NCBI GenBank assembly: GCA_035776635.1 | Contig: DASTWI010000020.1 | Span: forward strand, 3,483 to 67,482 | Source of the DNA: Sphingomonas sp. | GTDB taxonomy: Bacteria; Pseudomonadota; Alphaproteobacteria; Sphingomonadales; Sphingomonadaceae | Length of the DNA: 64,000 bases | Direction: 5' to 3' | In this document: positions 1 to 64,000 of the stretch, piece after piece | How the letters are laid out: each line of letters begins with the position of its first letter | How positions within the stretch are numbered: position 1 is the stretch's first letter | Made by a program: the position numbers and the translations under genes | Notes under the pieces: model-generated | What the model saw: the letters and a program-made list of their open reading frames with translations, nothing else | Database searches by the model: none | Told to the model about the DNA's origin: nothing

Positions 1-1948
1 GAGCGCCGATGCGCCGCAGATCGGCACGTTCGGCTTCGACGAGAAGGGCATGGATCGCGCGGTCAAGCCTGGCGACGATTTCTACGAATATGCCAACGGC
101 ACCTGGGCGAAAACCACCGTGATCCCGGCCGACAAGTCGAACTACGGTGCGTTCGACGTGCTGCAGGATCTCTCGCGAACGCGTACCCGCGGCATCCTGG
201 AGGCGGCGAAAAGCGATCCCAATTCGAAGATCGGGACGGCCTATGCGACCTATCTCGACACCGCGGCGATTGATGCCAAGGGACTGGCGCCGATCAGGCC
301 GTGGCTCGACTCAATCAAGGCGGCCGACAGCAAGACCGCTTATGTCGCGCTGCTCGGCCAGGCGGCGCGCGATGGCGTGCGCGGACCGTTCGGCGCCTAT
401 GTCGGGCAAGACGACAAGGACCCCGAGAATTACGCGGTGAGCATCGTCCAAGCCGGGCTCGGCATGCCCGATCGCGATTATTACCTGTCGAACGACCCCA
501 AGCTCGCCCAGACCAAGACCGCCTATCAGGCGCATCTCGCCAAGATGCTGAGCCTTGCCGGAGAGCCGAACGCCGACGCACGTGCCAAGGCGATCGTCGA
601 TTTCGAAACGCAGATTGCCCAAGTCAGCTGGACCCGGATCGACAGCCGCGACGCCACGAAAACCTACAACAAGATGACCGTCGCGCAATTGCAGCAGCAG
701 GCGCCGGGTTTCGACTTCGGCGCATGGCTGACCGACAGCGGCACGCCAGTTTCGAGCGTCATCGTCGCGCAACCTTCGGCGGTGACGGGCATCGCAAAGC
801 TGGTCGCCGCGGCGCCGATGCAGGTGCTGCAGGACCAGCTGATCGCCCGTTCGCTCGACAGCTTCGCCGACGTATTGCCGAGCGCGTTCGACGCGGAGAA
901 TTTCCACTTCTACGGCACCGTCCTGTCGGGCACGCCCGAGCAGGAGGCGCGGTGGAAGCGCGGGGTCGACTTCACCACCGGCGCGCTGACCGACGACGTA
1001 TCGAAGCTCTACGTCGCCCAATATTTCCCGCCCGAAACCAAGGCGGCGGCGCTCGACTTGGTCCACAACCTGATCGACGCGATGAATGCGCGGATCGACA
1101 AGCTGACCTGGATGGCGCCTGAGACCAAGGTCAAGGCGCACGCCAAGCTCGCCGCCTTCACACCCAAGATCGGCTACCCCGACAAGTGGCACGATTATTC
1201 GAACTTGAAGATCGTCGTCGGCGATGCGTTCGGCAACGAACTGCGCGCCAACCAGTGGCAGCACGATTGGGACGCGGACAAGCTCGGCAAACCGATCTAC
1301 CGGTGGGAATGGGGCATGACGCCGATGACGGTGAACGCCTATTCGAATTTCGGCCAGGTCGAGATCGTCTTCCCGGCGGCGATCCTGCAGCCGCCGTTCT
1401 TCGACCCCAAGGCCGATCCGGCGATCAACTACGGCGGCATCGGCGCGGTGATCGGGCACGAGATGAGCCACCAGTTCGACGATCAGGGCTCCAAATACGA
1501 CGCGCACGGCAAGCTGACCGACTGGTGGACTCCGCAAGACGTCGCCAATTTCAAGAAGCTGACAGGCGAAATCGTCGCGCAATACGACGCCTATGAGCCG
1601 CTTCCGGGGATGCATGAAAAAGGCGCGTTGACGCAGGGCGAGAACATAGCCGACCTCGCCGGCCTCACTACTGCCTATGATGCCTACCATAAGGCGCTCG
1701 GCGGCAAGAAAGCCCCGGTGATCGACGGCTTCACTGGTGACCAGCGCTTCTACCTCGGGTGGGCCCAGGTGTGGCGGCGCAATTATCGCGAGGCGAATTT
1801 GCGCCAGCGCCTGCTGACCGACCCGCACTCGCCGTCGATCCAGCGCGCGTGGATCGTGCGCGACATGGACCCCTGGTATCCGGCGTTCGACGTCAAGCCC
1901 GGCGACAAGCTCTACCTGCCGTCCGACAAGCGCGTTCGGATCTGGTAA
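1..1948 (+). CDS. M13 family zinc metallopeptidase (PepO/neprilysin-like), 5' end outside window
   Basis: HEMSH zinc motif, ENIAD, NAY and HSP motifs. Frame is open from base 2 (SADAPQIGTFGFDEKG-MDRA), so ATG at 50 is internal. Confidence 0.93.
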   Translation, partial: SADAPQIGTFGFDEKGMDRAVKPGDDFYEYANGTWAKTTVIPADKSNYGAFDVLQDLSRTRTRGILEAAKSDPNSKIGTAYATYLDTAAIDAKGLAPIRPWLDSIKAADSKTAYVALLGQAARDGVRGPFGAYVGQDDKDPENYAVSIVQAGLGMPDRDYYLSNDPKLAQTKTAYQAHLAKMLSLAGEPNADARAKAIVDFETQIAQVSWTRIDSRDATKTYNKMTVAQLQQQAPGFDFGAWLTDSGTPVSSVIVAQPSAVTGIAKLVAAAPMQVLQDQLIARSLDSFADVLPSAFDAENFHFYGTVLSGTPEQEARWKRGVDFTTGALTDDVSKLYVAQYFPPETKAAALDLVHNLIDAMNARIDKLTWMAPETKVKAHAKLAAFTPKIGYPDKWHDYSNLKIVVGDAFGNELRANQWQHDWDADKLGKPIYRWEWGMTPMTVNAYSNFGQVEIVFPAAILQPPFFDPKADPAINYGGIGAVIGHEMSHQFDDQGSKYDAHGKLTDWWTPQDVANFKKLTGEIVAQYDAYEPLPGMHEKGALTQGENIADLAGLTTAYDAYHKALGGKKAPVIDGFTGDQRFYLGWAQVWRRNYREANLRQRLLTDPHSPSIQRAWIVRDMDPWYPAFDVKPGDKLYLPSDKRVRIW

Positions 1949-2046
1949 TGCGAAATCCAGCTTGCCCCGGGAACGGGTGAGGGGAGCGGCGTAGCAGGCG
2001 CTCCGAAGCTCCTTGACGCTGGCCCGTGGCGCGCCAAAGAGGGCTT

Positions 2047-4422
2047 ATGGCCTCGCACTCGGCATTCCCGGCATCGCTCGATCCCACGCGCAGTGCCGCG
2101 CTGATCGCCGGCACCGCCGGGCTCGCCGCGGCGCTCGTGATTCTGTGGCTGGTCGGGAGCGCCGTCGTCGCCGCGGGCTTTCTTGCGACGGCGCTCGTGC
2201 TGTTCGGTTTCGTCCTCGCCTGGCGACGATTGGCTCCGGCCAGGGTCGCGGCGCAGGAGAGTGCGGTCGACTGGTCGGTCGCCCACGCGCTCGCCGAGGC
2301 CAGCCCCGACGCGGTCGCCGTTACCGATCGCGCGGGGAGGCTGGTCTGCGCCAACGACCGCTACGAAGCGTTATTCGGCGGCTTCCCGACGCCGCCCGGC
2401 CTGCCGCTCGCGGAGGACGGCATCAACGCGCTGACTGCCGCGGGACGAGCTGCGTGGCGCGACGGGCGCGGGCGACTCGACCGTCTGCTGTCGCGCGGCA
2501 CGCCGCTCGCCGTCGACATCGTTCGCGCCGGGGCCGAGCAGGACATGCTGGTCTGGCGCTTCTCTGGTGCCGAGGGGCTCGATCTTGCAGCAAGCGCCGC
2601 GACGCTGATCGACGGACGCCACGGAGACCGGCTCGCAGCATCGGGGATCATGCTCGCCCTGGTTTCCCCGGAGGGCCGCATCCGCGCCGCGAATCGCGTG
2701 TTCCGCGCGCGCGCCATGGGGCATGAAGAGGCCGCGGTTGCGGGCGGCGATTTCGCGCGCTTCCTCGTCACCGACTCGCGCGGACTGGTGCGCTTCGAGC
2801 GCGAGGGGTTGACCGGCGTGCCGGTGCGCGTCCTCCAGATTCCGTTCCTCGACGGCGAGGATGCGCCGCTGCTGGTCGCCCTGGTCGACGAGGAAGAGCC
2901 GGTCTCGGGCGGTGCCGGCACGGCACAGCCGGTCAAAAGCCTGATCTCCCTGCTGCCCGTGGGGCTGGCATTGGTCGACCGCGACGGCCGCTTCGTCCAG
3001 ATGAACGATGCCTTCGCGCGCGCCGCCGATGCCGATCCCGCCAATCCGCCGGTCTATCCCGGCGATCTTGTCGTGCGCGAGGACAAAACCGCGGTCGCCG
3101 ACGCCGTCCGCCGTTTTGCCAACGGCAGCGGCCACGTTTCGGACATTGCGGTGCGGCTGAAGGGGCATCCCGACGAGCCGGTCGCGCTCACCATTGCCGG
3201 TGCGCGCGGGCTCGGCGACGCCGCGGTGCTGCTCAGCCTCAAGGACAACAGCGAGGAAAGCAGGCTCAAGCGCGAGGTCGAGCAAGCGACCAAGATGCGC
3301 GCGGTCGGCCAGCTCGCCGGCGGCGTCGCGCACGATTTCAACAACGTCCTCACCGCGATCATCGGCCATTGCGACCTGATGCTGATGCGCCATTCCCCGG
3401 GCGACAGCGACTATGACGATATCCAGCAGGTCAAGGCCAATTCCAACCGCGCCGCCAGCCTGACGCGGCAGCTGCTCGCCTTCTCCCGGCAGCAGACGCT
3501 GCGTCCGCAGGTGCTGCAGCTGCCCGACGTTATTTCCGAGGTGTCGAACCTGTTGAAGCGGCTGCTCGGCGAAACGGTGACGCTGATGGTCAAGCACGGC
3601 CGCAACCTGGGGCCGGTACGCGCCGATCCGGGGCAGCTTGAGCAGGTCGTCGTCAACCTCGCGGTCAACGCGCGCGACGCGATCGGCCTGGGCGGCGGCA
3701 CCCTGACGATCGAGACGCTGGCGGTCTCGGCGGCCGAAGTGCGGCGGATGGATTCGGAGCTGCTGCCGATCGGCGACTATACCGCGCTGCGCCTGACCGA
3801 CACCGGCGCCGGCATCCCGCCCGACGTGCTGCCCAAGATCTTCGAGCCGTTCTTCACAACGAAGGACGTGGGCAAGGGGACCGGACTCGGCCTTTCGACC
3901 GTCTACGGCATCGTCAAACAGTCGGGCGGCTATATCTTCGCCGAATCGAAGCCGGGGAGGGGGGCGACCTTCACCATCTATTTTCCGGTCCATGCGGAGG
4001 GCGCCACGGCGCCGGCCGCTCGTTCCCCCTCGCGCGGCAAGCCGGGCGACCTGTGGGGGTCGGGCACGATCCTGCTGGTCGAGGACGAGGACATGGTGCG
4101 TGCGGTCGCCGAGCGGGCGCTCACGCGGCAGGGCTATACCGTGCTCACCGCTGAGAATGGCGAGGCGGCGCTCGAGCTGATCGCGACCGCCGACCGGCCC
4201 GACCTGCTCATTTCCGACGTCGTCATGCCGTCGATGGACGGACCGACCATGGTCGCCCGCGTGCGCAAGCGCTACCCCGACCTGCCGATCCTGTTCATGT
4301 CGGGCTACGCCGAGGAGCAGCTGCGCCGGTCGATCGATATCGACCACGTCGCGTTTCTGCCGAAACCCTTTTCCGTCCAGCAGCTTGCCGAAGCTGCGCG
4401 CGATGCTTTGACGATGAAATAG
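2047..4422 (+). CDS. cckA: Hybrid sensor histidine kinase/response regulator CckA
   Basis: Two N-terminal TM helices, PAS-like region, H-box [12 protein letters not shown], HATPase motifs ([14 protein letters not shown]), C-terminal receiver domain. Confidence 0.88.
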
Positions 4423-4462
4423 CGGCTGGCGCACTGGCCGCACCGCCGGTAATGAACGCGCG

Positions 4463-4816
4463 ATGAGCACGACCCGCCGCATTCTCGTCGTCGAAGACGA
4501 ACCGTTGATCTCGATGATGCTCGAGGATTTTCTCGACATGCTCGGGCACGAGGTCGCCGGCGCCGTCGACAGCGTCGGCGATGCGCTGGCTGCGGTCGAG
4601 GCGGGGGGTGTCGATGCGGCCATTCTCGACGTCAATTTGCGCGGAGGAGAGAAAAGCTGGGCGGTCGCCGACATGCTGGCCAGGGATGGCATTCCCTTCG
4701 TGCTCGCGACCGGCGATGGCGGCGATTCGATCGCCGAGCCGCACCGCGATCGGCCGACGCTGACCAAGCCGTTCACGATGGACGGGGTGAAACAGGCGCT
4801 GGAGGAACTCGAATAG
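4463..4816 (+). CDS. Single-domain response regulator (CheY-like)
   Basis: ILVVEDE, AAILDVNL (phosphoacceptor Asp), LATG and KPF motifs; 117 aa. Confidence 0.9.
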   Translation: MSTTRRILVVEDEPLISMMLEDFLDMLGHEVAGAVDSVGDALAAVEAGGVDAAILDVNLRGGEKSWAVADMLARDGIPFVLATGDGGDSIAEPHRDRPTLTKPFTMDGVKQALEELE

Positions 4817-4819
4817 CTG

Positions 4820-5335
4820 CTATTCGATCCGCTGAGGTACCTCCGCGGCATCCTGATCGAGGGAATCCTGCGGCGCGACGGCTTCCCACGGGAAGACGAA
4901 CCAGTCCTTGGTTTGCTCACGGTCGATCGTGCAGGCGCGGTAATCGACACGCTCGGCCGAGCCCGAATTGTCGATCAGCGTGGCGAAGCGCACGTTTGCC
5001 GCAACCGCGCCGGCCTCGACCAGCGCGCGGCGCAGCCTGGCGATCGTGCGGCCGCTGTCGTTGATGTCGTCGAGGAACAGCAGCCGCTCGCCCTCGCGAG
5101 TGCGCGCGGCGAGACGGATCAGCGGGGCGTCGGCGAAGTCGGGCACCTCGCTCGAATGATCGACCGACAGCATCGGCAACCCGGTCGCATGGCTGAGGTA
5201 TACCGCCGGCGCCAGCCCGCCGCGGCCGATGCCGATGACGAACGACGGCGTCCAGTCGCCGGCGCCGATCTGCTCGGCGAGCGACAACACCATCGCGACA
5301 TAATCGTCGTGCGTGATACGAGTGAAGGTCGGCAT
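4820..5335 (-). CDS. Type I phosphoribosyltransferase (purine PRT-like)
   Basis: IGRGG loop and PRPP motif LLFLDDINDSGRTI, FPWE near the C-terminus. ATG overlaps the deaminase stop codon (TGATG). Confidence 0.85.
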   Translation of the reverse strand: MPTFTRITHDDYVAMVLSLAEQIGAGDWTPSFVIGIGRGGLAPAVYLSHATGLPMLSVDHSSEVPDFADAPLIRLAARTREGERLLFLDDINDSGRTIARLRRALVEAGAVAANVRFATLIDNSGSAERVDYRACTIDREQTKDWFVFPWEAVAPQDSLDQDAAEVPQRIE

Positions 5336-6351
5336 CAGCCGTTCGCCGCGACATAGGCGTCGAGCCGGGCGCAATGCGCGGCGACTTCGTCGTCGGTGAG
5401 GAACGATCCCAGGAAGCTGTTGCGCGCCAGCGTGACGAGATCGCCGCGCGTCAGCCCGCGCGCCTCGGCGACGGCAAGGTAGTTGTCGGCGATATAGCCG
5501 CCGAAATAAGCCGGGTCGTCCGAATTGACCGTCGCGCGCAGGCCGAGCCGCAGCATTCGGTCGATCGGGTGGTGCGCCATGTCGTCGACCACGCACAGCT
5601 TGAGGTTGGAGAGCGGACAGACCGTCAGCGTCATGCCGGTGCGGGCAAGGCGGGCGGTCAGCACCGCGTCCTCAAGGCTGCGGTTGCCGTGGTCGAGCCG
5701 GTCGATGTCGAGCAGGTCGAGCGCCTGGTGGACATAGTCCGGCGGCCCTTCCTCGCCGGCGTGCGCAACCAGCCTCAGCCCCTTGGCGCGTGCGGCGGCG
5801 AAGACGCGGGCGAATTTCTCGGGCGGGTGGCCGAGCTCGGACGAATCGAGCCCGACCCCGGCGATGCGGTCGAGCCACGGTTCGGCGGCATCCAGCGCCG
5901 CGAATGCTGAGTCCTCGTCGAGATGGCGCAGGAAGCACAGAATCAGCTTCGAGGTGAGGCCATGCTTTGCCTCCGCCTCCCCCATCGCCGACAACAGCCC
6001 CTCGATCACCGTGCCGAACGCGATCCCGCGATCGGTGTGGGTCTGCGGGTCGAAGAAGATCTCGGCATGGACGACCCCGTCGGCCGCGGCGCGGTCGAAA
6101 TAGGCGGCGGCGAGGTCGTGGAAATCCTGTTGCTCGCGCAGAACGTTGGCGCCCTGATAATAGATGTCGAGGAAGTCCTGCAGGTTAGTGAAGCTGTAGG
6201 CGGCCCGCACTTCCTCGACGCTGTCGAACGGGATTGTCACCCCGTTGCGCTTCGCAAGCGCGACCATCAGCTCGGGCTCGAGGCTGCCTTCGATGTGAAG
6301 GTGGAGCTCGGCCTTGGGCAGGCCGGTGATGAAGCTGGCGAGGTCGGTCAT
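5335..6351 (-). CDS. add: Adenosine/adenine deaminase
   Basis: PKAELHLHIEGSLE, HAGEEG, HGNR, CPLSN and NSDDPAYF motifs. Confidence 0.92.
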   Translation of the reverse strand: MTDLASFITGLPKAELHLHIEGSLEPELMVALAKRNGVTIPFDSVEEVRAAYSFTNLQDFLDIYYQGANVLREQQDFHDLAAAYFDRAAADGVVHAEIFFDPQTHTDRGIAFGTVIEGLLSAMGEAEAKHGLTSKLILCFLRHLDEDSAFAALDAAEPWLDRIAGVGLDSSELGHPPEKFARVFAAARAKGLRLVAHAGEEGPPDYVHQALDLLDIDRLDHGNRSLEDAVLTARLARTGMTLTVCPLSNLKLCVVDDMAHHPIDRMLRLGLRATVNSDDPAYFGGYIADNYLAVAEARGLTRGDLVTLARNSFLGSFLTDDEVAAHCARLDAYVAANG

Positions 6352-6367
6352 GCGCTCCTCTTCGAGA

Positions 6368-7971
6368 TCAGCCGCCGCCGGGGCCGTGCGGGCCCTCGGC
6401 CGGGGTGCGGGGCGCGACCTTGTGCGGCACATGCTGGTCGAAGTCGATGCGGTAGAGGTCGAACCGGCGGTCGGTGAGGTTGCGCACGGTGCCCTCGGTC
6501 CGCGCCCAGGTGAGGTCGGCGAGGTTGACGTCGCTGATCGTCAGCGTCTCGACATTCTCGCTCGCCTCGGCGGCGATGCCGTCGCGGGCGAAGGGGAAGT
6601 CGCACGGCGTCAGGATGCAGCTCTGCGCATATTGGATGTCCATGTTGTCGACATTGGGCAGGTTGCCGACATTGCCCGACAGCACGACGTAGCATTGGTT
6701 CTCGATCGCACGCGCCTGGCAGCAATAGCGCACGCGCAGATAGCCCTGGCGATTGTCGGTGCAGAAGGGGACGAACAGGATGCGCGCCCCTTCGTCGACC
6801 AGGCGGCGGGCGAGCTCGGGGAATTCGCTGTCGTAGCAGATGAGCACGCCGACCGGTCCGCAATCGGTCTGGATGACATCGACCTCGTCGCCGCCCTTGA
6901 TGTTCCACCAATAGCGTTCGTTGGGCGTGGGTGGATCTTCTCGCGGGCATGGACCGATCCGTCGCGCAGGCAGACATAGGCGACGTTCTGGATATCGCCG
7001 TCGTCGGTGCGGGTCGGGTGCGAACCGCCGATGATGTTGATATTGTATTCGAGCGCCATCCGGCTGAGTTCCTTGACCAGCCGGGGCGTATGCGCGGTCA
7101 GCGCGTCGATCGCCTCCGCCGGGCTCAGCTCGCGCTTTTCATAGGCGAGCAGCGGCAGCGTGAAGAGCTCGGGAAAGACGACGAAGTCGGAACGATAATC
7201 CGCAGCGACATCAACGAAATATTCGATGTTACCGAGAAAGTCCTCGAAGTCGCTGACCGCCCGCGCCTGGAGCTGGACGGTGGCGAGGCGGACGCTTTCG
7301 ACGTCGCGCGGCAAGGCATAGCGCGTATCGGCGTCGTCGGGGACATAGGGGTTGCGCCAGACGAGCAGCGCGGCGTTGCCCGCCGACCGCTTGTCCTCGG
7401 GCAGGTAGTTTTCAAGGACGCCCTTGATCTCGAATCCGTTGCGCAGCTGAAAGCTGACCACCGGATCGCGCAGCTTGCGGGTGGCGATCGCCTCCAGATA
7501 GCCGGCGGGGCCATCGACCTTGCGCCGGTTGCGCTGATAGCCGGGCATACGCCCGCCGATGACGATGCCCTTGAGCTCGAGCCGTTCGGCGAGCGCCTTG
7601 CGCGCGTCGTAGAGCCGCTGGCCGATGCGGACCCCGCGCACCTTGGGATCGACGCACATCTCGTAGCCGTAGAGCCAGGCGCCGGTCGGGTCGTGGCGCG
7701 AGCCGAAGCCATTGGCGGTGATCTCTTCCCAATCGTGCGGCGCGAAGGCGATATCCTCATCGACGCGCATCGAGGCACAATAGCCGACGATCCGGCCGTC
7801 GTAGAGCGCGATGAACTGGCCTTCGGGGAAATGGTTGATCTGCCCCCGCACCTGGCCGCGGCTGTAGCCCGAGATGCGGTCGTAGGCGCGCTCGACGAGG
7901 TCGATGATGCCGGGGACGTCGGCGGTCCGGGCGACGCGGACTTCGAGGCGTTTGGTGGTGGAGCGGGGCAT
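6368..7971 (-). pseudogene. Bifunctional GNAT acetyltransferase / carbon-nitrogen hydrolase, interrupted by a 1-nt frameshift (true lesion or sequencing error)
   Basis: GNAT half (RGVRIGQRLY), then FPELF and EKIHP in one frame; TPNERYWW...ICYDSEFPE continues in another. Adding one base at 6929-6931 gives a single 534-aa ORF. Confidence 0.85.
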
Positions 7972-7979
7972 TCGGTTAT

Positions 7980-8075
7980 TCACCCTCACCCTTCCGGCGC
8001 TTCGCGCCTCCCTCCCTCTCCCAATGGGAGAGGGAAGGGGCCCGCCCGGCACAGCCGGGTGGGAAGGGAGAGGGT
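7980..8075. repeat. Palindromic intergenic repeat (CCCTCTCCC-N3-GGGAGAGGG family)
   Basis: ACCCTCACCCTTCC...CCCTCTCCCAATGGGAGAGGG...GGAAGGGAGAGGGT nested inverted repeats; related arms occur at 13473-13706. Confidence 0.75.
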
Positions 8076-8091
8076 CTGGTCGTCATTCCAT

Positions 8092-9318
8092 TTAGCTCAG
8101 CCCTTGCGCCGCCATCGCGGTTTCGAGATTGGAGCGGATCGCTTCGAAGAATTGCTCGGTGGTCATCCACGGCTGATCGGGGCCGATCAGGATCGCGAGG
8201 TCCTTGGTCATCTGGCCCTTTTCAACCGTCTCGACGCACACCCGTTCCAGCGTTTCGGCGAACTTCGTCACGTCGGGCGTGCCGTCGAACTTGCCGCGGA
8301 ACTTGAGCCCGCCGGTCCAGGCGAAGATCGAGGCGATCGGGTTGGTCGAGGTCGCCTTGCCCTGCTGGTGCTGGCGATAGTGGCGGGTGACGGTGCCGTG
8401 CGCCGCCTCGGCCTCGATCGTCTTGCCGTCGGGGGTCATCAGCACCGAGGTCATCAAACCGAGGCTGCCGAAGCCCTGCGCGACCTGGTCCGACTGGACG
8501 TCGCCGTCATAATTCTTGCACGCCCAGACAAACTCGCCGCTCCACTTGAGCGCCGAGGCGACCATGTCGTCGATCAGGCGGTGCTGATATTCGATGCCGG
8601 CTTCTTTGAACTTCGCCTCGAACTCGGCCTCGTAGATTTCCTGGAACAGGTCCTTGAAGCGGCCATCATAGGCTTTGAGGATGGTGTTCTTGGTCGACAG
8701 GTACACCGGCCACTTGCGGTTGAGCCCGTAATTCATCGACGCCCGCGCGAAATCGCGGATCGAATCGTCGAGGTTATACATGCCCATCGCGACGCCCGAC
8801 GACGGGAAGTCGAACACGTCGAAATCAAGGCTGTCGCCGTTCTCGCCTTCCCATTTCATGGTCAGCTTGCCGGGGCCGGGGACGCGGAAGTCGGTGGCGC
8901 GATACTGGTCGCCGAAGGCGTGGCGGCCGACGACGATCGGCTTGGTCCAGCCGGGGATTAGCCGCGGCACGTTGTTGATGACGATCGGCTCGCGGAAGAT
9001 CGTGCCGCCCAGGATGTTGCGGATCGTGCCGTTGGGCGATTTCCACATCTTTTTGAGGTGAAATTCCTCGACGCGGGCCTCGTCGGGGGTAATCGTCGCG
9101 CACTTCACGCCGACGCCGTATTTCTGGATCGCCCTGGCCGAATCGATCGTGATCTGGTCGTTGGTCTCGTCGCGCTTCTCGACCGAGAGGTCGTAATATT
9201 CGAGGCCGATGTCGAGATAGGGCTTGATCAGGCGCTCGCGGATCCATTCCCAGATGATCCGCGTCATTTCGTCGCCGTCGATCTCCACGACGGGGTTCTT
9301 CACCGTGATCTTCGCCAT
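8092..9318 (-). CDS. icd: NADP-dependent isocitrate dehydrogenase
   Basis: [38 protein letters not shown] and [12 protein letters not shown] motifs. Confidence 0.97.
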
Positions 9319-9495
9319 TGTCTCTCTCTCGTCAAAGGATGGGGTCGCGGAGGCCCCTAAGGGCAGGCCGTCGCGCGATCAAGCCGCGGCTCGTCCGCCG
9401 GTGAAGTGGAGAAAGTGGAGAGTGTCGCACGGTTTCGCCCGCTTCGCTGCGATCCTCGGGAAAGGAGAGAGATGCAATCGGGGACGAGACGATTG

Positions 9496-9510
9496 GAACA
9501 TAAAGCGAAC
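9496..9510. promoter_or_regulatory. Alphaproteobacterial LexA (SOS) box in the icd/psd divergent intergenic region
   Basis: Exact GAAC-N7-GAAC (GAACATAAAGCGAAC). Confidence 0.6.
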
Positions 9511-9597
9511 ATAGCGCAAAGCGGGTCTGTAGGAAAGCAATTTCGCCGTTTTGAGGCGCGTTGTGTTAGGCGGGCGACACAGCTACACCTCGCGCGC

Positions 9598-10326
9598 ATG
9601 GGGTCACTCGAAAAACCGCCGGTCGGCACCTCGACCGTGAAGTGGCGCTTTCCGGCCATGCATCCGGAAGGCCGCAAATATGTCCTGATCGCCGGCGCCC
9701 TGGCGCTGGCGTCGATCTGGATCTGGGATTTCGCGACATGGCCGCTGATCGGCCTCGCAGCCTGGGTCGCAGCGTTCTTCCGCGACCCGGTACGCGTCAC
9801 GCCGCAGGGCGACGACCTGATCGTCGCGCCCGCCGACGGGCTGGTGACGATGATCGAGCGGGTGCCGGTACCGGTCGAGCTCGCCGGGCCCAACGGGCTG
9901 GGGGACGCGCCGCTGGTGCGCGTCTCGATCTTCATGAGCGTGTTCGACGTGCATGTGAACCGCACGCCCATCGCCGGCACGATCCGGCAGGTCGTCTATA
10001 TCTCCGGCAAGTTCCTCAACGCCGACCTCGACAAGGCGAGCGAGGAGAACGAGCGGCAGCACATCCTGGTTGAAGGCCATGACGGGCGGCGGATCGGCTT
10101 CACTCAGATCGCCGGGCTGGTCGCGCGGCGGATCGTCACCTTCGTCAAGCCCGGCGACATCGTCGCGGCGGGACAGCGCGTCGGCCTGATCCGGTTCGGC
10201 AGCCGCGTCGACGTCTACCTGCCCGACGGCATCGAGCCGCAGGTCGCGCTCGGCCAGCGCAGCGTCGCCGGAGAAACCGTGCTCGGGCGGATCGGCGCAC
10301 CGATGGCGGTCGGTGTGGCGCAGTGA
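9598..10326 (+). CDS. psd: Phosphatidylserine decarboxylase proenzyme
   Basis: [27 protein letters not shown] and RFGSRVD (autocleavage GS) motifs. Confidence 0.95.
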
Positions 10327-10343
10327 GGCCAAACCTCCCCGGA

Positions 10344-10421
10344 TATTCCTGCGAAGGCAGGAATCCAGGAGCCGCGGGCGATAACGCCGGTGGCTCCGGG
10401 CTCCTGCTTCCGCGGGAGCAC
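10344..10421. repeat. REP-like doublet, family A (TCCTGCGAARGCAGGA)
   Basis: TATTCCTGCGAAGGCAGGAATCCA...GGGCTCCTGCTTCCGCGGGAGCAC; same family at 36274, 50104, 54304, 55854 and 60123. Confidence 0.8.
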
Positions 10422-10429
10422 AAGGGCCG

Positions 10430-11221
10430 ATGAAACCGCCGATCCGCCGCCCGGTGCGCGGATTGCCGCTGCGCGCGGTCGCGCCCAATGCGGTTACCGC
10501 GCTCGCGCTTTGCTTCGGTCTCTCGGGAATCCGCTTCGCGATCGGCGGGGAGTGGGAGCGGGCGGTGCTGATGATCATGGTCGCCGGCGTGCTCGATGGG
10601 CTAGACGGGCGCGTCGCGCGGATGCTGCACGGGGCGAGCCGGTTCGGCGCCGAGCTCGATTCGCTCAGCGACGTGGTGTCGTTCGGCGTGTCGCCGGCAT
10701 TGGTCGTCTATCTCTGGTCGCTGATCGGCTTGCCCAAGGTCGGCTGGATCTGCGCGTTGATCCTCGCGGTGTTCTGCGCGCTGCGTCTCGCGCGGTTCAA
10801 CGCCAACATCGACGTTACCGAACAGCCGCATAAATCGGCCGGCTTTCTGACCGGCATTCCGGCGCCGGCGGGCGCGCTGCTCGCGATGCTGCCGATGTAC
10901 TGCTGGTTCTCGAGCGAGCTCGACATGTTCCGCTCGCCGTTGCTGGTCGCGCCCTGGGTCGCCTTCGTCGCGCTGATGATGGTGTCCAGCATCGCCACCT
11001 TCAGCTGGTCGTCGCTGCGGCTGCGCGCCAACATCCGCTTCGAGGCGCTGGCGGTGGTCGTGCTGTTCGGCGCCGCACTGCTCACCGCGCCCTGGCAGAC
11101 GCTGACGGTGATCTGCGTCGCGTATCTGGCGACGATCCCGTTCAGCATCCGCGCCTATGGCCGGATCAGGCGGCTTCGCGTCGCCGCCCTGCGAGACGAG
11201 TTGCCGGGCGATCACCCCTGA
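10430..11221 (+). CDS. pssA: CDP-diacylglycerol--serine O-phosphatidyltransferase
   Basis: CDP-alcohol phosphotransferase motif DGLDGRVAR...FGAELDSLSD, RLARFN, FLTGIPAP; lies next to psd. Confidence 0.93.
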   Translation: MKPPIRRPVRGLPLRAVAPNAVTALALCFGLSGIRFAIGGEWERAVLMIMVAGVLDGLDGRVARMLHGASRFGAELDSLSDVVSFGVSPALVVYLWSLIGLPKVGWICALILAVFCALRLARFNANIDVTEQPHKSAGFLTGIPAPAGALLAMLPMYCWFSSELDMFRSPLLVAPWVAFVALMMVSSIATFSWSSLRLRANIRFEALAVVVLFGAALLTAPWQTLTVICVAYLATIPFSIRAYGRIRRLRVAALRDELPGDHP

Positions 11222-11381
11222 CGATCCGATGCCGCCGGGCCGGCGCCAGTCGGCGCGCGGGTGCCGGCCGTCCGGTCAGCGCCTCGGCCATGCGCGGCCA
11301 GGCCGGTATCAGCGTGCCCGCGGCCACCGTGACGATCAGCGCCAGCGCGCCTGCGAAAACCAGAGCCGATACAATCGCCAT
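11166..11381 (-). CDS. Small (71 aa) predicted single-pass membrane protein, LexA-regulated candidate
   Basis: AGGAGG ribosome-binding site 5 nt before ATG; hydrophobic N-terminus AIVSALVFAGALALIVTVAAGTLI; basic tail; its own promoter and LexA boxes upstream. Confidence 0.65.
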   Translation of the reverse strand: MAIVSALVFAGALALIVTVAAGTLIPAWPRMAEALTGRPAPARRLAPARRHRIVRGDRPATRLAGRRREAA

Positions 11382-11437
11382 GACCACCTCCTGACATCGG
11401 GCGGAACCGTCCAGGGCAATCCCCGCGCCCCGCGATC

Positions 11438-11481
11438 GTTCCTCGTTCGTTCCGTGTTTGCTCTATGTTCCATCGATGTTC
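11438..11481 (-). promoter_or_regulatory. LexA box array overlapping a sigma70-type promoter
   Basis: GTTC-N7-GTTC at 11438-11452 and 11467-11481; 11-bp phased GTTC/GTTT/GTTC/GTTC at 11445, 11456, 11467, 11478; minus-strand TTGACA at 11486-11491. Confidence 0.75.
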
Positions 11482-11494
11482 CGCTTGTCAACGC

Positions 11495-11521
11495 TTGATT
11501 TGCGTGGCGCGCTCGGCTAAG
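11495..11521 (+). promoter_or_regulatory. Putative rpsB-tsf promoter
   Basis: TTGATT (11495-11500) and GCTAAG (11516-11521) resemble the alphaproteobacterial housekeeping promoter consensus. Confidence 0.5.
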
Positions 11522-11542
11522 CGCGCCGCCTCAACCCCGCAT

Positions 11543-11610
11543 GGGAAGCGCACATACCGGTGCTCTGGGTCCGCCCAGGGTCACTGCTTCCCAGAGGTCT
11601 AACCGGAAAG
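11543..11610 (+). promoter_or_regulatory. Structured rpsB 5' leader (possible S2 autoregulatory element)
   Basis: ACCGG/CCGG and CTCTGGG/CCCAGAG pairings immediately before rpsB. S2 leader autoregulation is established in other Proteobacteria. Confidence 0.5.
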
Positions 11611-11619
11611 GAAACGATT

Positions 11620-12441
11620 ATGGCGGCTCCCGTCGTCACCATGCAGCAGTTGCTCGAGACCGGCGCGCACTTCGGTCACCAGACGCACCGCTGGAACCCC
11701 AAGATGAAGCCGTACATCTTCGGCGATCGCAACGGCGTCCACATCATCGACCTGTCGCAGACGGTGCCGCTGTTCGCGCGCGCGCTGGAGTTCGTGAACT
11801 CGACCGTCGCCGCGGGCGGCAAGGTGCTGTTCGTCGGCACCAAGCGCCAGGCGCAGGAGCCGATCGCCGAGGCCGCGCGCAAGGCCGGCCAGCATTTCGT
11901 CAACCACCGCTGGCTCGGCGGCATGCTGACCAACTGGAAGACGATCTCGCAGTCGATCAAGCGGCTGAAGACGCTCGAGGAGCGGCTGTCGGGCGACACC
12001 GCCGGCCTCACCAAGAAGGAAGTGCTGCAGCTGACCCGCGAGCGCGACAAGCTCGAGCTGAGCCTCGGCGGTATCCGCGACATGGGCGGCATTCCCGACG
12101 TGATGTTCGTGATCGACGCCAACAAGGAAGAGCTGGCGATCAAGGAAGCCAATACGCTGGGCATTCCGGTCGTCGCGGTCCTCGATACCAACGTCTCGCC
12201 CGACGGCATCGCCTTCCCGGTGCCGGCGAACGACGACGCGAGCCGTGCGATCCGCCTCTATTGCGAGGCGATCTCGATCGCTGCGACGCGCGGCGGCCAG
12301 GACGCTGCCGTGATGAGCGGGCAGGACTTCGGCGCGATGGCCGAGCCGCCGGTCGAGGCCGCGGTCGCCGAGCCCGAGCAGCCGGCGGCTGCGACCGAGC
12401 CGGAGACCGCCGAAGAGGGCGAGCGCCAGATCGACGCCTGA
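11620..12441 (+). CDS. rpsB: 30S ribosomal protein S2
   Basis: [30 protein letters not shown] and PANDDA motifs. Confidence 0.98.
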
Positions 12442-12530
12442 TCCGTCGCCGAACTGACATACGGGCGGGGTAGGGCGGCGCGCTTTACCTCGCCCGCACC
12501 CATATTCACGAAGTTACGAGGAATAGAAAA

Positions 12531-13463
12531 ATGGCCGAGATCACGGCAGCGATGGTCAAGGACCTGCGCGAGAAGAGCGGCGCGGGCATGATGGATTGCA
12601 AGAAGGCGCTGACCGAGGCGGGCGGCGACATGGACGCGGCGATCGATTGGCTGCGCACCAAGGGCCTCGCCGCCGCGCAGAAGAAGTCGAGCCGCACCGC
12701 GGCCGAGGGCCTGGTCGGGGTCGCCGTCGCGGGCACCGCGGGCGCCGCGGTCGAGGTCAATTCGGAGACCGACTTCGTCGCCAAGAACGAGCGCTTCCAG
12801 GATTTCGTCCGCGAGGTGACTCAGATCGTGCTCGCCACGGGCGACGATCTCGCCGCCGTGCGCGCCGAGGCGATGCCGTCGGGCACCTCGGTCGAGGAGA
12901 CGCTGACCAACAACATCGCGACGATCGGCGAGAACCAGTCGCTGCGCCGTGCCAAGCGGCTCGAAGTGGCGAAGGGCGCGGTCGTGCCCTACGTCCACAA
13001 TGCGCAGGCGCCGGGGCTCGGCAAGATCGGCGTGCTGGTCGCGCTGGAGAGCGAGGCGGGCGCCGACGTGCTCGAACCGCTCGGCAAGCAGATCGCGATG
13101 CACATCGCCGCGGCGTTCCCGCTGGCGCTGAGCGAGGACGGGCTCGACGCCGAGGTGATCGAGCGCGAGCGTGCGATCGCGACCGAAAAGGCCGCCGAAT
13201 CGGGAAAGCCCGCCGAGATCGTCGCCAAGATGGTCGACGGCGCGGTCAAGAAGTTCGCCAAGGAAAACGCGCTCCTGTCGCAGCTGTTCGTGATGGACAA
13301 CAAGACCCCCATAGCCGACGTCGTCGCCAAGGCCGGCAAGGACGCCGGTGCGACGATCACGCTGAAGGATTATGTCCGTTTCCAGCTCGGCGAAGGGATC
13401 GAGAAGGAAGAGAGCGACTTCGCCGCGGAAGTGGCGGCAACGGCTCGTCTGAAGAAGGGCTGA
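12531..13463 (+). CDS. tsf: Elongation factor Ts
   Basis: [19 protein letters not shown] and [12 protein letters not shown] motifs. Confidence 0.98.
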
Positions 13464-13472
13464 TGTATATTT

Positions 13473-13706
13473 CCCTCTCCCCTTGCGGGAGTTCGAGGTC
13501 GGCCATGCCCCCGGCATGGCCTAAACAATGCGGGGCATGGTTTACCTCGAACTGGATACGGAGACTTGGCGGCTCTGCCGCCTAGTCGAGTTTGGGTGAG
13601 GGGGCGAGCCACAGGCTCGCGCGGCGCATTCGCGCCGCTCACCCTCACCAAGCTTCGCTAGCGCACGCGCGCAAGCTCCGCTATCCTCTCCCGTAACGGG
13701 AGAGGA
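13473..13706. repeat. Composite nested palindromic element between tsf and pyrH
   Basis: Outer CCCTCTCCCCTTGCGGGA...CCTCTCCCGTAACGGGAGAGG arms; inner inverted repeat GTTCGAGGT...ACCTCGAAC at 13491-13552. Confidence 0.7.
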
Positions 13707-13807
13707 GCAAAATCTCCTGCACCATATCTGCACGGCATCAGCGCTTGGCAGCCGGGCGGCGCGCCGATAAGGTCCGCGCCGCTCCGCCTCATTGCCTCGA
13801 AGGTTTC

Positions 13808-14545
13808 ATGACCCCCCGTTTCAAGCGCATCCTTCTCAAATTGTCTGGCGAGGTCCTGATGGGCGAGGGCGGCCTCGCGATCGACCCGGCGGTCACCGGG
13901 CGAGTTGCGCAGGAGATCGCCGATACGCGCGCGATGGGGCACGAGCTGTGCGTCGTCGTCGGTGGGGGCAATATCTTCCGCGGCATTTCGGGCGCGGCGC
14001 GTGGGATGGACCGTGCGACCGGCGACTATATGGGGATGCTGGCGACGGTGATGAATGCGCTCGCGGTGCAGAACGCGCTCGAGCAGATCGGCGTCGATAC
14101 CCGCGTTCAGTCGGCGATCCCGATGGCCAGCGTGTGCGAACCCTTCATCCGCCGCCGCGCCGAACGCCACCTCGAAAAGGGCCGGGTGGTGATCTTCGCC
14201 GCCGGAGTCGGCAGCCCGTATTTCACCACCGACACCGGCGCCGCGTTGCGCGCTGCCGAAATGAAATGCGACGCGCTGTTCAAGGGCACCTCGGTCGACG
14301 GCGTCTATGACGCCGACCCGAAGAAGGTTGCCACGGCGAAGCGATACGAAACAGTCTCTTACGACAAGGTCCTCGCGGACAATCTCAAGGTAATGGACGC
14401 GAGCGCCGTTGCCTTGTGCCGCGACAACCACATTCCGATCGTCGTCTTCAACATCCGCGGCGAGGGCAATCTCGCCGCCGTCCTCAGGGGCGAGGGCGTC
14501 TCGACGATCGTCACCGACAGCGCAGATTCCGGGGAGACCAACTGA
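13808..14545 (+). CDS. pyrH: UMP kinase
   Basis: [22 protein letters not shown] and YFTTDT motifs. Confidence 0.97.
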
Positions 14546-15102
14546 TGCCTGCCTATGACAAGGCCGATCTCGAACGCCGCATGGCCGGCAGCGTCGAGGC
14601 GTTGAAGCACGATCTCGCCGGCCTGCGCACCGGCCGCGCCTCGACCGCGCTGCTCGATCCGGTGACCGTCGAGGTCTACGGCGCGCAGATGCCGCTCAAC
14701 CAGGTCGCGACGATCTCGGCGCCCGAGCCCAGGATGCTTTCGGTGCAGGTGTGGGACAAGTCCAACGTGGGTCCGGTCGAGAAGGCGATCCGCTCGGCAG
14801 GGCTTGGCCTCAATCCGATCAACGACGGCACCACGCTGCGCCTGCCGATTCCCGATCTGACCGAGGAACGCCGCAAGGAACTCGCCAAGCTCGCCGGCCA
14901 ATATGCCGAAAAGGCGCGAATCGCCGCGCGCAACGTCCGCCGCGACGGGATGGACAGCCTCAAGACCGACGAGAAGAAGGGCGTCTATTCGGAGGATGAG
15001 CGCAAGCGGCTGGAAAACGAAGTCCAGAAGCTGACCGATTCGACGATCGCCGATATCGACGCGGCGGCGTCGGCCAAGGAAAAGGAAATCATGGGGCAGT
15101 GA
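14545..15102 (+). CDS. frr: Ribosome recycling factor
   Basis: [22 protein letters not shown] and RNVRRD motifs. Confidence 0.97.
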
Positions 15103-15142
15103 GCGATCCGATCGCCTCTATCCCGTTCGCGGGGGACCCGGC

Positions 15143-15877
15143 ATGAGCACGGTCCCCGCGTTCGTGAGTGGCGGCGAGGGCGCGTTGCCGCGTCACGTCG
15201 CCATCATCATGGACGGCAACGGGCGCTGGGCGAAGAAGCGCTTCCTGCCGCGCGCGGCCGGGCATCGTGCCGGGGTCGAGGCGGTGCGCAAGGTGACGCG
15301 CGCCGCCCGCGCGATCGGAATCGAGGTGCTGACGCTCTACGCCTTTTCATCGGAGAATTGGCGGCGTCCGGAGAGCGAAGTCAGCGACCTCATGGGCCTG
15401 CTCCGCCTGTTCATCCGCAGCGATCTCGACGAACTGGTGCGTGAGAACGTTCGCCTCAAGGTGATCGGCGACTATCGCCGCTTCGCGCCCGATCTCGTCG
15501 CGATGGTCGACGACGCGCTGGCGCGGACCGCCCAGAACACGGGCGCGACGCTGGTGATCGCGCTCAATTACGGCGCTCAGGCCGAGATCGTCGCCGCGAC
15601 GCAGGCGCTGGCCGAAGAGGCGAGGGCAGGGCGGCTCGACCCCGCCTCGATCGACGAGGCGGCGATCGAGGCGCGGCTGGAGACCAGCGGCCTGCCGCCG
15701 CTCGACCTCGTCATCCGCACCTCGGGCGAGCATCGGCTGTCGAACTTCCTGCTGTGGCAGGCGGCCTATGCCGAAATGCTGTTCGTCGACACGCTGTGGC
15801 CCGATTTCGACGGCGAGGCGCTGGCCGAGGCGATCGGCTGCTACGGCCGGCGGCAGCGGCGCTTCGGAGGCCTGTGA
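15143..15877 (+). CDS. uppS: Undecaprenyl diphosphate synthase
   Basis: HVAIIMDGNGRWA, FSSENWRRP and RTSGEHRLSNFLLWQ motifs. Confidence 0.96.
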   Translation: MSTVPAFVSGGEGALPRHVAIIMDGNGRWAKKRFLPRAAGHRAGVEAVRKVTRAARAIGIEVLTLYAFSSENWRRPESEVSDLMGLLRLFIRSDLDELVRENVRLKVIGDYRRFAPDLVAMVDDALARTAQNTGATLVIALNYGAQAEIVAATQALAEEARAGRLDPASIDEAAIEARLETSGLPPLDLVIRTSGEHRLSNFLLWQAAYAEMLFVDTLWPDFDGEALAEAIGCYGRRQRRFGGL

Positions 15878-16683
15878 GCGGCGAAACGCCTGCAGGGCAG
15901 ATGTCCGAACTCACGCTTCGGACGCTGGTCGGGATCGCGCTGATCGCCGTGGCGGCGGTCGCGCTGCTGGTCGGCGGGTTCGTCTTCTGGGCGCCGACCT
16001 GCATCGTCGCGCTGCTGATGATGGCCGAATGGAGCGACCTGTTCAGGATATCGCCGGCGCGCAAGCGACTTGCGCAATTCGCCCTCACGGTGCCGCTGGC
16101 GATACTGTGCCCCTGGGCCGCGGGCCCGGGATTCTTCGCGCTGGGGCTGCTGATCGGCGCGGGGTTCTTCATCGTCATCGTCACGCAGCGGCCACCGCTT
16201 GGCGGGGGCATCGTCTATTGCGGGCTCCCGGTGCTTTCGCTCCTCCTCATCCGGCAGCAGCACGACGGTCTCGTCTATGCCTTCTGGACGATGGCGCTGG
16301 TATGGGTGACCGACATCGGCGCCTATTTCGCCGGCCGCACGATCGGCGGGGCGAAGCTTGCGCCGGCGATCAGCCCGAACAAGACCTGGGCGGGGTTGAT
16401 CGGGGGGATGGTGCTCGCGGCGCTGTTCGGGATCGCCATGCACTATGCCTACGGCCTGGCGCTGCGGCTGACGCTCGCCTCGCCGCTGCTCGCGATCGTC
16501 GCGCAGGCGGGCGACCTCTACGAAAGCTGGCTGAAGCGGCGCGCCGGCGTCAAGGATTCGGGCAATATCCTGCCCGGCCATGGCGGCGTGCTCGACCGGA
16601 TCGACGGGCTGGTGCCGGTGGCGCCGGTCGCGGCGCTACTGGTGGTCGTCGTGCCGAAGCTGTATCCGCTGATCGGATGGTGA
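15874..16683 (+). CDS. cdsA: Phosphatidate cytidylyltransferase
   Basis: Multi-pass membrane protein; TDIGAYF, SPNKTWAG and DSGNILPGHGGVLDRIDG motifs. Confidence 0.95.
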   Translation: MSGETPAGQMSELTLRTLVGIALIAVAAVALLVGGFVFWAPTCIVALLMMAEWSDLFRISPARKRLAQFALTVPLAILCPWAAGPGFFALGLLIGAGFFIVIVTQRPPLGGGIVYCGLPVLSLLLIRQQHDGLVYAFWTMALVWVTDIGAYFAGRTIGGAKLAPAISPNKTWAGLIGGMVLAALFGIAMHYAYGLALRLTLASPLLAIVAQAGDLYESWLKRRAGVKDSGNILPGHGGVLDRIDGLVPVAPVAALLVVVVPKLYPLIGW

Positions 16684-17834
16684 AACGCGTTTCTGTTCTG
16701 GGAGCGACAGGATCGGTCGGGTGTTCGACGCTCGACCTGATCGAGCGCGCGCCCGAGGACTTCGAAGTGGTCGCGCTGACCGCAAACTGCAACGTCGCGG
16801 AGCTCGCCGCCGCGGCGATCCGCACCAACGCGCGGCGTGCGGTGGTGGCCGACCAGACCTGTTTCGGCGCCTTGCGCGAGCGCCTCGCGGGAACCGGCAT
16901 CGCCGTCGCGGCGGGCAGGCAGGCGATCTGCGAGGCGGCGGCCGATGCCGACTGGACGATGGCGGCGATCGTGGGGTGCGCAGGGCTAGAACCGGTCATG
17001 GCCGCGGTCGCCGGCGGCGGAACGGTGGTGCTCGCCAACAAGGAGCCGCTCGTCTCCGCCGGCGAACTCGTGCTGGCGGAAGCGAAGAAGCACGGCGCGA
17101 TCGTCCTACCGGCCGATTCGGAGCATAATGCGATCTTCCAATGCTTCGATTTCGCGCGGCCCGAGCGGGTGCGGCGCATCGTCCTTACCGCGTCCGGAGG
17201 CCCGTTTCGCGACTGGACGACGGAGGCGATGCGCGTCGTGACGCCCGCCGAGGCGGTGGCGCATCCCAACTGGTCGATGGGCGCCAAGATCTCGGTCGAT
17301 TCGGCGACGATGATGAACAAGGGGCTCGAGCTAATCGAGGCGGCGCGGCTGTTCCCGGTCCCGCCGGACCGGATCGAGATCGTCGTTCACCGCCAGTCGA
17401 TCATCCATTCGATCGTCGATTATGTCGACGGCTCGATGCTCGCGCAAATGGGGCCGTCCGACATGCGCGTGCCGATCGCGCACACGCTCGCCTGGCCGGA
17501 TCGCATTGCGACGCCGATGATGCCGCTCGACCTCGTGGCGGTGGGTCGGCTCGATTTCGAGGCGCCCGATCCCGCGCGCTTCCCTGCGCTGGCCCTCGCG
17601 CGCGAGGCGCTGGAGGCGGGCGGGGCTGCGCCGGCGATCCTCAACGCCGCCAACGAAGTGGCCGTCGCGGCCTTTCTTGACGGGCGCGTCGGCTTCCTCG
17701 AAATTGCCGCAATCGTCGCCGATACGATGGCGCGTTACCAGCCGGAGGCGCCGGACACGCTCGACGCGGTCCTGGCGGTGGACGCAGAAGCCAGGGCGGT
17801 GGCGCGTGCGCGTGTAGAGGATTGCCTCGTTTGA
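16677..17834 (+). CDS. dxr: 1-deoxy-D-xylulose-5-phosphate reductoisomerase
   Basis: LGATGSVG, LANKE, PADSEHNAIFQ and HPNWSMGAKIS motifs. Confidence 0.97.
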   Translation: MVKRVSVLGATGSVGCSTLDLIERAPEDFEVVALTANCNVAELAAAAIRTNARRAVVADQTCFGALRERLAGTGIAVAAGRQAICEAAADADWTMAAIVGCAGLEPVMAAVAGGGTVVLANKEPLVSAGELVLAEAKKHGAIVLPADSEHNAIFQCFDFARPERVRRIVLTASGGPFRDWTTEAMRVVTPAEAVAHPNWSMGAKISVDSATMMNKGLELIEAARLFPVPPDRIEIVVHRQSIIHSIVDYVDGSMLAQMGPSDMRVPIAHTLAWPDRIATPMMPLDLVAVGRLDFEAPDPARFPALALAREALEAGGAAPAILNAANEVAVAAFLDGRVGFLEIAAIVADTMARYQPEAPDTLDAVLAVDAEARAVARARVEDCLV

Positions 17835-18964
17835 CCCACAGTCCCGGTATTCTGTTCAGCATCCTGGCGTTCGTGCTGGTGATCGGGCCGCTCGTGTTCG
17901 TCCACGAATTCGGCCACTATCTCGCCGGACGCTGGTTCGGGGTGAAGGCGGAGGCCTTCTCGATCGGCTTCGGGCGCGAGATCGCCGGCTGGACCGATCG
18001 GCGCGGCACCCGGTGGAAACTCGGCTGGCTGCCGCTCGGCGGCTATGTCCGCTTCGCCGGCGACATGAACCCGGCGAGCCAGCCCAGCGCCGAATGGCTG
18101 GCGCTGCCCGCTGCAGAGCGTGCGCAGACCTTCCAGGCGAAGCCCGTGTGGCAGCGCGCGATCATCGTCGCGGCCGGCCCGGTGACCAATTTCGTCATCG
18201 CGATCGCGATCCTCGCCGGATTCGCGCTGGCCTATGGCGATCTGCGCACTCCGACGGTGGTCGGCGCAGTCGTGCCGGAGAGCGCGGCCGCGGTGGCGGG
18301 GCTCGAACCCGGCGACCGCATCACCGCGGTCGGCGGACGCCGGTTCGAGACATTCGACCGGCTTGCGCGCTACGTCGTGCTGAGGCCCGGCGAGCAGGTC
18401 GAGATCGACTTTGTTCGCGACGGCCGCGCGATGGCGCGGCAGGCGACGCTGGGCAAGACCGAATTCACCGACCGCTTCGGCAATCGCTTCGCGATCGGGC
18501 GGCTCGGCGTCGAAGCGACCGATCCGGTGGTGACTCCGGTCAGCCTCGCTCAGGCTCCGCTCGTCGGGCTGCGCCGCGCGGGTGAGCTCGTCCAGGTGAC
18601 GATCGACGGGATTGGGCAGATCGTCTCGGGCCGCCGGTCGGTCAAGGACCTCAACGGCCCCGTAGGCACCGCGCGGATCGCCGGCGAACAGATGACGCTC
18701 GGGCCCGACGCCTTCGTCGCGCTGATCGCGGTGGTGTCGATTAATCTGGGATTCATTAACTTGTTGCCAGTCCCGATGCTGGATGGCGGACACCTTCTCT
18801 TCTATGCAATCGAGGCGATCCGGCGTAGGCCGCTCCAGCCCGAGGCGCAGGAATGGGCGTTTCGCGGCGGTCTGGCGGCGCTGGTTGCGTTGATCCTGAT
18901 CGTGACGTTCAACGATCTGGGCGCATTCGGACTGTGGAGGAACCTCGCCGGGTTGATCGGGTGA
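17831..18964 (+). CDS. rseP: RIP metalloprotease RseP (M50 family)
   Basis: HEFGH motif, PDZ domain, NLLPVPMLDGGH motif. Confidence 0.95.
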   Translation: MTHSPGILFSILAFVLVIGPLVFVHEFGHYLAGRWFGVKAEAFSIGFGREIAGWTDRRGTRWKLGWLPLGGYVRFAGDMNPASQPSAEWLALPAAERAQTFQAKPVWQRAIIVAAGPVTNFVIAIAILAGFALAYGDLRTPTVVGAVVPESAAAVAGLEPGDRITAVGGRRFETFDRLARYVVLRPGEQVEIDFVRDGRAMARQATLGKTEFTDRFGNRFAIGRLGVEATDPVVTPVSLAQAPLVGLRRAGELVQVTIDGIGQIVSGRRSVKDLNGPVGTARIAGEQMTLGPDAFVALIAVVSINLGFINLLPVPMLDGGHLLFYAIEAIRRRPLQPEAQEWAFRGGLAALVALILIVTFNDLGAFGLWRNLAGLIG

Positions 18965-19025
18965 GGCGGTTAGGGCAGGCATGGCGCGCCGTTTCCGGCA
19001 AGGTGATTCCGTTTAGGGTGGGACT

Positions 19026-21809
19026 GTGACAGTAACCAACACTTCGATGCTCGGCACTCGGGCGGTGGCTTGGCTGCTCGCCGGCACGATCCTGTCCGGC
19101 CTCCCCGCGAGCGCCTATGCCCAGGCCGCGCCCGCACAGGCAGCGGCGCAAGGCCAGGCGGCGCCGGCGCCAGCTCCCGCTCCGGCACCTGCTCCCGCGG
19201 CAACGCCCGCCGCGACGGCGCCGGCCGCTGCGCCCGCCCCGCAGCAGCGGATCATCAAGTCGCTGCGCGTCAACGGCTCCGAACGTATCGAGCCCGAAAC
19301 GGTGTTGTCCTATACCAAGCTGCGCGTAGGCCAGCCCTATGACAACGCCACGCTCGACCAGGCGATCCGTGATCTTTACGACAGCGGCTTCTTCGCCGAC
19401 GTCAGCATCGACGGCGTCGAGACCGGCGATATCGTCATCAACATCAAGGAAAACCCGCTGATCAACCGGGTGATCCTGCAGGGCAACAAGCACCTCAAAT
19501 CCGACAAGATCACCAAGGAGATCAAGCTCGCCCCGCGGCAGATCTTCACGCGCACCGCGGTGCGGCAGGACGTGTCGCGCATCCTTGAGCTCTACCGCCG
19601 CGAGGGCCGGTTCGCCGCCAACGTCCAGCCGGAGATGGTCTCGCTCGACCAGAACCGAGTCGACGTGGTGTTCGATATTTCCGAAGGGCCGAAGTCGAAG
19701 GTCCGCCAGATCAACATCATCGGCAATCACGTCTTTTCCGACGGCAAGCTGCGCGGGCAGATGGCGACCAAGGAAGCCCGCCTGCTGACGATCCTGAGCC
19801 CGAACACGAGCTACGACCAGGATCGCATGGCCTATGACCAGCAGAAGCTCAGGCAGTTCTACCTGACCCAGGGCTATGCCGATTTCCGCGTGACCTCCGC
19901 GGTCGCCGAGCTGACCCCCGACAAGCGCGACTTCATCATCACCTACGTGATCCAGGAGGGTGAGCGCTACAAGTTCGGCGACGTCACCGTCGACAGCGAC
20001 ATCCGCGACTTCGACGACAAGCGGCTCGCCGCGACGCTGCCCTTCCACAAGGGCGACTGGTACAACGCCAAGCAGGTCGAAGATGCCGTCGACAGCCTGA
20101 CGCAGACTGCCGGCCTGTTCGGCTACGCCTTCGCCAACGTCGATCCGGAGTTCACGCCGGACCGCGACACCCATACGATGGATATCAACTTCCACATCTC
20201 GGAAGCGAAGCGGACCTACGTCGAGAAGATCGACATCAACGGCAACACCCAGACCAAGGACAAGGTGATCCGCCGCGAAATGCGGCTGGCCGAGGGCGAC
20301 GCGTTCAACACCTTCCAGGTCAAGCGCTCGTCCGACCGCATCAACTCGCTCGGCTTCTTCCAGGACAAGTTCGAGCTGAAGCAGGTGCAGGGCTCGGCGC
20401 CCGATCGCGTCATCCTGCAGGCCAATCTGGAGGAGAAGTCGACCGGCGAGCTGCAGCTGTCGGCGGGCTATTCGGACCTCGAAGGCTTCATCATCCAGGG
20501 CGGCATCACCCAGCACAATTTCCGTGGCATGGGTCAGGAGCTGCGCGCCGACGTCAGCTGGTCCTATTATTCGAAGTCGATCGACCTCGGCTTCACCGAG
20601 CCCTATCTGTTCGACAAGAATATCGCGATCGGCGGCGACGTCTATCGGCGCGATTACAACGCATTCAACTATATCGGCGACAGCCGCGAGACGACCTATA
20701 GCGACGTTTCGACGGGCTTTCAGATCCGTTCGGGGATTCCGCTCACCGAATATTGGTCGCTGTCGGGCCGCTACACGCTCGAATATGATGAGGTCGGCCT
20801 GGAGAAGTCGATCTATTACACCGACGGCGCGTGCGATCCGCTCAAGGCCGGCCGCTATCTCTGCGATTCGCTCGGCAACCGCTGGAAGTCCGAGGTCGGT
20901 TATTCGCTGATCTATTCGAGCCTCAACAATGGCCTGCACCCCAGCGCCGGCACGCAATTGTCGTTCAGCCAGGATTTCGCCGGGCTGGGCGGCGATGTGA
21001 GGTACGTCCGTACCCGCGCCAATTTCGCGCATTACTGGGGATTCGGCGGCGGCTTCATCCTGTCGACCCGCGCCGAGGGCGGTTGGATCGCGCCGTTCGA
21101 GAAGGATCCGGGGCCGGGCATCGACGCAGTCAGGATCAACGACCGCTTCCTGCTCGGCGAGCCGCAGTTCCGCGGCTTCGACATTCGCGGCATCGGCCCG
21201 CGCGTGAAGCGCTTCTATTACACCACCGACGCCGACGGGAACCAGATCCTCAACACCGCCAAGAACTCGGTGGCGGACGATGCGCTGGGTGGCCGTGCTT
21301 ACTATCTCGGCCATCTCGAGCTCGAGCTGCCGCTCGGCGGGGGAGCATCGTCGCTCGGTCTGCGGCCGTCGATCTATGTCGATGTCGGCGCGCTGTTCGG
21401 GCTCAAGCGGCCGCTGCCGACCGCGACCTTCCCGACCCATGTCGATCCGACAACCGGCAAGACGATCGTCGATTCGCTGTTCATCGCGCAGAAAGACGAC
21501 AACGGTAATCCGCTCTACCAATATGTCGGTGCGAACGGCGTTGCCATCCAGACGACCTGCGCGGCCGGTATTCCGGACAGTTCGGGCGCGTGTAACGGCG
21601 TCACGCCCAATACCGCGCTCGGCCAGACGGTGCCGCCGTTCAAGGAAGTGTTCCTCGGCAACACGGCGAAGCCGCGCCTCTCGGTCGGCGTCGGCGTCAA
21701 CTGGAATTCCCCGTTCGGTCCGCTGCGTATCGACGTCGCAAAGGCGCTGATTACGCAACCGGGCGACGATCCCAAACTCATCACCTTCAATGTAGGGGCT
21801 TCATACTGA
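19026..21809 (+). CDS. bamA: Outer-membrane protein assembly factor BamA
   Basis: Signal peptide, POTRA repeats, FRGF..GIGP lid-loop motif, SPFGPLRID; conserved position after rseP. Confidence 0.96.
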   Translation: MTVTNTSMLGTRAVAWLLAGTILSGLPASAYAQAAPAQAAAQGQAAPAPAPAPAPAPAATPAATAPAAAPAPQQRIIKSLRVNGSERIEPETVLSYTKLRVGQPYDNATLDQAIRDLYDSGFFADVSIDGVETGDIVINIKENPLINRVILQGNKHLKSDKITKEIKLAPRQIFTRTAVRQDVSRILELYRREGRFAANVQPEMVSLDQNRVDVVFDISEGPKSKVRQINIIGNHVFSDGKLRGQMATKEARLLTILSPNTSYDQDRMAYDQQKLRQFYLTQGYADFRVTSAVAELTPDKRDFIITYVIQEGERYKFGDVTVDSDIRDFDDKRLAATLPFHKGDWYNAKQVEDAVDSLTQTAGLFGYAFANVDPEFTPDRDTHTMDINFHISEAKRTYVEKIDINGNTQTKDKVIRREMRLAEGDAFNTFQVKRSSDRINSLGFFQDKFELKQVQGSAPDRVILQANLEEKSTGELQLSAGYSDLEGFIIQGGITQHNFRGMGQELRADVSWSYYSKSIDLGFTEPYLFDKNIAIGGDVYRRDYNAFNYIGDSRETTYSDVSTGFQIRSGIPLTEYWSLSGRYTLEYDEVGLEKSIYYTDGACDPLKAGRYLCDSLGNRWKSEVGYSLIYSSLNNGLHPSAGTQLSFSQDFAGLGGDVRYVRTRANFAHYWGFGGGFILSTRAEGGWIAPFEKDPGPGIDAVRINDRFLLGEPQFRGFDIRGIGPRVKRFYYTTDADGNQILNTAKNSVADDALGGRAYYLGHLELELPLGGGASSLGLRPSIYVDVGALFGLKRPLPTATFPTHVDPTTGKTIVDSLFIAQKDDNGNPLYQYVGANGVAIQTTCAAGIPDSSGACNGVTPNTALGQTVPPFKEVFLGNTAKPRLSVGVGVNWNSPFGPLRIDVAKALITQPGDDPKLITFNVGASY

Positions 21810-22462
21810 TGACCACGTTCTCCAAGTTCCTCCTGGCGGCCGCCGTGGCCGTTCCGGGCCTCCTCGCGGCGGCGGCGCCGGCCAGCGCGCAGTCGGTCGC
21901 GGTGCTCGACCCCAATGCGGCGGTCGGCAATTCGAATGCGTGGAAGACCGCCGCGCAGACCATCCAGACCACCTACAAGACGCAGATCAGCCAGGCGCAG
22001 GCTCGCCAGACGGCGCTCGCGGCCGAGCTCAAGACCGCCGCGGCTCCCCTCGACACCAACAAGGACGGCCAGATCTCGCAGGCCGAGGCTCAGGCCAACC
22101 CGAACGCGCTGCGTGCGCTGCAGACCAAACAGCAGTCCGCGCAGGCCGAGTTGCAGCGTCTGTCGCTGCCGTTCGACCGCGCCAAGGATTATGCGCTCGA
22201 GCAGATCACCAATCGTGAGGACGAGGCTGTCTCCAACGTGGTCAAGCAGCGCCGCATCACCGTGCTGCTGCGCCCCGAGGCGACCTTCGTCGCCGACCCG
22301 TCGGCCGATGTCACGGGGGCAGTGACCGCCGAACTCGACCGTCTGATCACCGCTCCGGTCAGCGTGACGCCGCCCGCCAACTGGCAGCCGGGCCAGCAGC
22401 AGGCCGCGCCTGCCGCCGCTGCGGCGCCCGCCACGGGCAACACGCAGACGCAGGGCCGGTGA
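21809..22462 (+). CDS. skp: OmpH/Skp periplasmic chaperone carrying an EF-hand-like loop
   Basis: Signal peptide, Gln/Ala coiled coil, D(V)TxAVxAELD C-terminal motif; directly after bamA. Confidence 0.85.
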
Positions 22463-22941
22463 GCGAAGGCGAAACGGCAGCCGAGCGCCGCACCGGGCCG
22501 ATGGACATCGGCCGGGTGATGACCGCGCTGCCGCACCGCTATCCGGTGCTGCTGGTCGACCGTGTCGAGGACATCGTCCTCGACCGGTCGATCACCGCGG
22601 TAAAGGCGGTGACGATCAACGAGAGCTTTTTCCAGGGTCATTTCCCCGGCCGCCCGATCATGCCCGGCGTGCTGATCGTCGAGGCGCTGGCGCAGGCCGC
22701 CGGCGTGCTCGCGGTCGAAAGCCTTGGCCTCGCCGGTTCGGGCAAGCTCGTCTATTTCATGGCGATCGACGGGGCGAAGTTCAGGAAGCCGGTCGAACCC
22801 GGCGTGCTCCTGAAGCTCGAGGTCGAGTTCGTCCAGAAACGCGCCACCGTCTGCAAATTCGCCGGCCGCGCGACGATCGACGGCCAGATCGCGGCGGAGG
22901 CGAACTTCACCGCGATGATCGCCGACCCGCCGAGCAAGTAA
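22459..22941 (+). CDS. fabZ: 3-hydroxyacyl-ACP dehydratase
   Basis: [11 protein letters not shown] and [22 protein letters not shown] motifs. Confidence 0.97.
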
Positions 22942-22948
22942 AGTTCCT

Positions 22949-23019
22949 CCGTTCGCCCTGAGCGTCTCGAAGAGCAGCTGCGGGGCATGATCGTGCTTCG
23001 ACAGGCTCGGCACGAACGG
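22949..23019. repeat. REP-like element, family B (CCGTTCG..CTGAGC..GTCGAAG / CTTCGAC..GCTCAG..CGAACGG)
   Basis: Imperfect inverted repeat; same family at 38320, 45661, 45755, 50704, 53957 and 60269-60443. Confidence 0.8.
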
Positions 23020-23112
23020 GCGGGGGAGGGCTGGCCTTGCCCCGGCCCGCATCGCCGTGTAGAGGCGCGCCTCCGGCTGGTCGGAAACCAGCCGCATCCG
23101 GAGTTTCGTGAC

Positions 23113-23343
23113 GTGAAAAAGAACACCCACCCCGATTACCACATGATCAAGGTGCAGATGACCGACGGCACCGTGTTCGAGACGCGCTCCACCTGGGGCA
23201 GCGAAGGCGACACGCTGGCGCTCGACATCGATCCCACCTCGCATCCGGCGTGGACCGGCGGCAACCAGCGCCTGGTCGATTCGGGCGGGCAGGTCGCGCG
23301 CTTCAACAAGCGCTTCGGCGGCCTTTCCCTCGGCAAGAAGTAA
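23113..23343 (+). CDS. rpmE: 50S ribosomal protein L31 (zinc-free form)
   Basis: [22 protein letters not shown] and [10 protein letters not shown] motifs; no Cys. Confidence 0.95.
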
Positions 23344-23428
23344 GCGCGGTCGGCGCGTCGTCGTTGACGACGCGTTAACCTTTGCGAGCTTAGCTTTCCC
23401 TCACGTTGTTGCGTTGAGGAGTAAGGCG

Positions 23429-23764
23429 ATGCTTGCCGCCGAAATCGAACCCGCCGTGCCGGTCGGCCGGCGCCGCAGCCTGCGCGAGCCGGTCTCGCTC
23501 GACGCGCGGATCGGGCGCGGCGGCCTCGAACGCGCGCTGTGCAAGGTCGTCGACCTGTCGCTCCACGGCGCACGGCTGCAAACCTGGTCGGCTTTGAAAC
23601 GCGGCGCGACGATCTGGCTGACGCTGCCGGTGGTCGGCCCGTTGGCTGCGACCGTGGTCTGGGCCGATGACTTCCGCGCCGGCTGCCAGTTCCTCAACGC
23701 GCTCGACGACGACGAATTCGAAACGCTCCTCGACCTCGACGAGACGCTCCGCCGCGACTGGTAA
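23429..23764 (+). CDS. PilZ domain protein
   Basis: RRSLR (RxxxR) and DLSLHG (DxSxxG) motifs; GAGGAG ribosome-binding site. Confidence 0.85.
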   Translation: MLAAEIEPAVPVGRRRSLREPVSLDARIGRGGLERALCKVVDLSLHGARLQTWSALKRGATIWLTLPVVGPLAATVVWADDFRAGCQFLNALDDDEFETLLDLDETLRRDW

Positions 23765-23768
23765 TAGG

Positions 23769-25536
23769 TCAGCGGCGCGCCCGAACGATTTCCGCTTCCT
23801 CAACCGGAGCTGCCACCGCTTCCCGGCGAAGCTCCACTCGGTTTCGTCCGGCGCGCTTGGCGGCATAGAGCGCCCGGTCGGCGAGACGATAGAGCCGCTG
23901 GAAACCGTCGGCGCACCGCGCTTCGGCGACACCGATGCTCGCCGTCACCACCTGATCGCCGATCGCCGCGCTATGGTCGCATATCGCGATCTCGGCCCGA
24001 ACGCCCTCGGCAAACCGCGCGAGCGCGAAGCCGTCGATCCCGACGATCATCATCGCCAGTTCCTCGCCGCCGAGCCGCGCGACCGCGCAGCTGTCGCTCT
24101 CCCACCGGCGAAGCCGCGCGGCGATCGTGCAGAGCACGATGTCGCCGGCCTCGTGTCCGTAAGCATCGTTGACCGCCTTGAACCGGTCGATGTCGATCAG
24201 CAGCAGCGCCACCGGCGCGTCCTCGGCTTTCGCCTGGCCGATCAGCCGCGCGACGCGCTTCACGAACCCGCGGCGGTTGTTGAGCCCGGTCAACGGATCG
24301 CGCGCGGCGAGTTCGCTCGCCAGCGCCTCGGCAGCGCGCGCGCGGTCGCGCTCGAGCCGTAGCCGCGCCAGCCGCCGGGTGGCGGCGACCGACAGCCACA
24401 GCGTCTGCCAGGCTGCCGCGAACAGCACCAGAACCTGCGCGCCGCCGCCCCACAAGGCGCCCCCGATGTCCGTCACCTGCGTCAGCGCCAGCGCGACCAT
24501 CGGCACCGCCCAGGCGGCGGCGAGGTCTCGCGCTTCGGCGCTCCCGCGGCGCCATGCCCAGCCGAGGCAGGCGATCACCGCCGCGAGATCGGCGAGCACG
24601 AGGACCGCGAGCACGTCGCCGACCGCGTCGAGCGCCGCGCTGCGGATGAGTGCGGCCGGAATGCCGACCAGCCCGACGATCACGCCGAGGGCGAGCGTCG
24701 CCGGCACCGCCCCGCGCGGCAGCGCCGTGTCGTCGAGCGAGGTGGTCGTGCTCACCGTCGCCAGGGTGATCGCGAGGCACGCGAGGAAGGTGCAGGTCTG
24801 CGACGAGGCGGTCCCCGCGAACCCGGGCACGATCAGGAGATCAAGCTGCGACCAGATCGTGCCCCAGACCAGCACACATGCCGCCCAGGCGCCGTGCCAG
24901 GCGAGGAATTGGCGGCGAACCGCGACGGCGAGCGAAAGATTGTAGATCGCGCCGGTCAGCAGCAGCGTGAGCGCGGCTCCGATCAGCGCGGCCAGCGCGG
25001 CCGATTGCTTCGCGCCTTCGCCGCGCGTCACCAGCCGCAGCCGCAGCAGCGACTGGCTGCGAGGTGGTCGAAGCGCATCGTCAGCCTCACCAGCGGCGCG
25101 TCGCGAACCGGCGCTTCGAAGGCGACCTGGCCGCCCGCGCGCCAGTGCGTTCCGAAGTCGCCGCTGCGCACCTGCTGCCGCACCACCACGCCGTCGGCAT
25201 AGGAAAACGCCACCGCGAGCCGGTCGAACCGGGTTTGGTGGACCATCAGCACCAGGTCGCCGCGATCGACCTTCAGTCGCCTCAGGTCGGCGCGCAGCCA
25301 CAAGCTGCCGCGTTGATAGCCGGCCGCCGTACCACGGCAGGCAAAGTGCCGCGGCGGCGGCGCATCCGCGCGCGCCACGTCGGTGACGGCATGGCACAAC
25401 GCCTCGCCGAGCCGCAGCGTCCCGGCTCCTGCCGCAGCCGGCAGGCAGGCGCCGACCAGGGCGATCGCCGCAAGCAGGATCCTGACGATGCCGATGTTTC
25501 GCCCCCCAAAGCCAGCTGCGCCTCGCGCACGACCAT
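23769..25536 (-). pseudogene. Membrane diguanylate cyclase (periplasmic domain + 7TM + GGDEF), broken by two apparent 1-nt deficits
   Basis: RDPLTGLNNRR, DIDRFKAVNDAYGHEAGD, RLGGEEL. N-terminal signal and periplasmic domain lie in other frames, with junctions at about 25058 and in the C6 run at 25502-25507. Confidence 0.75.
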
Positions 25537-25672
25537 TCCAGATGCTTTGTCAGAAGGGGGTGAGCAAAGCCTTACCATGGCGATCCCTGAAGTGGGCGAT
25601 CCGGCGGTCAGATTGTGCCCATGTTCGGTTCTGGGTAACGTCCGCTCGAGGCTTGGGAGGAGGTCCGGCAGC

Positions 25673-26203
25673 ATGGCGAAGCTCGTGTTCGCATTGAACC
25701 AGTCCCTGGACGGCTATGTCGACCACATGGAATTTGCGCCCGATCCCCAGCTTTTTCGCCATTTCATCGACGACGTGCGCGGCCTGGCCGGCAGCGTGTA
25801 CGGTCGTCGCATGTACGAGGTCATGCGATATTGGGACGACGATCGTTCCGAGTGGGACGCTGCGGAACGCGACTATGCCGCGGCGTGGCGAAGCCAGCCG
25901 AAATGGGTCGTGTCGCGCTCGTTGAAGTCCGTCGGCCCCAATGCCACGCTGGTCGCGAATGACGTCGAGGCGGTGATCCGCGGGCTGAAGGCTCGCCTGG
26001 ACGGCGAGATCGAGGTTTCCGGCCCGGAGCTGGCGCAAAGCCTGGCCGATCTCGGCCTTATCGACGAGTACCGACTCTATCTCCACCCCGTAGTGCTTGG
26101 CCGCGGCAAGCCGTTGTTCGCCGGCCCAAGGCCGCCGCTACGCCTTGTCGCCAGCGATCGCATCGGCGCCAACGTGATCAGGCTGACGTACGTTCCTGCC
26201 TGA
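25673..26203 (+). CDS. Dihydrofolate reductase-like / RibD C-terminal domain protein
   Basis: NQSLDGYVD, YGRRMYE, LIDEYRLYLHPVVLGRGKPLF; GGAGG ribosome-binding site. Confidence 0.88.
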   Translation: MAKLVFALNQSLDGYVDHMEFAPDPQLFRHFIDDVRGLAGSVYGRRMYEVMRYWDDDRSEWDAAERDYAAAWRSQPKWVVSRSLKSVGPNATLVANDVEAVIRGLKARLDGEIEVSGPELAQSLADLGLIDEYRLYLHPVVLGRGKPLFAGPRPPLRLVASDRIGANVIRLTYVPA

Positions 26204-26225
26204 TCCGGAGCGGTCTTGGTGCCCT

Positions 26226-26315
<90 letters not shown>

Positions 26316-26409
26316 GACCTGCGGCGCATAAGCGGCAAGCGGCATTTTGTGCAAGGGGCGCGTCCGCAAGGGGTTCATCCCGCGGCCTTGCTGTGGCACT
26401 GTCCCCGGC

Positions 26410-27459
26410 ATGTGGGGCGTACCGACACAAGCGAAGCGATTTCTGACACTCAGCGCCGGCGTCCTCGCCTGCGCATTGACCGGCGGTTCCGCCGCGGCGC
26501 AGACCGAGGACGGGTTCCAGGCCTATCTGCCGAACCTGCGCGCCAAGGCCGAGGCGGCCGGCGTGTCGCCGCGGACGATCGCCAGCGTGTTCCCGACGCT
26601 GACGATGAGCGACCGCGTGATCGAGCTCGACCGCGATCAGCCCGGCGGCAATCCCAACGCGCCGATCCCGATGTTCGCGCCGTACAAGGCCAGGCACGTC
26701 GATGCCGCGCGGATCAGCCGCGGCCGCGCCGCCTATCAGGCCAACCGCGCCAAGCTCGCGCGGATCGAGGACGAGACCGGGGTTCCCGAATCGATCATGG
26801 TGTCGATCTGGGGGCACGAGACCAATTACGGCGGCTACACCGGCAATTTCGACCTGCCCAATTCACTGGCAACGCTCGCTTACGAAGGGCGCCGGCGCGA
26901 CCTGTTCGAGAAGGAATTCGTCGCCGCGCTCAAGATTATGGACAAGGGCGTGTCGCGCGACACGCTGCAGGGAAGCTGGGCGGGCGCGACCGGCGGGCCG
27001 CAATTCCTGCCGTCGGTCTATCTGCGCCTCGCGCGCGACGGCGACGGCGACGGCCGCGCCGACATCTGGCATTCGGACGCCGACACGCTCGCGTCGATCG
27101 CCAATTATTTCGTCAACGCCGGTTGGCGGAAGGGACAGCCGTGGGGCTTCGCCGTCTCGGTGCCGTCGAGCATCAATGCCGACGCGATGCCGGGCCGCAC
27201 CGTCTCGCCGCGCTGCCCGCGGGTCTATGCGCGGCACAGCACATGGAAGACGATGGCCGAATGGCGCGCGCTGGGACTGGTCCCGCTCGACCGCAGCTGG
27301 CCCGCGAACAGTCAGATGCTGGCGACGCTGCTCCAGCCCGACGGGCCGGGACGGACCGCCTATCTGTTGACCGGAAATTATCGGGTCATCCTCGATTACA
27401 ATTGCTCGAACTTCTATGCATTGTCGGTGGGGCTGTTGGCGGATGCGGTATCGCAATAG
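26410..27459 (+). CDS. mltB: Lytic murein transglycosylase (MltB/SLT_2 family)
   Basis: IWGHETNYG (catalytic Glu), GSWAGATGGPQFLPS, DGDGDGRAD EF-hand, YNCSNFYALSV. Confidence 0.9.
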   Translation: MWGVPTQAKRFLTLSAGVLACALTGGSAAAQTEDGFQAYLPNLRAKAEAAGVSPRTIASVFPTLTMSDRVIELDRDQPGGNPNAPIPMFAPYKARHVDAARISRGRAAYQANRAKLARIEDETGVPESIMVSIWGHETNYGGYTGNFDLPNSLATLAYEGRRRDLFEKEFVAALKIMDKGVSRDTLQGSWAGATGGPQFLPSVYLRLARDGDGDGRADIWHSDADTLASIANYFVNAGWRKGQPWGFAVSVPSSINADAMPGRTVSPRCPRVYARHSTWKTMAEWRALGLVPLDRSWPANSQMLATLLQPDGPGRTAYLLTGNYRVILDYNCSNFYALSVGLLADAVSQ

Positions 27460-28342
27460 GGCGCTCGGGGCGCTGATCGCAGTGGGAATGCTGGCGAGCG
27501 GCGCGGCGGCGCAGCAGCACGGCGCCGGCGTGCCGTCGGTACCGACGCCGGGCGACGCGATCCCGCCGCCCGACCTGCCGGTCGCCAAGGGTCCCAGCGG
27601 CACGTCGAACGACGCCGCCGCGGCGCGCTACGACCGCGTCGGCTATGCCGCGATCGACGCGGGCCTGCATGGCGTCAGCGCGGCAAGCGGCGCGCTGCCC
27701 GCGGGCGCCTATGCCGAAGTGACCGCGCTCGACAGCGGCAAGATCGTGCTGACCCGCGTCGCCATCGGCGCGCCGCCGGCGGGGCGGCTCGCGGCGCTCT
27801 CGCCCGATGCCGCGCGGCTGCTCGGGGTGGCCGCCGCCAAGCCCGCCGCGATCCGCATCCGCGAGGTCGCGCCGCAAGCCGCCGACGAGGCGGCGCTGAC
27901 CCGCGGCCAGCCCGCCGCTCCGCGGCTCGACGCGCCGCCGATCCTGCTCAACGGCCTGCGCGCGCGGCTCGCCGCGGTGGCGACGCCGCCCGCAGCGGCC
28001 GCAGCTCCGCCGCCGCCGGCTGCTGCGAAGGCGCCCGCTGCCGCCAAGCCTGTGCCAGCGCCCGCGCCCAAGCCTATGGCCGCTCCCGCCAAGGCGCCGC
28101 CCGTCAAGGCCGCGCCGGCGAAGCCCGCCGCCGCCACCGGCCGCTACCGCGTCCAGGTCGCGACCTTCTCCAGCCAGGCTAACGCGAAAACGCTCGCCGC
28201 GCGAATCGACGGGCATGTCGTCCCGGCCGGTCGCTACTGGCGCGTCGAGCTCGGCCCGTTCGCCGATGCCGCCACCGCGCAACGCGCGCGTGACGGCGCC
28301 GCCAAGCGCGGCTATGGCGATGCTCGCGTCCGCAAGGACTGA
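27443..28342 (+). CDS. RlpA-like protein: degenerate DPBB domain, Ala/Pro linker, C-terminal SPOR domain
   Basis: YDRVGYA...AEVTALDSGK...LSPDAARLLG; C-terminal YRVQVATFSS...WRVELGPF; sits between mltB and dacA. Confidence 0.8.
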   Translation: MRYRNRALGALIAVGMLASGAAAQQHGAGVPSVPTPGDAIPPPDLPVAKGPSGTSNDAAAARYDRVGYAAIDAGLHGVSAASGALPAGAYAEVTALDSGKIVLTRVAIGAPPAGRLAALSPDAARLLGVAAAKPAAIRIREVAPQAADEAALTRGQPAAPRLDAPPILLNGLRARLAAVATPPAAAAAPPPPAAAKAPAAAKPVPAPAPKPMAAPAKAPPVKAAPAKPAAATGRYRVQVATFSSQANAKTLAARIDGHVVPAGRYWRVELGPFADAATAQRARDGAAKRGYGDARVRKD

Positions 28343-28379
28343 ACCTCACCCTCCAGCGTAACGGAAACCAAGAGTCCCG

Positions 28380-29534
28380 ATGAAAGCCTTGATCGCCGCA
28401 CCGGCCGCCATAATCCTTCTGTCGACCCCGACCATGGCGGAGGCGCCGCCCTTCGACACCCCGGCGACGGTAGCGTTCATGAAGGACTTGTCGTCGGGCG
28501 CGGTGCTCTATGCCAAGAACCCCGACCAGCGCGTCCCCCCGGCGTCGCTCGCCAAGACGATGACCGTCTATGTCGTGTTCGACATGATCAAGCATGGCGA
28601 CGTCAAGCTCGACCAGATGATCACCTTCCGGCCCGACACCTGGAAGAAATGGCACAGCCAGGGTTCGACGATGTTCATCTCGCCCAACGAGAGCATCAGC
28701 GTCGCCAACCTGCTCTACGGCATCATCACCTTGTCGGGGAACGACGCCTGCGTCGATCTCGCCGAGGGCGTGTCGGGCACCGAGGCCGCGTTCGTCCAGC
28801 GGATGAACGCCGAGGCGAAGAAGCTCGGCATGACCAACAGCCATTTCGGCACCTCGAACGGCTGGCCGGACGAGGGCGTCACCTATGTCACCGCGCGCGA
28901 CATGGTGACGCTGGCGACCGCGACGATCCAGAATTTCCCGAAACTCTACAAGCAGTTCTACGCCAAGCCCGACTTCACCTGGGGCCAGACGATGGGCGGC
29001 GAGGCGATCACGCAGGAGAATCGCGACCCGCTACTCGGCCGCGTCGCCGGGGCGGACGGGCTCAAGACCGGCCATACCGAGGAATCGGGCTACAGCGTGG
29101 TCGGCTCGGCCGAGCAGGACGGCCGCCGCCTCGTCATGATGATGAGCGGGATGCAGAGCTTCAACCAGCGGATCGAGCAGTCGGTCGCGTTCATGAACTG
29201 GGGCTTCCGCGCGTGGCAGGCGCGGCCGATCGTCGCCAAGGGCAAGCTGGTCGAGAAGGCTGCGGTGCAGGGCGGCGATTCGTCGACCGTGGCGCTGGTC
29301 GCGCCCGAGGACATCAAGGTGACGGTGCCCTCCGGTTCGTCGCCCGACATGCAGATCAAGGTGGTCTATCAGGGCCCGATCCAGGCGCCGATCAAGGCGG
29401 GCGACCACGTCGCCGACCTCGTCGTCACCACGCCGGATACCGGCGCGCAGACCATGCCGCTGGTCGCCGCGAACGACGTCGGCAAGGCCGGCTTCTTCCG
29501 CCGCGCGTGGAACGGCCTGCTGTCGCTGCTGTGA
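28380..29534 (+). CDS. dacA: D-alanyl-D-alanine carboxypeptidase
   Basis: SLAK (SxxK), SGN and KTG motifs; signal peptide. Confidence 0.93.
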   Translation: MKALIAAPAAIILLSTPTMAEAPPFDTPATVAFMKDLSSGAVLYAKNPDQRVPPASLAKTMTVYVVFDMIKHGDVKLDQMITFRPDTWKKWHSQGSTMFISPNESISVANLLYGIITLSGNDACVDLAEGVSGTEAAFVQRMNAEAKKLGMTNSHFGTSNGWPDEGVTYVTARDMVTLATATIQNFPKLYKQFYAKPDFTWGQTMGGEAITQENRDPLLGRVAGADGLKTGHTEESGYSVVGSAEQDGRRLVMMMSGMQSFNQRIEQSVAFMNWGFRAWQARPIVAKGKLVEKAAVQGGDSSTVALVAPEDIKVTVPSGSSPDMQIKVVYQGPIQAPIKAGDHVADLVVTTPDTGAQTMPLVAANDVGKAGFFRRAWNGLLSLL

Positions 29535-30160
29535 GCCGCGGCCGCTTCATCTCGCTCGAGGGCGGGGAGGGGGCCGGCAAGTCCACGCAGGCGACACGGC
29601 TGGCCGAGGCGCTGGCCGCACGCGGCATCGAGACGCTGGTGACGCGCGAGCCCGGCGGCAGCGAGGGCGCCGAGGCGATCCGGTCGCTCCTCATGCAGGG
29701 AGCCGTGACGCGGTGGAGCGCGCATAGCGAGGCGCTGCTGTTCGCCGCGGCGCGCGCGGATCATGTCGAAAAGCGCATCAGCCCCGCGCTCGGCGCCGGC
29801 CTGTGGGTGATCTCCGATCGCTTTATCGATTCGAGCCGCGCCTATCAGGGCCTCGCCGGCGGGATCGACGACGCCGCGATCCTCGCGCTGCACGGCTTCG
29901 GCTCGCGCGGCCTGCTCCCCGACCGCACCTTCGTCCTCGAAGTGCCGCACGACGAGGGCGCGGCGCGCGCGACCGGGCGCGACGGCGCCGCCGCCGACCG
30001 CTTCGCCGCGCGGGGGGAGGGGTTCCACGCCGACGTCGCCGCAGCCTTCCGCCGCTTCGCCGCCGACGAGCCCGACCGCATCCGCCTGATCGACGCAACC
30101 GGCACGCCCGAGGCCGTCACCATGCGCCTGCTCACCGGCCTCGCCGACCTGCTGCCATGA
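29531..30160 (+). CDS. tmk: Thymidylate kinase
   Basis: FISLEGGEGAGKST, TREPGG and DRFIDSSRAYQG motifs. Confidence 0.96.
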   Translation: MSRGRFISLEGGEGAGKSTQATRLAEALAARGIETLVTREPGGSEGAEAIRSLLMQGAVTRWSAHSEALLFAAARADHVEKRISPALGAGLWVISDRFIDSSRAYQGLAGGIDDAAILALHGFGSRGLLPDRTFVLEVPHDEGAARATGRDGAAADRFAARGEGFHADVAAAFRRFAADEPDRIRLIDATGTPEAVTMRLLTGLADLLP

Positions 30161-31227
30161 CGCCACTCGTCGGCAACGCCCGCGCGCAGCAGACCTTTCT
30201 CGCCGCGATGCATAGCGGCGCGCTCCACCACGCCTGGCTGTTCGCCGGCCCGCAAGGCGTGGGGAAGGGCGCCTTCGCCCGCTTGGCGGCGATGCGGATG
30301 CTGGCGGAAGCCGCCGGCGATCTCCCCCCTTCGTCACCCCGGCCCCCGAGCCGGGGTGAGGCTTCTTCTTTTTCTTTAGAGGAAGAAGGCAGCCCAACCC
30401 CGGGTCAAGCCCGGGGTGACGAGGTAGGAACTCTCGAAGTCCCCGAAGGCACCCGAACCCGCTCCCTCATCGAAGCCGGCTCACACCCCGATTACCGCGT
30501 GCTCGGGCGCTTGCCCAAGGATCCCGACAAGCCCGGCGAGGATCTCGCCCGCTCGATCCCGATCGCGCAGGTCCGCAGCCTGCAGCCGCTGTTCGCGACC
30601 ACGCCGTCGCTGTCGCCGCGCCGCGTCGTCATCATCGACGCGATCGACGACCTCGAGCGCGCCGCCGCCAATGCGCTCCTTAAGAACCTCGAGGAGCCGC
30701 CCGCCGGCACCATCTTCCTGCTCGTCAGCCACGCGCCCGGCCGCCTGCTGCCGACGATCCGCTCGCGCTGCCGTATCCTGCGCTTCGAGCCGCTGCCGGC
30801 GGACGTGCTGGCCGACGAGCTCGCCCGCCGCCTGCCCGACGCCCCGCGCGAGGAGATCGCCGCGGTCGTCGCCAGCGCCAAGGGCTCGCTCGGCCGCGCG
30901 CTCGATTTCGCCGGCCTCGACATCTCCGGCCTCGAAAAGGCGCTGCACACCATCGCGGCCACCGGCGACCCGACCAACGCCGAACGCTCTGCCCTCGCGA
31001 AGAGCCTCGCCCTCAAGGCCCAGCAACACCGCTACGAAGCCTTCCTCGACCGCGCCCCCGCCTTCATCGCCGAAGCCGCAACGACGCGGGCAGGGGAGGC
31101 CCTGCGCACCGCCCTCGACGCCCACGAAGCCGCCCGCGCGCTGGCGGCAAGCGCCCGCGGCCTGTCGCTCGACCAGCGGGCGAGCGTGTATGAGATGGCG
31201 GGGCTGGTGGCGCGGTTGAGCCGCTAG
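30157..31227 (+). CDS. holB: DNA polymerase III subunit delta-prime with an in-frame repeat-derived insertion
   Basis: HHAWLFAGPQGVGK, GSHPD, NALLKNLEEPP, LLPTIRSRC; lies between tmk and metG. Confidence 0.93.
   Translation: MTPLVGNARAQQTFLAAMHSGALHHAWLFAGPQGVGKGAFARLAAMRMLAEAAGDLPPSSPRPPSRGEASSFSLEEEGSPTPGQARGDEVGTLEVPEGTRTRSLIEAGSHPDYRVLGRLPKDPDKPGEDLARSIPIAQVRSLQPLFATTPSLSPRRVVIIDAIDDLERAAANALLKNLEEPPAGTIFLLVSHAPGRLLPTIRSRCRILRFEPLPADVLADELARRLPDAPREEIAAVVASAKGSLGRALDFAGLDISGLEKALHTIAATGDPTNAERSALAKSLALKAQQHRYEAFLDRAPAFIAEAATTRAGEALRTALDAHEAARALAASARGLSLDQRASVYEMAGLVARLSR
30331..30422. repeat. 92-bp palindromic element (TCGTCACCCCGG...CCGGGGTGACGA) inside holB
   Basis: 12-bp perfect terminal inverted repeats, two GC hairpins and an AT-rich centre. 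Confidence 0.85.
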
Positions 31228-31230
31228 AGC

Positions 31231-31611
31231 TTAGCGCCAGTCATCAGTGTAATCTCGGACTGGGTTGAGACGCTCGGTTAGGCGAGCAATCCCATTTTGT
31301 AGGTCATATGACTGACTTTGGAGCTGCTGAACCTGCTGTTCCAGCAATTGAGCACGCCGTTCAGTAATTAGTGCGAAGGTATGTGTCTCGAATAAAGCTT
31401 TTTCGGTGGACCACTGAATGACACCGGACAAACTGAAAATTACTATGGCTAATGCGACGTGAGAACCTGTCATGCCAAACCAGATGAGGCATGGAAGGAA
31501 CGGTAGTCCGGAAAACAGAGAGGCTCTGCGCACCCATTTCCGGTCTTCTTTGCGGTCCCTAATGATGGCGCTAGCGTTGATGTCGCCGTCGACTGACCCC
31601 CACTCGTCCAT
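31231..31611 (-). CDS. Low-GC hypothetical protein (two hydrophobic segments, C-terminal coiled coil)
   Basis: 126-aa ORF filling the gap between holB and metG; GGAG ribosome-binding site; 25/60 GC at 31381-31440. Confidence 0.65.
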   Translation of the reverse strand: MDEWGSVDGDINASAIIRDRKEDRKWVRRASLFSGLPFLPCLIWFGMTGSHVALAIVIFSLSGVIQWSTEKALFETHTFALITERRAQLLEQQVQQLQSQSYDLQNGIARLTERLNPVRDYTDDWR

Positions 31612-31742
31612 GCTTCATCTCCATATCGGGTTCCCGGTCTAGTGGGAGCTTGGTTTCTATCCCGTTAGCTCGGCATATTGCATTTAGAATGTTCTCGTCT
31701 CGTCCCCTTTGCCCCCGCCCATCAATCGGCTAACAGCCGCGC

Positions 31743-33302
31743 ATGGCCGAGCCCTATTACATCACCACCGCGATCAATTATCCCAATGGCCGCCCGCATA
31801 TCGGCCATGCCTATGAGGCGATCGCCGCCGACGCGATCGCGCGCTTTCACCGCCAGGCGGGGCGTGACGTGCGCTTCCAGACCGGCACCGACGAGCACGG
31901 CCTCAAGATGGTCCAGACCGCGCGCGCCCGCGGCGTCGAGGTGCGCGCGCTCGCCGACGAAATGTCGGGATATTTTCAGGAGATGGCGGCGAAACTGAAC
32001 ATCTTGTACGATCGCTTCATCCGCACCGTCGAGCCCGATCACCACGCCGCCAGCCGGGCGCTGTGGAAAGCGATGGAGGTCGCCGGCGACCTTTATCTCG
32101 ATCGCTACGAGGGCTGGTATTCGGTTCGCGACGAGGCGTTCTACGATGAGAAGGAACTGGTCGACGGGGAAGGGGGCAAGCTCTCGCCCAACGGCACGCC
32201 GGTCGAATGGACCGCCGAGGAAACCTGGTTCTTCGGCCTCTCGAAATACCAGCAGAAGCTGCTCGACCATTACGCCGCCCACCCCGAGTTCATCCAGCCC
32301 GAGAGCCGCCGCAACGAGATCCTCCGCTTCGTCGAGGGCGGCCTGTCGGACCTCTCGGTCTCGCGCACCAGCTTCGATTGGGGCGTCAAGGTGCCGGGCA
32401 GCGACGGCCACGTCATGTACGTCTGGGTCGATGCGCTGACCAATTACATCACCGGCCTCGGCTATCCCGATACGAGCGGCGATTTCGCGCGCTGGTGGCC
32501 CGCCGACCTCCATTTGATCGGCAAGGACATCGTCCGCTTCCACAGCGTCTATTGGCCCGCGTTCCTGATGTCGGCGGGGCTGGCGCTGCCCAAGGCAGTC
32601 TTCGGCCACGGCTTCGTCCTCAACCGCGGCGAGAAGATGTCGAAATCGACCGGCAACATCGTCGATCCGATCGAGCTCGCCGACCGCTTCGGCGTCGATG
32701 CGCTGCGCTATTTCCTGTTGCGCGACATCAGCTTCGGGCAGGATGGCAGCTTCTCGGCCGAAGCGATTGTAACACGAGCCAATTCCGATCTCGCCAACAG
32801 CTTCGGCAATCTCGCCCAGCGCACGCTGACGCAGATCTTCAAGAATCTCGGCGGCGGCCTGCCCGAAATCCACGGCCACAACGACGCCGACAACGCGCTG
32901 TTCGATGTGGTTTGCAAGGCCGTGGAGACAACCATCCCGCAAGCCTATGCCGATCTCGCGCTCAGCCAGGCGACCGAGGCGTGGGTGCAGGCGGTGTTCG
33001 CGTGCAACGCCTATATCGACGAGCAGGCGCCCTGGGCGCTGCGCAAGACCGACCCCGAGCGGATGGAGACGGTGCTGGCGACGCTCTATATTGCGATCGC
33101 GATGTTGGCCGTGGCGATCCGCCCGGTGATCCCGGCGAGCGCCGACACGCTGCTCGATACGATGGGCGTCGCGCCGGAACTGCGCAGTTTCGAGGGCATC
33201 GTCAGCCACTGGTATTCGCCGCTCGCCGAAAGCGACTTCACGCTCGCCCAGCCGACGCCGCTGTTCCCGCGGCTCGAACTGCCCGAGGAGGCCGCCGCCT
33301 GA
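31743..33302 (+). CDS. metG: Methionine--tRNA ligase (short form)
   Basis: YPNGRPHIGH, TGTDEHG, YVWVDAL and KMSKS motifs. Confidence 0.97.
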   Translation: MAEPYYITTAINYPNGRPHIGHAYEAIAADAIARFHRQAGRDVRFQTGTDEHGLKMVQTARARGVEVRALADEMSGYFQEMAAKLNILYDRFIRTVEPDHHAASRALWKAMEVAGDLYLDRYEGWYSVRDEAFYDEKELVDGEGGKLSPNGTPVEWTAEETWFFGLSKYQQKLLDHYAAHPEFIQPESRRNEILRFVEGGLSDLSVSRTSFDWGVKVPGSDGHVMYVWVDALTNYITGLGYPDTSGDFARWWPADLHLIGKDIVRFHSVYWPAFLMSAGLALPKAVFGHGFVLNRGEKMSKSTGNIVDPIELADRFGVDALRYFLLRDISFGQDGSFSAEAIVTRANSDLANSFGNLAQRTLTQIFKNLGGGLPEIHGHNDADNALFDVVCKAVETTIPQAYADLALSQATEAWVQAVFACNAYIDEQAPWALRKTDPERMETVLATLYIAIAMLAVAIRPVIPASADTLLDTMGVAPELRSFEGIVSHWYSPLAESDFTLAQPTPLFPRLELPEEAAA

Positions 33303-34081
33303 TGCTTGCCGACAGCCATTGCCATCTCAATTACAAAGGGTTGGCTGAAGAACAGCAAGCGGTGCTCGAACGCGCCCGGGCCCGCGGCGTGACGGCGATG
33401 CTCAACATCTCGACCCGCGAGAGCGAGTGGAACGACGTCCTCGCCACCGCGACGCGCGAGCCCGACGTGTGGGCCACCGTCGGCATTCACCCGCACGAGG
33501 CCGACCAGCATCCGCATGTCGATACCGCCAAGCTCGTCGAACGCGCGCGGCACCCGCGCGTCGTCGGCATCGGCGAAAGCGGGCTCGATTATTATTACGA
33601 CCATAGCGACCGCGCCCGCCAGCAGGCGAGCTTCCGCGCGCACATCGCCGCCGCGCGCGAGACCGGCCTGCCGCTCGTCGTCCACACTCGCGACGCCGAG
33701 GAAGACACCGCCGCGATCCTCAGCGACGAAATGGGGAAGGGGGCCTATCCGGGCGTCATCCACTGTTTCACCGCGAGCCAGGCGTTCGCCGACATCGCGC
33801 TCGATCTCGGCTTCTACATCTCGATCTCGGGCATCGTCACGTTCAAGAACGCCAAGGACCTGCAGGCGACCGCGGCCCAGCTCCCGATCGAGCGCCTGTT
33901 GATCGAGACCGACGCGCCCTTCCTCGCGCCCGTGCCGCATCGCGGCAAGACCGGCGAGCCGAGCTTCGTCGCCGACACCGCGGCGTTCCTCGCCGATCTC
34001 CGCGGCGAAGAAGTCGAGCAACTGAAGGACGTTACGGCGCGAAACTTCCACGCGCTCTTCGCCAAAACGGCGGCTGCGTGA
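33302..34081 (+). CDS. tatD: TatD family hydrolase
   Basis: DSHCH, GIHPH, IGESGLDY, VHTR and IETDAPFLAP motifs. Confidence 0.95.
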   Translation: MLADSHCHLNYKGLAEEQQAVLERARARGVTAMLNISTRESEWNDVLATATREPDVWATVGIHPHEADQHPHVDTAKLVERARHPRVVGIGESGLDYYYDHSDRARQQASFRAHIAAARETGLPLVVHTRDAEEDTAAILSDEMGKGAYPGVIHCFTASQAFADIALDLGFYISISGIVTFKNAKDLQATAAQLPIERLLIETDAPFLAPVPHRGKTGEPSFVADTAAFLADLRGEEVEQLKDVTARNFHALFAKTAAA

Positions 34082-34842
34082 AGGTCCGCATCCTCGGCTC
34101 GGGAACCTCGTCGGGGGTGCCGCGGATCGGCAACGATTGGGGCGCGTGCGATCCGAACGAGCCGCGGAACCGCCGCACCCGCGTGTCGATCCTGGTCGAG
34201 ACCGCGACGACGCGCATCCTGGTCGACACCACTCCCGACATGCGCGAGCAGCTGCTTGCGGCCAACGTCTCGGACGTCGATGCGGTCATCTGGACCCACG
34301 ACCATGCCGACCATTGCCACGGCATCGACGACCTTCGCCAAATCTATCACCTGCGCGGCGCCCCGGTGCGCGGCTTCGCCCGGCCAGACACGCTGGCGGC
34401 GCTGGTCGAGCGCTTCGCTTATGTCTTCAACGGCCGCGACGGCTATCCTTCTAGCGTCGCCGCCGAACCGCTGCCGGATATGCTGACGATCGGCGATATC
34501 CGTCTGCGTGTCGTCGATCAGCCGCACGGATCGATCACCAGCGCCGGCCTGCGCTTCGAGTCGAGTGGAAAGACGGTCGGTTATGCAACCGATTTCAGCG
34601 ACATGACCGACGATATGAAGGCGTTGTATCAAGGTTGCGACCTGTGGATCGCCGATGCGCTGCGCCGCCGCCCGCATCCGACCCATTCCACGCTCGAAGA
34701 CGTGCTCGGCTGGGCCGGGGAGCTCGCGGTCGGCCATAGCGTGCTGATCCACATGGACAATTCGATGGATTACCGGACTCTCGCGGCCGAACTGCCGCCG
34801 CGGGTCGAGCCCGGCTATGACGGACTGGAACTGGTGCCGTGA
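34078..34842 (+). CDS. MBL-fold metallohydrolase (PhnP-like)
   Basis: LGSGTSSGVP and THDHADHCHG motifs. Confidence 0.92.
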   Translation: MKVRILGSGTSSGVPRIGNDWGACDPNEPRNRRTRVSILVETATTRILVDTTPDMREQLLAANVSDVDAVIWTHDHADHCHGIDDLRQIYHLRGAPVRGFARPDTLAALVERFAYVFNGRDGYPSSVAAEPLPDMLTIGDIRLRVVDQPHGSITSAGLRFESSGKTVGYATDFSDMTDDMKALYQGCDLWIADALRRRPHPTHSTLEDVLGWAGELAVGHSVLIHMDNSMDYRTLAAELPPRVEPGYDGLELVP

Positions 34843-35459
34843 ACGACACCGGCGCCAACGCCTTGTTCCTGGCGCTGCTGCTGATCCTGCCGCTGTCGTC
34901 GTTGCTCGCACGCCGGCTGCCGCTGCGCAGCGTCGTCAAGATGACGCTCGCCTGGATCGCGATCTTCGCCGTGGCGCTGGTCGTCATCGCCGGACGGCAC
35001 CAACTCGCCGCCGGCTGGTCGGCGATCACGCGGACGATCATCGGCGACGACCAGAGCGTCACCGGCGGCACGGTGCGGATCGGCAAGGCCGACGACGGCC
35101 ATTTCTGGGCGACCGCGACGATCAATGGGGTCCGGCGGCGGATGCTGATCGACAGTGGCGCGACCTATACCGCGATTTCCAGCGGCACCGCTGCAGCCGC
35201 GCAGCTCGATCTCGGCGAAAGCCCGTTCGGATCGATCCTGTCGACTGCCAACGGCGACATCGCGGTTACGCGCGCGACGGTCGGCACGCTCGAGGTCGGC
35301 TCGATCACCACGCACGACCTGCCGGTGGTCGTCTCGCCGGCGTTCGGCGACACCGACGTGCTCGGCATGAACTTCCTGTCGCGCTTGGAAAGCTGGCGCG
35401 TCGAGGGGGACACGCTGATTCTCCAACCGGCCCCGGGCAGCGGAGTTAATTTAACATAA
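34839..35459 (+). CDS. Membrane-anchored retropepsin-like (clan AA, TIGR02281-type) aspartyl protease
   Basis: Two TM helices, DGHFW, LIDSGAT, VLGMNFL. The last codons overlap the dif site. Confidence 0.88.
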   Translation: MNDTGANALFLALLLILPLSSLLARRLPLRSVVKMTLAWIAIFAVALVVIAGRHQLAAGWSAITRTIIGDDQSVTGGTVRIGKADDGHFWATATINGVRRRMLIDSGATYTAISSGTAAAAQLDLGESPFGSILSTANGDIAVTRATVGTLEVGSITTHDLPVVVSPAFGDTDVLGMNFLSRLESWRVEGDTLILQPAPGSGVNLT

Positions 35460-35476
35460 TGTATATTATCGGACTT
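35449..35476 (-). other. dif site (XerC/XerD chromosome dimer resolution site)
   Basis: Minus strand reads AAGTCCGATAA-TATACA-TTATGTTAAAT. The right arm is identical to the E. coli XerD arm TTATGTTAAAT; 11-6-11 geometry. Confidence 0.92.
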
Positions 35477-35484
35477 TGTGTGAG

Positions 35485-36261
35485 ATGAATCCGGAGCCCC
35501 CCTGCCGCCCGATCGATCGCCTTCTGGCCGTCATGGCGCGGCTGCGCGATCCGATGCGCGGCTGCGAATGGGACACGGTCCAGACCTTCGCGACGATCGC
35601 GCCGTACACGATCGAAGAAGCTTATGAGGTCGCCGACGCGATCCAGCGTGACGACATGGCCGAGCTCAAGGATGAGCTCGGCGATCTGCTGCTCCAGGTC
35701 GTGTTCCACGCCCGCATGGCCGAGGAATCGGGGCTGTTCGGCTTCGACGACGTCGCCACCGCGATCGCCGACAAGATGGAGCGCCGCCACCCGCACATCT
35801 TCGGCGATCGCGCCGAGGGCGGCCATCATCTGTGGGAGCAGATCAAGGCCGAGGAGCGCGCCGCCAGGGGCAAGCCGGACGCGCCGACAAGCGCGCTCGA
35901 CGGCGTCGCGCTCGGCCTGCCGGCGCTGCTCCGCGCCGAAAAGCTCCAGAAGCGCGCCGCGCACACCGGCTTCGACTGGCCCGACCCATCCGGCGCGCGC
36001 GCCAAGATCGACGAAGAGCTCGCCGAAGTGGAGACCGCCGCCACCGCAGCCGAACGCGAGGAGGAAATCGGCGACCTGCTGTTCGCCGTGGTCAACTGGG
36101 CGCGCAAGCTCGGCATCGATCCCGAAGCCGCGCTGCGCGCCGCCAACACCAAATTCGAACGCCGCTTCCGCGCGATGGAGCAGACTGCCGGCGACGCTTT
36201 CGCCGCGCTCGACCTCGACGCCAAGGAGGCGCTGTGGGTCAGCGCGAAGAAGGGCGGATAG
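35485..36261 (+). CDS. mazG: Nucleoside triphosphate pyrophosphohydrolase MazG
   Basis: LRDP..GCEWD, IEEAYEV, ELGDLLLQVVFH and EEIGDLLF motifs. Confidence 0.95.
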   Translation: MNPEPPCRPIDRLLAVMARLRDPMRGCEWDTVQTFATIAPYTIEEAYEVADAIQRDDMAELKDELGDLLLQVVFHARMAEESGLFGFDDVATAIADKMERRHPHIFGDRAEGGHHLWEQIKAEERAARGKPDAPTSALDGVALGLPALLRAEKLQKRAAHTGFDWPDPSGARAKIDEELAEVETAATAAEREEEIGDLLFAVVNWARKLGIDPEAALRAANTKFERRFRAMEQTAGDAFAALDLDAKEALWVSAKKGG

Positions 36262-36273
36262 AACAGAGCTTCC

Positions 36274-36350
36274 GTGCTCCTGCGAAAGCAGGAGCCCAGG
36301 GAACAAGCGGCGTTCCCCGAGATTCTGGGCTCCTGCTTTCGCAGGAGCAC
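36274..36350. repeat. REP-like doublet, family A, between convergent mazG and hflX (likely bidirectional terminator/stabiliser)
   Basis: Perfect 26-bp inverted arms GTGCTCCTGCGAAAGCAGGAGCCCAG. Confidence 0.85.
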
Positions 36351-36371
36351 CGTTTTCATCAAAACATCGGG

Positions 36372-37670
36372 CTACGACCCCGCAAACCGGGTCGCGAAGC
36401 GCTCGTAATCCGCGGGCGCCATCCGCACTTCGTAGACCGTCCGGTCGCCCTCGACCTCCTGCTCCAGCACTGCGCCATGCTGGTGCAGCCATGCCGCGCC
36501 GGCGCCGTCGGCGGGGTCGAGCGCGATGCGATAGCGGCGGTGGCCGGCGGTGAGCTTCGCCGCGACCTGGTCAAGCAGGCGATCGACCCCCTCCCCGGTC
36601 AGCGCCGACACCGCGACGACGTCATCGCGCCGCGCGGCTTCGGCGATCACCTCGGCGCGCCGCTCGGGTTCGAGCAGGTCGAGCTTGTTCCACGCCTCGA
36701 TCCGCGGCGTGGTCTCCTCGACGCCGATCTCGCCGAGCACCGCCTCGACATCGGCGCGCTGCGCCTCGCTGTCGGGATGCGCGATGTCGCGGACGTGGAT
36801 CAGGAGGTCGGCCGAGACCACCTCCTCCAGCGTCGCCTTGAACGCGGCGACGAGCTGGGTCGGCAGCTCGGAGACGAACCCCACCGTGTCGGACAGGATC
36901 GCCTTGTCGATGCCGGGCAGCGAAATCTGCCGCAGCGTCGGGTCGAGTGTTGCGAACAGCAAATCTTCCGCCATGACGTCGGCGCCGGTCAAGCGGTTGA
37001 ACAGCGTCGATTTTCCGGCATTGGTATAGCCGACCAGCGCGATTACCGGCCACGGCGCGCGCTGCCGCCGCTCGCGGTGCAGCCCGCGCGTGCGCTTGAC
37101 CTGGTCGAGTTCGCGCCTCAGCCGCGCCATGCGGTCGCGGATCAGCCGGCGGTCGGCCTCGATCTGCGTCTCGCCGGGGCCGCCGAGAAAGCCGAAGCCG
37201 CCGCGCTGGCGTTCAAGGTGCGTCCAGCTCCGTACCAGCCGCCCCGCCTGATAGTCGAGGTGCGCGAGCTCGACCTGCAGCCGCCCCTCGGCGGTCGCGG
37301 CGCGTTCGCCGAAGATCTCGAGGATCAGTCCGGTGCGGTCGATCACCTTGGCTTCGAGCGCGGTTTCGAGGTTGCGCTGCTGCACCGGCGTCAGCGCGGC
37401 GTCGAATACGACCAGCCCCGCCTCCTCCATCCGCACGTTGGCGGCGAGCGCCTCGACCTGGCCCGAGCCGATCAGCGTCGCCGGCTTGGGATTGCGCACG
37501 CGGAGCGCGACGGTGTCGGCGACGACCACGCCGATCGCCGCGGCCAGCCCGGCGGTCTCCTCGAGCCGCGCGTCGGCGTCGCGGCGCGACTCGCCCTGGT
37601 CGGGATAGACGACGATCGCGCGAGCGCCGCGCGCGAATTCGCCGCGGTCGCGTTCGAACCCTGTGCTCAA
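36372..37670 (-). CDS. hflX: GTPase HflX
   Basis: [36 protein letters not shown] and NKLD motifs. Confidence 0.97.
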
Positions 37671-38158
37671 TCCGCGTCCGAACCCGCTGTTTCGTCAGCC
37701 AGATTCAGCGGATGCGCCGGCTGGATCGTCGATACCGCATGCTTGTAGACCAGTTGCGACAGTCCTTCGCGCTGCAGCAGCATACAAAACAGGTCGAACG
37801 CGGCGATCTGGCCCTGCAGCATTACCCCGTTGACCAGGAACATGGTGACGTTGTCGTCCGACTTGCGCACCGCATTCAGGAAGATTTCCTGGAGCAGCGG
37901 CTGTTTCTTGCCCGGCTCGCCCATCTGGTCGACGATCGGACTGACGTCGATCGACCCCGACGGCATGATCGTCGAGATCGCGTGCTTGTAGATCAGCTGC
38001 GACTGCCCGTCGCGGCGCAGCAGCACCGAGAAATTGTCGAACCAGGTGACGATTCCCTGCAATTTCACGCCCTTGACGAGGAACATCGTCACCGGCGTCT
38101 TCGATTTGCGCAGCGCATTGAGGAACAGGTCCTGGAGCGAGGTCTGCTTGTCGGCCAT
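37667..38158 (-). CDS. hfq: RNA chaperone Hfq with two tandem Sm domains
   Basis: LQDLFLN...IYKHAISTI followed by LQEIFLN...VYKHAVSTI; 163 aa; directly upstream of hflX. Confidence 0.96.
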
Positions 38159-38319
38159 GCGTGATAACCTTGTTCTTGGCGGGTCATGAGCCCGCATTGC
38201 GCCGGTTCCCGGCGTCGGAAGGGCGCGCATCGTGCGCGCACGCCAGCAATTTAGGGCTGAAGGGGGCCGGCGTCCATATGGCGTTAGCGCGTAGGGGCTA
38301 TTCGTTCGCGCACGTCCCT

Positions 38320-38388
38320 CCGTTCGCCCTGAGCGTGTCGAAGGCGATTTCCCCCGCGCATCGCTTCGACTTCGCTCAGCACGAACGG
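38320..38388. repeat. REP-like element, family B
   Basis: CCGTTCGCCCTGAGCGTGTCGAAG...CTTCGACTTCGCTCAGCACGAACGG. Confidence 0.8.
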
Positions 38389-38404
38389 AGTATTGCGAAA
38401 GCCC

Positions 38405-39781
38405 CTACTCTTCCCCGCGCGTGTCGGTGATGCCGAGCAGCTTCAGCTTGCGGTGCAGCGCCGACCGCTCCATCCCGATGAAGCTCGCAGTGCGCGAGAT
38501 GTTGCCCGAAAAGCGGCGGATCTGCACCCGCAGATACTCCCGCTCGAACGTCTCGCGAGCCTCGCGCAGCGGCGCGCCCATGATCGCGCTGGTCCCCGCC
38601 CCGTTCTCGCCCTGCTGGCCGAGCACCTCGGCGGGGAGCAGGTCGAGATCGATCCGCCCGATGCGATCGCCGGGCGCCAGGATCACCGTCCGCTCGACCA
38701 CGTTGCGCAGCTGGCGGACGTTGCCCGGCCAGTCGTAGGACTGCAGCGCGACCATCGCGTCGGGCGCCACCTCGGGGGTCGGCACGCGGCGCTCGGCGGC
38801 GTAATGCGCGACGAAATGCCCGACCAGCGGCGGAATGTCCTCGCGGCGCTGCGACAGCGGCGGGATCTCCACCGGCACGACGTTGAGCCGGTAATAGAGG
38901 TCCTCGCGGAACCGCCCCTCGGCGATCTCGGCGGTGAGGTCGCGCGCGGTCGCCGAGACGACCCGGACGTCGACCTTCACCGTCCGCTGCCCGCCGATCC
39001 GCGTGAAGCTCTGGTCGGTCAGCACGCGCAGGATCCGCGCTTGCGTCGCGACCGGCATGTCGGCGATCTCGTCGAGGAACAAGGTCCCGCCGTGCGCCTG
39101 TTCGAGCAGGCCGGGCCGGACGAGGTCGCCCCCCTCCTCCACCCCGAACAATTCCTCCTCGACGCGCTCGGGCGTCATCCGCGCGGCGCTGACGATCACG
39201 AACGGCGCGCCCGCGCGCTGGCTCCAGCCATGGAGCAGCCGTGCGGCGACTTCCTTGCCGACCCCCGCCGGTCCCATCACCATCACCCGGCTGCCGGTCG
39301 AGGCGACGCGCTTCAGCGTCGCGCGCACCCCGTTGATCGCCCCCGACGAGCCGGTGAGGTCGGTGTCGCGCCCCGCGCTCTGCCTGAGCGATTCGACCTC
39401 GCGCTTCAGCCGCTCGGTCTCGGTCGCGCGCGCGACCATCAGCAGCAGCCGCTCGGCCTCGAACGGTTTCTCGATGAAGTCCGCCGCGCCGCGCCGGATC
39501 GCCGCCACCGCGGTGTCGAGATTGCCGTGGCCCGAGATCACCAGCACCGGGATCGAGGCATCGCGCCGCTTGATCTCGTCGAGCAGGTCGAGCCCGTCGA
39601 GCCGCGACCCCTGCAACCACACGTCGAGCAGCACCAGGCTGGGCCGCCGTGCGGCGATCGCCTCCAGCGCAGCATCGCTGTCGGCGGCGGCGCGCGTCTC
39701 ATAGCCTTCGTCCTCGAGCACGCCCCCCACCAGTTCGCGGATGTCGAGTTCGTCGTCGACGACAAGGATGTCGAGCGCCAT
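38405..39781 (-). CDS. ntrX: Response regulator NtrX
   Basis: Receiver + AAA+ domain lacking GAFTGA + HTH (MERSALHRKLK); follows ntrY. Confidence 0.93.
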   Translation of the reverse strand: MALDILVVDDELDIRELVGGVLEDEGYETRAAADSDAALEAIAARRPSLVLLDVWLQGSRLDGLDLLDEIKRRDASIPVLVISGHGNLDTAVAAIRRGAADFIEKPFEAERLLLMVARATETERLKREVESLRQSAGRDTDLTGSSGAINGVRATLKRVASTGSRVMVMGPAGVGKEVAARLLHGWSQRAGAPFVIVSAARMTPERVEEELFGVEEGGDLVRPGLLEQAHGGTLFLDEIADMPVATQARILRVLTDQSFTRIGGQRTVKVDVRVVSATARDLTAEIAEGRFREDLYYRLNVVPVEIPPLSQRREDIPPLVGHFVAHYAAERRVPTPEVAPDAMVALQSYDWPGNVRQLRNVVERTVILAPGDRIGRIDLDLLPAEVLGQQGENGAGTSAIMGAPLREARETFEREYLRVQIRRFSGNISRTASFIGMERSALHRKLKLLGITDTRGEE

Positions 39782-39784
39782 GGG

Positions 39785-42016
39785 TCAGCTGTTCCGGGTT
39801 CGAGTAAGTGCAGGAAGCGGAGCATCGTCCGCGGGGGTATCGCCGCTGCCGTCGAGGCCGGCGAGCATCTTGGCGTCGAAGCGCATCGCGATGATCGTGC
39901 CGCCGCCGGGCCGATCGGCGAAGGTAATCTCGCCGAAATGCTCCTCGGCGATCTTCTTGACGATGGCGAGGCCCAGACCGGTGCCCCGCGCGCGAGTCGT
40001 GACATAGGGCTCGACCAGCCGGTTGCGTTCGCTGGGCAGGCCGACACCATCGTCCTCGACGGTGATCGTGGTCGTGCCGTCATGCTCGGCGAGCATCATC
40101 GTCACCTCGCCGTGCGCATCCTCGCCTTTCGCCTCGATCGCCTCGACCGCATTCTTGACAAGGTTGGTGAGCGCCTGCCCGATCTGCCGGCGGTCGCAGA
40201 CCAGCATCGGGGGCGGCTCGTCATACTCGAGCCGGAAGCGCACATTGGGATGCGCCACTTCGTGGAGGAACAGCGCCTGACGTCCGATATCGACCAGCGA
40301 TTCCTCGCGGAACACCGGCTTGGGCATCCGCGCGAACGAGGAGAATTCGTCGACCATCCGGCGCAAGTCGCCGACCTGCCGCACGATCGTGTCGGTCAGG
40401 CGGTTGAAGGTCGCGTCCTGCCCGTCGAATTGCTTGCCGTAGCGGCGCTGGAGCCGCTCGGCGGCGAGCTGGATCGGGGTCAGCGGGTTCTTGATCTCGT
40501 GCGCAATCCGCCGCGCGACGTCGGACCAGGCGGCGCGGCGCTGGTCGAGCAGCTGCTGGGTGATATCGTCGAAGGTCAGCACCTGCCCTTCGGCATCGCC
40601 GGTGATCTTGACCGCGAGCGTCTTGGGCTGGCTGTCGCCGGCGACCTGGACGATCGCCTCGCGCGTGTCGCTGTCGAGCAGCGCGTCGAGCTCGGGCGCA
40701 ACCGCCGCCAGCGGCCGCCCGACCGGATCGCCGCCTCCGGTGTTGAGCAACGCCGCCGCCGAGCTGTTGACCAGCTGGATCGTCCGATCGGCGTCGATCG
40801 AGATGACCCCCGCGCTCACTCCCGACATCACCGCCTCGATCAGCGCGCGGCGGTTCTCCAGCGCATTGGTCTGCGCCTCGAGCGTGCTCGTCATCCGGTT
40901 GAAGGCCAGCGCGAGCGTGCCGATCTCGTCGTCGCGACTCGGCGGTGAGACGCGCGCGGCAAGGTCGCCCTCCTCGATTCGCTGCGCCGCGCCGACCAGC
41001 TCGCTGAGCGGGCGGACCAGGCGATCCGCCACCAGCAGCGCAATCCAGACGGCGATGCCGACGATCAGCAGCGATACGAGCAGCAACGCCGTGTTGAACT
41101 TGATCTGCAGCGATCGCGACCGCGCAAGCAGCGAGCGATAGTCCTTGAGCACCGCATCCGCCCGTCGTGTCTGCGCGCGCATCAGCTTCACGTTGATGAC
41201 CCGCGCCGCGTACAGGTAGAGATTGTCCTCGCCCGGGACCTTGGCGATCGTCTCGATGCGATCGGAGGTGACCTTCTGAACCGCTGGAGAACCGGCATTC
41301 AGGCTGGCGATGACTTTGGGGTCGATCTGGTTGAGCGGATTGATTCCATAAGGATTCATCACGTCGAGGCGGGGATTCTCCAGCGCGAGGTTGCGCACCT
41401 CGTTGCCCGGACCGACCGAGAACAGAATCCCTTCCGAAAGGCTGCGGTAATAGATCTGCTGGCCAAAGAAGGCGGGAAACTGCGGATCGTCCATCGGCGC
41501 TTCGTTCAGGAATCCGGAGATGTCGTGCGCGGCGGTGATCGTCGCCTGCCGCCATCTGTCGAGCATCTGGTCGTACGAAATGCGCGCCAGCGTCGTCGTG
41601 TTTTCGAGCATCCCGCGCGCGCGATCGGAAAACCAGAACTCGACGCCGTACTGAAACAGCAACGACGCAAAGATCGTGACCAGCAGCATCGGAACCGCGG
41701 CAGTCACCGAAAACAGCGCGACGAGCCGGACGTGCAGCCTGCCGCCGCCGAAATGCGACTTCGCCGCCCGCCGGATCGCGATCCGGCGCCCCACCAGCAC
41801 CAGCAGCGCGATTTCGGGCGCGAGATTGGCGACGAGCAACAGCGCGACCAGCGGCGGCGTCAACAGCCGCTGCGTTTCGTGACCGCTGGCGATGATGAAA
41901 TAGCTCGCGACGGCAACGCCGATCACGGTGGCGAGGACCAGGAGTTCGACCAGCGGCGTGACGGTGAACCACCGCCTGCCGATTCCCGGCCGGATCGCCT
42001 CAACCTTGCCCGTCAT
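39785..42016 (-). CDS. ntrY: Sensor histidine kinase NtrY
   Basis: TM helices, WF motif, [27 protein letters not shown]. Confidence 0.93.
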   Translation of the reverse strand: MTGKVEAIRPGIGRRWFTVTPLVELLVLATVIGVAVASYFIIASGHETQRLLTPPLVALLLVANLAPEIALLVLVGRRIAIRRAAKSHFGGGRLHVRLVALFSVTAAVPMLLVTIFASLLFQYGVEFWFSDRARGMLENTTTLARISYDQMLDRWRQATITAAHDISGFLNEAPMDDPQFPAFFGQQIYYRSLSEGILFSVGPGNEVRNLALENPRLDVMNPYGINPLNQIDPKVIASLNAGSPAVQKVTSDRIETIAKVPGEDNLYLYAARVINVKLMRAQTRRADAVLKDYRSLLARSRSLQIKFNTALLLVSLLIVGIAVWIALLVADRLVRPLSELVGAAQRIEEGDLAARVSPPSRDDEIGTLALAFNRMTSTLEAQTNALENRRALIEAVMSGVSAGVISIDADRTIQLVNSSAAALLNTGGGDPVGRPLAAVAPELDALLDSDTREAIVQVAGDSQPKTLAVKITGDAEGQVLTFDDITQQLLDQRRAAWSDVARRIAHEIKNPLTPIQLAAERLQRRYGKQFDGQDATFNRLTDTIVRQVGDLRRMVDEFSSFARMPKPVFREESLVDIGRQALFLHEVAHPNVRFRLEYDEPPPMLVCDRRQIGQALTNLVKNAVEAIEAKGEDAHGEVTMMLAEHDGTTTITVEDDGVGLPSERNRLVEPYVTTRARGTGLGLAIVKKIAEEHFGEITFADRPGGGTIIAMRFDAKMLAGLDGSGDTPADDAPLPALTRTRNS

Positions 42017-42104
42017 CGTTGCGTCGATACAACGGCCGCGTTGCAGGGAAAACACAATAATGCTGCGGCCCGGCGCTGGCGGACCTCATCCTGTCGCGCG
42101 CGAT

Positions 42105-43522
<1,418 letters not shown>

Positions 43523-43526
<4 letters not shown>

Positions 43527-44599
43527 CGCGGCGCCCTCGGCAGCAGGATGCGGAACACGGTCATCTCCGGCTCGCCTTCGCGCGCATATTGGACGACCCC
43601 GCCCATGTCGCGCACCAGCTTGTCGACCAGGGCGAGGCCGAGTCCCTGCCCTTCGGGCTTCCCCGACACGAACGGATCGAACAGATGCCCGGCGATGTCG
43701 GCGGGCGCGCCGGGGCCGCTGTCGATCACGCAGACCTCGATCGGCAGCGGCACGCGCGGCGTGTCGGGCGCGGTGCTCACCGCCATGCCGTGACGATAGG
43801 CGGTGGTCAGCGCCACTTGCCCGTCGCCCGAGCCGCGCACCGCCTCGCACGCATTCTTGAGCAGGTTGAGCACCACCTGAAGCAGCGCATCGCGGTCGAT
43901 CAGCGCCGGCGGCAAGGAGGGGTCGAACCGCTCCTCGATCGCAATCCCCTGCCCGAACCCGGCGAGCGCGACGCGCCGGGCATGGTCGAGCAGCGGATAG
44001 ATATTCTCCGCCGCGAGGCTTAGCGGGCGCGTGTCGGTGAAATCCTGCATCCGGTCGATCAACGCGGCGATGCGATCGACCTCGGTGGTGATCAGCGTCG
44101 TGAGCTCGCCCCCCGCATCGCCGCCGCGCGCGATCAGCTGCGCCGCACCGCGGATTCCCGACAGCGGGTTCTTGATCTCGTGCGCCAGCATCGCCGCCGC
44201 GCCGACCGCTGCCCTCGCTCCCGCGGCGCGGTCGGCGGTGACGCCGATCCGTCGCGACGTGGCGGCATGGTGCAGCGTGATCGTCCGCCACCCCGGCCGG
44301 TCGGCGAGCGGCACCTCCAGATAATCGAGCCGCATCCGCCCCGCTCGCCGCGTCTCGATCTCGGTATCGAAGGCGGCGAGCGCCTGGTCGTCGCGCTGCG
44401 CGAATCCCGGCGGGGTCAGCGCAGCCTCGATCGGCTGCCCGATCATCGCGCGCTCGGACATGTTGAGCAGTTGCTCGGCCTCGGCATTGACGTGCGCGAT
44501 GCGGCCGTCGGGCGCGACCGCCAGAACGGCGACGGGGAGCGCGGCGAGCAGCTCGCCCGCGCCCGGCGGATCGGCGCGGTCGCGCTCAGGCGGCTTCAC
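43523..44599 (-). CDS. ntrB: Nitrogen regulation histidine kinase NtrB
   Basis: PAS domain, [27 protein letters not shown] start overlaps the dusB end. Confidence 0.92.
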
Positions 44600-45584
44600 G
44601 CGCGCGCCAGGGCGCATAGAAATCGGCCAACATCGCCTTGACCACCTTGGGGTCGGGCTCCTGATTGACGCGGTTGCGGAACTCGGCCGAGCCGTGCAGC
44701 CCGCGCGTGTACCAGCCGATATGCTTGCGCGCCATGTTGACGCCGGTTTCCGTGCCGTAATGGTCGAGCATCGCGTCGTAATGCTCGATAATGACGCGAT
44801 ATTGTTCGTCCAGGTTCGGATCGGGCACCCGCCGCCCCTCGCCGAACCACACCATCATTTGATGGAGCAGCCACGGCCGCCCATAGGCGCCGCGCCCCAC
44901 CATGACCCCGTCCGCGCCCGACTGGTCGAGCGCAGTCTCGGCGTCCTCGATCGAATTGATGTCGCCGTTGACCAGCACCGGAACCGACACCGCGTCCTTC
45001 ACCCGCCGTACGAAGGCCCAGTCGGCAACGCCCTTGTAGAGCTGGCACCGCGTGCGCCCGTGGATGGTGATCATCCTGACGCCAAGGTCCTCGGCGATTC
45101 GCGCAAGCTCGGGCGCGTTGAGGCTGTCGTGGTCCCACCCCATCCGCGTCTTGAGCGTCACCGGAACATCGACAGCTTTCACCACGGCTTCAATGATATC
45201 CGACGCAAGCTTGACGTCACGCATCAGCGCCGATCCGGCCCAGCCGTTGACGATCTTGCGCACCGGGCAGCCCATGTTGATGTCGATGATCGCCGCGCCC
45301 TTGTCGGCCGCAAGCTTCGCCGCCTCGCCCATTTCGCGCGCGGTGCAGCCGACCAGTTGCATCGACACCGGCTCCTCGAGCGGATGCCATGCCGCCTTCT
45401 GGATCGACTGCCGCGTCTCGCGGATCGCCGCCTGGCTCGCGATCATCTCGGTGACGTTGAGCCCCGAGCCGTAGAGCCGCACCTGCATCCGAAACGGCAT
45501 GTCGCTCACCCCCGTCATCGGCGCGAGCACGACGGGGCTGTCGATCCGGACAGGGCCGACCTGGATGGGCGCGAGCTTGGTCAT
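44586..45584 (-). CDS. dusB: tRNA-dihydrouridine synthase DusB (NifR3)
   Basis: [26 protein letters not shown] and GRGAYGRPW motifs. Confidence 0.96.
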
Positions 45585-45588
45585 AATG

Positions 45589-45605
45589 TGCCTGAAAATT
45601 GGGCA
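45589..45605. promoter_or_regulatory. Putative NtrC/Fis-type binding site just upstream of dusB-ntrBC
   Basis: TGCCTGAAAATTGGGCA: 17-bp TGC-N11-GCA dyad with an AT core, 4 nt before the dusB ATG. Confidence 0.55.
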
Positions 45606-45660
45606 GCCCTCTACGCGAGACAAGCCCAATGCGCAAGGCTGGCCGCGCGGGCTCCCCCTT

Positions 45661-45840
45661 TCGCTCGCCCTGAGCCTGTCGAAGGGCGTTTCAACCCTTT
45701 CGGCAGGGTGGCGACCCCGTTGGGTTTGGGTTAAGGCGCGAGCCCCTATCCCCTCCGTTCGCCCTGAGCTTGTCGAAGGGCGGTTCTTGGCTTTGGCAAT
45801 GGAGCTCGCAATCGTGCTTCGACAGGCTCAGCACGAACGG
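45661..45840. repeat. Family B repeat cluster (one half-unit plus one full element)
   Basis: TCGCTCGCCCTGAGCCTGTCGAAGGG at 45661; full element at 45755-45840. Confidence 0.78.
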
Positions 45841-45848
45841 CTGTGGAA

Positions 45849-46985
45849 ATGACCAACGAGACCGTCGCCCTCATCGTCGCCGCCGGCCAGGGCAGCCGCA
45901 TGGGCGGCCCCCCCAAGCAGTTCCTGCCGCTCGGCGGCAAGCCGGTGCTCGCGCACAGCTACGCCGCACTCGCCGCGCACCCCGCCATCGACGCGGTGCT
46001 GGTGGTGATCGGCGCCGGCCAGGAAGCGGCTCTCGAAGCAGCCCTCGACACCGTCTCCGCCGTCACCGGCGGCGCCACCCGCCGCGAATCGGTGCTGAAC
46101 GGCCTCGAAGCCCTCGCCGCCGACCCGCCCGCGCGCGTGCTGATCCACGACGCCGCCCGCCCCTTCATTCCCACGCGCGTGATCGATGCGTTGCTGGCAG
46201 CACTCGACGGCCACGACGGCGCGGTCCCCACGCTCGCCGTCGCCGACACGCTCGCGCGCAGCGACGGTGCGCTCGGCGACGTGGTGCCCCGCACAGGCCT
46301 CGTCCGCGTCCAGACTCCGCAGGCGTTCCGCTTCGACGCCGTGCTCGCCGCGCACCGCGCCTGGCCGGCAGGCGAAGAGGCGACCGACGATGCGCAGATG
46401 GTCCGCCGCCATGGCGGCACCGTCGCGCTGGTGGAAGGCGATTCCATGCTCGACAAGCTCACCGTCCCCGCCGATCTCGCCGCCGCCGAGGCGCGGCTGG
46501 CGCGCGGCCGCACGCGCTCGGCGAGCGGCTACGACGTCCACCGCCTCGTCTCCGGCGAGGAGTTGTGGCTCGGCGGCGTCCTTATCCCCCACGACAAGGG
46601 CCTGTCGGGCCACAGCGACGCCGATGTCGCGCTCCACGCGATCACCGACGCGCTGCTCGGCACGATCGCGGCGGGCGACATCGGCACGCATTTCCCGCCG
46701 AGCGACCCGCAATGGCGCGGCGCCGACTCGACGCAATTCCTCACCCACGCCGCCGGCCTGATCGCCGCGCGCGGCGGCATCATCGACTTCATCGACCTCA
46801 CCCTGATCTGCGAAGCGCCCAGGATCGGCCCGCACCGCGAGGCGATGCGCGCCCGCATCGCCGCCCTGCTCGCGCTCGCCCCCGACCAGGTCAGCGTCAA
46901 GGCGACCACCTCCGAGCGCCTCGGCTTCACCGGCCGCGGCGAAGGCATCGCCGCGCAAGCCATCGCCACCGTGAGACTGCCATGA
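45849..46985 (+). CDS. ispDF: Bifunctional IspD/IspF
   Basis: [29 protein letters not shown], then GYDVHRL, GHSDADV and [10 protein letters not shown]. Confidence 0.96.
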
Positions 46986-47512
46986 TTCGCACCGCCCTCG
47001 CCGCTCTGGCGCTCGCCGGCCTCTCCGCCAGCGCCGCCGCTCAAACCGCGACCCCTTGCGTCACCACGCCCGAGGCGACCTCGATCGCCCTCGTCGCCAT
47101 GCCCGCGGCGATCCGCCAGGTCGGTCAGATCTGCGCCGCCCAGCTCCCCGCGACTTCACTGCTCCGCCAGCCCGGCAGCGCCTTCCTCGTCCGCTATCAG
47201 GCCGAGGCCGACCGCGCCTGGCCCGCCGCGCGCGCCGCGCTCGCCCGCGTCGCCGGGCCCGACATCGCGCCGCTGCTGCAATCGGACTTCACCCGGCCGA
47301 TGCTCGTCTCGCTGCTCGCCCCCGCGCTCACCGATTTCGTTCAGCCCAGGGACTGCGCCGATCTCGACCATATCGTCACGCTCGCCCAGCCGCTCCCGCC
47401 GCGCAACGCCGCCGGGCTGATCGTCGCGGCGCTCAAGCTCACTCGCGACAAGCAGGCGCAGTTCGGCAATCAGACGCTCGACATTCCGATCTGCCGGGAC
47501 GATAGGCGCTGA
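46982..47512 (+). CDS. Secreted hypothetical protein (signal peptide, four Cys)
   Basis: [20 protein letters not shown] signal; translationally coupled to ispDF (ATGA); typical codon usage. Confidence 0.8.
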
Positions 47513-47517
47513 CCGTC

Positions 47518-48033
47518 ATGGACACATTGCTTCCCAAAGAGCTGCTCGACGCCGCAACCCGCGTGATCGAGGCCAACCGCGCCGCCGGCCGCCGCATCGC
47601 GGTCGCCGAAAGCTGCACCGGCGGGCTCGTCTCCGCCGCACTGACCGAGATCCCCGGCGCGTCCGACGTGTTCGATTGCGGCCTCGTCACCTATTCGAAC
47701 GACATGAAGCTTGCGCTGCTCAAGGTGTCGAGCGACGTGCTCGAGACGTTCGGCTCGGTCTCGGTCGCGGTCGCCTGGAGCATGGCGCAGGGCGCGCTCG
47801 AGCTGTCGGGCGCCGATACCGCGGTGGCGATCACCGGCGTCGCCGGCCCCGGCGGCGGCAGCGAGAAGAAGCCGGTCGGCACCGTCGTCTTCGCCCGCGC
47901 GGAAAAGGGCGGCGATCCGGCCGAGGTCGCGGCCGACCGCAAGGAATTCGGCGATTTGGGCCGCGGCGGCGTGCGGCTTCAGGCCGCGCTGTGCGCGCTC
48001 GACTTGCTGATGCCCTCGGCCGGCGAGCCGTAG
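47518..48033 (+). CDS. cinA: CinA-family protein (NMN deamidase PncC-like)
   Basis: AVAESCTGGL, TYSN and AITGVAGPGGG motifs. Confidence 0.92.
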   Translation: MDTLLPKELLDAATRVIEANRAAGRRIAVAESCTGGLVSAALTEIPGASDVFDCGLVTYSNDMKLALLKVSSDVLETFGSVSVAVAWSMAQGALELSGADTAVAITGVAGPGGGSEKKPVGTVVFARAEKGGDPAEVAADRKEFGDLGRGGVRLQAALCALDLLMPSAGEP

Positions 48034-48455
48034 AGCGCCGCCGCGCGCGCCTCGAACGCGCCGATCATCTTCCTCAGCGCGCGATCGAACACCTGCCCCG
48101 CCAGCATCTCGAACACGCGGTTGCGGAACGCGAAATCGACCGCGAAGTCGACGCAGCACCCGCCCTCCCCGTCGGGCCGGAACCGCCAGTCGTTGTGGAG
48201 GTATTTGAGCGGCCCCTCGACATAATCGACGTGGATTTCCTCCGGCCGCCGCTTTTCGACTCGCGAGGTGAAGGTCTCGCGCAGCCCCTTGAACCCGACG
48301 ATCATGTCGGCGACCATCTGCATGTCGCTGTCCGAGCGCACGCGGATCGCGCTGACCCACGGCAGGAATTCGCCATAGCGCCCGACGTCGGCGACCAGAT
48401 CGTACATCTGCTCGGGGCTATAGGGCAGGCGGCGCGTTTCGTGATGCTTGGGCAT
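47979..48455 (-). CDS. START/SRPBCC-fold RatA/Coq10-like protein
   Basis: YSPEQMYDLVADV..Y.EFLPW and FTSRV motifs; follows lipA. Confidence 0.9.
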   Translation of the reverse strand: MPKHHETRRLPYSPEQMYDLVADVGRYGEFLPWVSAIRVRSDSDMQMVADMIVGFKGLRETFTSRVEKRRPEEIHVDYVEGPLKYLHNDWRFRPDGEGGCCVDFAVDFAFRNRVFEMLAGQVFDRALRKMIGAFEARAAALYGSPAEGISKSSAHSAA

Positions 48456-48459
48456 GGGC

Positions 48460-49389
48460 TCAGCCGCGCGCCAGCTTCGCCTCGCGATTGGCGCGCATCC
48501 GCTCGAAATCGTCGCCGGCGTGATAGCTCGACCGCGTCAGCGGCGACGAGGCGACCAGCAGGAACCCCTTGGCGCGCGCGATCCCCGCATAGGCGTCGAA
48601 CGCTTGCGGGGTCACGAACTCCATCACCTTGGCGTGGCGCGGCGTCGGCTGCAGATACTGCCCCATCGTCAGGAAATCGACGTCGGCCGAGCGCATGTCG
48701 TCCATCACCTGATGGACCTCGAGCCGCTCCTCGCCGAGCCCGAGCATCACCCCCGACTTGGTGAAGATCGACGGATCGTGCTTCTTGACGCTCTCCAGCA
48801 GCCGCAGCGACGCATAATAGCGCGCGCCCGGCCGAATCGTCGGATAGAGCCGCGGCACCGTCTCCAGATTGTGATTATAGACGTCGGGCCGCGCCGCGAC
48901 GATCGCCTCGACCGCCGCCTCGGCCTTGTTGCGGAAATCGGGCGTCAGGATCTCGATCGTGGTGTCCGGCGCCGCCGCGCGCAGCGCCTGGATCACCTTG
49001 ACGAACTGGCCCGCCCCGCCGTCGGGCAGGTCGTCGCGATCGACCGAGGTGACGACGATATGGCTCAGCCCCATCTGCACCGCGACCTCGGCGACATGCG
49101 CGGGTTCCAGCGGATCGACCGCACGGGGCATCCCCGTCTTGACGTTGCAGAAGGCGCACGCCCGCGTGCAGGTGTCGCCCAGGATCATCACCGTCGCGTG
49201 CTTCTTGGTCCAGCATTCGCCGATGTTCGGACACGCCGCTTCCTCGCACACCGTCGCGAGGTTCTTCTCGCGCATCAGCTTGCGCGTTTCGGCGAAGCCG
49301 ACGCTGGTCGGCGCCTTGACCCGGATCCAGTCGGGCTTGCGTTGACGCGGAGGGCGCGCGAGGGGGGACATCTCGTTCATGCCGGCCAT
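48460..49389 (-). CDS. lipA: Lipoyl synthase
   Basis: [20 protein letters not shown] and RSSY motifs. Start may be 49389, 49380 or 49371. Confidence 0.97.
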
Positions 49390-49445
49390 CTAGCGACTGT
49401 CGCGGTGGCTTGCCACCCCTGACCGTAGCTGCAAAGGATGCATGC

Positions 49446-50075
49446 ATGGCTGACTTTTCCGACCTCGTCCGCGGATATCACCGCTTCCGTGACCGCGATT
49501 ACACGCGCCAGCACGCGCGCTGGATGGAGCTCGCCGAAGGGCAGAGCCCGCGCGTCATGGTGATCGCCTGCGCCGACAGCCGCACCGACCCGGCTTTGGT
49601 GTTCGACGCCGCGCCGGGCGAGATCTTCGTCGTCCGCAACATCGCCGCGCTCGTCCCCCCGTTCGAGCAGGGCGGCGGCCGCCACGGCGTCTCGGCGGCG
49701 ATCGAGTTCGCGGTCAACCAGCTCGAAGTGCCCGAGATCGTCATCATGGGCCACGGCTCGTGCGGCGGCGTCAACGCGGCGCTGACGCAGAGCTTCGCCG
49801 GCTGCGCGAATGGCGAGGGCGGCTTCCTCGGCCATTGGGTCGATTTGCTCGACGCCGCGCGCGACCGCATCGTCGCCGAGCACGGCGCCGGCCCCGAAGC
49901 GACCCGCGAGCTGGAGCTGGAGACCGTCCGCGTCTCGCTCACCAACCTGCGCACCTTTCCCCGCGTTGCCGAGCGCGAAGCCGCCGGCAAGCTCACCCTG
50001 CGCGGCGCCTATTTCGCGATCCGCGACGGCGTGCTGTGGGTGATGGGCGAAGACGGCCAGTTCGCCCCGGCCTGA
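49446..50075 (+). CDS. Beta-class carbonic anhydrase
   Basis: IACADSR, VRNIA and GHGSCGG motifs. Confidence 0.94.
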   Translation: MADFSDLVRGYHRFRDRDYTRQHARWMELAEGQSPRVMVIACADSRTDPALVFDAAPGEIFVVRNIAALVPPFEQGGGRHGVSAAIEFAVNQLEVPEIVIMGHGSCGGVNAALTQSFAGCANGEGGFLGHWVDLLDAARDRIVAEHGAGPEATRELELETVRVSLTNLRTFPRVAEREAAGKLTLRGAYFAIRDGVLWVMGEDGQFAPA

Positions 50076-50103
50076 AGGTCGCTCACCACCGAACTGCAAT
50101 CCC

Positions 50104-50127
50104 GTGCTCCTGCGAAAGCAGGAGCAC
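50104..50127. repeat. Single family A REP hairpin
   Basis: GTGCTCCTGC-GAAA-GCAGGAGCAC perfect stem between convergent genes. Confidence 0.8.
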
Positions 50128-50140
50128 ACGCTCCTCGCGG

Positions 50141-50629
50141 TCACCCCTGCTTCTCGATCACCGTGATCCGCCCGCTCGGCTCCAGCGTCACCTGCTTGAC
50201 CTTGCTCATGTCGGCGATCCCCGACCGCCGCAGCGCTTCGTCGAAGTCGGTCAGCGACACCGAATGCCGCTTGCGCATCGCCTGATCGATCCGCCCGTCA
50301 TGCGCGAGGTCGATCGAGCGCCCCTCCAGCACCCGCGCGACGCCCTGCCACCGCGCCGCCGCATTGGCGAGCAGCCCGTGCAGCGCGACGAAGATCACCG
50401 ACGCCGCCAGTGTTCCCATCAGCGGCGCGCTGCCGGTCAGCGCCCGGCTGAGGCTCGATCCGACGATGATCGACACGACGATGTCGAGCGCCGCCCATTT
50501 CCCGAACACCCGCCGCCCCGCCAGCCGCACCAGCACCAGCCCGAACGCGAAGATCAGCACCGCCCGCGCGCATTCCTGCCCGAAGCTGAGGTTATGCTGT
50601 TGCCCGAAGATCGCCTGCAGCGTTTCCAT
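50141..50629 (-). CDS. DUF421/YetF-like membrane protein
   Basis: Three TM helices, GRRVFGKWAALD, LEPSGRITV. Confidence 0.85.
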   Translation of the reverse strand: METLQAIFGQQHNLSFGQECARAVLIFAFGLVLVRLAGRRVFGKWAALDIVVSIIVGSSLSRALTGSAPLMGTLAASVIFVALHGLLANAAARWQGVARVLEGRSIDLAHDGRIDQAMRKRHSVSLTDFDEALRRSGIADMSKVKQVTLEPSGRITVIEKQG

Positions 50630-50703
50630 ACCGCAACAACCCGCGGAAGCGGGCGGCGTTCCCGCTGCCAGTCACGCTCGCCGCGATACAGAACGATCAT
50701 CAA

Positions 50704-50837
50704 CCGTTCGTGCTGAGTAGAGGCCGAGTAGCTGCGAAGCAGCGTATCGAGGCCTCGTATCGAAGCACTCCTATGTCCTTCGATACGCAGCCTCGATACG
50801 CCCTTCGGGCTACTCGGCAGCTACTCAGGACGAACGG
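50704..50837. repeat. Long family B-related palindromic element
   Basis: CCGTTCGTGCTGAGTAG...CTACTCAGGACGAACGG with internal CGAGTAGC/GCTACTCG and CGTATCGA/TCGATACG inverted repeats. Confidence 0.8.
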
Positions 50838-50844
50838 AAGGCCC

Positions 50845-52668
50845 TCACCCTGCGTGCGGCGCCACGATCGCGTCCACGTCGGTCTTCGCCGTCTTGACCG
50901 GCTCGATCACCCGAACGCTCAGCTCGCGCAGCTGCTTCAGGCTTGCCGGCGAGGGCGCGCCCATCAGCAAGTCCTCGGCGCGCTGGTTCATCGGGAACAG
51001 CGTGATCTCGCGCAAATTCTGCGCCCCGCACAGCAGCATGACGATGCGATCGACCCCCGCCGCCATTCCGCCGTGCGGCGGCGCGCCGTACTGGAACGCG
51101 CGATAGAGCCCGCCGAACCGCTCCTCGACGTCGGCCTTGCTGAGGCCCACCAGCTCGAAAGCCTTGACCATCGTCTCGGGCGACTGGTTGCGGATCGAGC
51201 CCGAGGCGATCTCGTAACCGTTACACACCATGTCGTATTGGAACGCCTTGATTCCCAGCGGGTCCTCGCCGTTCAGCGCCTCCAGCCCGCCCTGCGGCAT
51301 CGAGAACGGATTGTGCGCGAAGTCGAGCTTCTTCTCGTCCTCGTCATATTCGTAGAACGGGAAATCGACGATCCAGCACAATTCGAACCGGTCCTTGTCG
51401 ATCAGGTCGAGCTGCTCGCCGACCCGCACGCGCGCCAGCCCCGCCAGCTTGGCCGCCTGCGCTTCCTTGCCGGCGGCAAAGAACACGCCGTCGTTCGGCC
51501 CGAGCCCGAGCGCCGCGATCAGCTTCGCGGTCGCCTCGGGCCCGTGGTTCTTGGCGATCGGCCCGCCCGGCTCGCCGTCCTTGATGTTGATATAGCCGAG
51601 CCCCGAATAGCCTTCCGAGCGCGCCCAGTTGTTCATGTCGTCGAAGAACTTGCGGCTCCCGGCCCCCGCGCCCGGCGCCGGGATCGCGCGGATCACCCCG
51701 CCGCCCGCGACGATATTGGCGAAGATGCCAAAGCCGCTCCCGTGGAAATGATCGGTCACGTCGGTGATGATGATGGGGTTGCGCAGGTCCGGCTTGTCCG
51801 ACCCGTATTTGAGCATCGCCTCGCTGAACGGAATCCGCGGAAAGCTCCCCGCCGGCGTGACGTGCTTACCCTCGGCGAAGTCCTCGAACACCCCGGCGAT
51901 CACCGGCTCCATCGTGTTCCACACGTCTTCTTGGCGAACGAAGCTCATTTCGAGATCGAGCTGGTAGAACTCGCCCGGCAGGCGGTCGGCGCGCGGGTCC
52001 TCGTCGCGGAAGCATGGCGCGATCTGGAAATAGCGGTCGAAGCCGGCGACCATCAGCAGCTGCTTGTATTGCTGCGGCGCCTGCGGCAGCGCGTAGAACT
52101 TGCCGGCGTGGATGCGGCTCGGCACCAGGAAGTCGCGCGCGCCCTCGGGGCTCGACGCGGTGAGGATCGGCGTCGAATATTCGGTGAACCCGGCGGCCTC
52201 CATCCGCCGCCGCATGTCCGAGATGACCTTGGTCCGCTTGACGATATTGGCGTGCAGCGTCTCGCGCCTGAGGTCGAGGAACCGATACCGCAGCCGCACG
52301 TCCTCGGGATAATCCTGCTCGCCCGCGACCGGCAGCGGCAGCTCGGCGGCCTCGGACAGCACCACCGCCTCGAGCACGCGAATCTCGATCTCGCCCGTGG
52401 GCAGGTTCGGATTGATCGCCTCGCCCGCGCGCTTCTCGACCACGCCGGTGATCGTCACCACGCTCTCGGCGCGCAGCCGCTCGATCACCGGAAACGCCGG
52501 CCCGTCCACCTCGGTGACGACCTGCACCATCCCGTAATGGTCGCGCAGATCGACGAACACCAGGTCGCCATGGTCGCGCTTGCGATGGACCCAGCCCGAG
52601 ACGCGCACCGTCTCTCCGGCATTCGCGGCGCGCAGCTCGCCGCAGGTGTGGGTGCGATAGGCGTGCAT
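50845..52668 (-). CDS. aspS: Aspartate--tRNA ligase (probably the non-discriminating Asp/Asn type)
   Basis: [29 protein letters not shown] and PPHGG motifs. The His in RDHG is typical of the non-discriminating type. Confidence 0.97.
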
Positions 52669-52768
52669 GGTCGATCGTCTCGCTTCGTCGATGACGGTTG
52701 GAAAGGTGGCCGCGCTTCCCTTGCAACAGGCGCTTTGTCAACCCGCGCGTCATCGCTAAAGAGCCGCG

Positions 52769-53941
52769 ATGCACATCCACGACCTGATCGAAGACTCGGC
52801 GACCCTCGCCAATCTCTGCACCCGCCTTTCCGACTCGGCGTTCGTCTGCGTCGATACCGAGTTCATGCGCGAGAACAGCTACTGGCCCGAGCTCTGCCTG
52901 ATCCAGATCGCCGACGCGAACGAGGCCGCGGCGATCGACCCGATGGCCCCCGGTATCGACCTGACGCCCCTCCTCGACCTCCTCACGAAGAACGAGGACG
53001 TGCTCAAGGTCTTCCACGCCGGCGGCCAGGACCTCGAGATCATCTACAACCTCACCGGCACCACGCCGCACCCGCTGTTCGACACGCAGATCGCCGCGAT
53101 GGCGCTCGGCCAGGGCGAGCAGGTCGGCTACGGCAATCTGGTCGATGCCTGGCTCGGGATCACCGTCGACAAGGGCGCGCGCTTCACCGACTGGTCGCGC
53201 CGCCCGCTCGACACGCGCCAGATCGACTATGCCATCGCCGACGTCACGCATCTGGCGGCAATTTTCCCCAAGATGCTGCAACGCCTCAAGAAAACGGGCC
53301 GCGGCGCGTGGCTCGACCAGGAGATGGAGCGCCTCGCCGATCCCGCCAACTACGCCAACGACCCCGATTTGGCATGGAAGCGCGTCCGTATCCCCGGTCG
53401 CAAGCCCGAGGTGCTCGGCCGGTTGAAGGCGCTCGCCCGCTGGCGCGAGCTCGAGGCGCGGGGCAAGAACCTCCCCCGCGGCCGCATCATGAAGGACGAG
53501 ACGCTCGCCGACCTCGCCGGCTCGCCGCCGAAGAAGCAGGCCGATCTGTCGCGTGTCCGCGGCCTCTCCGGCGCCTGGGCGTCGAACGACATCGGCGCCC
53601 GCCTGATGGCCGCGCTCGCCGATGCGGGGCCCCTCCCCGCCGCCGAGATGCCCGCGCGCGACGACCGCAAGCCCGGCCTCGGCAAGGAAGGCGCGCTGGT
53701 CGCCGACCTCCTCAAGCTCCTCCTCAAGATTCGCGCGCGGGAGATCGATGTCGCGCCGAAACTCCTCGCCCGCAGCGACGACCTCGAAGCGCTCGCCGCC
53801 GGCCGCCGCGACGGCCTGTCTATCCTCGAAGGCTGGCGCTACGAGCAGTTCGGCCACGACGCGCTCGACCTCGTCGAAGGCCGCCTCGGCTTCGCGGTCA
53901 GGAACGGCAAGCTCAAGATGAGCCGAACGGAGGACGCATGA
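52769..53941 (+). CDS. rnd: Ribonuclease D
   Basis: VDTEFMRE, FHAGGQD, LFDTQIAA, YAIADV motifs and an HRDC domain. Confidence 0.96.
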   Translation: MHIHDLIEDSATLANLCTRLSDSAFVCVDTEFMRENSYWPELCLIQIADANEAAAIDPMAPGIDLTPLLDLLTKNEDVLKVFHAGGQDLEIIYNLTGTTPHPLFDTQIAAMALGQGEQVGYGNLVDAWLGITVDKGARFTDWSRRPLDTRQIDYAIADVTHLAAIFPKMLQRLKKTGRGAWLDQEMERLADPANYANDPDLAWKRVRIPGRKPEVLGRLKALARWRELEARGKNLPRGRIMKDETLADLAGSPPKKQADLSRVRGLSGAWASNDIGARLMAALADAGPLPAAEMPARDDRKPGLGKEGALVADLLKLLLKIRAREIDVAPKLLARSDDLEALAAGRRDGLSILEGWRYEQFGHDALDLVEGRLGFAVRNGKLKMSRTEDA

Positions 53942-54297
53942 AGTCGAATCCTGCAGCCGTTCGGGCTGAGCCTGTCGAAGCCCGGTTCCGCCGATCGCCC
54001 TTCGACACGCTCAGGGCGAACGGAGCGCTGGGACTGGGATTGTTCCTCGCCGCCTGCGCCGCCGCGCAACCGCCCCTCGCCCACGGCAGCGGCGCCATCT
54101 GCAAGGCGGACGGCCTATCGGATCTCGTCGGCCGGCCCGCCACCGCCGACCTCGGCGCCGCGGCGCTCAAGCGCTCCGGCGCGCGCACGCTGCGCTGGAT
54201 CCAGCCCGGCATGGCGGTGACGATGGACTATCGCCAGGACCGGCTCGACGTGCATCTCGACGCGCGCAACGTCGTCACCAAGCTGAGCTGCGGCTGA
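53938..54297 (+). CDS. I78 family peptidase-inhibitor-like lipoprotein with a repeat-derived signal-peptide extension
   Basis: GGAGGA ribosome-binding site, ATGA coupling to rnd, lipobox LAAC, MAVTMDYRQDRLDV...CG C-terminus. Confidence 0.85.
   Translation: MKSNPAAVRAEPVEARFRRSPFDTLRANGALGLGLFLAACAAAQPPLAHGSGAICKADGLSDLVGRPATADLGAAALKRSGARTLRWIQPGMAVTMDYRQDRLDVHLDARNVVTKLSCG
53957..54023. repeat. Family B element inside the I78 gene
   Basis: CCGTTCGGGCTGAGCCTGTCGAAG...CTTCGACACGCTCAGGGCGAACGG. Confidence 0.85.
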
Positions 54298-54303
54298 AAC
54301 CAG

Positions 54304-54376
54304 TATTCCTGCGAAAGCAGGAATCCAGGATCGCAAGCGCACCGCTCATCATCTGGGCTCCTGCTTTCGCAGGAGC
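54304..54376. repeat. Family A REP doublet between convergent I78 gene and ppx
   Basis: TATTCCTGCGAAAGCAGGAATCCAG...CTGGGCTCCTGCTTTCGCAGGAGC. Confidence 0.82.
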
Positions 54377-54384
54377 CCGGTGGC

Positions 54385-55938
54385 TCACCCCACCACCATC
54401 CGCGCCTCGCCGCCGAGCGCCGCGGCGAGCGCCTTGTGCCGCCGCTCGACCGTCTCGCCGTACAGCGCCGCATCGCTCCCCGCGAGCGTCAGCGTCACCG
54501 CCCCGCCCTCGCGCCCCAGCCGCGCGCGCTCCAGCGGCCCCGCGACCCCGCCGCTCAGCCGCTGCCCCAGCCGGACCGCCAGCCCCCACGCCGCCGCTCG
54601 CCTGAGCTCACGCTCGCCGGCCAGCCTGCCCAGCGGCTCGGGCGACTTCGCGCCACCGCCCAGCCCGGTGAACAGCGCCTGCGCCACCAGGGCCCGCCCG
54701 CGCGCGTCGATCGCCACCCAGTCGCCGTGCAACGCAACATCGAGCCCGCGCTCGGCGCGGAACTCGGGATTGGCATGCCATCCCACGTCGGCGAGCAGGC
54801 ACGCCGCATGTCTCAGCCGCGCCAGCTCCGGCGCATCCTCCCCGAATAGCGGCGCGATCCAGCGATCGAGCAAATCGCCATGCTCGGCGAACCGCCCCAG
54901 CCGCCGCCCCTCGTCGCGCGTCGCGACGATCAGCGGGTCCTCGCCCCGCGTCGCCTCGTCGAGCGCGCCGTAGAGCAGCCCCTCGCGCAAGCCGTAAGCC
55001 GACACCAATGTCGTCGCGCATCCCAGCTGCCGCAGCACCACGCCAAGCAGCGCCGCAGCATCGCCCAGCGTCGGAATCCGCGCGGCCGACAGATCGGGCA
55101 CCTCGCGCAGCCGCGCCTTGTCGAGATGCGCCAGCGCGCGCCCCAGCCGCGTCACCGTCGCCGCCGGCATCGAATAGGCGTGGACGATCGGCAGCGGATA
55201 GCCGGTCAGGTGCATGTCAAGCCGCGCCAGCGAGCGCCACGACCCGCCGACCAGGTAGAAGGGCCGCCCCGCTCCGCTCCCCGCCCAGCCGGTCTTCGCG
55301 AGCACCGTTGCGACATGCCGTTCGAGCGCGCCCTTGCCGCGCGCGCGGATCGCCGCGATCCTCAGCACGCCGAGCGGAAACGACGCCCGCTCGCCGACCG
55401 CACCGCCCGCAACGCGCACCAGCTCCAGGCTGCCGCCGCCGAGGTCGCCGACGATTCCCTCGGCCTCCGGAATCCCCGACAGCACGCCCCGCCCGGCCGC
55501 CAGCGCTTCCTCGTCCCCCGACAGCAGCGCGACGTCGAGCCCAAGGCCGCGCGCATGGTCGATCAGCTCGTGCCCGTTGGCCGCCTCGCGCACCGCGGCG
55601 GTGGCGACGGTGCTGAGCTCGGTGACGTCCATCTCGCGCGCGATCGCCGCGAACCGCGCCAGCGCTCCTTGCGCGCGCGCCATTGCCGCGGCGTCGATCG
55701 CGCCCTTCACCGCCAGCTCGCGGCCGAGCCCGGCCATCACCTTCTCGTTGAACAGGATCGAGGGCAGCCGCTTGGGTCCCTGATAGACGACGAGACGGAT
55801 CGAGTTCGATCCGATGTCGATGATCGCGGTGCGCGGGTGCGCCGCCGCCCGATGCTCCTGCGCAAGCAGGAGCCCGGGACCACCGGCCCGAACCTCGCCT
55901 TGGGCCCCTGCTTGCGCAGGAGCACGCGCCCCCGTCAT
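54385..55938 (-). CDS. ppx: Ppx/GppA exopolyphosphatase with a repeat-derived N-terminal segment
   Basis: IIDIGSNSIRL, ATAAVREA, DLGGGSLE and GLREG motifs; downstream of ppk. Confidence 0.93.
   Translation of the reverse strand: MTGARAPAQAGAQGEVRAGGPGLLLAQEHRAAAHPRTAIIDIGSNSIRLVVYQGPKRLPSILFNEKVMAGLGRELAVKGAIDAAAMARAQGALARFAAIAREMDVTELSTVATAAVREAANGHELIDHARGLGLDVALLSGDEEALAAGRGVLSGIPEAEGIVGDLGGGSLELVRVAGGAVGERASFPLGVLRIAAIRARGKGALERHVATVLAKTGWAGSGAGRPFYLVGGSWRSLARLDMHLTGYPLPIVHAYSMPAATVTRLGRALAHLDKARLREVPDLSAARIPTLGDAAALLGVVLRQLGCATTLVSAYGLREGLLYGALDEATRGEDPLIVATRDEGRRLGRFAEHGDLLDRWIAPLFGEDAPELARLRHAACLLADVGWHANPEFRAERGLDVALHGDWVAIDARGRALVAQALFTGLGGGAKSPEPLGRLAGERELRRAAAWGLAVRLGQRLSGGVAGPLERARLGREGGAVTLTLAGSDAALYGETVERRHKALAAALGGEARMVVG
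55854..55925. repeat. Family A REP doublet inside the ppx 5' coding region
   Basis: GCTCCTGCGCAAGCAGGAGCCC...GGGCCCCTGCTTGCGCAGGAGCAC; 72 bp. Confidence 0.85.
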
Positions 55939-55952
55939 GGCGTTCGTCTCCC

Positions 55953-58118
55953 CTACCCCCGCCGCCTGAGCGACAGTTTCGGCACCGAGTCGCTCGTTCT
56001 CAGCGCCGCGCCCCTGCCCGACAGCGACGGATTGGTCATGAAATAGCGGTGCAGGTTGAACGGCCGCTCGCCCGGATCGTCGCGCACGTAATTGCCGTCG
56101 GGCTGCAATTCCCAGCTCTGTTCGGTGTCGAGCAAATTGGCGACCATCACTTGGTCGAGGATCTGGTCATGCACCGTCGGGTTCTCGATCGGCAGCATAT
56201 ATTCGACGCGCCGGTCGAAATTGCGCGGCATCCAGTCGGCCGAGGAGATGAACAGCTTCGCCCCGTCGTTGGGCAATGCCTTGCCGTTGCCGAACGCGCA
56301 GATGCGGCCGTGCTCCAGAAACCGCCCGATCACCGACTTGACCCGGATCCGCTCCGACATCCCCGGCACCCCGGGCCTCAGGCAGCAAATGCCGCGCACG
56401 ATCAGGTCGATCTCGACCCCCGCGTTCGACGCCTCGTAGAGCTTCTCGATCACCGCGGGATCGACCAGCGAGTTCATCTTCGCCCAGATTGCCGCCGGCT
56501 TGCCCGCCGCGGCATTGGCGATCTCGGCATCGATCAGCGACACCAGCTTCGACCTCAGGTCGCGCGGCGACATGCTGACCAGCTCGAGATGCTCGGGCTC
56601 GACATAGCCGGTGACGTAATTGAACACATGCGCCGCATCGGCCCCGATACGAGGATCGGCGGTGAAGAAGCTCAAATCGGTATAGATTTTTGCCGTGACG
56701 GGATGATAATTCCCCGTCCCGAAATGGCAGTAGGTGCGATAGTCGCTGCCTTCGCGCCGCACCACCATCGAAATCTTGGCGTGGGTCTTCCAGTCGATGA
56801 AGCCGTAGACGACCTGCACCCCCGCCCGCTCCAGCGCGTTGGCCCAGAGCATGTTCTGCTCCTCGTCGAATCGCGCCTTCAGCTCGACCACCGCGGTCAC
56901 CGACTTGCCCGCCTCCGCCGCGGCGATCAGGGCGTTGATCACCGCAGGCTGCTTGCCTGCGCGATACAGCGTCTGCTTGATCGCCACCACGTCGGGATCG
57001 CCCGCCGCTTGCTTCAGGAAGGCGAGCACCACGTCGAACGTCTCGTAGGGGTGATGGACGACGATGTCCTTGGCCTTGATCGCGGCGAAGCAATCGCCGC
57101 CGAACTCGCGGATTCGTTCAGGAAATCGAGGGGAATAGGGCGGAAACTTCAAGTCCGGCCGATCCTCCTCGACCAGCCGCTCGAGGTCGCTGATCCCAAG
57201 GAACGCCGCGCTCTCGGTGATGATCGCATCGCCGCCGCCGAGCTCCTCGCGCAGCAGAACCGCCAGCTCCTCTTCGATTCCCGTCTCCAGGTCGAGCCGG
57301 ATCACGCGCCCCCGCCGCCGCCGCTTGATCGCGTTGGCGAAGTATCGGACCAGGTCCTCGGCCTCCTCCTCGATCTCGATATCGCTGTCGCGCAGCAGCC
57401 GGAACGCGGCGCAGTCCTTCACCCGGTATCCGGGAAAGATCAGCGCCGAGAAATGCTTGAGCAGCGTCTCCATCGCCACGTAGCGCGCCGCCTTGCCCGG
57501 CAGCCGCACGAACCGCGGCACCGTCGTCGGCAACAGCACCACCTCGCGGATCGGCTCGCCGTCGGACAGGCGAACGAGGTCGAAGATCAGGCTCGACCCG
57601 CGATTGGGCAGGAACGGGAAGGGATGCGCCGGGTCAAGCGCCTGGGGGGTCAGGATCGGGAAGATCTGGTCGCGGAAATGCGCTTCCAGCCAGCCTTCGT
57701 CCTCGCCCTGGAGATCGCCCGAATCGAGCACCGCGATGCCGTTCTCACCCAGTTCCTCGCACAACGACATCCACACCTGCTGCTGCGCCTGCATCAGCCG
57801 GTCCGCCTCGAGCGCGATCTCGCGAAGCTGCTCGGTCGGGGTGCGCCCGTCGACCGATTTGCGCTCGACGTCCTGAAGCTGCTGGCCCTTCAGCCCCGCG
57901 ACGCGGACCATGAAGAACTCGTCGAGGTTCGACCCCGAAATCGACAGGAATCTGAGCCGCTCGAGCAGCGGATGCGCGGGGTTCAGCGCTTCCTCCAGCA
58001 CGCGCCGGTTGAACGCCAGCCACGACAGCTCGCGATTGAAATAGCGTTCGCCGCCGCTCTCGCCGACGAACGGATCGTCGTCGTCGAAGATCGGGATATG
58101 CGCGGGCCGGGTCGTCAT
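55953..58118 (-). CDS. ppk: Polyphosphate kinase 1
   Basis: YFNRELSWLAFN, NLDEFFMVRVAGL, HHPY, TLYR, VELKARFDE, KTHAK and GRFLEH motifs. Confidence 0.97.
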   Translation of the reverse strand: MTTRPAHIPIFDDDDPFVGESGGERYFNRELSWLAFNRRVLEEALNPAHPLLERLRFLSISGSNLDEFFMVRVAGLKGQQLQDVERKSVDGRTPTEQLREIALEADRLMQAQQQVWMSLCEELGENGIAVLDSGDLQGEDEGWLEAHFRDQIFPILTPQALDPAHPFPFLPNRGSSLIFDLVRLSDGEPIREVVLLPTTVPRFVRLPGKAARYVAMETLLKHFSALIFPGYRVKDCAAFRLLRDSDIEIEEEAEDLVRYFANAIKRRRRGRVIRLDLETGIEEELAVLLREELGGGDAIITESAAFLGISDLERLVEEDRPDLKFPPYSPRFPERIREFGGDCFAAIKAKDIVVHHPYETFDVVLAFLKQAAGDPDVVAIKQTLYRAGKQPAVINALIAAAEAGKSVTAVVELKARFDEEQNMLWANALERAGVQVVYGFIDWKTHAKISMVVRREGSDYRTYCHFGTGNYHPVTAKIYTDLSFFTADPRIGADAAHVFNYVTGYVEPEHLELVSMSPRDLRSKLVSLIDAEIANAAAGKPAAIWAKMNSLVDPAVIEKLYEASNAGVEIDLIVRGICCLRPGVPGMSERIRVKSVIGRFLEHGRICAFGNGKALPNDGAKLFISSADWMPRNFDRRVEYMLPIENPTVHDQILDQVMVANLLDTEQSWELQPDGNYVRDDPGERPFNLHRYFMTNPSLSGRGAALRTSDSVPKLSLRRRG

Positions 58119-58744
58119 CGCTTTTCAACCGTTCCGGCCGGCTCGACGATCAGCCCGGCCTCGGTCAATGTGGACCGGGCCAGCGGAATCGACAAGCGCT
58201 TGCGCCGTTCGAGGATCTCCTGATCGAGCACATCGACCGCGCGGATGACAGCGATATGACTGCGCTCGACTCGCGCGATCAGCCAGTCGATCAGCTCGGG
58301 CCGGGCATCGAGCCCGCGCTTGTAGAACTGCCGCTCGAACAGCGCGCGCATCAGCACGTCGTCGGGCGCCCCCAGCGTCAGCACCGGCGTCGCCGCCAGC
58401 CGCGAGCGGAGATCGGGCAGCTTGACGACCCATTCGGGCGGGGCTGCATCGGCGACGATCAGCAACGGGTGCCGCTCGGCCTGCGCTCGGTTCCAGGCGT
58501 GGAAGATCGCCGCCTCGCTCTGCCGCTCCGCATCGTCGATGATCGCGCCGCCGCACTTGCCGGCGAAAATCCGCGCGAGCAGGCTCCGTCCCGATTTGCG
58601 CGGCCCGACGAGCAGCGACGCCATGACCGGCCACGCGCCCCAATGTTCGATGCCATGGACCGCGCGGGCGTTCGAATCGCTGACCAGGAATTCGTCGTCG
58701 CGCGGGTCCGCCGGCCATTCGAACGGCAGGGCGAACTGGCTCAT
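58115..58744 (-). CDS. hdaA: HdaA/Hda (DnaA regulatory inactivator) family protein
   Basis: N-terminal clamp-binding-like QFALPF, GPRKSGRS, PDLRSRL; upstream of ppk. Confidence 0.85.
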   Translation of the reverse strand: MSQFALPFEWPADPRDDEFLVSDSNARAVHGIEHWGAWPVMASLLVGPRKSGRSLLARIFAGKCGGAIIDDAERQSEAAIFHAWNRAQAERHPLLIVADAAPPEWVVKLPDLRSRLAATPVLTLGAPDDVLMRALFERQFYKRGLDARPELIDWLIARVERSHIAVIRAVDVLDQEILERRKRLSIPLARSTLTEAGLIVEPAGTVEKR

Positions 58745-59982
58745 CCGGCCTTTTGCCCGGTCGGCGCCGGCGGCGGGGCCGGTGCGGCGGCGCGGCGGAT
58801 GCGCAGCACGCCGGGCCCGCTCTGCACTTGCCACCCGCGCGCTTGCAACTGTGCGGCGAGCGCGCCCTGATCGCCCGAATAGACCACGCGCATCACCGAA
58901 ATGCCGCCCATCGCCAGGCTGGTGGTCAGCGCCGAGCTCACCCCCGGCACCGCGCGCAGCGCCGCTTCGCCGGCATTGACCGCGGCCGCGTCGGGCGTGT
59001 CGAACTGGACGTCGATTTGCGTGCCCTGAACCGCGTTGGTCTGGTCGGTCACCACCGGCAGCGTTTCCATGTCGACCGGCGTCGGAGTCGGCGTGGGGGT
59101 CGGGACATAGGCCAGCCCCGGATCGGTGCGCAGGATGCCGCCGTTCAAGGCGCTCTGATAGATCGCGTCGATCCGCTTGACGCCGGCGTCGAGCAGCGCG
59201 TCGATCCCGTCGGCATTGGCGACGCGCAGCGTTGCGCTGCCCGCCAGGCGATTGTCGGGGCCGTAACGCGCCTCGAAATGCCCGATCACCGGCCCGCCCG
59301 GATATTGCCGATAGAGATGCACTGTCGGAATCAGCACGTCCGACGCGCCGTACTGGTCGAGGATCGCCTTCCACCAGCCGCGGCCCGGCCGCCCGGCCTG
59401 CCCCACGTTGAGCAGCAGCGAATCGGGGCCGGTCCCGGTCGGCCGCACGTAATCGATCGAGGAATTGCCGGTGCGGAATCGCGCCCAGGCCTGATGCCAG
59501 CCGGTCTCCTGCTCGAACGCCTCGCCGACCCCGCCGGTCCACTCGATCGGCAGCACCAGCATCGGCGGCGAGCGGAACCCGCCGCCCGCGACGCCCAGCA
59601 GAGGTCCGGCGCGCGCGCGGCTGAACGTCACGCCCAGCCGCGCGATATAGCGGTTGGGCCCGATCTTCTCGTCCTCGACGATGATTCCCGATACCAGCCC
59701 GTTGAGCGTCGAGTCCGAAACCAGCCCGCCGCCCTGCCCCAGCCGCTTCGACAGCATCTGCCACGCCTTGCGCTGCGCCAGCCGCCATCCCGCCTGACGC
59801 GCGTCGTCGGAGGTCTTGCCCGTCACGTCGACGGTGATGCCGTCGACCTCGAAATTCGCCGAATCGTCGATCGGCGCGGCCGGCGCCCCGCTCTCGGCCT
59901 GCCCCAGCACCACGCCGGCGGAGCCGATCGCAACAAGACCGATGAGCGGAGTGAGCGCGCGCGAAAGCCGTGACCGGGTCAT
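58741..59982 (-). CDS. Periplasmic hypothetical protein (DUF2066-like, C-terminal HMA-like fold)
   Basis: Signal/TM N-terminus, AR..GW..AQRKAW, Y.ARLGVTF; conserved position divergent from purM. Confidence 0.75.
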   Translation of the reverse strand: MTRSRLSRALTPLIGLVAIGSAGVVLGQAESGAPAAPIDDSANFEVDGITVDVTGKTSDDARQAGWRLAQRKAWQMLSKRLGQGGGLVSDSTLNGLVSGIIVEDEKIGPNRYIARLGVTFSRARAGPLLGVAGGGFRSPPMLVLPIEWTGGVGEAFEQETGWHQAWARFRTGNSSIDYVRPTGTGPDSLLLNVGQAGRPGRGWWKAILDQYGASDVLIPTVHLYRQYPGGPVIGHFEARYGPDNRLAGSATLRVANADGIDALLDAGVKRIDAIYQSALNGGILRTDPGLAYVPTPTPTPTPVDMETLPVVTDQTNAVQGTQIDVQFDTPDAAAVNAGEAALRAVPGVSSALTTSLAMGGISVMRVVYSGDQGALAAQLQARGWQVQSGPGVLRIRRAAAPAPPPAPTGQKAG

Positions 59983-60082
59983 ACCGCCGCCCTTTTGGCG
60001 AAGCAGGCGCGGAAATCCAAGCGCGATGTGCGCTCTCTCATCCGCCCGCCGCAAAACCCCCGCGTCCGCGCGAAGCCTTCAC

Positions 60083-60443
60083 ACCGTGCTCCTGCCCCAC
60101 GACCGTGCGCCTGCCCCACCACCGTGCTCCTGCGAAAGCAGGAGCCCAGAGTCGCCAGCGCCGCCGCTCAACTGCGTTGTGCTCCCCAGCCAGCCCGAGC
60201 CCGTCGAATGCGTATTCCGCGAAGCAGCCATGGAACTTCATTCTTAATCCTGCCAGCGCCACCCAATGCCCGTTCGTGTCGAGCGAAGTCGAAGCACCAC
60301 CCTTTCCCAGCCCGCTCCCAGGCCCCCCCTCCGTTCGCCCTGAGCGTGTCGAAGGGCGCTCTCGCGAACCAGCAATGGAAATCCCCCCACAATCCCGCTA
60401 CGCGCCACCCAACACCCGTTCGTGCTGAGCTTGTCGAAGCACC
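60083..60443. repeat. Mixed repeat cluster upstream of purM
   Basis: Three 19-bp-period ACCGTGC(T/G)CCTGC units; an 80-bp degenerate direct repeat (60219-60298 and 60364-60443); head-to-tail family B half-units. Confidence 0.75.
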
Positions 60444-60475
60444 GCTCTTCTCTATCTGCTATGAGCCCCGCGAGC

Positions 60476-61570
60476 ATGACCGAATCCCCCTCCTACACTT
60501 ATGCCGAAGCCGGCGTGTCGATCGCCGCCGGAAATGCGCTGGTCAAAGCCATTGCGCCGCTCGCCAAGGCCACTCGCCGCCCCGGCGCCGCCGCCGATCT
60601 GGGCGGTTTCGGCGGTTTCTTCGACCTCAAGGCCGCCGGCTTCACCGATCCGCTGCTCGTCGCGGCCAACGACGGCGTCGGCACCAAGCTCAAGCTCGCG
60701 ATCGAGAGCGGCCATCACGACGGCGTCGGCATCGACCTCGTCGCGATGTGCGCCAATGACCTTATCGTCCAGGGCGCCGAGCCGCTGTTCTTCCTCGACT
60801 ATTACGCGACCGGAAAGCTCGATCCCGAAGTCGCGGAGCGCGTCGTCGCCTCAATCGCCGAGGGCTGCCGCCAAGCCGGCTGCGCGCTGATCGGCGGCGA
60901 GACCGCCGAGATGCCGGGCATGTACGCCGCCGGCGACTACGACCTCGCCGGCTTCTGCGTCGGCGCGGTCGAGCGCGACCAGGTCCTGACCGGCGAAATG
61001 ATCGAGGCCGGCGACGTCATTCTCGGGCTGGCGTCGTCGGGCGTCCATTCGAACGGATTCTCGCTCGTCCGCCGCCTCGCCGCCGACAAAGGCTGGAAAC
61101 TCGACCGTCCGGCGCTGTTCGATCACGAAATGCGGCTTATCGAATCACTGATGGCCCCGACCCGCATTTACGTGAAGAGCTTGCTCCCGCTGATTCGCGA
61201 GCACAAAATCAAGGGCTTGGCGCACATTACCGGCGGCGGATTGCTCGAAAACATTCCGCGCGTTCTTCCGCACGAAAAGCGAGCCCGAATCGACGCCGAC
61301 AGCTGGACTCAGCCGCGCCTGATGGCTTTTCTCCAGGCGCAGGGCGCGATCGAGCCGCAAGAAATGGCGCGCACCTTCAACTGCGGAATCGGCATGGTTG
61401 TGATTGTAAGCCACGATAAAGTCGCGGAAATTTCCGCGAGCTTGCGCGCCGCCAACGAAACCGTCGAAACCATCGGCACGATCGAGAAGGGCAAGCGCGG
61501 CTGCACCGTCACTGGCTCCGCGGGAACCTGGAGCGCACGTGAAGACTGGTCGGCAAGCCACGATGCCTAA
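60476..61570 (+). CDS. purM: Phosphoribosylformylglycinamidine cyclo-ligase
   Basis: [41 protein letters not shown] and TFNCGIGM motifs. Confidence 0.97.
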
Positions 61571-62144
61571 AGCAAAAATTGCCATCCTGATTTCGGGCCG
61601 AGGCTCCAACATGATGGCCTTGGTCGAGGCGTCGCGTGCCGAGGATTGCCCCTACGAAATCGCGATTGTCGCCTCCGACAAGCCCGACGCGCCCGGCCTC
61701 GCCTGGGCGCGTCAGCAAAATATCGTGACTTTTGCGCTACCTACGAAGGGAATCGCAAAGCCCGTCTATGAAGCGGCGATCGACGCCGCGCTGCGCGAGG
61801 CCGGCGCCGAGCTGATCGCCCTGGCCGGCTATATGCGCTTGCTTTCGAACGATTTCCTCTCAGGTTGGCATGGCCGGATCGTCAACATCCATCCGTCGCT
61901 GCTCCCCAAATACAAGGGCCTCGACACCCACCAGCGCGCGCTCGACGCGGGCGATCCGGTGGCCGGATGTTCGGTTCATATCGTCACCGAGGAGCTCGAC
62001 GCAGGCGAAGTTCTCGGCCAAATTCAAGTACCTGTCGAACCGGGCGACGACGCCGAAACGCTCGCGGCGCGCGTCCTCGACGCGGAACATCGCCTTTACC
62101 CGCGGGTTCTGGCAGAATTCGCACGATCATGGACAACCTCCTGA
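61563..62144 (+). CDS. purN: Phosphoribosylglycinamide formyltransferase
   Basis: [29 protein letters not shown] and [14 protein letters not shown] motifs. Confidence 0.97.
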
Positions 62145-62491
62145 CCCGCCTCCGCTCGACCTGCCTGTCGCTCCCCGAAACGAGCGAACGGAATTCGCAC
62201 GGACAGCCGACCTTTTTCGTTGCAAACAAGCAGTTTGCGCAATTTCGTGACAATCATCACGGCGACGGCCGAACCGTCGTCTGCGTCCGCACGAGCGGCG
62301 TCGACGAACAGGAAATGCTGATCGAGGCCGACCCCGGCGCCTACAGCCGCCCCGCCTATCTCGGCCCGTCGGGCTGGGTCTCGCTCAACCTCGCGCGGCC
62401 CGACCTGGATTGGACGCAGGTTGAAGAACGCATCGCAACCAGCTGGGAACTGGCCGCTCCCGCGCGCTTGCTCGAGGCGGGAGGACGATGA
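62129..62491 (+). CDS. MmcQ/YjbR family DNA-binding protein
   Basis: HGQPTFFV..KQFA and PAYLGPSGWV motifs. Confidence 0.88.
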   Translation: MDNLLTRLRSTCLSLPETSERNSHGQPTFFVANKQFAQFRDNHHGDGRTVVCVRTSGVDEQEMLIEADPGAYSRPAYLGPSGWVSLNLARPDLDWTQVEERIATSWELAAPARLLEAGGR

Positions 62492-63126
62492 GCAGCTATC
62501 AGGAAGACCCGACCACGCCCGAAGCCAAGGCCGAGGCGGCCGCGACCCGCCGCCGCTGGCTGACGCTCGCCGAGATCGTGGCCATTGCCGGCGTTGTCAT
62601 TGCCGGTCTAACCCTTTGGAATAACTGGCAAGGCCGCGAGGCCGAGCAGGCGCAACGGATCGCCGAACGCGCCAATGCCGCGAGCGCGGCGCGGGCGAGC
62701 ACGATCGTCACCTTCGCCGGAATCCCTAGGGACGACGGCGCCCGCCTGGCGCTCAAGGATCCGGCGCACGATGTGCAGAGCATCGAAATCCGCTTCCCGA
62801 GCGCACTCGGCGTCGCGCCGCAATCGAGCACGCTCGACCTCGCGATCGACTCCGACTGGTTTCAGGACGCGCTGACGAAAGCGCTCGGCGACGGCCCCGC
62901 CGACCAGCAGGGCCGCCTGCCCGTCCTGATCACCGCCGATTATTGGGACGGCGAGCAGCACATGACCGACACCGCGATCTACGACATCATCTGGCAGACC
63001 CACGGCCGTTTCCTGCGCGGCCGCGCGCTGACGCTGAAGGGCATCGTCCTCGAACGCCGCCGCGGCGCCGCCCAGGCCGCGGTGGATAGCTTATGGGCGA
63101 AACAGCACCCGAAAACAAAGAAATAG
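62488..63126 (+). CDS. Hypothetical single-pass membrane protein
   Basis: RRRWLTLAEIVAIAGVVIAGLTLW TM segment; ATGA coupling; typical codon usage. Confidence 0.78.
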   Translation: MSSYQEDPTTPEAKAEAAATRRRWLTLAEIVAIAGVVIAGLTLWNNWQGREAEQAQRIAERANAASAARASTIVTFAGIPRDDGARLALKDPAHDVQSIEIRFPSALGVAPQSSTLDLAIDSDWFQDALTKALGDGPADQQGRLPVLITADYWDGEQHMTDTAIYDIIWQTHGRFLRGRALTLKGIVLERRRGAAQAAVDSLWAKQHPKTKK

Positions 63127-63131
63127 CTGCG

Positions 63132-63651
63132 TCAGATCGCCCGGGCGTAGATCGCGTCGTCGTGCAGGGTCTCGCCAACCAGGAACTGCCGCGCACCGGT
63201 GACCACAAAACCCTGCCGCTCATAGAACGCCCGCGCCCGCGCATTGCCGCCATAGACGCCGAGCAACACGCGGGTCTTGCCCATCGCGCGGGCGTCGGCG
63301 AGCGCGCGTTCCATCAGCTCGGCGCCCAGCCCCGAACCGTGCAGCCGCGACAGCATGTAGATGCGCCTCAGCTCGATATCGTCCGCGTCGGTTTCGACCG
63401 GCAGGTCGGGCGTGGTCAGCACGGAATAGCCGAGCGGCGCCCCGCCGTTCGCCGCTTCGGCGACCGTAACGACGCTGGCGGGATCGCCGATCAAGGCGGC
63501 GAATTTCGCGGGCGTATTGTGCCGCGCGCAATGCGCGACGAGATCGGCGCCGCTGAGGATGCCGGCGAACGCATCGAGCAGGGTCGCGCCGGCGACCAGC
63601 GACAGCGCGGCGGCGTCCTCCGCCACCGCACGGCGCACGACCGGCTTGAAA

Positions 63652-63662
<11 letters not shown>
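63132..63662 (-). CDS. GNAT family N-acetyltransferase
   Basis: ELRRIY...[23 protein letters not shown]. Start uncertain (TTG at 63662, or ATG at 63710 inside ndk). Confidence 0.88.

Positions 63663-64000
<338 letters not shown>

What the first reader, a model, noticed from the sequence alone, without database searches (positions are those of the whole stretch)
53938..54060. Lipoprotein signal peptide partly built from a family B repeat
Seen: a strong GGAGGA site and an ATG coupled to the rnd stop, then [40 protein letters not shown]. The middle 22 residues are the translated hairpin element and supply most of the Arg residues of the n-region, giving a signal of about 40 aa. Inference: the repeat either lengthens a working signal peptide or changes export, and the mRNA hairpin may affect coupling with rnd.
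Basis: partly seen in the sequence, partly recalled or inferred. Interest (0 to 1): 0.62.

Follow-up and report, generated by a model that had tools for sequence, protein, structure and literature searches.

The report
Hairpin repeat translated inside lipoprotein signal
A 67-base copy of a genome-wide hairpin repeat sits in frame in the export signal of a small Sphingomonas lipoprotein and triples its length. The signal is apparently not broken, so this is a tidy new example of a published phenomenon (repeats read as protein), not a new mechanism.

Summary
Window 53938-54297 (+) encodes a 119-aa Inhibitor_I78 lipoprotein. Its ATG overlaps the rnd stop (ATGA), with GGAGGA upstream. Codons 8-29 are a 67-nt inverted-repeat doublet (53957-54023) with sharp boundaries. 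It belongs to a family of about 300 units in this genome.

About 40 orthologues keep the same aspS/rnd/I78/ppx/ppk context and the same ATGA start. They have only a 13-aa signal (MIRLLPLLALLGA|C) and no element. Two metagenomic alleles (86% and 80% identical) carry the insert at the same site, still in frame.

Evidence that the long signal works:
- In the window no ATG, GTG or TTG lies between the element and the h-region, so a signal requires translating the element.
- The h-region and the LAAC lipobox stay hydrophobic and intact.
- The mature domain stays under purifying selection (dN/dS 0.20-0.34).

The repeat arms are far more conserved than the neighbouring signal codons. The same family sits in frame in valS, parC, an ABC-F gene and an imuB-like gene.

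I found no in-silico support for an effect on coupling with rnd. Verdict: a tolerated REP/RPE-like insertion that is removed with the cleaved signal peptide. It is a new member of a known kind.

The parts
52769..53941 (+). rnd (RNase D, 390 aa). Its TGA stop overlaps the start of the next gene.
   Evidence: Pfam DNA_pol_A_exo1 + HRDC. The same 390-aa gene lies upstream of I78 in empty alleles and in genus-level relatives.
53929..53934 (+). Shine-Dalgarno-like GGAGGA, inside the last rnd codons
   Evidence: Sequence. Invariant in filled and empty alleles.
53938..53956 (+). ATG start (ATGA overlap with rnd) plus six non-repeat codons, MKSNPAA
   Evidence: No BLAST hits elsewhere in the genome. 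Fast-evolving: 7-8 of 16 nt differ from the other filled alleles.
53957..54023 (+). Family B doublet, 67 nt. Arm 1 is 53957-53980 (unit type GGGCT/AGCCC), the spacer is 53981-53999, and arm 2 is 54000-54023 (unit type GCCCT/AGGGC, inverted). Read as (A)[22 protein letters not shown].
   Evidence: Inverted repeat. Hairpin -38.2 kcal/mol, z = -4.8. Sharp family boundaries. Classified as a '+III -I' dimer, the commonest dimer type in the genome. Absent from about 40 orthologues.
54024..54054 (+). h-region and lipobox residues (G)ALGLGLFLAA
   Evidence: 11 uncharged residues, mean Kyte-Doolittle 2.0, like the empty alleles. Stays hydrophobic despite 26-29% nucleotide divergence among filled alleles.
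54055..54057 (+). Lipobox cysteine codon (C40, LAA|C), the predicted lipidation and cleavage site
   Evidence: Invariant column in 27 homologues. Fits the lipobox pattern.
54058..54297 (+). Mature I78-family domain (two further invariant Cys, C55 and C118) and the stop codon
   Evidence: Pfam PF11720. AF2 pLDDT 84-98 for residues 51-119 against 54-59 for residues 1-50. dN/dS 0.15-0.34.
54300..54378 (.). Unrelated second repeat doublet ('family A') in the I78-ppx intergenic space. It is context only, not part of the signal.
   Evidence: Inverted repeat I2. Shared with the empty allele L033 and absent from L032 and L039.

Best explanation
A head-to-head doublet of a REP-like repeat (unit CCGTTCGssCTGAGCnTGTCGAAGssC) became inserted a few codons after the start of the I78 lipoprotein gene, within its ancestral 13-residue signal peptide. 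With small flank changes the net gain is 78 nt, or 26 codons, so the frame was kept. The frame used has no stop codon.

Ribosomes that start at the rnd-coupled ATG must read through the hairpin. The product is a 39-residue signal with three parts:
- a long hydrophilic n-region of net charge +3, whose last Arg (..LRANG) sits just before the h-region;
- a normal 10-11 residue h-region;
- an LAAC lipobox.

I infer that export and lipidation continue, and that the element-coded peptide is cut off with the signal. The mature inhibitor would then be unchanged, which would explain why the insertion is tolerated.

Shown: the anatomy, the empty orthologous sites, the shared insert in three alleles, the lack of a downstream start, and continued selection on the h-region, lipobox and mature domain.

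Inferred: Sec export, processing by the lipoprotein enzymes Lgt and LspA, and near-neutrality of the insert.
For: - Orthologues with the same synteny and the same ATGA start have MIR+h-region+C and no element.
- Two independent metagenome assemblies (L031 at 86% identity, L032 at 80%) carry the doublet at the same site. Their flank lengths are identical (19 and 34 nt), and the only indel is a 3-nt deletion.
- Between the element and Cys40 the only in-frame ATG, GTG or TTG in the window is TTG at codon 35, which would give MFLAAC. L031 has none at all.
- Among filled alleles dN/dS of the mature domain is 0.20-0.34 at dS 0.19-0.31. Among empty alleles it is 0.16-0.20.
- The h-regions ALGLGLFLAA, ILAAALFLAA and MLGLALLLAA stay hydrophobic, and LAAC is invariant.
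- The same repeat family is read in frame inside ValS, ParC, an ABC-F ATPase and an ImuB-like protein of this genome, with Pfam domains on both sides. Ribosomes therefore do translate this hairpin.
- AF2 gives no fold for residues 1-50 and a confident I78 domain.
- Intragenic and N-terminal REPs are a published class (PMC3733652).
Against: - There is no direct evidence of expression, export or lipidation, and no signal-peptide predictor was available.
- Cys at position 40 lies outside the 15-35 window of the PROSITE lipoprotein rule, which I cite from memory. The n-region also carries three acidic residues.
- An open frame through the element is weak evidence on its own. Most copies are open in 4-5 of 6 frames.
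- Only three filled alleles are known. A fourth, P0011, looks frameshifted just after the lipobox, but it lies at a contig edge and its DNA could not be fetched.
- L032 has an ATG directly after the element.
- The repeat arms are much more conserved than a neutral passenger should be. Something beyond mere tolerance acts on them, either selection or gene conversion.
Confidence: 0.7

Rival explanations
1. The doublet is kept because it does something as nucleic acid. A stable hairpin 19 nt after the coupled start could slow early elongation or re-initiation. That would set the rnd:I78 ratio or give time for membrane targeting. The coding of an n-region would then be a by-product.
For: The arms differ at only 1-2 of 45-48 nt among filled alleles. 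The adjoining signal codons differ at 10-16 of 47 nt (Fisher p = 3e-5, 4e-4 and 0.03). The mature domain differs at 11-13%. The arms show no synonymous changes at dS 0.19-0.31. The hairpin is -38.2 kcal/mol, z = -4.8.
Against: The same arm conservation with a diverged spacer is seen for the intergenic family A doublet shared by the window and L033. It is therefore a general property of these repeats, from selection elsewhere or from gene conversion among about 300 copies, and not specific to this site. Predicted SD/AUG accessibility is the same with and without the insert. About 40 orthologues do without it. The hairpin begins at +20, beyond the initiation footprint.
Confidence: 0.15
2. The element is not translated. 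Translation starts after it, and the doublet is a 5' leader or intercistronic control element. This is what Di Nocera et al. propose for most N-terminal REPs.
For: The literature default for REPs at ORF 5' ends (PMC3733652). L032 has an ATG directly after the element. In another lipoprotein gene of this genome (C18:39231-39315), GTG GTG follows the element.
Against: The window and L031 have no ATG, GTG or TTG that would leave a usable signal; TTG at codon 35 gives MFLAAC. The L032 alternative would give a 10-residue signal with no charged n-region. The strong SD and the ATGA coupling sit upstream of the element and are shared with empty alleles. Lengths stay in frame, and the only indel is 3 nt.
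Confidence: 0.07
3. The insertion disabled export, and the gene is decaying or now works in the cytoplasm.
For: The signal is unusually long (Cys at 40) with acidic residues in the n-region. One related contig (P0011) reads out of frame across the lipobox.
Against: dN/dS is 0.20-0.34 in the mature domain of filled alleles. The lipobox and both domain cysteines are invariant, and the h-region stays hydrophobic. P0011 lies at a contig end in a GC-rich repeat, where errors are common.
Confidence: 0.06

Closest known systems
Intragenic REPs (Di Nocera, De Gregorio and Rocco 2013, BMC Genomics 14:522; PMC3733652)
   Same: Short, high-copy palindromic units, mostly as head-to-head dimers coding 20-30 residues, found in frame inside genes and often at N-termini. 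Sphingomonads (S. alaskensis, E. litoralis) are listed with REPs in tRNA synthetase genes. Here valS carries one.
   Different: Family B carries no conserved GTAG or CGTC tag. The genome has no RAYT. The paper never mentions signal peptides and regards most N-terminal REPs as untranslated. Here translation is required for a signal to exist.
Rickettsia palindromic elements (RPE-1; Ogata et al. 2000, from memory and as cited in PMC3733652)
   Same: Hairpin repeats inserted in frame into many genes, including essential ones, and translated into tolerated extra peptide segments. N-terminal RPE-1 proteins are reported as expressed.
   Different: Unrelated sequence and host. RPE peptides stay in the mature protein, whereas this one should be removed with the signal peptide.
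E. coli REP/BIME elements
   Same: Units of about 25-35 nt of several stem types, arranged in alternating orientation with variable spacers. Here there are three compensatory stem types, and 97 of 188 arrays are dimers.
   Different: BIMEs are extragenic and linked to RAYT, IHF, gyrase or Pol I binding. None of that was shown here, and the unit's own stem is only 5 bp.
Extended signal peptide region (ESPR) of autotransporters (from memory)
   Same: A precedent that Sec signals with a long N-terminal extension ahead of a normal n/h/c core still work, and can modulate export kinetics.
   Different: ESPR is a conserved protein motif, not a translated DNA repeat, and is not found in lipoproteins. 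There is no sequence similarity.

Membership tests
REP/BIME-type repeats | Short, high-copy, imperfectly palindromic unit dispersed in the genome | tested here: met
   304 units with at most 2 mismatches to GTTCGNNNTGAGCNTGTCGAAGNNN. The 27-nt consensus is >90% conserved at most positions. There are three stem types with compensatory changes (GCCCT/AGGGC, GTGCT/AGCAC, GGGCT/AGCCC).
REP/BIME-type repeats | Units arranged as inverted (head-to-head) dimers with variable spacers | tested here: met
   97 of 188 arrays are dimers, nearly all convergent, with spacers of 6-35 nt. The window copy is of the commonest type.
REP/BIME-type repeats | Cognate RAYT (Y1 transposase) in the genome | tested here: not met
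   PF01797 gives no hit in the 99.98%-complete genome, while controls are positive.
GTAG-/CGTC-tagged REPs (Di Nocera 2013) | Conserved GTAG or CGTC tetranucleotide at one end of the stem-loop | tested here: not met
   The consensus of 304 units with flanks has no such tag. CGTC/GACG occurs in 48 of 304 and GTAG/CTAC in 20 of 304.
Bacterial lipoprotein signal peptide (SPase II type) | Lipobox [LVI][ASTVI][GAS]C after an uncharged h-region | tested here: met
   The sequence is ALGLGLFLAA|C. It fits the lipobox pattern of PROSITE PS51257. The Cys column is invariant in 27 homologues.
Bacterial lipoprotein signal peptide (SPase II type) | Positively charged n-region, with Cys within about 15-35 residues of the start | tested here: inconclusive
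   K2 lies in the first 7 residues and the net charge is +3 (+6/-3), but Cys is at position 40. The empty alleles, with Cys at 14, also fall outside the rule. The rule is quoted from memory.
Bacterial lipoprotein signal peptide (SPase II type) | Actual lipidation and cleavage by the lipoprotein-processing enzymes Lgt and LspA | not testable with these tools
   No predictor or experiment was available.
Peptidase inhibitor I78 (PF11720) | Match to the family profile above the gathering score | tested here: met
   52.6 bits against a cut-off of 23.6, covering residues 55-119 over the full profile. The AF2 domain is confident.
Twin-arginine (Tat) signal | S/T-R-R-x-F-L-K motif directly before the h-region, conserved among alleles | tested here: not met
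   FRRSPF lies 10 residues before the h-region. The RR reads HR in L031 and HQ in L032.

The most novel reading that the evidence does not exclude
The doublet is a dual-use sequence held by nucleotide-level selection inside a translated signal peptide. Its hairpin acts as a built-in pause or roadblock just past the coupled start, tuning I78 output relative to RNase D or timing membrane targeting. More widely, arms of this repeat family would supply ready-made basic n-regions, and in one orientation a GTG start, to lipoprotein genes. At least three other lipoprotein-like N-termini in this genome abut a unit.
Probability: 0.12. Interest if true: 0.6.

Novelty: new member of a known kind. Interest (0 to 1): 0.35.

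Why it matters
This is a clean, comparatively dated case in which a selfish hairpin repeat must be translated, because there is no downstream start. It also lands in the one part of a protein that is discarded after export. That shows why signal-peptide n-regions are permissive landing sites, and why annotation pipelines may mis-call such starts or miss the lipoprotein (Cys at 40).

It also gives a natural pair of alleles for testing how n-region length and an early mRNA hairpin affect lipoprotein export and translational coupling. One allele has a 13-residue signal and the other a 39-residue signal, on the same mature protein.

It does not reveal a new mechanism. In-frame REP and RPE insertions, including N-terminal ones, are already published.

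Tried and rejected
- **Rfam:** scanning 52500-55000 at E <= 1 gave no family.
- **More insert-bearing alleles in JGI metagenomes:** the junction pattern GGAGGAYGCATGANNTCGAAYC gave 7 hits, all unrelated genes.
- **GTDB species representatives:** The search for related loci found no filled allele, only distant I78 genes and stray element copies.
- **Tree of the mature domain:** I wanted to test for a single origin of the insert. The domain is too short. The filled alleles form two supported pairs in a polytomy, so one origin is neither shown nor excluded.
- **Exact insertion junction or target duplication:** the net gain is 78 nt but the element is 67 nt. The flanks differ too much from the empty alleles to place the junction.
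- **Tat-signal idea (FRRSPF):** rejected. The RR is not conserved and is too far from the h-region.
- **SD sequestration by pairing of CCGAACGG (53923-30) with the element's CCGTTCGG:** this appears in one MFE structure (z = -0.96). Accessibility is the same in filled and empty alleles.
- **First genome-wide in-frame survey:** a 3-mismatch regex plus a GC-position heuristic gave many chance hits. I redid it with at most 2 mismatches and checked by Pfam.
- **P0011 DNA:** not retrievable.

Full report
**1. What is there**

The + strand of the window carries rnd at 52769-53941. It encodes a 390-aa protein with Pfam DNA_pol_A_exo1 + HRDC. Its TGA stop overlaps an ATG at 53938 (ATGA), with GGAGGA at 53929-53934.

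The ORF 53938-54297 encodes 119 aa: [40 protein letters not shown], followed by an Inhibitor_I78 domain (PF11720, residues 55-119, E = 4.8e-14). The text and coordinates of the finding are correct.

Positions 53957-54023 form an inverted repeat with 24-nt arms, 88% complementary, 19 nt apart. Alone it folds at -38.2 kcal/mol (z = -4.8). No Rfam family matches.

**2. The repeat family**

BLAST of 53900-54080 against the whole genome (3.74 Mb, 67.4% GC) shows similarity to other loci that starts at 53957 and ends at 54023/4. There is none in the 19 nt before or the 34 nt after.

The unit is CCGTTCGssCTGAGCnTGTCGAAGssC.
- There are 304 units with at most 2 mismatches, in 188 arrays. Of these, 97 are dimers, nearly all head-to-head, with 6-35 nt spacers.
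- Three stem variants occur, and they are compensatory: GCCCT/AGGGC, GTGCT/AGCAC and GGGCT/AGCCC.
- The window copy is a '+III -I' dimer, the commonest kind.
- There is no conserved GTAG or CGTC tag and no Y1/RAYT transposase in the genome.
- The unit is patchily distributed: 140 copies in one congener, 30 in another genus of the family, and 99 in a genome of another class.

**3. Comparison with orthologues**

Of 43 homologues found, almost all are 92-101 aa and start M-I-R-h-region-C, for example MIRLLPLLALLGAC.

Their contigs show the same aspS(-)/rnd/I78/ppx(-)/ppk(-) order and the same 4-nt rnd/I78 overlap. Genus-level relatives likewise have a 13-22 residue lipoprotein signal right after rnd.

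Only P0002 (86% identical, contig L031) and P0003 (80%, L032) carry the doublet. They come from two different metagenome assemblies and carry it at the same site.
- The filled alleles are 78 nt (26 codons) longer than the empty ones.
- The element accounts for 67 nt. The flanks (19 nt before, 34 nt up to the Cys codon) differ too much from the 42-nt empty signal to place the junction.
- The three filled alleles have identical flank lengths. Their only indel is a 3-nt deletion inside arm 2 of L032.

**4. Is the long signal used?**

In the window the only in-frame ATG, GTG or TTG between the element and Cys40 is TTG at codon 35, which would give MFLAAC. L031 has none. L032 has an ATG right after the element, but it would give a 10-residue signal without a charged n-region. 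A signal peptide therefore exists only if the element is translated from the coupled ATG.

Three lines of evidence say the gene is still working:
- The mature domain has dN/dS 0.20-0.34 among filled alleles at dS 0.19-0.31. Empty alleles show 0.16-0.20.
- The lipobox LAAC and both domain cysteines are invariant.
- The h-regions ALGLGLFLAA, ILAAALFLAA and MLGLALLLAA stay hydrophobic despite 23-29% nucleotide divergence.

Ribosomes clearly can read this hairpin. Doublets of the same family lie in frame inside ValS, ParC, an ABC-F ATPase and an ImuB-like protein of this genome, with Pfam domains on both sides.

The resulting signal has a 28-residue n-region (+6/-3), with R26 just before an 11-residue h-region. 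Cys at 40 lies outside the 15-35 window of the PROSITE lipoprotein rule, which I cite from memory. The ancestral signal, with Cys at 14, also lies outside it. AF2 sees no structure in residues 1-50 (pLDDT 54-59) and a confident I78 domain.

Caveats:
- An open frame through the element is weak evidence, since copies are open in 4-5 of 6 frames.
- P0011, a P0003-like sequence at a contig edge, reads out of frame across the lipobox. This could be an assembly error or real decay, and its DNA was not retrievable.

**5. Is the element more than a passenger?**

Among the filled alleles the arms differ at 1-2 of 45-48 nt. The adjoining signal codons differ at 10-16 of 47 nt (Fisher p = 3e-5, 4e-4 and 0.03). 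The mature domain differs at about 12%. Something preserves the arms at the nucleotide level.

The same pattern, identical arms with a diverged spacer, holds for the intergenic family A doublet at 54300-54378, which the window shares with the empty allele L033. It is therefore a general property of these repeats, arising from selection on the structure or from gene conversion among hundreds of copies. It is not evidence for a role at this site.

Family A is present in the window and L033. Family B is present in the window, L031 and L032. These two presence patterns are mutually incompatible on a tree. That implies loss, re-insertion or recombination.

Predicted accessibility of the SD/AUG region does not differ between filled and empty alleles. 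The hairpin starts at +20, beyond the initiation footprint. The suggested effect on coupling has no computational support and remains untested.

**6. Explanation and comparison**

The best reading (0.7) is a tolerated, in-frame REP-like insertion that lengthened a working lipoprotein signal. It should be removed with the signal, leaving the mature inhibitor unchanged.

Rivals:
- a nucleic-acid-level regulatory role (0.15);
- a start after the element (0.07);
- loss of export (0.06).

The phenomenon belongs to the published class of intragenic REPs and RPEs. Di Nocera et al. 2013 (PMC3733652) describe dimers coding 20-30 residues, many at N-termini. They regard most of the N-terminal ones as probably untranslated, and they include sphingomonad tRNA-synthetase genes.

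Three things are specific here: the location in a cleavable lipoprotein signal, the need for translation, and an untagged, RAYT-less family. A full-text search found no described case of a repeat inside a signal peptide, though this is a modest extension.

Novelty: new member of a known kind. Interest: 0.35.

Noticed in passing
genome contigs outside the window: C47:32522-32583, C64:3196-3281, C33:3260-3325, C17:63815-63887: Family B doublets lie in frame inside valS (anticodon-binding domain), parC (splitting DNA_topoisoIV), an ABC-F ATPase (between the two ABC domains) and an imuB-like gene (between IMS and IMS_C). The imuB-like ORF has a second copy near its N-terminus. Pfam domains lie on both sides.
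   Followed up: partly
genome contigs C18:39231-39315, C22:17617-17702, C15:88960-88988: Three more lipoprotein-like N-termini have a family B unit or doublet directly before the h-region, in frame. In C22 (Extensin-like_C protein) the only in-frame start is a GTG inside a type II arm, giving [27 protein letters not shown]15 reads the same arm peptide. In C18, GTG GTG follows the element. The arm may donate a start codon and a basic n-region. The count is 6 against 0-4 in random placements, so this is not a strong enrichment.
   Followed up: partly
window 54300-54378: A doublet of a different repeat family (TCCTGCGAAAGCAGGAATCCAG...) fills the I78-ppx intergenic space. The empty allele L033 has it at the same site with identical arms and a diverged spacer. 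L032 and L039 lack it. Its distribution conflicts with that of the family B insert, implying loss, re-insertion or recombination.
   Followed up: partly
orthologues L033, L036, L039 (I78 start): The ancestral lipoprotein signal is extremely short: 13 residues, MIR plus 10 hydrophobic, with Cys at 14. It starts at an ATGA overlap with rnd. The rnd-I78 pairing is conserved across Sphingomonadaceae.
   Followed up: partly
genome contig C47 (valS), about residue 500 of the ORF: ValS carries a second extra segment, SPFASSEVEKPSSDDGVSTSLDTNG, that splits the tRNA-synt_1 match. It looks like a translated copy of another repeat family.
   Followed up: no
other genomes G067, G328, G018, G227: The exact 25-nt unit occurs at about 100 copies in a genome of a different class of Pseudomonadota. 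It is absent from most alphaproteobacteria sampled and from some genera of the same family. This patchy spread suggests horizontal transfer.
   Followed up: no
protein P0011 (JGI contig, edge): A P0003-like allele reads the element and the h-region in the +1 frame, then rejoins the I78 frame after the lipobox. This is either a frameshifted, decaying allele or an assembly error at a contig end.
   Followed up: partly
window 55854-55938 (-): An earlier first-reader note says the Ppx N-terminus is coded by a family A doublet. Here ppx is 517 aa, against 502 aa in L033 and 521 aa in L036. I did not examine it.
   Followed up: no

What the first reader, a model, noticed from the sequence alone, without database searches (positions are those of the whole stretch)
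55854..55938. Ppx N-terminus encoded by a family A REP doublet
Seen: a GGGGAG site, ATG at 55938, then MTGA-RAPAQAGAQGEVRAGGPGLLLAQEH-RAAAHPRTAIIDIGSNS. The 72-bp (24-codon) doublet begins four codons after the start, and no other ATG/GTG precedes the first conserved strand. Inference: a stable hairpin right after the start codon could tune the Ppx:Ppk ratio in the ppk-ppx operon and so polyphosphate levels.
Basis: partly seen in the sequence, partly recalled or inferred. Interest (0 to 1): 0.62.

Follow-up and report, generated by a model that had tools for sequence, protein, structure and literature searches.

The report
Hairpin repeat translated in Ppx's start
A 74-base copy of a genome-wide hairpin repeat sits in frame just after the start codon of the exopolyphosphatase gene of a Sphingomonas and is read as a floppy N-terminal tail; it is a well-supported new example of a phenomenon published in 2013, and a role in gene regulation is untested.

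Summary
That ATG lies 14 nt after the ppk stop and 9 nt after a GGGGAG site. From the fifth codon on, ppx runs through an inverted dimer of a repeat ("family A", cGTG-CTCCTGC-GAAA-GCAGGAG-CCCAGG). The genome holds 198 cores and 63 dimers of this family.

Several results say the dimer is translated:
- No start codon follows it before the invariant residues.
- The ATGACG start is conserved in the closest relatives, where it often overlaps the ppk stop.
- The frame survives at least four length changes.
- The Ppx core is under purifying selection.

AlphaFold gives residues 1-31 as disordered.

The new point is comparative. In the same register after ATGACG, the nearest relatives carry a different, CGTC-tagged REP dimer, which is intact, decayed or halved depending on the lineage. 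One relative has a third REP type nearby. So the ppk|ppx junction is a reused REP landing site, and in this lineage family A took the place of the CGTC dimer.

The hairpin is -59 kcal/mol and starts at +14.

Verdict: a new member of a known kind (intragenic REPs, Di Nocera 2013), of moderate interest.

The parts
55953..58118 (-). ppk (polyphosphate kinase 1), 721 aa; stop TAG at 55953-55955
   Evidence: ORF list. Pfam PP_kinase_N, PP_kinase, PP_kinase_C_1 and PP_kinase_C, E 1e-39 to 3e-70.
55948..55953 (-). GGGGAG Shine-Dalgarno-like site, 9 nt before the ATG. It lies in a 14-nt ppk-ppx spacer that is 11 nt longer than in the sister sequence L031.
   Evidence: Sequence; comparison with L031.
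55936..55938 (-). ppx start codon ATG (ATGACG), the only canonical in-frame start before the conserved core
   Evidence: Homologous ATGACG/GTGACG in L031 and L034-L037. The same start is used in the public annotation.
55852..55925 (-). Family-A REP dimer (REPIN-like), 74 nt with its GTG/CAT ends, translated as about residues 5-29 (R)APAQAGAQGEVRAGGPGLLLAQEH
   Evidence: Inverted repeat; family census; hairpin of -58.9 kcal/mol.
55902..55924 (-). Start-proximal arm of the inverted repeat (core CTCCTGCGCAAGCAGGGG, 55905-55922)
55853..55875 (-). Start-distal arm of the inverted repeat (core 55855-55872, read on the minus strand as CTCCTGCTTGCGCAGGAG)
55852..55858 (-). GGAGCAT: right end of the repeat, also present at the homologous place in sister L031 (EH-x-A-x-AH-PRT). 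It may be ancestral sequence or a microhomology joint.
   Evidence: Hand comparison of the sequences printed.
55801..55824 (-). Codons 39-46, IIDIGSNS: first beta-strand and phosphate-binding loop of the Ppx/GppA fold, invariant in 38 homologues
   Evidence: Alignment A2; AlphaFold strand 36-42.
54385..55938 (-). ppx (Ppx/GppA exopolyphosphatase), 517 aa
   Evidence: Pfam PF02541 (residues 51-327) and PF21697 (residues 367-512). dN/dS of 0.20 against L031 over 479 core codons.
54303..54378 (.). Second family-A REP dimer, 6 nt after the ppx stop codon, between the convergent ppx and I78-like genes. It is orthologous to a dimer in relative L036.
   Evidence: L036 has the same derived arm, ctggaTTCCTGCtttcGCAGGAAtactg.

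Best explanation
A copy of the genome's commonest palindromic repeat lies inside the first 30 codons of ppx. It is a family-A REP dimer of two inverted 24-nt units with a roughly 26-nt spacer.

**It is translated (shown).** Translation starts at ATG 55938, four codons upstream. It reads through the element as an Ala/Gly/Pro/Gln-rich stretch of 22-24 residues and continues in frame into the conserved Ppx/GppA fold at residue 36. The stretch belongs to a disordered N-terminal tail that varies in length and sequence among Sphingomonas, so the insertion is tolerated.

**The site is reused (shown).** The nearest relatives carry a CGTC-tagged REP dimer in the same register, 6 nt after ATGACG.

**How it got there (inferred).** In this lineage the family-A dimer replaced the CGTC dimer. 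The family then expanded to about 170-200 copies in a genome with no RAYT transposase.

**Consequences (inferred, not shown).** In the mRNA the element folds into a hairpin of -59 kcal/mol starting at +14. This should moderately hinder initiation and early elongation of ppx. It could also protect ppk-ending transcripts from 3' exonucleases, lowering Ppx relative to Ppk. I regard this as a by-product of a tolerated selfish insertion rather than a selected regulator.
For: **Repeat identity and family**
- Inverted repeat.
- 9 cores in the window against 0.16 expected.
- 198 cores and 63 dimers in the genome, 62 of 63 convergent; family consensus.
- 171 copies of the 24-mer in this genome against 0-18 in 24 congeners.

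**Evidence that it is translated**
- It follows the sole canonical start, and no near-cognate start lies after the element.
- The five other dimers that fall inside called ORFs all have an obvious downstream start, so ppx is the exception.
- The ATGACG start is conserved. It overlaps the ppk stop (ATGA or GTGA) in L034-L037.
- From that start to the PRT motif the relatives have 40, 36, 34, 33, 33 and 19 codons, always in frame.
- The core has dN/dS of 0.20 against the sister sequence and keeps every invariant residue.
- The identical 517-aa protein is in NCBI nr.

**Evidence that it is tolerated**
- AlphaFold gives pLDDT below 50 for residues 1-31, and the fold begins at residue 36.
- The modal tail length is 20 aa, with a range of 8-44 among 121 homologues.

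**Evidence for replacement**
- G000 is sister to P0002 inside a clade with 95/96 support, in which the CGTC REP at this site is widespread.

**Hairpin:**
Against: - There is no direct evidence of translation or of the protein's N-terminus. No RNA-seq or ribosome profiling could be reached.
- No empty or filled site is available in a relative closer than 88% protein identity. The insertion boundaries and the replacement scenario are therefore inferred.
- In four relatives (L031, L032, L035, L037) the distal end of the REP supplies an in-frame GTG or ATG. In those, the REP may be untranslated.
- Both arms share the rare loop variant GCAA/TTGC, and this is the only such matched dimer of 63. It preserves the long hairpin and hints at some pressure or repair to keep the structure, which fits a functional hairpin better than pure neutrality.
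Confidence: 0.8

Rival explanations
1. Selected regulatory hairpin. The stable stem-loop right after the ppx start codon is maintained because it sets the Ppx:Ppk ratio. It would do so by hindering ppx initiation or elongation, or by stabilising the upstream ppk part of the transcript. That would explain why a REP hairpin of one family or another is kept at this junction.
For: - Hairpins from three different REP families occupy the ppk|ppx junction in 8 related sequences.
- The G000 hairpin is the strongest, at -59 kcal/mol over 74 nt, and begins at +14.
- The matched loop variant GCAA/TTGC in both arms keeps full complementarity. It is the only matched GCAA pair among 63 dimers.
- G000 has an 11-nt insertion that creates a GGGGAG site before the ATG, which could be a compensation.
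- Precedent: REPs are proposed to tune the expression of flanking genes, and REPs within 15 nt of a stop codon stall ribosomes (PMC3733652; PMC12306157 citing Liang et al. 2015).
Against: - The equivalent element has decayed in L034 and L037, is reduced to one unit in L036, and lies outside the coding part in L033. The structure is therefore not conserved.
- Different REP subfamilies also alternate at the neighbouring rnd|aspS spacer, so site reuse is general rather than specific to ppk-ppx.
- The computed cost of opening -20..+19 rises by only 4.5 kcal/mol compared with an in-silico deletion.
- No terminator-like or known RNA family signal was found.
Confidence: 0.2
2. The repeat is not translated as annotated. 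Translation would start at a non-canonical codon inside or after the element (for example CTG at codon 24), so the repeat would be mostly 5' leader, as Di Nocera et al. suspected for most REPs at annotated N-termini.
For: - Di Nocera et al. 2013 state that most REPs at the 5' end of ORFs may be extragenic because of misannotated starts (PMC3733652).
- All five other family-A dimers that fall inside called ORFs in this genome are of that kind.
- Four relatives have an in-frame start at the distal end of the REP.
Against: - In G000 there is no ATG, GTG or TTG after the element before codon 67. Codons 30-34 (CGG GCG GCG GCG CAC) are not near-cognate starts. Nearly invariant P35 and invariant R36 must be included.
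- Even the CTG lies inside the distal arm, so part of the repeat would still be translated.
- The upstream ATGACG is conserved and coupled to the ppk stop in relatives.
Confidence: 0.07
3. Independent insertion rather than replacement. The family-A dimer and the CGTC dimer entered the same target site separately, and the G000 lineage never carried the CGTC dimer.
For: - The support for G000+P0002 (89/67) and for the placing of P0003 and P0008, which lack a REP in the tail, is moderate. Several gains are therefore possible.
- Both elements start in the same register after ATGACG+6, as expected for a sequence- or structure-specific target.
Against: - CGTC REPs at the site occur in all four subclades of the 11-member clade. 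A single ancestral gain is more parsimonious.
- G000 shares with L031 the segment GGAGCAT-N-GC.CA.CC.CGCACC downstream of the element.
Confidence: 0.3

Closest known systems
Intragenic GTAG/CGTC-tagged REPs (Di Nocera, De Gregorio and Rocco 2013, BMC Genomics 14:522, PMC3733652)
   Same: - Short palindromic repeats, mostly extragenic and mostly in inverted dimers.
- A minority lie in frame inside known genes and encode 20-30 residues.
- Many lie at the N-terminus.
- CGTC-type families are typical of alpha-proteobacteria, including sphingomonads, and have no dedicated transposase.
- The paper also notes different REPs at about the same site of recB in two Xanthomonas species.
   Different: - Family A carries cGTG instead of CGTC, and its stem lacks the A-T first two positions.
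- ppx is not mentioned in the main text (0 hits for 'polyphosphat'). The supplementary list was not read.
- Here the N-terminal REP can be shown to have no alternative start. The paper suspected most N-terminal cases to be annotation errors.
Rickettsia palindromic elements (RPE; Ogata et al. 2000, from my own knowledge; cited as refs 13, 14 and 49 in PMC3733652)
   Same: Selfish palindromic repeats inserted in frame in protein-coding genes, tolerated on the protein surface or at the termini. N-terminally decorated proteins are expressed in vivo (as quoted).
   Different: RPE-1 is longer (about 100-150 bp) and occurs in an obligate intracellular lineage. There is no sequence relation to family A. 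RPE-4 and RPE-6 are classed as CGTC REPs, which family A only resembles.
REPINs, REP doublets forming hairpins (Bertels and Rainey 2011, from my own knowledge; ref 26 in PMC3733652)
   Same: Two inverted REPs with a fixed spacing form one long hairpin and appear to replicate as a unit. A high-copy, lineage-specific burst of near-identical copies is seen here too.
   Different: REPINs are defined together with a RAYT (Y1/HUH) transposase. None is detectable in this genome.
REP-dependent control of operon expression in E. coli (malE-malF mRNA stabilisation, Higgins et al. 1988; ribosome stalling by REPs within 15 nt of a stop codon, Liang, Rudd and Deutscher 2015, both as cited in PMC12306157)
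   Same: A stable REP hairpin inside a polycistronic transcript between two genes of opposite function could shift their ratio. The second family-A dimer lies 6 nt after the ppx stop, and in relatives the CGTC REP stem starts 12 nt after the ppk stop, within the 15-nt range.
   Different: In G000 the 5' dimer starts 27 nt after the ppk stop, outside that range. It lies inside the downstream coding sequence rather than in a spacer. Nothing was measured here.

Membership tests
REP / REP-dimer (generic) | Short imperfect palindrome present in many copies in one genome | tested here: met
   198 cores at up to 2 mismatches, 114 of them perfect. 9 in the window against 0.16 expected.
REP / REP-dimer (generic) | Predominantly extragenic location | tested here: met
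   57 of 63 dimers are intergenic by a crude gene caller. One dimer overlaps an ORF end and four others lie inside called ORFs; all five have an obvious downstream start. Only ppx lacks an alternative start.
REP / REP-dimer (generic) | Inverted dimers with regular spacing that can fold into one long hairpin | tested here: met
   62 of 63 dimers are convergent with 50-55 nt between cores. The ppx copy folds at -58.9 kcal/mol.
REPIN sensu Bertels and Rainey | Cognate RAYT (Y1_Tnp/HUH) transposase in the genome | tested here: not met
   PF01797 gave 0 matches in G000, while 6 of 14 control genomes were positive. The assembly has 71 contigs, so a gene lost in a gap cannot be excluded.
CGTC-tagged REP superfamily (Di Nocera 2013) | Terminal CGTC tag (variants TGTC and CCTC) | tested here: not met
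   The consensus is c-G-T-G before the stem: position -4 is C in 46%, -3 G in 93%, -2 T in 85%, -1 G in 92%. The fourth base is G, not C, and 'CGTG' is not mentioned in the paper.
CGTC-tagged REP superfamily (Di Nocera 2013) | Stem of 8-9 bp starting with complementary A-T in positions 1 and 2 | tested here: not met
   The stem is CTCCTGC/GCAGGAG (7 bp, or 8 bp with the flanking G:C), with no AT start. The criterion is quoted.
CGTC-tagged REP superfamily (Di Nocera 2013) | Loop of 4-5 nt and a short unpaired tail near CCA | tested here: met
   The loop is GAAA in 151 of 198 cores. With the 8-bp stem the next bases are CCA.
CGTC-tagged REP superfamily (Di Nocera 2013) | No dedicated transposase; one inverted dimer arrangement predominates | tested here: met
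   Table 1 of the paper is quoted. The dimer has the same architecture, with tags outermost, as the true CGTC dimers at this site in L031 and L032.
Ppx/GppA exopolyphosphatase | Ppx-GppA domain with the DxGSNS phosphate loop, plus Ppx_C | tested here: met
   PF02541 at E 6e-36 and PF21697 at E 7e-20. IIDIGSNS is invariant. The model is confident, with mean pLDDT 88.9.
Regulatory REP acting on translation (Liang et al. 2015 type) | REP hairpin within 15 nt downstream of a stop codon | tested here: not met
   The 5' dimer starts 27 nt after the ppk stop. The separate 3' dimer, 6 nt after the ppx stop, does meet this feature.

The most novel reading that the evidence does not exclude
The ppk|ppx junction would be a REP docking site at which one repeat family exchanges for another tag-for-tag (CGT|C... 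for CGT|G..., in the same register after ATGACG). That would imply a RAYT-independent machinery that recognises resident REPs and swaps them as cassettes. The hairpin itself would be kept by selection to set the Ppk:Ppx balance. This lineage would then have renewed a decaying CGTC hairpin with a fresh family-A one and adjusted the ribosome-binding site (the 11-nt GGGGAG insertion).
Probability: 0.12. Interest if true: 0.6.

Novelty: new member of a known kind. Interest (0 to 1): 0.36.

Why it matters
This is a clean, checkable case in which a selfish hairpin repeat must be translated at a protein's N-terminus. The 2013 survey suspected most such cases of being annotation errors. It also shows that different repeat families can occupy the same position in an operon in close relatives. 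That makes the junction a natural experiment on how REPs choose sites and on what a -59 kcal/mol hairpin at +14 does to a translationally coupled gene pair. If the hairpin affects the Ppk:Ppx ratio, it would link repeat turnover to polyphosphate metabolism. If not, it documents how freely disordered protein tails absorb mobile DNA.

Tried and rejected
- **The same junction elsewhere.** A pattern of the family-A arm followed within 3-33 nt by the PRTAIIDI codons found nothing in genome contigs or metagenome contigs. No second carrier and no datable empty site were found.
- **RAYT.** The PF01797 search was negative.
- **Known RNA families.** Rfam gave only generic hairpin matches to miRNA precursors, far below the gathering scores.
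- **Promoters and terminators.** The scan found nothing between 54200 and 56200.
- **Hairpin comparison between relatives.** Comparing the best local hairpin energy was not very discriminating, because all of these GC-rich junctions fold strongly.
- **Generic tag-plus-palindrome search.** My regular expression was flawed and undercounted, so its output is not used (second half).
- **Chance similarity considered and rejected.** I considered that the distal arm (LLLAQEH) descends from the genus-wide N-terminal motif MATLLFRKPR, because both share CTGCTT/CTCCTGCT. The sister clade shows the tail was already remodelled (MTxxR...) before family A arrived, so I treat the similarity as chance.
- **Chance core match.** One family-A core match inside a response-regulator gene (C17:146671, EALLLAQE) is native sequence.
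Full report
**1. What is at the coordinates**

On the minus strand the sequence reads ...CTCAGGCGGCGGGGG**TAG**GGGAGACGAACGCC**ATG**ACGGGGGCGC-GTGCTCCTGCGCAAGCAGGGGCCC-AAGGCGAGGTTCGGGCCGGTGGTCCC-GGGCTCCTGCTTGCGCAGGAGCAT-CGGGCGGCGGCGCACCCGCGCACCGCGATCATCGACATCGGATCGAAC.
- TAG (55953-55955) ends a 721-aa ORF with all four polyphosphate kinase domains.
- ATG 55938 opens a 517-aa ORF (54385-55938) with Ppx-GppA and Ppx_C domains.
- GGGGAG lies 9 nt before the ATG.
- The repeat finder reports one inverted repeat in the region. Its arms are 55853-55875 and 55902-55924: 23 nt each, 96% complementary, 26 nt apart.

The only correction is that the repeat begins at the third base of codon 5.

**2. It is a member of a real repeat family**

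- The 18-nt core CTCCTGCG[A/C]AAGCAGGAG occurs 9 times in the window against 0.16 expected.
- It occurs 198 times in the 3.74-Mb, 67% GC genome.
- There are 63 doublets. Of these, 62 are convergent, with 50-55 nt between core starts.
- The family consensus is c-GTG-CTCCTGC-GAAA-GCAGGAG-CCCAGG.
- A second dimer sits just after the ppx stop (54306-54375).
- The 24-mer has 171 copies at up to 2 mismatches here, but only 0-18 in 24 genomes of the same genus and none in 16 other genera of the order. This points to a lineage-specific burst.
- No Y1/RAYT transposase (PF01797) is detectable.

**3. Is the repeat translated?**

With a crude GC3-based gene caller, 57 of 63 dimers are intergenic. Of the six others, five have an obvious true start downstream of the repeat; four of these lie inside a called ORF and one overlaps an ORF end. 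Only the ppx copy has none.
- In ppx there is no ATG, GTG or TTG in frame between codon 1 and codon 67.
- There is none in frame upstream either.
- Codons 30-34, between the repeat and nearly invariant P35 and invariant R36, are CGG GCG GCG GCG CAC. None of these is a near-cognate start.
- Residues R36 and I39-S46 (IIDIGSNS, the phosphate loop) are invariant in 38 homologues, so the protein cannot start later.
- The core is under purifying selection: dN/dS is 0.20 over 479 codons against the sister sequence.
- The identical 517-aa protein is in NCBI nr, so the public annotation chose the same start.

**4. Relatives**

The organism is a Sphingomonas.

One genome per species of the genus gives at most 70% Ppx identity. 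None of these has a REP here. The usual N-terminus is M-A-T-L-L-F-R-K-P-R-x(6-8)-PRTAIIDIGSNS. Among 121 homologues the tail before IIDIGSNS has a mode of 20 aa and a range of 8-44. G000, with 38 aa, is third longest.

The large protein collection holds closer relatives at 81-88% identity, and I fetched their DNA. They share the start ATGACG and the end (A/V/I)H-PRTAIIDIGSNS with G000.
- In L034, L035 and L037 the ATG overlaps the ppk stop (ATGA).
- In L036 the overlap is GTGA.
- In L031 the ATG follows TAG by 3 nt.

Between start and end they do not have family A. They carry a CGTC-tagged REP dimer of the kind described by Di Nocera et al. (PMC3733652): CGTC-ATGCCAGC-GAAA-GCTGGCAT ... ACCCCAGC-CTTC-GCTGGGGT-GACG.

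| Sequence | State of the REP at the junction |
|---|---|
| L032 | CGTC dimer intact |
| L031, L035, L034 | CGTC dimer partly decayed |
| L037 | CGTC dimer unrecognisable |
| L036 | Reduced to one unit |
| L033 | A third type (CGTCATGCCGGGCTTGTTCCGGCAT dimer) lies upstream of a TTGACG start |

Hand-aligned against the sister sequence:
- G000: TAG-gggagacgaacgcc-ATGACG-ggggcg-CGTG[family A dimer]GGAGCAT-cgggcggcggcgcac-CCGCGCACC
- L031: TAG-gcg-ATGACG-acacct-CGTC[CGTC dimer]GACG-gacatcggatc-GGAGCAT-acggcccgagcacat-CCCCGCACC

The two elements begin in the same register, 6 nt after ATGACG. The 31 nt from GGAGCAT to CGCACC are colinear, with 22 of 31 identical. At the protein level this segment reads EH(R/T)A(A/R)AHPRT.

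A maximum-likelihood tree of the Ppx cores gives the following:
- G000 is sister to P0002 (= L031), with support 89/67.
- Both lie inside an 11-member clade with support 95/96.
- All four subclades of that clade contain a CGTC REP at this site.

The most parsimonious history is one old CGTC insertion, later decay or deletion in several lines, and replacement by family A on the G000 branch. Independent insertion into the same target cannot be excluded. An exact-pattern scan for the family-A arm next to the PRTAIID codons found no other carrier in 185,579 species genomes or in the JGI metagenome contigs.

**5. Frame conservation**

From the homologous [A/G]TGACG start to the PRT codons the distances are:

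| Sequence | Codons |
|---|---|
| L034 | 40 |
| L031 | 36 |
| G000 | 34 |
| L035 | 33 |
| L037 | 33 |
| L036 | 19 |

All are multiples of three with no stop. Five length classes imply at least four indels, all in frame. That would happen about 1% of the time if the region were untranslated.

There is a caveat. In L031, L032, L035 and L037 the distal REP end (GGTGACG, GGTGGCG or AATGACT) offers an in-frame start after the repeat, and the gene caller used it for P0004. In those lineages the REP may be leader rather than coding. G000, L034 and L036 have no such alternative.

**6. Protein consequence**

An AlphaFold2 model built on 38 sequences has mean pLDDT 88.9 and pTM 0.86. Residues 1-31 have pLDDT below 50, and the first strand is residues 36-42. 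The repeat-encoded residues 5-29 are thus a disordered appendage ahead of the ASKHA-type fold.

The same reading frame of the repeat (A-P-A-K/Q/E-A-G-A-Q) is used in the other in-frame copies I found:
- a carboxyltransferase (C18:140368);
- a dimer near the N-terminus of gcvPB (C43:5843, ...APAEAGAQ...GSLLSQGH...);
- an uncharacterised ORF (C41:26725).

Another repeat family is read inside dnaE. Only the carboxyltransferase copy and the dnaE copy (a different repeat family) passed the stricter coding-flank test. Family-A copies inside genes are rare, roughly 2% of cores, but ppx is not unique.

**7. RNA consequence (inference)**

- The 74-nt element alone folds at -58.9 kcal/mol, and the stem starts at +14 relative to the A of AUG.
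- A 156-nt window folds with z = -4.2 against shuffles.
- Forcing -20..+19 open costs 27.3 kcal/mol in the native sequence and 22.8 kcal/mol after deleting the 72 nt in silico. The specific penalty on initiation is modest on this measure.
- The element has no U-tract, and no terminator-like or promoter-like site was found. No Rfam family reaches its threshold.
- It starts 27 nt after the ppk stop. That is outside the 15-nt range in which E. coli REPs stall terminating ribosomes (PMC12306157, citing Liang et al. 2015).
- The 3' dimer lies 6 nt after the ppx stop, and in the relatives the CGTC stem starts 12 nt after the ppk stop. Both are inside that range.

A lowering of Ppx relative to Ppk is therefore plausible but not shown.

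Arguments against a selected role:
- The structure decays in L034, L036 and L037.
- REP subfamilies also alternate at the neighbouring rnd|aspS spacer.

Arguments for some constraint:
- Both arms carry the rare loop variant GCAA/TTGC. This is the only matched GCAA pair among 63 dimers, and 7 of 198 cores have GCAA. The variant keeps the long hairpin perfect at that position.
- G000 gained an 11-nt GGGGAG-containing spacer.

**8. Comparison with what is known**

Di Nocera et al. 2013 describe the following:
- GTAG- and CGTC-tagged REPs, mostly in inverted dimers;
- CGTC types mainly in alpha-proteobacteria, without a transposase;
- a minority inside genes, encoding 20-30 residues;
- one case of different REPs at about the same site in recB of two Xanthomonas species.

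The present case fits that framework. Family A itself fails two defining features of the CGTC superfamily: the tag is cGTG, and the stem has no A-T start. It meets the loop, tail, dimer and no-transposase features. I therefore call it CGTC-like, not a member. It is REPIN-like in architecture, but no RAYT was found.

**9. Verdict**

- The coding interpretation is supported.
- The regulatory interpretation is untested and, on comparative grounds, less likely than tolerated selfish DNA.
- This is a new member of a known kind.
- The added value is the demonstrable lack of an alternative start and the family swap in the same register at the ppk|ppx junction.

Noticed in passing
window 54303-54378: A second family-A dimer lies 6 nt after the ppx stop, so ppx is bracketed by two dimers. 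Relative L036 has a dimer at the same place with the identical derived arm ctggaTTCCTGCtttcGCAGGAAtactg. This copy is therefore old and orthologous, while L031, L032, L034, L035 and L037 lack it. It is within the 15-nt distance from a stop codon at which E. coli REPs stall ribosomes.
   Followed up: partly
whole genome G000 (e.g. C4:9549-9625, C9:50284-50359): Family A shows a lineage-specific burst. The 24-mer has 171 copies at up to 2 mismatches, most of them perfect, against 0-18 in 24 congeners. Yet no Y1/RAYT transposase (PF01797) was found in the genome. What mobilises it is unexplained.
   Followed up: partly
G000 C18:140368-140385; C43:5843-5864; C41:26725-26746: Other family-A copies lie in frame inside ORFs: a carboxyltransferase (...CAPAKAGAQS...), a dimer near the N-terminus of gcvPB (...RAPAEAGAQ...GSLLSQGH...), and an uncharacterised ORF. 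All use the same repeat reading frame (APAKAGAQ) as ppx, which suggests that only the benign frame survives. Only the carboxyltransferase copy passed the stricter coding-flank test.
   Followed up: partly
G000 C35:17529-17546: A related but distinct repeat (CTCCCGCGAAAGCGGGAG; peptide ...FSRESGSPESQ...) is read in frame inside dnaE. This matches the published observation that REPs often sit in replication and repair genes.
   Followed up: no
window 55939-55952 versus L031:2490-2500: G000 has 14 nt between the ppk stop and the ppx ATG where its sister has 3 nt. The extra 11 nt create the GGGGAG site. In L034, L035 and L037 the two genes overlap (ATGA), as they do in L036 (GTGA).
   Followed up: no
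L031:2570-2580, L032:2495-2505: The distal end of the CGTC REP dimer (GGGGTGACG) supplies an in-frame GTG start for ppx, and the gene call for P0004 uses it. The clade's own start, ATGACG/GTGACG/TTGACG, looks like such a REP terminus, so the start codon itself may be repeat-derived.
   Followed up: no
L031:5590-5685 and L032:5513-5600 (rnd|aspS spacer): Two different CGTC-tagged dimer subfamilies (stems TCCCCGC and CCCCAGC) occupy the same intergenic spacer in two relatives. G000's spacer (window 52669-52768) had no perfect-stem hairpin in the scan. Reuse of REP sites by different subfamilies seems general in this clade.
   Followed up: no
L033:2095-2230: Relative P0003 has a third REP type (CGTCATGCCGGGCTTGTTCCGGCAT ... 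CCCCCGGAACAAGTCCGGGGTGACG) in a 138-nt ppk-ppx spacer. The GTGACG just after the ppk stop runs into a stop codon, and ppx starts at a TTGACG further on.
   Followed up: no
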